A stretch of 13,638 nucleotides of DNA from Octopus sinensis (Eukaryota). The notes beneath the pieces were generated by a model, which was given only the letters and a program-made list of their open reading frames with translations, was not told the origin of the DNA and ran no database searches. The stretch is taken from positions 1-13,638 of the forward strand of contig NW_021826107.1 of the NCBI RefSeq assembly GCF_006345805.1, in the 5' to 3' direction. Positions 1-13,638 of this stretch are shown piece after piece. Each line of letters opens with the position of its first letter. Within the stretch, counting starts at the first letter, position 1. A program made the position numbers and the translations under genes.

Positions 1-115
1 ATGAATCACGACTATAAGATACCGCTTTTGGTTAAACTGCACCGCAAAATGTGGGAGTAGTTAGGAATCTAAATCGTAGGAGACAGACACACAACTTCAC
101 TTTTATATATAAAGA
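1..115 (-). mobile_element. 5' end of a non-autonomous Helitron-like element (runs off the window to the left)
   Basis: The minus strand reads A^TCTTTATATATAAAAGTGAAGTTGTGTGTCTGTCTCC. This is a TC start after A, then a TATATAAA run and a GTGT/CTGT tract, the usual 5' layout of animal non-autonomous Helitrons and the same layout as at 4365-4415. The 3' end is not in the window. Confidence 0.55.
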
Positions 116-427
116 TTAATTGCAATACACATTAATCTGATGGTTGACATTACTATGCAGCTCTATTCAAAGTGTTATCAAAGAAATACTAAACTTTAGG
201 TCGATTTGTTCAACTAAACACCGCAAGACATGGCCGCAGACCAATTAAAAAATAAAAGATACTCAAATTCAATCTTATTCTTTAAGATTCAAATTAATAG
301 ATTTCGTTCTAACATTTTTCATATTTTCAGTGAAATTCGGAGTCGGGAAGCGAAATGTGATCAGTAGTATTATACCAGTCGTTCTTTGGTATTGAGTACT
401 CTTTACTTTTCTTTCTTGTACTCTCAT

Positions 428-815
428 GCGTTTACATACGCGCAGGTTATGTAGTTTGTATGGCAGATGAAAGAATTCCAAAGCGTCTACTCTACGGAGA
501 ACTACGTTCTGGCAAGAAAAAAAAAACTCCTTAAAAATCAAAGTCAAGATACAAAACATGCTTTAAAACTGGTTTCATAAAAGATAATATTGATGTGCAA
601 AGCTGGGAAATGTTTATAATTGACATGGCACCACGGAGAATATATCTGCAGACTGTATTCCTGAATCATGAAGAGATTTCATTAGAAAGGGAAACTGTAA
701 ACGAGACGCGAGGAAAGGAAATCCACATGGTAATTAAATAATCTTTTAATCTTCATCCTGTAGCTAAGTTTGTCTGTCTAAGACTGATCTTGGTTCCTAC
801 TTGAAGATGAATGAA
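428..815 (+). pseudogene. Degraded RTE-clade LINE ORF2 C-terminal fragment (frameshifts and stops)
   Basis: From 442 the frame reads AGYVVCMADERIPKRLLYGELRSGK, matching the RTE motif WAGHVxRMxDxRIPKxLLYGELxxGKR. After frameshifts come NIDVQSWE, KRDARK and, at 759-812, CS*VCLSKTDLGSYLKM, which resembles the RTE C-terminal CxxxCxSxxGLxSH motif. Confidence 0.8.
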
Positions 816-1005
816 GCCAAAGAAATGATTTACACATGAATGAACGTATGTCTGCTAAGGATGTAATAAATTTTGCCTTTCTGTTGGTGGCCCCCGAAAG
901 GTCACATGTTTGCGTCTATACACAGTGCCAAGTGTTATGATTCAGCCCAGGTTTTAACTGACAAAAACACGTTTGATTGTATACTTCTCTCATAGATTCT
1001 AATAA

Positions 1006-1036
1006 AGGCGCATGACCTGATGGTTAGGGTTGTTGC
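1006..1036 (+). mobile_element. Possible isolated 5' head (A-box region) of a tRNA-derived SINE
   Basis: AGGCGCATGACCTGATGGTTAGGGTTGTTG resembles the SINE heads elsewhere in the window (AGGCGCAGGAGTGG...). No B box follows. Confidence 0.25.
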
Positions 1037-1501
1037 TGAGTGTACAGCTGTTCTATGTAACGCAAATGTAAGTAGGAAACCGTCTAAAACTAACACTTGG
1101 AACAAGGAATATTCTCCAAAGCGACACACGATTATGTATTGGTGTATCATCTACTAAACTAGAACATACCAACAGAAAGCGCTGCCACGTCTACAAGTGT
1201 GACGGATATCTTAAATCCTATCTTGAATGACACGTCATCGCAATTGAAGTAGGAGGACATAGCTACGAAATACTTGATCGATGAAAATGATAGGAATGGC
1301 TTTAAAACTCCACGTTACAACAGAAAATATCGATTGTGCCATTCTAGTGTGTAGAACAGCATCCAAACCATAACAAATTGCTCCCAAAATTTCTGCAACT
1401 TACTTCATCCTCGAAGATGCTATTGTCACGCCAAAACTGTTTACAATGAAAATTACTATTTTAAAATCTCGCAACATGAGATATTCAGCAACAGTACTTT
1501 G

Positions 1502-1776
1502 TAGTAAAGATTGTTTGCCAACATAACATGGCAGTCCTGGTTTAGGACGAATGTTGCTGTAATTTAGCCCCAGGAGACATCGTCTCCAGCTGGCTATACA
1601 ACACGATCTGTGTCCTTATCCTTTCGAACAAGAATGCTAGATTCCCTTGTTCGAAAATATAAGGACACAGATCGTGTCATATAGCCAGCTGGAGACGATG
1701 TCTCCTGGGGCTAAATTACAGCAGCATTTGTCCTAAACCAGGACTGCCATGTTATGCTGGCAAACAATCTTTACTA
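1502..1776. repeat. Long palindrome / fold-back element (MITE-like), arms ~131-134 bp
   Basis: 1502-1635 is the reverse complement of 1641-1776, with 7 substitutions and a 2-nt bulge near the GCTAG apex. Each arm contains a GGAGAC-ATC-GTCTCC mini-hairpin. Confidence 0.9.
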
Positions 1777-1950
1777 TTTACAATGATGTCTTCAGGAAGG
1801 ATTACATCAACGGCCATACAAAAGACACTTGAGAGGTAGACAACATCTACATGCATAACAATAAGGAATATTGACGGAATAATCTGTCAATAAAGAACAA
1901 TAGTCCAGGACGAACGAAACAAAACAGACCTGATATTGGCGTATGAGTGA

Positions 1951-1953
<3 letters not shown>

Positions 1954-2000
<47 letters not shown>
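1954..2000. repeat. (AT)n microsatellite
   Basis: Pure AT dinucleotide run. Confidence 0.95.
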
Positions 2001-2003
<3 letters not shown>

Positions 2004-2347
2004 CGGAAATGTACTCGCATAGCAAGTAATTTGATCTGAGATCGTGTGCTGAAACGAAAACAATTGCAGCGTGGAAGGTATTTATAAGCCATTTAAGAAA
2101 CACACAAAAGCCGTTCGATTCACTTCAACATTTAAGTTTAATTTGTCAAAATATTTTCGTCGCTAAAATCAGCGACCAGTTCACTGACAATGTTCACTGA
2201 GAAGCAGCACGGATTTTGTCAGTGAACAGGTCGCGGATTTTAGCGACGAAAATATTTTGACAAATTAAACTTAAATGTTGAAGTGAATCGAACGGCTTTG
2301 TGTGTTTCTTAATGTGCTTATAAAAATCTTCCACGCTGCAATTGTTT
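2001..2347. mobile_element. Fold-back/MITE-like element with ~133-bp inverted arms, between two TA tracts
   Basis: 2058-2190 pairs with 2216-2347 (roughly 90% identity) around a 25-nt spacer. Segment 2001-2057 has no partner on the right, where a TA tract begins at 2348. Confidence 0.8.
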
Positions 2348-2349
2348 AA

Positions 2350-2392
<43 letters not shown>

Positions 2393-2395
2393 TAT
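2348..2395. repeat. (TA)n microsatellite
   Basis: Near-pure TA run. Confidence 0.95.
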
Positions 2396-2606
2396 TGTTT
2401 TATTCTTTTATTTGTTTTAGTCATTTGACTGCCGCCATGCTGGAGCACTGCCTTTAGTCAAGCAAATCGACCCCAGGACTTATTCTTTGTAATCCTAGTA
2501 CTTATTCTATCGGTCTCTTTTGCCGAACCGCTAAGTTACGGGCACGTAAACACACTACCATCGGTTGTCAAGCGATGAAAGGGGGACAAATACAGGCACG
2601 CAAATA
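2396..2606 (-). mobile_element. 3' half of octopus-type tRNA-SINE (family of 6646-7066 and 11491-11893), interrupted by a mariner
   Basis: The reverse complement aligns with 11690-11890 (...GGGGTCGATTTGCT..GACTAAAGGCAGTGCTCCAGCATGGCGGCAGTCAAATGACT...). Confidence 0.9.
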
Positions 2607-2904
2607 TTAGGTTGTCATGAAAGGTCCTGCGGTTTTTAACCTTTAAATTCAGATGCACATATCTCGGCTCAAACAAAACTTTATTAATCGAAATAAACAC
2701 TATCAGAATCAACACACTTTTGCCAACGCGAAACAAGTTTATTTATGCCAGTAGCGTGAAAATGACCTTCTTCTAGGGCGATGAAGTCGTTGGGTTGTTT
2801 GGTGTGTGTTTGGCATCGTTGGTTTTGAAGCATTTCTCACGCAGGAAGTTGTCGAGATGCTTGGAAAAGTGGTAGTCGGTAGGCGAGAAGTCTGGTGAGT
2901 ATGG
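2607..2904 (-). mobile_element. Mariner (Hsmar1/cecropia-like) 3' fragment: transposase C-terminus remnant plus terminal inverted repeat
   Basis: The minus strand encodes PYSPDFSPTDYHFSKHLDNFLREKCF, then after frameshifts NDFIA...FHATGINK/LVSRWQKCVDSDSVYFD* (stop at 2684-2686). This parallels Hsmar1 PYSPDLSPTDYHFFKHLDNFL...FYATGINKLISRWQKCVDCNGSYFD. The TIR TTAGGTTGTCATGAAAGGTCCTGCGGTTTT (2607-2636) follows a TA target (2605-2606) and resembles the Hsmar1 TIR TTAGGTTGGTGCAAAAGTAATTGCGGTTTT. Confidence 0.9.
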
Positions 2905-3255
2905 CGCGCGCACACACACACATACATATGTTTCATAGCTAGCAGAACCTCGGAAATAGTAATTATCCAAACGTGTGGATGAATCCGTTAACTGCTCGTC
3001 GGACGAAAGATACCCGAACCAAAAAAGGGTTTATATTGTTGTCAAGGGATCCCGTGATGACTCGCAGGAGATTCAATGGAAAATGCGTGGAAAGCACAGA
3101 AATTGAGAGGTAAAAGGAAAACGTATTAATGAAAAAGTAATCTAAGAAAGTGGGTAAATGTCTAAACTTGTTAAGGAAAAGAATAAGAACACGAAAAGAG
3201 AAAAGGAGACGAGTACTTCTTCACCAATATGCTTTCCCTTTTCTTCTCAATTTCT

Positions 3256-3440
3256 TATTTCTTTATTACCCACAAGGGGCAACCCACAGAGGGAACAAAC
3301 AAGGACAGACAAACGGATTAAGTCGATTATATCGACCCCCAGTGCGTAACTAGTAATTATTTAATCGACCCCGAAAGGATGAAAGGCAAAGTCGGCCTCG
3401 GCGGAATTTGAACTCGGAACGTAACGGCAGACGAAATGCC
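3256..3440 (-). mobile_element. 5'-truncated tRNA-SINE copy (B box, core and tail; lacks A box), in tandem with the next copy
   Basis: Direct repeat of 3441-3624 with scattered substitutions. Confidence 0.9.
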
Positions 3441-3670
3441 TATTTCTTTATTACCCACAAGGGGCTAAACACAGAGGGGACAAACAAGGACAGACAAACG
3501 GATCAAGTCGATTACATCGACCCCAGTGCGTAACTGGTACTTAATTTATCGACCCCGAAAGGATGAAAGGCAAAGTCGACCTCGGCGGAATTTGAACTCG
3601 GAACGTAACGGTAGACGAAATACCGCTAAGCATTTCGCCCGGCGTGCTAACGATTCTGCCAAATCGCCGT
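3441..3670 (-). mobile_element. Full-length octopus-type tRNA-derived SINE
   Basis: Minus strand has an A box TGGCAGAATCG (3651-3661), a B box GAGTTCAAATT (3589-3599), a core GCCTTTCATCCTTTCGGGGTCGATAAA...GGGGTCGATGTAATCGAC and a tail ending AATAAAGAAATA. A TSD flanks the dimer at 3236-3255 / 3671-3687. Confidence 0.9.
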
Positions 3671-4129
3671 CCCTTTTCTCAATTTCTGTGCTTTCCACAC
3701 ATTTTCGATCGAATCTCCTGTGAGTCATCAGGGGATCTCTTTATCCTGCGAGTCATCATGTGATTCCATGACGACAATGTAAACCTCTTTTGATTCAGGT
3801 ATCTTTAGTTAGCGGATTAATCCATCGTTTGGATAATTACTACTTCCCAGGTTCCGCCCGCAGTGAAACATATGTACCATGAATTTTATCTATTCCATTC
3901 TCTAATTTTAGATTTCTATTTGCATACACAGCAACGCCTGCTGCTAACCGGAAGCTATAAAATCATTTTTTTCAGCTTATCGAACTTCGATATAGGAAAA
4001 CTTTTAAACCTTCTACGTCAATAAACCATTATTGTTCCTGTAAGTTGTTCTTTATACTTTCTACGGACTGCTCGAAGCTGACTAGCTTCCTACACCTGGA
4101 GCCTTGGATCTTACCTTTACATATGATAT

Positions 4130-4144
4130 AATATATGTACATAT

Positions 4145-4176
<32 letters not shown>

Positions 4177-4284
4177 ATATATATATATATATAAACATAA
4201 TACATACATACATACATATATCTACATATATATAGATATATATATATATATATATAATATATATATATGTATATATATATACAT

Positions 4285-4315
<31 letters not shown>

Positions 4316-4316
4316 T

Positions 4317-4374
<58 letters not shown>
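4130..4374. repeat. Long imperfect (TA)n/(TACA)n microsatellite
   Basis: Seen directly. It produces the YIYI-type spurious ORFs. Confidence 0.95.
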
Positions 4375-4378
<4 letters not shown>

Positions 4379-5190
4379 GGCAGTTTTTGTCTGTCTGTGT
4401 GTCTGTGTGTCTGTCAGGTTGTACCCTCACCCTGACCACGGCTTTCAACCGATTCTGATGATGAAACTTGACACACACATAGCCCAATGTCTAATTTAAA
4501 ACTAACACAGCGAAAATTTTGAAAAGTTCTCCCAGTTCTGAAAAAAATTGATAAATTCGACATGGGTCGAGAATCTAAGCTTCTTATATGCAACACATTT
4601 TCTGTTGTAGTTTTCGCAACTTGCAATCGATTTTCACTAAACTCATGGTGAAGCTTAATGTTACCCTAAGAAACTTAATTCTGACGTTAGTTTTCCATGC
4701 AATACCTTACCATCAGAAAAAAAAATCGATAAATCATGCCATTTTGGGAAATCGCGTTCATTCAAATCAAGATGACATATTTCGACAATATCTTTCACAA
4801 ATTGGCAGGAATTTTTTTTTTAATTCACAGCGACCATCATGTCTGCTCCTTTTTATTCCAATAGGATACTTGATTACTGGAAAAAATCGGTTAATTAAAT
4901 CATATGTGGCACACATAGCAAACCGATTTGTGTATTAAACACAAGCCACAGACTGTCTAGGGGATGCAACTCGACCTTTTTAATTCTCTTGGGAGGCGCA
5001 ATGATGTTTTCATGTTTTCGCCCAAAGGGACAGCTAGGAACATCGTATACACAGAGGTATTCGAGTGAAGAGAAGACATTGCAACCTATACATGCGCCTT
5101 CGTTCCCTAGGGGGAAAGGACTAGATTGGGATTAGTCGTTGCCTACTAGCGGCTCTTACATACCCGGGCAACGCCGGGCTATGCTGCTAG
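4365..5190 (+). mobile_element. Non-autonomous Helitron
   Basis: The 3' terminus is the hairpin CCCGG-GCAACG-CCGGG (5163-5178), an 8-nt spacer, then CTAG (5187-5190) followed by T. The 5' region is TATATAAACGGCAG plus a GTCT/GTGT tract and a CCGATT..GATGAAACTTG motif. The exact 5' TC is lost in the TA tract, so the start is approximate. Confidence 0.8.
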
Positions 5191-5527
5191 TATATATATA
5201 TATATATATATACAAATTGAGATTATTAATAATATTATGAATGATAATAATGGTAGCATTAATGGTATTGACAACGATAATGATGCTAACTTTAACGACA
5301 CTTTGGAAATTAGTAGGAAGTAATATAATGTACTATTGACTATGTGCATTTGCATCTAGGTACTAATATGTGTATGTTTATTATCACAATATTAAGTTGA
5401 AGAACTGAAACATTGAATGTGGAACATATATATGTTTACTAATTTGTATTATTTATTTACATCATTATGTATATGTATATTTTTATAGTATAGGAGTGTG
5501 GAGTATATGCACTCATATGTATATGTA

Positions 5528-5654
5528 TATCTCCGAAGAGGCCTTATGATATTTTTGTAAATGTCTCATTTAGATCTATATATTGACCTACCTAAAAGGC
5601 TAATATTGGTAAATGAGACATACTTATCCCATGGCCGAAACAGCTGTAAGAGTA
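5528..5654 (+). ncRNA. Type I hammerhead ribozyme motif (Penelope/retrozyme-type), U4C variant, long stem II
   Basis: Core C-C-GAAGA (5533-5539). Stem II is GGCC/GGCC closing ~97 nt that include a perfect 12-bp helix (5561-5572/5610-5621). GAA lies at 5637-5639. Stem III is AC-[AGCT]-GT (palindrome ACAGCTGT), with a GUA site at 5646-5648. Stem I is TCT/AGA plus TA/TA across a bulge. Confidence 0.7.
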
Positions 5655-5942
5655 ATCTATATACTTATATTTATATTTACTTATATTATATTCTCTTTTT
5701 TATATTATTCTACTTATTATACAACATTACTCTTTATGTACACTTTTTTATGTTCATTCCTTATGTACACTAATTTGTTCTGCTTTTTTATATTTACCCT
5801 ACAGTCTCTTATGTGGTGGTTTAATAAAGTATGTGATTGAGTATTATCTGGTAATTGATATTTGATTTAGATGTATTTCTCCATTTTTCTTATCTTGTAA
5901 TTATATAATATATAATATATATATATATATATATATTATATA

Positions 5943-6240
5943 TTAGCAATTAAGGACAACTACTTAATAAGGAAAACTTAACAAGAAATTGTCAGGTAGA
6001 TAGCGTAAAAACCTCATAAGAGAAAAAATTTCGAAAATAATTATTTCTTATTGAACATATTAATTTATATATAGAGGGCATTATACATACATGTGTATGT
6101 ATAATGCCCTCTATATATAATTAATATGTTCAATAAGAAATAATTATTTTCGAAATTTTTTCTCTTATGAGGTTTTTACGCTATCTACCTGACAATTTCT
6201 TGTTAAGTTTTCCTTATTAAGTAGTTGTCCTTATTGCTAA
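5943..6240. repeat. Essentially perfect palindrome, arms 149/147 bp, apex at 6092-6093
   Basis: 5943-6091 is the reverse complement of 6094-6240, with no substitutions and only two single-T homopolymer indels. Confidence 0.92.
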
Positions 6241-6593
6241 ATTTTTATTCCGAAAAAACTTTTCCTCTCCCGAAATGCAATTCGTAAAAGTTTGCCATTT
6301 ATCCGGATGTAATATATGTAACTCACCCATGTGCTTCGTTGATGTTGAGCAGTTAGCTGATCGGCTTAAGCGGGGCAGGGTCGTTGTTTATTTATAATAC
6401 ATTCAGCCTGCTGAGTACGTAAGTATGAAATCACTGTGATACAGGTCTATATTTTTTTAATGTCTTACTTTGAAAAATTGCATTCGGTGGGATTAGTAAT
6501 AATTTTGGTAGAAATGACTAATTGTCCCTCTTAGCGTTTGGCATGTATGTATAATGCCTTCTGGCATGTATGTATAATGCCCTCTATATATAA
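6094..6593. repeat. ~500-bp segment bounded by 27-bp direct repeats, with a 2x23-bp tandem at its right end
   Basis: TGTATGTATAATGCCCTCTATATATAA occurs at 6094-6120 and 6567-6593. TGGCATGTATGTATAATGCC(T/C)TC is tandem at 6539-6561/6562-6584. Confidence 0.75.
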
Positions 6594-6645
6594 ATATAAT
6601 ATATATATATAATATATATTATATTATATATATATATATATACAT

Positions 6646-7066
6646 AGGCCCTGAGTGGCTGTGTGGTAAGAAGCTTTCTTCCCACCACATGGTTCCGGAT
6701 TCAATCCCACTGCGTGGCACCTTCGGTAACTGTCTACTACTATAGCCTCGGGACGACCAAAGCCTTGTGAGTGAGTTTAATAGACGGAAACTGAAAGAAC
6801 CCATCGTGTATATGTGTGTGTACGTTTGTGTGTGTGTATTTATGTATGTGTGTGTGTGTGTATGCCTTTGTGTCTGTGTTTGTCATCCCACCATTGTTCG
6901 ACAACCGATATTGGTTCGTTTATGTCCCCATAATCTAGTGGTTCGACAAAGAAGACCGATAGAATAAGTACTAGGCTTACAAAGAACAAGTCCTGGGGTC
7001 GATTTGTTCGACTAAAGGCCGTGCTCCAGCATGGCCGCAGTCAAATGACTGATACGTGTAAAATAG
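6646..7066 (+). mobile_element. Full-length octopus-type tRNA-SINE with internal (TG/TA) microsatellite
   Basis: A box TGGCTGTGTGG (6656-6666), B box GGATTCAATCC (6697-6707). Colinear with 11491-11893. Confidence 0.9.
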
Positions 7067-7249
7067 TATATATACACACACACACACGTGTGTGTGCATA
7101 CGTATTGCGTATGTGCTTGTGTGTTCACAGTGTACTCGAAAGATTTATCGGCTCATTTCCGTTCACCCACTGGCAGTTGAACCAAGTGAAATTGGGGAGA
7201 TTAAAACTGAGTGTGTAAATCTGTTGGGTTCAATGGGCCCCAGGTATTG

Positions 7250-7315
7250 AAAGGCAGAGTGTTCTCACATACTGTGTCGCACAGATCATCCCAGAAAATC
7301 ACATTAAGGGTCACG
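7250..7315 (+). mobile_element. Possible decayed SINE-tail fragment
   Basis: TCTCACATACTGTGTCGCACAGATC..CCAGAAAATCACATTAAGGGTCAC resembles an octopus repeat tail as I remember it. This is not verified. Confidence 0.25.
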
Positions 7316-7429
7316 GGTTTATAAATTATGTCGTCTCTCAAAAAGCTGATAATTCAGCTGGCCTGACAACTGAATCTTCATCTTAGAAACGGATTGAGTC
7401 CCATAAATGTTTTTAAATGTGTTAACACA

Positions 7430-7660
7430 CAATCACGCATGCGCACCACACACACTACGTACGGTTATATAAAACCTATTAAGGTATATGTGCGTATATA
7501 TGCTATAAGTATGCGTGTGAAGATGAATGTATGTATACGTATGTAGCGTATGTAATATATGTTCGTATATGTGTGTGTGCTTATATATATTCGTTTATAA
7601 ATGTGTATACGCGTGTGTGTGTGCGTGTCTGTACATACACACACACACACACACATGTAT
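7430..7660. repeat. Low-complexity TA/TG/CA repeat region
   Basis: Seen directly. Confidence 0.8.
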
Positions 7661-8229
7661 ACAGAGGGACAAAGAGAAAAGGAGGAGGAGAAAATAAAAG
7701 AGCAGATTTCTCAGGTTAAATCGCCCACGACTTGTCAAAAATTGTAACGGTGCTATTTTGTATTGGTGCGATGCAGTGCGGTATACAGTAGGTTAGGGTA
7801 GTTGAGGACAGTCAAGCAGAGTTTACATAATAAACTTGAAGACAACACCATGGTGTTGCTTGTTGTAATTGTCAATCGACTACACGCGGTTAAACAACAA
7901 ATTGCTGTAGTTATAGAAAACATGGCGACAGTCACTATGTCAAAGAAATTTTTCGCTGCTGTTGTTGCAAAGTCATCTTTGTTTTTGCAACCGTATTTTC
8001 GACTATGACGTCGTAACAGTTGAAATGTTCGTACGACAGCGGGACAGCAAAATTAAGAGAACCTTGTTATATAAATATTTACATCTTTTACAGCAATGTA
8101 TGTGTGTGAGTGTTTGAATATTTTCATGTATGTAATGAGTGTGTGTGTGCGCATATGTGTGTGCGGTGTGTGTTGTGTGTGAGGTAGTCGTTTAAAAATA
8201 TAGCAGTATATATAAACACTCGACGTTGA

Positions 8230-8261
8230 ATATACATATACATACATAATACATATATATA

Positions 8262-8307
<46 letters not shown>

Positions 8308-8495
8308 GATCTGTAAATGTAATATGTGACAATTATATGTCTGTGTGTAGATATATATATATATATATATCTATATAACATATATGTATGTATGTATGTT
8401 ATATATATATATATATATAATATCTATATTTTTATATATATATATATATAATTATAATATCATATAGATATATATATAATATATATACATATTAT
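8230..8495. repeat. Imperfect (TA)n region
   Basis: Seen directly. Confidence 0.9.
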
Positions 8496-8809
8496 TATGC
8501 AAATCTGCGTATTTATTTAAACAGGTTTTATTTTTTTAATATTGACGTAGCAATGATATTTGAAGTAATCAAAATAAAGTTGACGAGTCAAGGATTGGTC
8601 TCATACGCCTTGCATAAGAATTTAAAACCTTAAAGTCGGTGAAAGAAAGCTTTTGCGCTATCTCCCGCTTGCATCTTGTTATTATTATATTACTAATGAA
8701 CTCGCGCGGTCAAAAATGATGGCACGGGTATCAACTATACAAAAACGTATTTCAATACGAAAAACAAACTTCCTTTTGCCGTAATGTTAACTGATGTTAA
8801 CTATTCATA

Positions 8810-8868
8810 TCATATACATACATAAATACATACATAATACATATATATAATATATACATATATATAAT

Positions 8869-8901
<33 letters not shown>

Positions 8902-8960
8902 TTATTTATGCATATACATGTATGTATGTATATGTGTGTGTTTGTGTATTTATATGCACA
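8810..8960. repeat. Imperfect (TA)n/(TACA)n region
   Basis: Seen directly. Confidence 0.85.
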
Positions 8961-9021
8961 TTATATTACGTGCTTTATAACCAAAAGAAAAACACGATTA
9001 GTGTTCATCTAATCTAGGTAT

Positions 9022-9056
9022 TTCTCTCTCTCTTTCTCTCTCTTTCTTCTTTTCTC

Positions 9057-9089
<33 letters not shown>

Positions 9090-9121
9090 TCCTCTCTCTC
9101 CTCTCTCTCTCTCTCTCTCTC
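9022..9121. repeat. (TC)n polypyrimidine microsatellite
   Basis: About 100 nt of almost only C and T. It produces the RERE-type spurious ORF. Confidence 0.95.
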
Positions 9122-9174
9122 GCCCACACACTATGTACCTATTGTGTGTACTGTATACATACATACCCACACAC

Positions 9175-9268
9175 ATGTATATGTATATATACACATATAT
9201 ACATATATTTATATATATATATATATATAATATATACAATATATAATATATTATTATATATATATATA

Positions 9269-9319
<51 letters not shown>

Positions 9320-9336
9320 AGATATATATATATATA
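9175..9336. repeat. Imperfect (TA)n microsatellite
   Basis: Seen directly. Confidence 0.9.
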
Positions 9337-9426
9337 CTTGATAACTGTAAGCACCCGTATATGCCAGTTAGTGGTGTAGGTGATAGGGTATATTTATCAA
9401 AAGAAAAACAGGATGCAAAGGATTTA

Positions 9427-9513
9427 GCGGTACATATGTTTCTGGCTTTATTGGACAGTTTATATCAATGCATAATTGATGTAACATGTATGTCAATAGC
9501 CTTCTTCAGCCGC
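9427..9513 (-). ncRNA. Type I hammerhead ribozyme motif, all catalytic-core residues present, A.A opposition at the base of stem II
   Basis: Minus strand: GCGG-CTGAAGA-A-GGCT..(extended hairpin)..AGCC-A-GAA-AC-[ATAT]-GT-A-CCGC. Stem I is GCGG/CCGC, stem III is the palindrome ACATATGT, and the predicted cut follows GUA (between 9431 and 9430). Confidence 0.7.
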
Positions 9514-9924
9514 GCACAATTACCACACCAAAGACATGTATTACATTATAGCAGGTTTGAGAAGAAGTTTGGGAAAAAGACGAGTTTCGTTGGGGATGCA
9601 AATCCTCATAGTCGTATATAGCACATATATATATGCATTGGTGTAAATAGAGAGCTGCCTTTAGTATGTAAAAAAAAAAGACTATATTCAAGTTTGATGG
9701 TGTTTATTTTATTAAGTATTATTTAATTTTCTTTATTAGTCCTTGTTTGAAACTTACAGTAATTAGCGATGACAACACACCATTACAAATGGCGATGACA
9801 ACAAGCCATGACAAAATTATTGCGTCCAGAAACGTCATAGATTCAAACACAACCCCAAAAAATCTTATATGGAAATATGAAGAAACCGTAATTGAAACAA
9901 CATCACATTTTTATCATATAGACA

Positions 9925-10040
9925 TATATACACATGCATACACACGCTCACACACACAAATACACACACACACGCACACGCACACATGCATTCACACACA
10001 CACACATACACATACACATACCTTTATGTATACATACATG
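9925..10040. repeat. (CA)n/(TACA)n microsatellite
   Basis: Seen directly. Confidence 0.9.
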
Positions 10041-10482
10041 GAAAAATCAAATTGATTGTGACTTGTCTGAATAGCCTTAATCGACATTTGTATTTTCTGT
10101 CAAAAATTATTTTGACTTCGATCCTTTTGACACTTCTTAGCCTCATCCGTTCACATTTTGATAATCTCATTCACGTATACTCTGTCCTTGTTTCCTATTG
10201 CGCTAAAGCGTAGTAAATAAGCACTTCGCGTTCATTTTATTTCTTCTACTGTCACTTCCTCACCCTCTATTCGCTTTTATACTCCGCTTCTTCAGAACTG
10301 CATTCTTCCCCTGACAGCAAATGAATGCACATTGCTAAATATTTTATCTGGATTAAAATATTATATGTATATAGATTTGCGTTTAGTAAACGTTTGCATT
10401 TAATACGTCTTCTGAGACCATACGTTGAAATCGAAATAGTTACTCAAAGAAAGTGTCAAACTAGCCATTTAAAATTCATATG

Positions 10483-10906
10483 TAGGTCGTCGTCGACTTA
10501 CGACCTATCCGACTTACGACCGATCGACTTTTCAACGATTGGCGCGCCAGGTCCCGGCAGCAATAATATATAGTCCAGTTGAAATCTAATGGGTTTAATT
10601 TGCGGATGATGTCAGCTAATAAAAACGCTTCCCTAGGTTTGGTTATCGATCACCACTGTGCTGGATGACTATCCTGTCGCGGAGACATCGAGGCAATCTC
10701 GTATCTGTGTATAAGACGACTGCTTGAGATTCCGAAATTTTTGACTAATAGCAGTATAATAGTATTATACAAAATGCTGTATGTGACTTTTACCTGAGAA
10801 TGTACCTTAAGAATGTAAAAGTATAAAACAAAGCTATGTAGGCTTATAGGCCGAGTTACGACCAGTCAGGCGGAACCAGTTGTGGTCGTAAGTCGACGAT
10901 GACCTG
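10483..10906. mobile_element. pogo/Tigger-like MITE, 23-bp TIRs
   Basis: TAGGTCGTCGTCGACTTACGACC (10483-10505) matches the reverse complement of 10884-10906 (CAGGTCATCGTCGACTTACGACC). The right flank is TA and the left is TG. Subterminal GA(C/G)TTACGACC copies lie at 10511-10521 and ~10854-10863. The CAGGT..TCGACTTACGAC start resembles Tigger TIRs. Confidence 0.75.
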
Positions 10907-10949
10907 TATGCCATTATATTCACTTGTGCGATAATAATGCCGTTATTGG

Positions 10950-11165
10950 AAAGGCAACGCGCTGGCAGAAAATTTAGCACGCTTGGTGAAATGCATAGCA
11001 GTATTTCGTCTGTCTTTACGTTCTGAGTTCAAATTCTGCTGAGGCCGACTTTGCCTTTCATCCTTTCGGAGTCGATAAATTAAGCACCAGTTGCGTACTG
11101 GGGTCGATCTAATCGACTTGGCCCCCTACTCCAAAATTTCGAGCCTTGCGCTTAGAGTAGAAAAG
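10950..11165 (+). mobile_element. tRNA-SINE, same head and core as 3441-3670 but a different 3' tail; 17-bp TSD
   Basis: A box ~10963, B box GAGTTCAAATT (11025-11035). TSD is AATAATGCCGTTA(T/A)TGG at 10933-10949 / 11166-11182. Confidence 0.9.
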
Positions 11166-11490
11166 AATAATGCCGTTAATGGTTATCGACGAAGACTTGG
11201 TATCACCAGGCACTGTGTCTTTCGCTACAAGCAGGCAGAGGCACGCTCTGGACCCCGTTCCACCCTTGCCCACAACGGAAAGACTGTTTTCTAATGTCTC
11301 TTTAGTCAATAATAAATAATAGGAGCTTGTTTCTACATGCATCCACAACTTATAAAATGCTCAAATGTTTTGAAACCATTTATAGAATGCAATGTAAGGT
11401 GACACCAGACTCCAGTAACGAATTATTGACGTGTATCTACACGATTTTATCAAATCATATGTATGTTTGTATGTACGTGTAAACATACAT

Positions 11491-11893
11491 AGGCGCAGGA
11501 GTGGTAAGTAGCTTGCTAACCAACCACATGGTTCCGAGTTCAGTCCCACTGTGTGGCATCTTGGGCAAGTGTCTTCTGCTATAGCCTCGGGCCGACCAAA
11601 GCCTTGTGAGTGAATTTGGTAGACGGAAACTGAAAGAAGCCTGTCGTATATATGTATATATATATGTATGCGTGTGTATATGTTTGTGTGTCTGTGTTTG
11701 CCCCCCCCCCGCCCTAGCATTGCTTGACAACCGACGCTGGTGTGTTTACGTCCCCGTCACTTAGCGGTTTGGCAAAAGAGTGCTGGGCTTACAAAGAATA
11801 AGTCCCGGGGTCGATTTGCTCGACTAAAAGCGGTGCTCCAGCATGGCCGCAGTCAAATGACTGAAACAATTAAAAGAGTAAAAGAGAAAAGAG
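11491..11893 (+). mobile_element. Full-length octopus-type tRNA-SINE (8-nt deletion in A-box region)
   Basis: Colinear with 6646-7066. B box GAGTTCAGTCC (11536-11546), AAAAGAGT-type 3' repeats. Confidence 0.9.
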
Positions 11894-12062
11894 TATACAC
11901 ACACCCACGCACACAAACACACATATAGTTGTACATTCACTCATAATTTTATATTTTTATATAAATGACAGCTCAATACTTACCATTTTAAAAATGATTT
12001 GATAATGCACGATACAGAGTCCTAAGCTCACGCATCAATACATTTTTTTATTATAACCATAT

Positions 12063-12117
12063 GGCGGTGCCCCAGCATGGCCACAGCTCATGAGCTGAAA
12101 CTAGAATCAATCAATCA
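12063..12117 (+). mobile_element. Tail-only (5'-truncated) retroposon fragment related to the SINE 3' end
   Basis: GGCGGTGCCCCAGCATGGCCACAGCTCATGAGCTGAAAC plus (AATC)n, compared with the SINE tail GCGGTGCTCCAGCATGGCCGCAGTCAAATGACTGAAAC. Confidence 0.7.
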
Positions 12118-12294
12118 TATTAAATAGTTTTATTATAACTTATATAAGAAAAACTTTAATAATTGCCATAGACGGAAGTCAAAAAAGATTTATTAACAAC
12201 CTGCAATGTACTTCTTCTTGTAATGCTTTTTCAAAATTATGAATGGCATATATCTTCGTATAATGTCCATTCTAAAAAATATAAATAAAAAAAT

Positions 12295-12691
12295 AATTCA
12301 TAAATAAGGGCAAACGAAATTTCTAATGCCAAATATGCCGAAAAGATCAGTTCAAATCGCACGTGTCTCGAATGGGCTGGAGTATTTCTATTTTGGATAT
12401 ATTTGTGGTGCTTAATTGTGCTCATGACTTAGTGTTTGCTTCTTCCATGGGTATGAGTAAGGATCTCATTTATTTCTTTTGCCACATGTATCACTGACGA
12501 AGGGAGGGCTGTTATAAGCTAACCCTGAAATCGGTCCGATATGGTAATAATGGAATTTTTTAGAAATTTCTGTCGACCTTTTTTCGAGTAGCGTGCGGAT
12601 TGTGAAAAAATTAATGGTTAATGGACAATATGTCCAATTTTTCGACATATTTGGCATTAGAAATTTTTTCGTTTGCCCTTATTTATGAATT
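12295..12691. mobile_element. ~400-bp element bounded by ~50-bp inverted repeats, with a central hammerhead
   Basis: 12295-12344 matches the reverse complement of 12639-12691 (one substitution, one 3-nt A-run indel). The true outer ends and TSD are not resolved. Confidence 0.7.
12489..12546 (+). ncRNA. Type I hammerhead ribozyme with fully intact core
   Basis: TATCA-CTGACGA-AGGG(AG)GGCT-GTTATA-AGCT(AA)CCCT-GAA-ATCGGTCCGAT-A-TGGTA. Stem I is 5 bp, stem II is 4+4 bp, stem III is ATCG/CGAT. The NUH triplet is AUA, with a predicted cut after 12541. Confidence 0.85.
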
Positions 12692-12994
12692 GTTTATGAA
12701 TTTAACCTTTAAAGGTATTTTTTAATATGCTGGCCATTGATAAAATTCTTTTGGGAAGAGAATTTTTTTCGAAAAAAAATTTTATCCTACATTAGATATA
12801 AATTTTTAAAAATAGATACAAACGAATGACATCATAGTTTCACACCTCAAAACCCAGGCTAAATTAGAAAACAAACCAAAATAACAACTCTGCTGTTCGC
12901 ATTACATTTTCTGGTTCTATGCTCCAACGTTGCCTGAATCATGAAGTTTTCCTTAATAATTTCTATGATATATATTTTTTTCAAGAATACCATA

Positions 12995-13227
12995 CGGGTA
13001 TATGGCGTAGTGGTTAAGAGCGCGGGCTACAAACCCCAAGATTCCGAGTTCGATTCTAGGCAGTGACTTAAATAATAATAATAATAATAATAACAATAAT
13101 AATAACAATAATAATAATAATAATATAATATCGAAAAATACCCTTGGAATGAGAACCCAGGTTCGAAATTTCCCCAATATATTTGATGAAGGCTGGAGGG
13201 TATATCAGCCGAAACGTTGTGTTAGCA
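12995..13227 (+). mobile_element. tRNA-headed SINE-like element: tRNA-like head, (AAT)n spacer, hammerhead-containing tail
   Basis: A box TGGCGTAGTGG (13003-13013), B box GAGTTCGATTC (13046-13056), (AAT/AAC)n 13071-13125, HHR motif 13178-13223. Confidence 0.8.
13178..13223 (+). ncRNA. Minimal type I hammerhead motif, C3U variant (probably decayed copy)
   Basis: TATAT-TTGATGA-A-GGCTG-GAGGGTATAT-CAGCC-GAA-ACGT-T-GTGTT. Stem II is 5 bp, stem III is the palindrome ACGT (dimer only), the site is GUU, and stem I is held by A-U and G.U pairs. Confidence 0.65.
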
Positions 13228-13254
13228 CCCGGGGCACAATTACATTTAAAAGTC

Positions 13255-13350
13255 AAGATTAATCAGCCGAAATTGCGAAGATGATCCGGTTCTTGACTGA
13301 AGATTGAAGGCTTCGAATGTCCCGTCCGTGTTTTTTGTATCGTCTTCTAT
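13255..13350. repeat. Fragment of an unclassified interspersed repeat
   Basis: GC-richer island between AT-rich flanks. It shares ATCAGCCGAAA with the upstream HHR (13204-13214 vs 13262-13272). Confidence 0.35.
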
Positions 13351-13394
13351 GTTTTCACATTCTTGTCCCAGTTTGTATTTTTTTACATTTACAT

Positions 13395-13426
13395 ATATAA
13401 TAATATATATATATATATATATTAAT

Positions 13427-13481
<55 letters not shown>

Positions 13482-13490
13482 GGGGGGGGG
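13395..13490. repeat. (TA)n + (AG)n + G-run microsatellite block
   Basis: Seen directly. Confidence 0.95.
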
Positions 13491-13638
13491 ATATTTTGGG
13501 TTGTTTTGTTGATGCGGTTCCTGTTATACTTGTTCTTATAGGCATATCTTGTAATCTTTTAATTTTTTGCTTACTTTTACATTGTGATACAATAAAATGA
13601 ACCAAGCATCTTTTATATTTTTTTCTTTTCCATTTTCT

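What the first reader, a model, noticed from the sequence alone, without database searches (positions are those of the whole stretch)
12295..12691. Intact hammerhead ribozyme at the centre of an inverted-repeat-bounded ~400-bp element
Seen: every conserved core residue is present (C3-A9 CTGACGA, G12-A14, A15.1:U16.1, A17), with an allowed A10.1:U11.1 pair. Stem III can fold as a monomer (4 bp plus a GUC triloop) or as a 5+5-bp dimer. The HHR begins at almost the exact midpoint between the ~50-bp inverted repeats (12295-12344/12639-12691). Inference: MITE-like termini combined with a ribozyme are unexpected. The element could be a PLE derivative with inverted pseudo-LTR ends, a MITE that captured a ribozyme, or a new RNA-mobilised mini-element whose transcript folds into a closed panhandle. 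This is the best candidate for an active self-cleaving RNA. If it lies sense within a host intron, it would cut the pre-mRNA.
Basis: partly seen in the sequence, partly recalled or inferred. Interest (0 to 1): 0.85.

Follow-up and report, generated by a model that had tools for sequence, protein, structure and literature searches.

The report
Hammerhead-like motif inside an inverted-repeat element
A ~400-bp inverted-repeat element in an octopus-type genome carries a sequence with every consensus feature of a hammerhead self-cleaving RNA, but no curated model recognises it and no second copy could be found, so it is not shown to be a working ribozyme.

Summary
Inverted repeats lie at 12295-12344 / 12639-12691, 49/50 matches plus a 3-nt indel, extendable to 12282 / 12704. 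A formally complete type-I hammerhead motif lies at 12489-12546, with the predicted cut after A12541.

For a real ribozyme: random-sequence models give about 1e-4 such motifs per window. The first three helix-I pairs match validated mussel and axolotl hammerheads.

Against: no Rfam hammerhead model reports a match at E<=10, even on the 69-nt stretch. A model built from four validated metazoan hammerheads ranks it first in the window, but only at 11.7 bits (E about 0.1). Helix II is twice the usual length, 10.1:11.1 is A:U, and helix III is not a perfect palindrome. There is no second hammerhead, tandem copy or RT/GIY-YIG remnant in the window.

The window is octopus-type DNA, and no other copy of the element was reachable with these tools. 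Whether repeats and motif travel together is therefore untested. Three unrelated near-perfect foldback palindromes in the same window show that inverted-repeat elements are common here.

Rough probabilities: about 45% a MITE/foldback-like element with a fortuitous or inert motif, about 35% a PLE/retrozyme-lineage hammerhead in an inverted arrangement, about 10% a new combination. Interest is modest.

The parts
12282..12344 (.). Left inverted-repeat arm. The well-matched core is 12295-12344; the outer 13 nt match only 9/13.
12639..12704 (.). Right inverted-repeat arm. The core is 12639-12691. It carries a 3-nt insertion relative to the left arm and a local duplication TTTATGAATT-G-TTTATGAATT at its outer end.
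12345..12638 (.). Central segment of 294 bp with no long ORF of recognisable family. It is predicted to fold into two local hairpins above the terminal panhandle.
12560..12584 (.). Internal degenerate inverted copy of part of the left arm (25 nt, 80% to 12302-12326). It may be a subterminal repeat or may be chance.
   Evidence: (I5)
12489..12493 (+). Hammerhead-like motif, helix I 5' strand (UAUCA)
12494..12500 (+). Core C3-A9, CUGACGA
12501..12526 (+). Helix II, unusually long at 26 nt: 4 bp starting with A10.1:U11.1, a 2x2 internal loop, 4 bp, then the hexaloop GUUAUA.
12527..12530 (+). Core G12 A13 A14 A15.1 (GAAA)
12530..12540 (+). Helix III, AUCG-GUC-CGAU (4 bp plus triloop). It is an odd-length quasi-palindrome that could form 5 + 5 bp with a central U.U in a dimer.
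12541..12541 (+). A17; the predicted cleavage is between 12541 and 12542.
12542..12546 (+). Helix I 3' strand (UGGUA)
12479..12547 (+). Competing imperfect hairpin, which is the minimum-free-energy fold. CUGA of the core pairs with UCGG of helix III, and helix II forms the tip.

Best explanation
The 397-423-bp unit is a short, non-coding, AT-rich inverted-repeat element of the MITE/foldback kind in an octopus-type genome. If it is mobile at all, it moves as DNA through its terminal inverted repeats. The hammerhead-like motif in its central segment is a consensus-complete but atypical match that is not needed for the element's spread. It is most likely fortuitous or catalytically weak.

A read-through transcript would form a panhandle of about 50-60 bp from the two arms. 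It would also form a local hairpin of about 70 nt (12479-12547) that sequesters the CUGA of the core.

Shown: the repeats, the motif, its absence from curated models, the lack of coding capacity and the predicted folds.

Inferred: mobility as DNA, and the fortuitous or inert status of the motif.
For: - Terminal inverted repeats of 50-63 nt bound a unit of about 400 bp at 34% GC with no Pfam-recognisable ORF.
- The same 13.6-kb window holds three other, unrelated, near-perfect foldback palindromes: 1502-1776, 5951-6233 and 2107-2299. Inverted-repeat elements are therefore frequent here. A mariner transposase remnant is also present.
- No Rfam 15 family of any kind reaches gathering score in the window. 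No hammerhead model reports a match at E<=10, even when only the 69-nt motif is searched.
- A covariance model built from four experimentally validated metazoan type-I hammerheads gives only 11.7 bits, E about 0.12.
- Atypical features: helix II is 26 nt against 13-14 nt in the four validated ribozymes, 10.1:11.1 is A:U, and helix III has an odd-length triloop. All four validated ribozymes have a perfectly palindromic helix III plus loop.
- There is no second hammerhead, no tandem or direct copy and no RT or GIY-YIG remnant in the window.
- Predicted base-pair probabilities of helices I and III are below 0.2% in every context tested, and the competing helix forms as soon as 12531-12535 is transcribed.
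Against: - A motif this complete is expected only about 1e-4 times per window in random-sequence models. A cephalopod genome holds at least hundreds of genuine hammerheads: 235 Rfam Hammerhead_1 hits in the giant squid (PMC6962438).
- The candidate is the top-scoring, full-length, in-register hit of my validated-hammerhead model in the window.
- It shares the first three helix-I pairs (UCA before the core, UGG after the cleavage site) with the validated mussel and axolotl ribozymes.
- The folding argument is weak. The validated coral and mussel hammerheads also sit 3.6 and 7.4 kcal/mol above their own minimum-free-energy folds.
- No clear target-site duplication and no second copy of the element were found, so MITE membership is itself unproven.
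Confidence: 0.45

Rival explanations
1. The motif is a genuine type-I hammerhead of the Penelope-like-element (PLE) or non-LTR-retrozyme lineage. The unit is then a head-to-head pair of 5'-truncated retro-copies: an inverted 3'-end fragment of about 63 bp next to a 3'-end fragment of about 360 bp that carries the ribozyme. The 'terminal inverted repeats' would be the two 3' ends. The ribozyme would process read-through or tandem transcripts, possibly as a dimer through its quasi-palindromic helix III.
For: - The catalytic core CUGANGA / GAAAY / RUH is complete, with three helices in type-I topology.
- The chance expectation is about 1e-4 per window.
- It is the top hit of a model built from validated metazoan hammerheads.
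- The start of helix I is identical to the mussel and axolotl ribozymes.
- Unit size (397-423 bp) and GC (34%) resemble mussel retrozymes of 350-390 bp with low GC (PMC7229834).
- PLE insertions are described as often carrying an inverted 5'-truncated copy that creates flanking inverted repeats, with the hammerhead in the pseudo-LTR near the 3' end (PMC8557442).
- PLEs are present, and some recently active, in Octopus vulgaris (PMC13282606).
- A natural ribozyme with a non-G:C 10.1:11.1 position exists and is active: axolotl Ax353 has U.U there.
Against: - No Rfam hammerhead model reports a match at E<=10, and my own model gives E about 0.12.
- Helix II is double the usual length, and helix III is not the perfect even-length palindrome seen in all four validated ribozymes.
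- There is no RT or GIY-YIG remnant, second hammerhead or tandem unit in 13.6 kb.
- Validated retrozymes contain no inverted repeat longer than 27 nt and share no sequence with this element.
Confidence: 0.35
2. This is a new combination. One version is a cut-and-paste inverted-repeat element that carries a working hammerhead as cargo. Another is a small RNA-mobilised element whose transcript closes into a panhandle, with the ribozyme defining one RNA end.
For: A well-matched 50-nt inverted repeat (49/50 plus one indel) and a consensus-complete hammerhead motif lie in one unit of about 400 bp. A full-text search for 'hammerhead ribozyme' with 'terminal inverted repeats' returned four papers, and none of the listed titles or abstracts describes such an element.
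Against: - It requires both that the motif is real, which is undecided, and that the repeats are true transposon termini, for which no target-site duplication and no other copies are known.
- One hammerhead gives only one cut, so it cannot release a unit-length RNA.
- Inverted repeats are common in this window regardless of any ribozyme.
Confidence: 0.1
3. The inverted repeat is a one-off local inverted duplication or an assembly or sequencing foldback artefact. It is not a mobile element, and the motif is fortuitous.
For: The unit is single-copy in everything searched. No target-site duplication was found. The window holds other near-perfect palindromes, one with 100% complementary arms of 115 nt.
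Against: The arms are separated by 294 bp of unique sequence and differ by a mismatch and a 3-nt indel. That looks unlike a read-level foldback artefact.
Confidence: 0.1

Closest known systems
Type-I hammerhead ribozymes of metazoan non-LTR retrozymes (coral, mussel, axolotl; Cervera and de la Pena 2020, PMC7229834)
   Same: - Type-I topology with the complete CUGANGA / GAAAY / RUH core.
- The helix-I start (UCA ... UGG) is identical to mussel and axolotl.
- The host unit is about 400 bp, AT-rich and non-coding.
   Different: - Retrozymes are tandem repeats with one ribozyme per unit; here there is a single motif with no tandem or direct repeat.
- Helix II is 26 nt against 13-14 nt.
- Helix III is a 4-bp stem with a triloop, not a perfect even palindrome.
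- The flanks are long inverted repeats, which validated retrozymes lack.
- There is no sequence similarity outside the core.
Hammerheads in pseudo-LTRs of Penelope-like elements, with their inverted 5'-truncated partner copies (PMC8557442)
   Same: The ribozyme lies a few hundred bases from one end of the unit. The unit is flanked by inverted repeats, as described for complex PLE insertions. PLEs exist in octopus.
   Different: No RT or GIY-YIG coding remnant lies in the window. The arms could not be compared with any PLE consensus. From my own knowledge, PLE hammerheads are described as minimal, with a helix III of 1-2 bp and a palindromic loop, which is unlike the 4-bp helix III here.
MITEs / foldback-type non-autonomous inverted-repeat DNA elements
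   Same: Terminal inverted repeats of 50-63 nt, about 400 bp in length, AT-rich, without coding capacity and predicted to form a long hairpin (z = -13.6).
   Different: No unambiguous target-site duplication, only the palindromic AATT or a TA/TG pair. No second copy was found, so family membership is unproven. MITEs are not known to carry ribozymes (search and my own knowledge).

Membership tests
Hammerhead ribozyme (type I) | Conserved catalytic core CUGANGA ... GAAA(Y) ... (R)UH | tested here: met
   CUGACGA 12494-12500, GAAAU 12527-12531 and AUA 12539-12541.
Hammerhead ribozyme (type I) | Three helices around the core, with helix I open and helices II and III capped | tested here: met
   Helices of 5, 4 (+4) and 4 bp. 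This is the only such site on either strand of the window.
Hammerhead ribozyme (type I) | Recognition by curated covariance models (the hammerhead families of Rfam 15) | tested here: not met
   No match at gathering score, and none at E<=10 on 13.6 kb, 161 nt or 69 nt.
Hammerhead ribozyme (type I) | Similarity to experimentally validated metazoan type-I hammerheads | tested here: inconclusive
   Model R1, built from coral, mussel and two axolotl ribozymes, gives a full-length in-register hit at 12488-12547. It ranks first in the window but scores 11.7 bits with a rough E of about 0.12.
Hammerhead ribozyme (type I) | Usual G10.1:C11.1 pair and compact helix II | tested here: inconclusive
   The pair is A:U and helix II is 26 nt. 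A validated axolotl ribozyme has U.U at this position and still cleaves, so the feature is not disqualifying.
Hammerhead ribozyme (type I) | Self-cleavage at the predicted site | not testable with these tools
   This needs transcription assays or mapping of RNA ends.
Hammerhead ribozyme (type I) | Conservation and compensatory changes in the helices among homologues | not testable with these tools
   No homologous copy was reachable.
Non-LTR retrozyme | Tandem repeats, each with a type-I hammerhead (at least two ribozymes) | tested here: not met
   There is a single motif, no direct or tandem copy and no tandem repeat of long period between 11000 and 13638.
Non-LTR retrozyme | Unit of roughly 170-400 bp, low GC, non-coding | tested here: met
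   397-423 bp and 34% GC, with no recognisable ORF.
Penelope-like element (autonomous or fragment) | RT and GIY-YIG endonuclease coding sequence | tested here: not met
   No Pfam hit at E<=0.1 in any ORF segment of at least 40 aa (strongly low-complexity segments left out) across all six frames of the window. A short 3' fragment would not need this feature.
Penelope-like element (autonomous or fragment) | Termini matching a PLE pseudo-LTR, with an inverted 5'-truncated partner copy | tested here: inconclusive
   The geometry is compatible, but no octopus PLE consensus was available for comparison.
MITE / non-autonomous inverted-repeat DNA transposon | Terminal inverted repeats bounding a short non-coding unit | tested here: met
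MITE / non-autonomous inverted-repeat DNA transposon | Target-site duplication | tested here: inconclusive
   Only the palindromic AATT at 12295-98 / 12688-91, or TA on the left against TG on the right. Neither can be told apart from an extension of the repeat.
MITE / non-autonomous inverted-repeat DNA transposon | Multiple dispersed copies | tested here: inconclusive
   None was found in the window or in 20 kb of O. vulgaris. No octopus genome could be searched at the DNA level.

The most novel reading that the evidence does not exclude
A mobile element bounded by true terminal inverted repeats carries a working hammerhead ribozyme. It would be either a DNA transposon with a self-cleaving RNA as cargo, or a small RNA-mobilised element whose transcript closes into a panhandle. 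That would link two classes of mobile elements not known to be combined.
Probability: 0.1. Interest if true: 0.75.

Novelty: new member of a known kind. Interest (0 to 1): 0.3.

Why it matters
If the motif is a real ribozyme of the PLE/retrozyme lineage, this adds a cephalopod example with an unusually long helix II that curated models miss. That would suggest current hammerhead counts in cephalopod genomes are underestimates.

If the inverted repeats are true transposon termini and the ribozyme is active, it would be a combination I found no description of. That would be worth a bench test.

If the motif is fortuitous, it is a useful warning. A sequence can satisfy every descriptor rule used in the field and still lack support from any model.

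Tried and rejected
1. Finding other copies through spurious ORFs.
- The 63-aa antisense ORF over the motif shared no words with any of 5.8 billion proteins.
- The 43-aa ORF over the left arm gave one unrelated repetitive protein in 1.84 billion representatives.
- Thirty exact look-ups of window ORFs were all absent from the collection.

2. DNA pattern scans.
- The repeat arm gave 0 hits in metagenomes and in viral contigs.
- The hammerhead pattern hit four metagenome contigs, all of them bacterial ftsZ coding for LTKGLGAGANPEIG. This is coincidence, not homology.

3. Sampling octopus DNA.
- A SINE-derived ORF led to an Octopus vulgaris protein and a 20-kb locus, L001. That locus shares the window's SINEs but holds no copy of the element.
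- A chimeric padded query returned mariner transposases on short contigs of unknown origin and an Argonauta gene too long to fetch.
- L006 comes from an unidentified source: an ENA metagenome contig that shares only the mariner with the window.

4. The thermodynamic argument against activity. I downgraded it after calibration, because validated coral and mussel hammerheads are also not their own minimum-free-energy folds.

5. The idea that the arms are simply the rod-like self-pairing of a retrozyme circle. I rejected it, because validated retrozymes have no inverted repeat longer than 27 nt.

6. The CTGATGA...GAAA match at 3683-3731 (-). It has no hammerhead helices and is part of a short direct repeat.

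7. Locating the window in an annotated gene to settle the intron question. This failed.

Full report
**What the window is.** The window is AT-rich (24-44% GC) and full of microsatellites, with no ORF longer than 119 aa from a start codon. A tRNA-derived SINE at 11489-11889 is 81-87% identical to copies in a 20-kb stretch of the Octopus vulgaris chromosome OX597836.1. I reached that stretch through a SINE-derived 'hypothetical protein' of that species. The window is therefore octopus-type nuclear DNA. I could not place it on a chromosome or in a gene, because thirty exact look-ups of its ORFs found nothing.

**Checking the inverted repeats.** The repeats are real. 12282-12344 pairs with 12639-12704 (63/66 nt, 88%, blastn E 1e-18).

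**Checking the hammerhead motif.**
- helix I: 12489-93 / 12542-46
- core: CUGACGA 12494-12500
- helix II: 12501-04 / 12523-26, continued by 12507-10 / 12517-20
- GAAA: 12527-30
- helix III: 12530-33 / 12537-40 with a GUC triloop
- A17: 12541

It satisfies the criterion used in the field, 'perfect helix topology plus CUGANGA / GAAAY / RUH' (supplement of PMC7229834). A descriptor I wrote finds this one site and no other on either strand.

**How likely the motif is by chance.** At this stringency the descriptor found 1 hit in 600 Mb of i.i.d. sequence, 0 in 240 Mb of Markov-1 sequence and 1 in 40 Mb. That is roughly 1e-4 per window, or 10-60 per 2.7-Gb genome. These models understate the chance in real DNA. 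The motif sits in a local imperfect palindrome of 70 nt (12479-12547), which supplies paired stems for free.

**Evidence against a canonical hammerhead.**
- Rfam 15 gives nothing at gathering score. No hammerhead model reports a match at E<=10, whether 13.6 kb, 161 nt or only the 69-nt motif is searched.
- I built a covariance model from four experimentally validated metazoan type-I hammerheads: coral Amil224, mussel Mg353 and axolotl Ax353 and Ax330 (sequences from the supplement of PMC7229834). The candidate is the best hit in the window, full-length and in register. It scores only 11.7 bits with a rough E of about 0.12.
- Helix II is 26 nt against 13-14 nt in the four validated ribozymes, and 10.1:11.1 is A:U.
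- Helix III plus its loop is an odd-length quasi-palindrome (AUCGGUCCGAU). All four validated ribozymes have a perfect even-length palindrome there.

**Evidence for a real hammerhead.**
- The chance expectation is low.
- The candidate ranks first under the validated-hammerhead model.
- The first three helix-I pairs (UCA before the core, UGG after the cleavage site) are identical to those of the mussel and axolotl ribozymes.

**A check on my own folding argument.** The hammerhead fold is predicted at -11.7 to -15.2 kcal/mol, against -22 for a hairpin in which CUGA pairs with UCGG of helix III. Helices I and III have predicted probabilities below 0.2%. The validated coral and mussel ribozymes are also 3.6 and 7.4 kcal/mol above their own minimum-free-energy folds, with helix III probabilities near zero. 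This argument therefore cannot separate real from false, and I give it little weight.

**What the element is.**
- It is 397-423 bp at 34% GC, and none of its ORFs of 20-63 aa matches any family.
- No unambiguous target-site duplication exists. The only candidates are a palindromic AATT, or TA on the left against TG on the right.
- There is no second copy in the window or in the 20-kb octopus locus.
- Nothing in six-frame ORF segments of the window matches reverse transcriptase or GIY-YIG endonuclease.
- There is no second hammerhead and no tandem repeat.
- Validated retrozymes contain no inverted repeat longer than 27 nt and share no sequence with the element. The arms are therefore not just the self-pairing of a retrozyme circle.
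- The same window holds three other, mutually unrelated, near-perfect foldback palindromes: 1502-1776 (131-nt arms, 95%), 5951-6233 (115-nt arms, 100%) and 2107-2299 (84-nt arms, 98%). Short inverted-repeat structures are thus frequent here whether or not a ribozyme is involved. That lowers the significance of finding the motif inside one.

**Literature context.**
- Metazoan type-I hammerheads lie in tandem non-LTR retrozymes of about 170-400 bp and in PLE pseudo-LTRs (PMC7229834; preprint 10.64898/2026.07.22.740005).
- PLE insertions often carry an inverted 5'-truncated partner copy that creates flanking inverted repeats (PMC8557442).
- PLEs are present, and some recently active, in O. vulgaris (PMC13282606).
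- The giant squid genome has only 235 Rfam Hammerhead_1 hits (PMC6962438). Genuine model-detectable hammerheads are thus about 1e-3 per window in a cephalopod, only some ten-fold above the random-model rate for a descriptor-level match.
- A full-text search for hammerheads together with terminal inverted repeats returned four papers. None of the listed titles or abstracts describes such an element.

**Weighing.** The prior favours a real lineage over chance by perhaps 4-12 to 1. The complete failure of curated models and the atypical helices II and III pull the other way by a similar factor. My rough split is:
- about 45%: a MITE/foldback-like element with a fortuitous or inert motif
- about 35%: a PLE/retrozyme-lineage hammerhead in a head-to-head truncated arrangement
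- about 10%: a genuinely new combination of transposon termini and a ribozyme
- about 10%: a one-off inverted duplication or artefact

The decisive test is to collect the element's copies from octopus assemblies. That would take minutes with a genome BLAST, but it was not possible with the collections available here.

**Searches that led nowhere.**
- The ORF-based searches for other copies found nothing.
- The repeat-arm pattern gave no hits in metagenome or viral contigs.
- The hammerhead pattern scan hit only bacterial ftsZ genes.
- A chimeric query meant to harvest more octopus loci returned mariner transposases on short contigs, an ENA metagenome contig of unidentified origin, and an Argonauta gene too long to fetch.

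Noticed in passing
window 1502-1776, 5951-6233, 2107-2299: Three near-perfect foldback palindromes with arms of 131 nt at 95%, 115 nt at 100% and 84 nt at 98%, and spacers of 13-53 nt. They are unrelated to each other and to the element studied. Rfam's microRNA models pick them up weakly. They could be foldback or MITE-like elements, local inverted duplications or assembly artefacts.
   Followed up: partly
window 11489-11889 (+), 6644-7068 (+), 2398-2604 (-); a short tail fragment at 12064-12101: Copies of a tRNA-derived SINE, 76-88% identical to copies in the Octopus vulgaris locus L001. The repeated tail GCGGTGC(T/C)CCAGCATGGCC...CTGAAAC accounts for direct repeat D2. It is not a hammerhead.
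   Followed up: partly
window 3319-3669 and 10951-11171: Copies of a second short repeat family with tRNA-like segments. They also match L001 at 17724-18230 and 2852-2937.
   Followed up: no
window 2632-3030 (-): A remnant of the C-terminal end of a mariner transposase (YSPDFSPTDYHF... and ...INKLVSRWQKCVDSDSVYFD, in two frames). It retrieves PF01359 transposases and is 75% identical at the DNA level to a mariner in the ENA contig L006.
   Followed up: partly
window 361-738 (+): A reading frame with one stop (…CMADERIPKRLLYGELRSGKKK…DVQSWE…) that resembles, by eye only, the C-terminal tail of LINE ORF2 proteins. Neither Pfam nor the protein search confirmed it.
   Followed up: partly
window 13192-13226 (+): The second-best hit of my hammerhead model (8.9 bits, E about 0.8): GGAGG...CCGAAACGUUGUGUU. 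It has a helix II / GAAAC-like half but no CUGANGA, and it is most likely chance.
   Followed up: no
L002-L005 (metagenome contigs): The pattern CTGACGAAGGG-N18-CCCTGAAATCGG matches the bacterial ftsZ coding sequence for LTKGLGAGANPEIG. This is a coincidence worth knowing about when scanning for this motif.
   Followed up: yes
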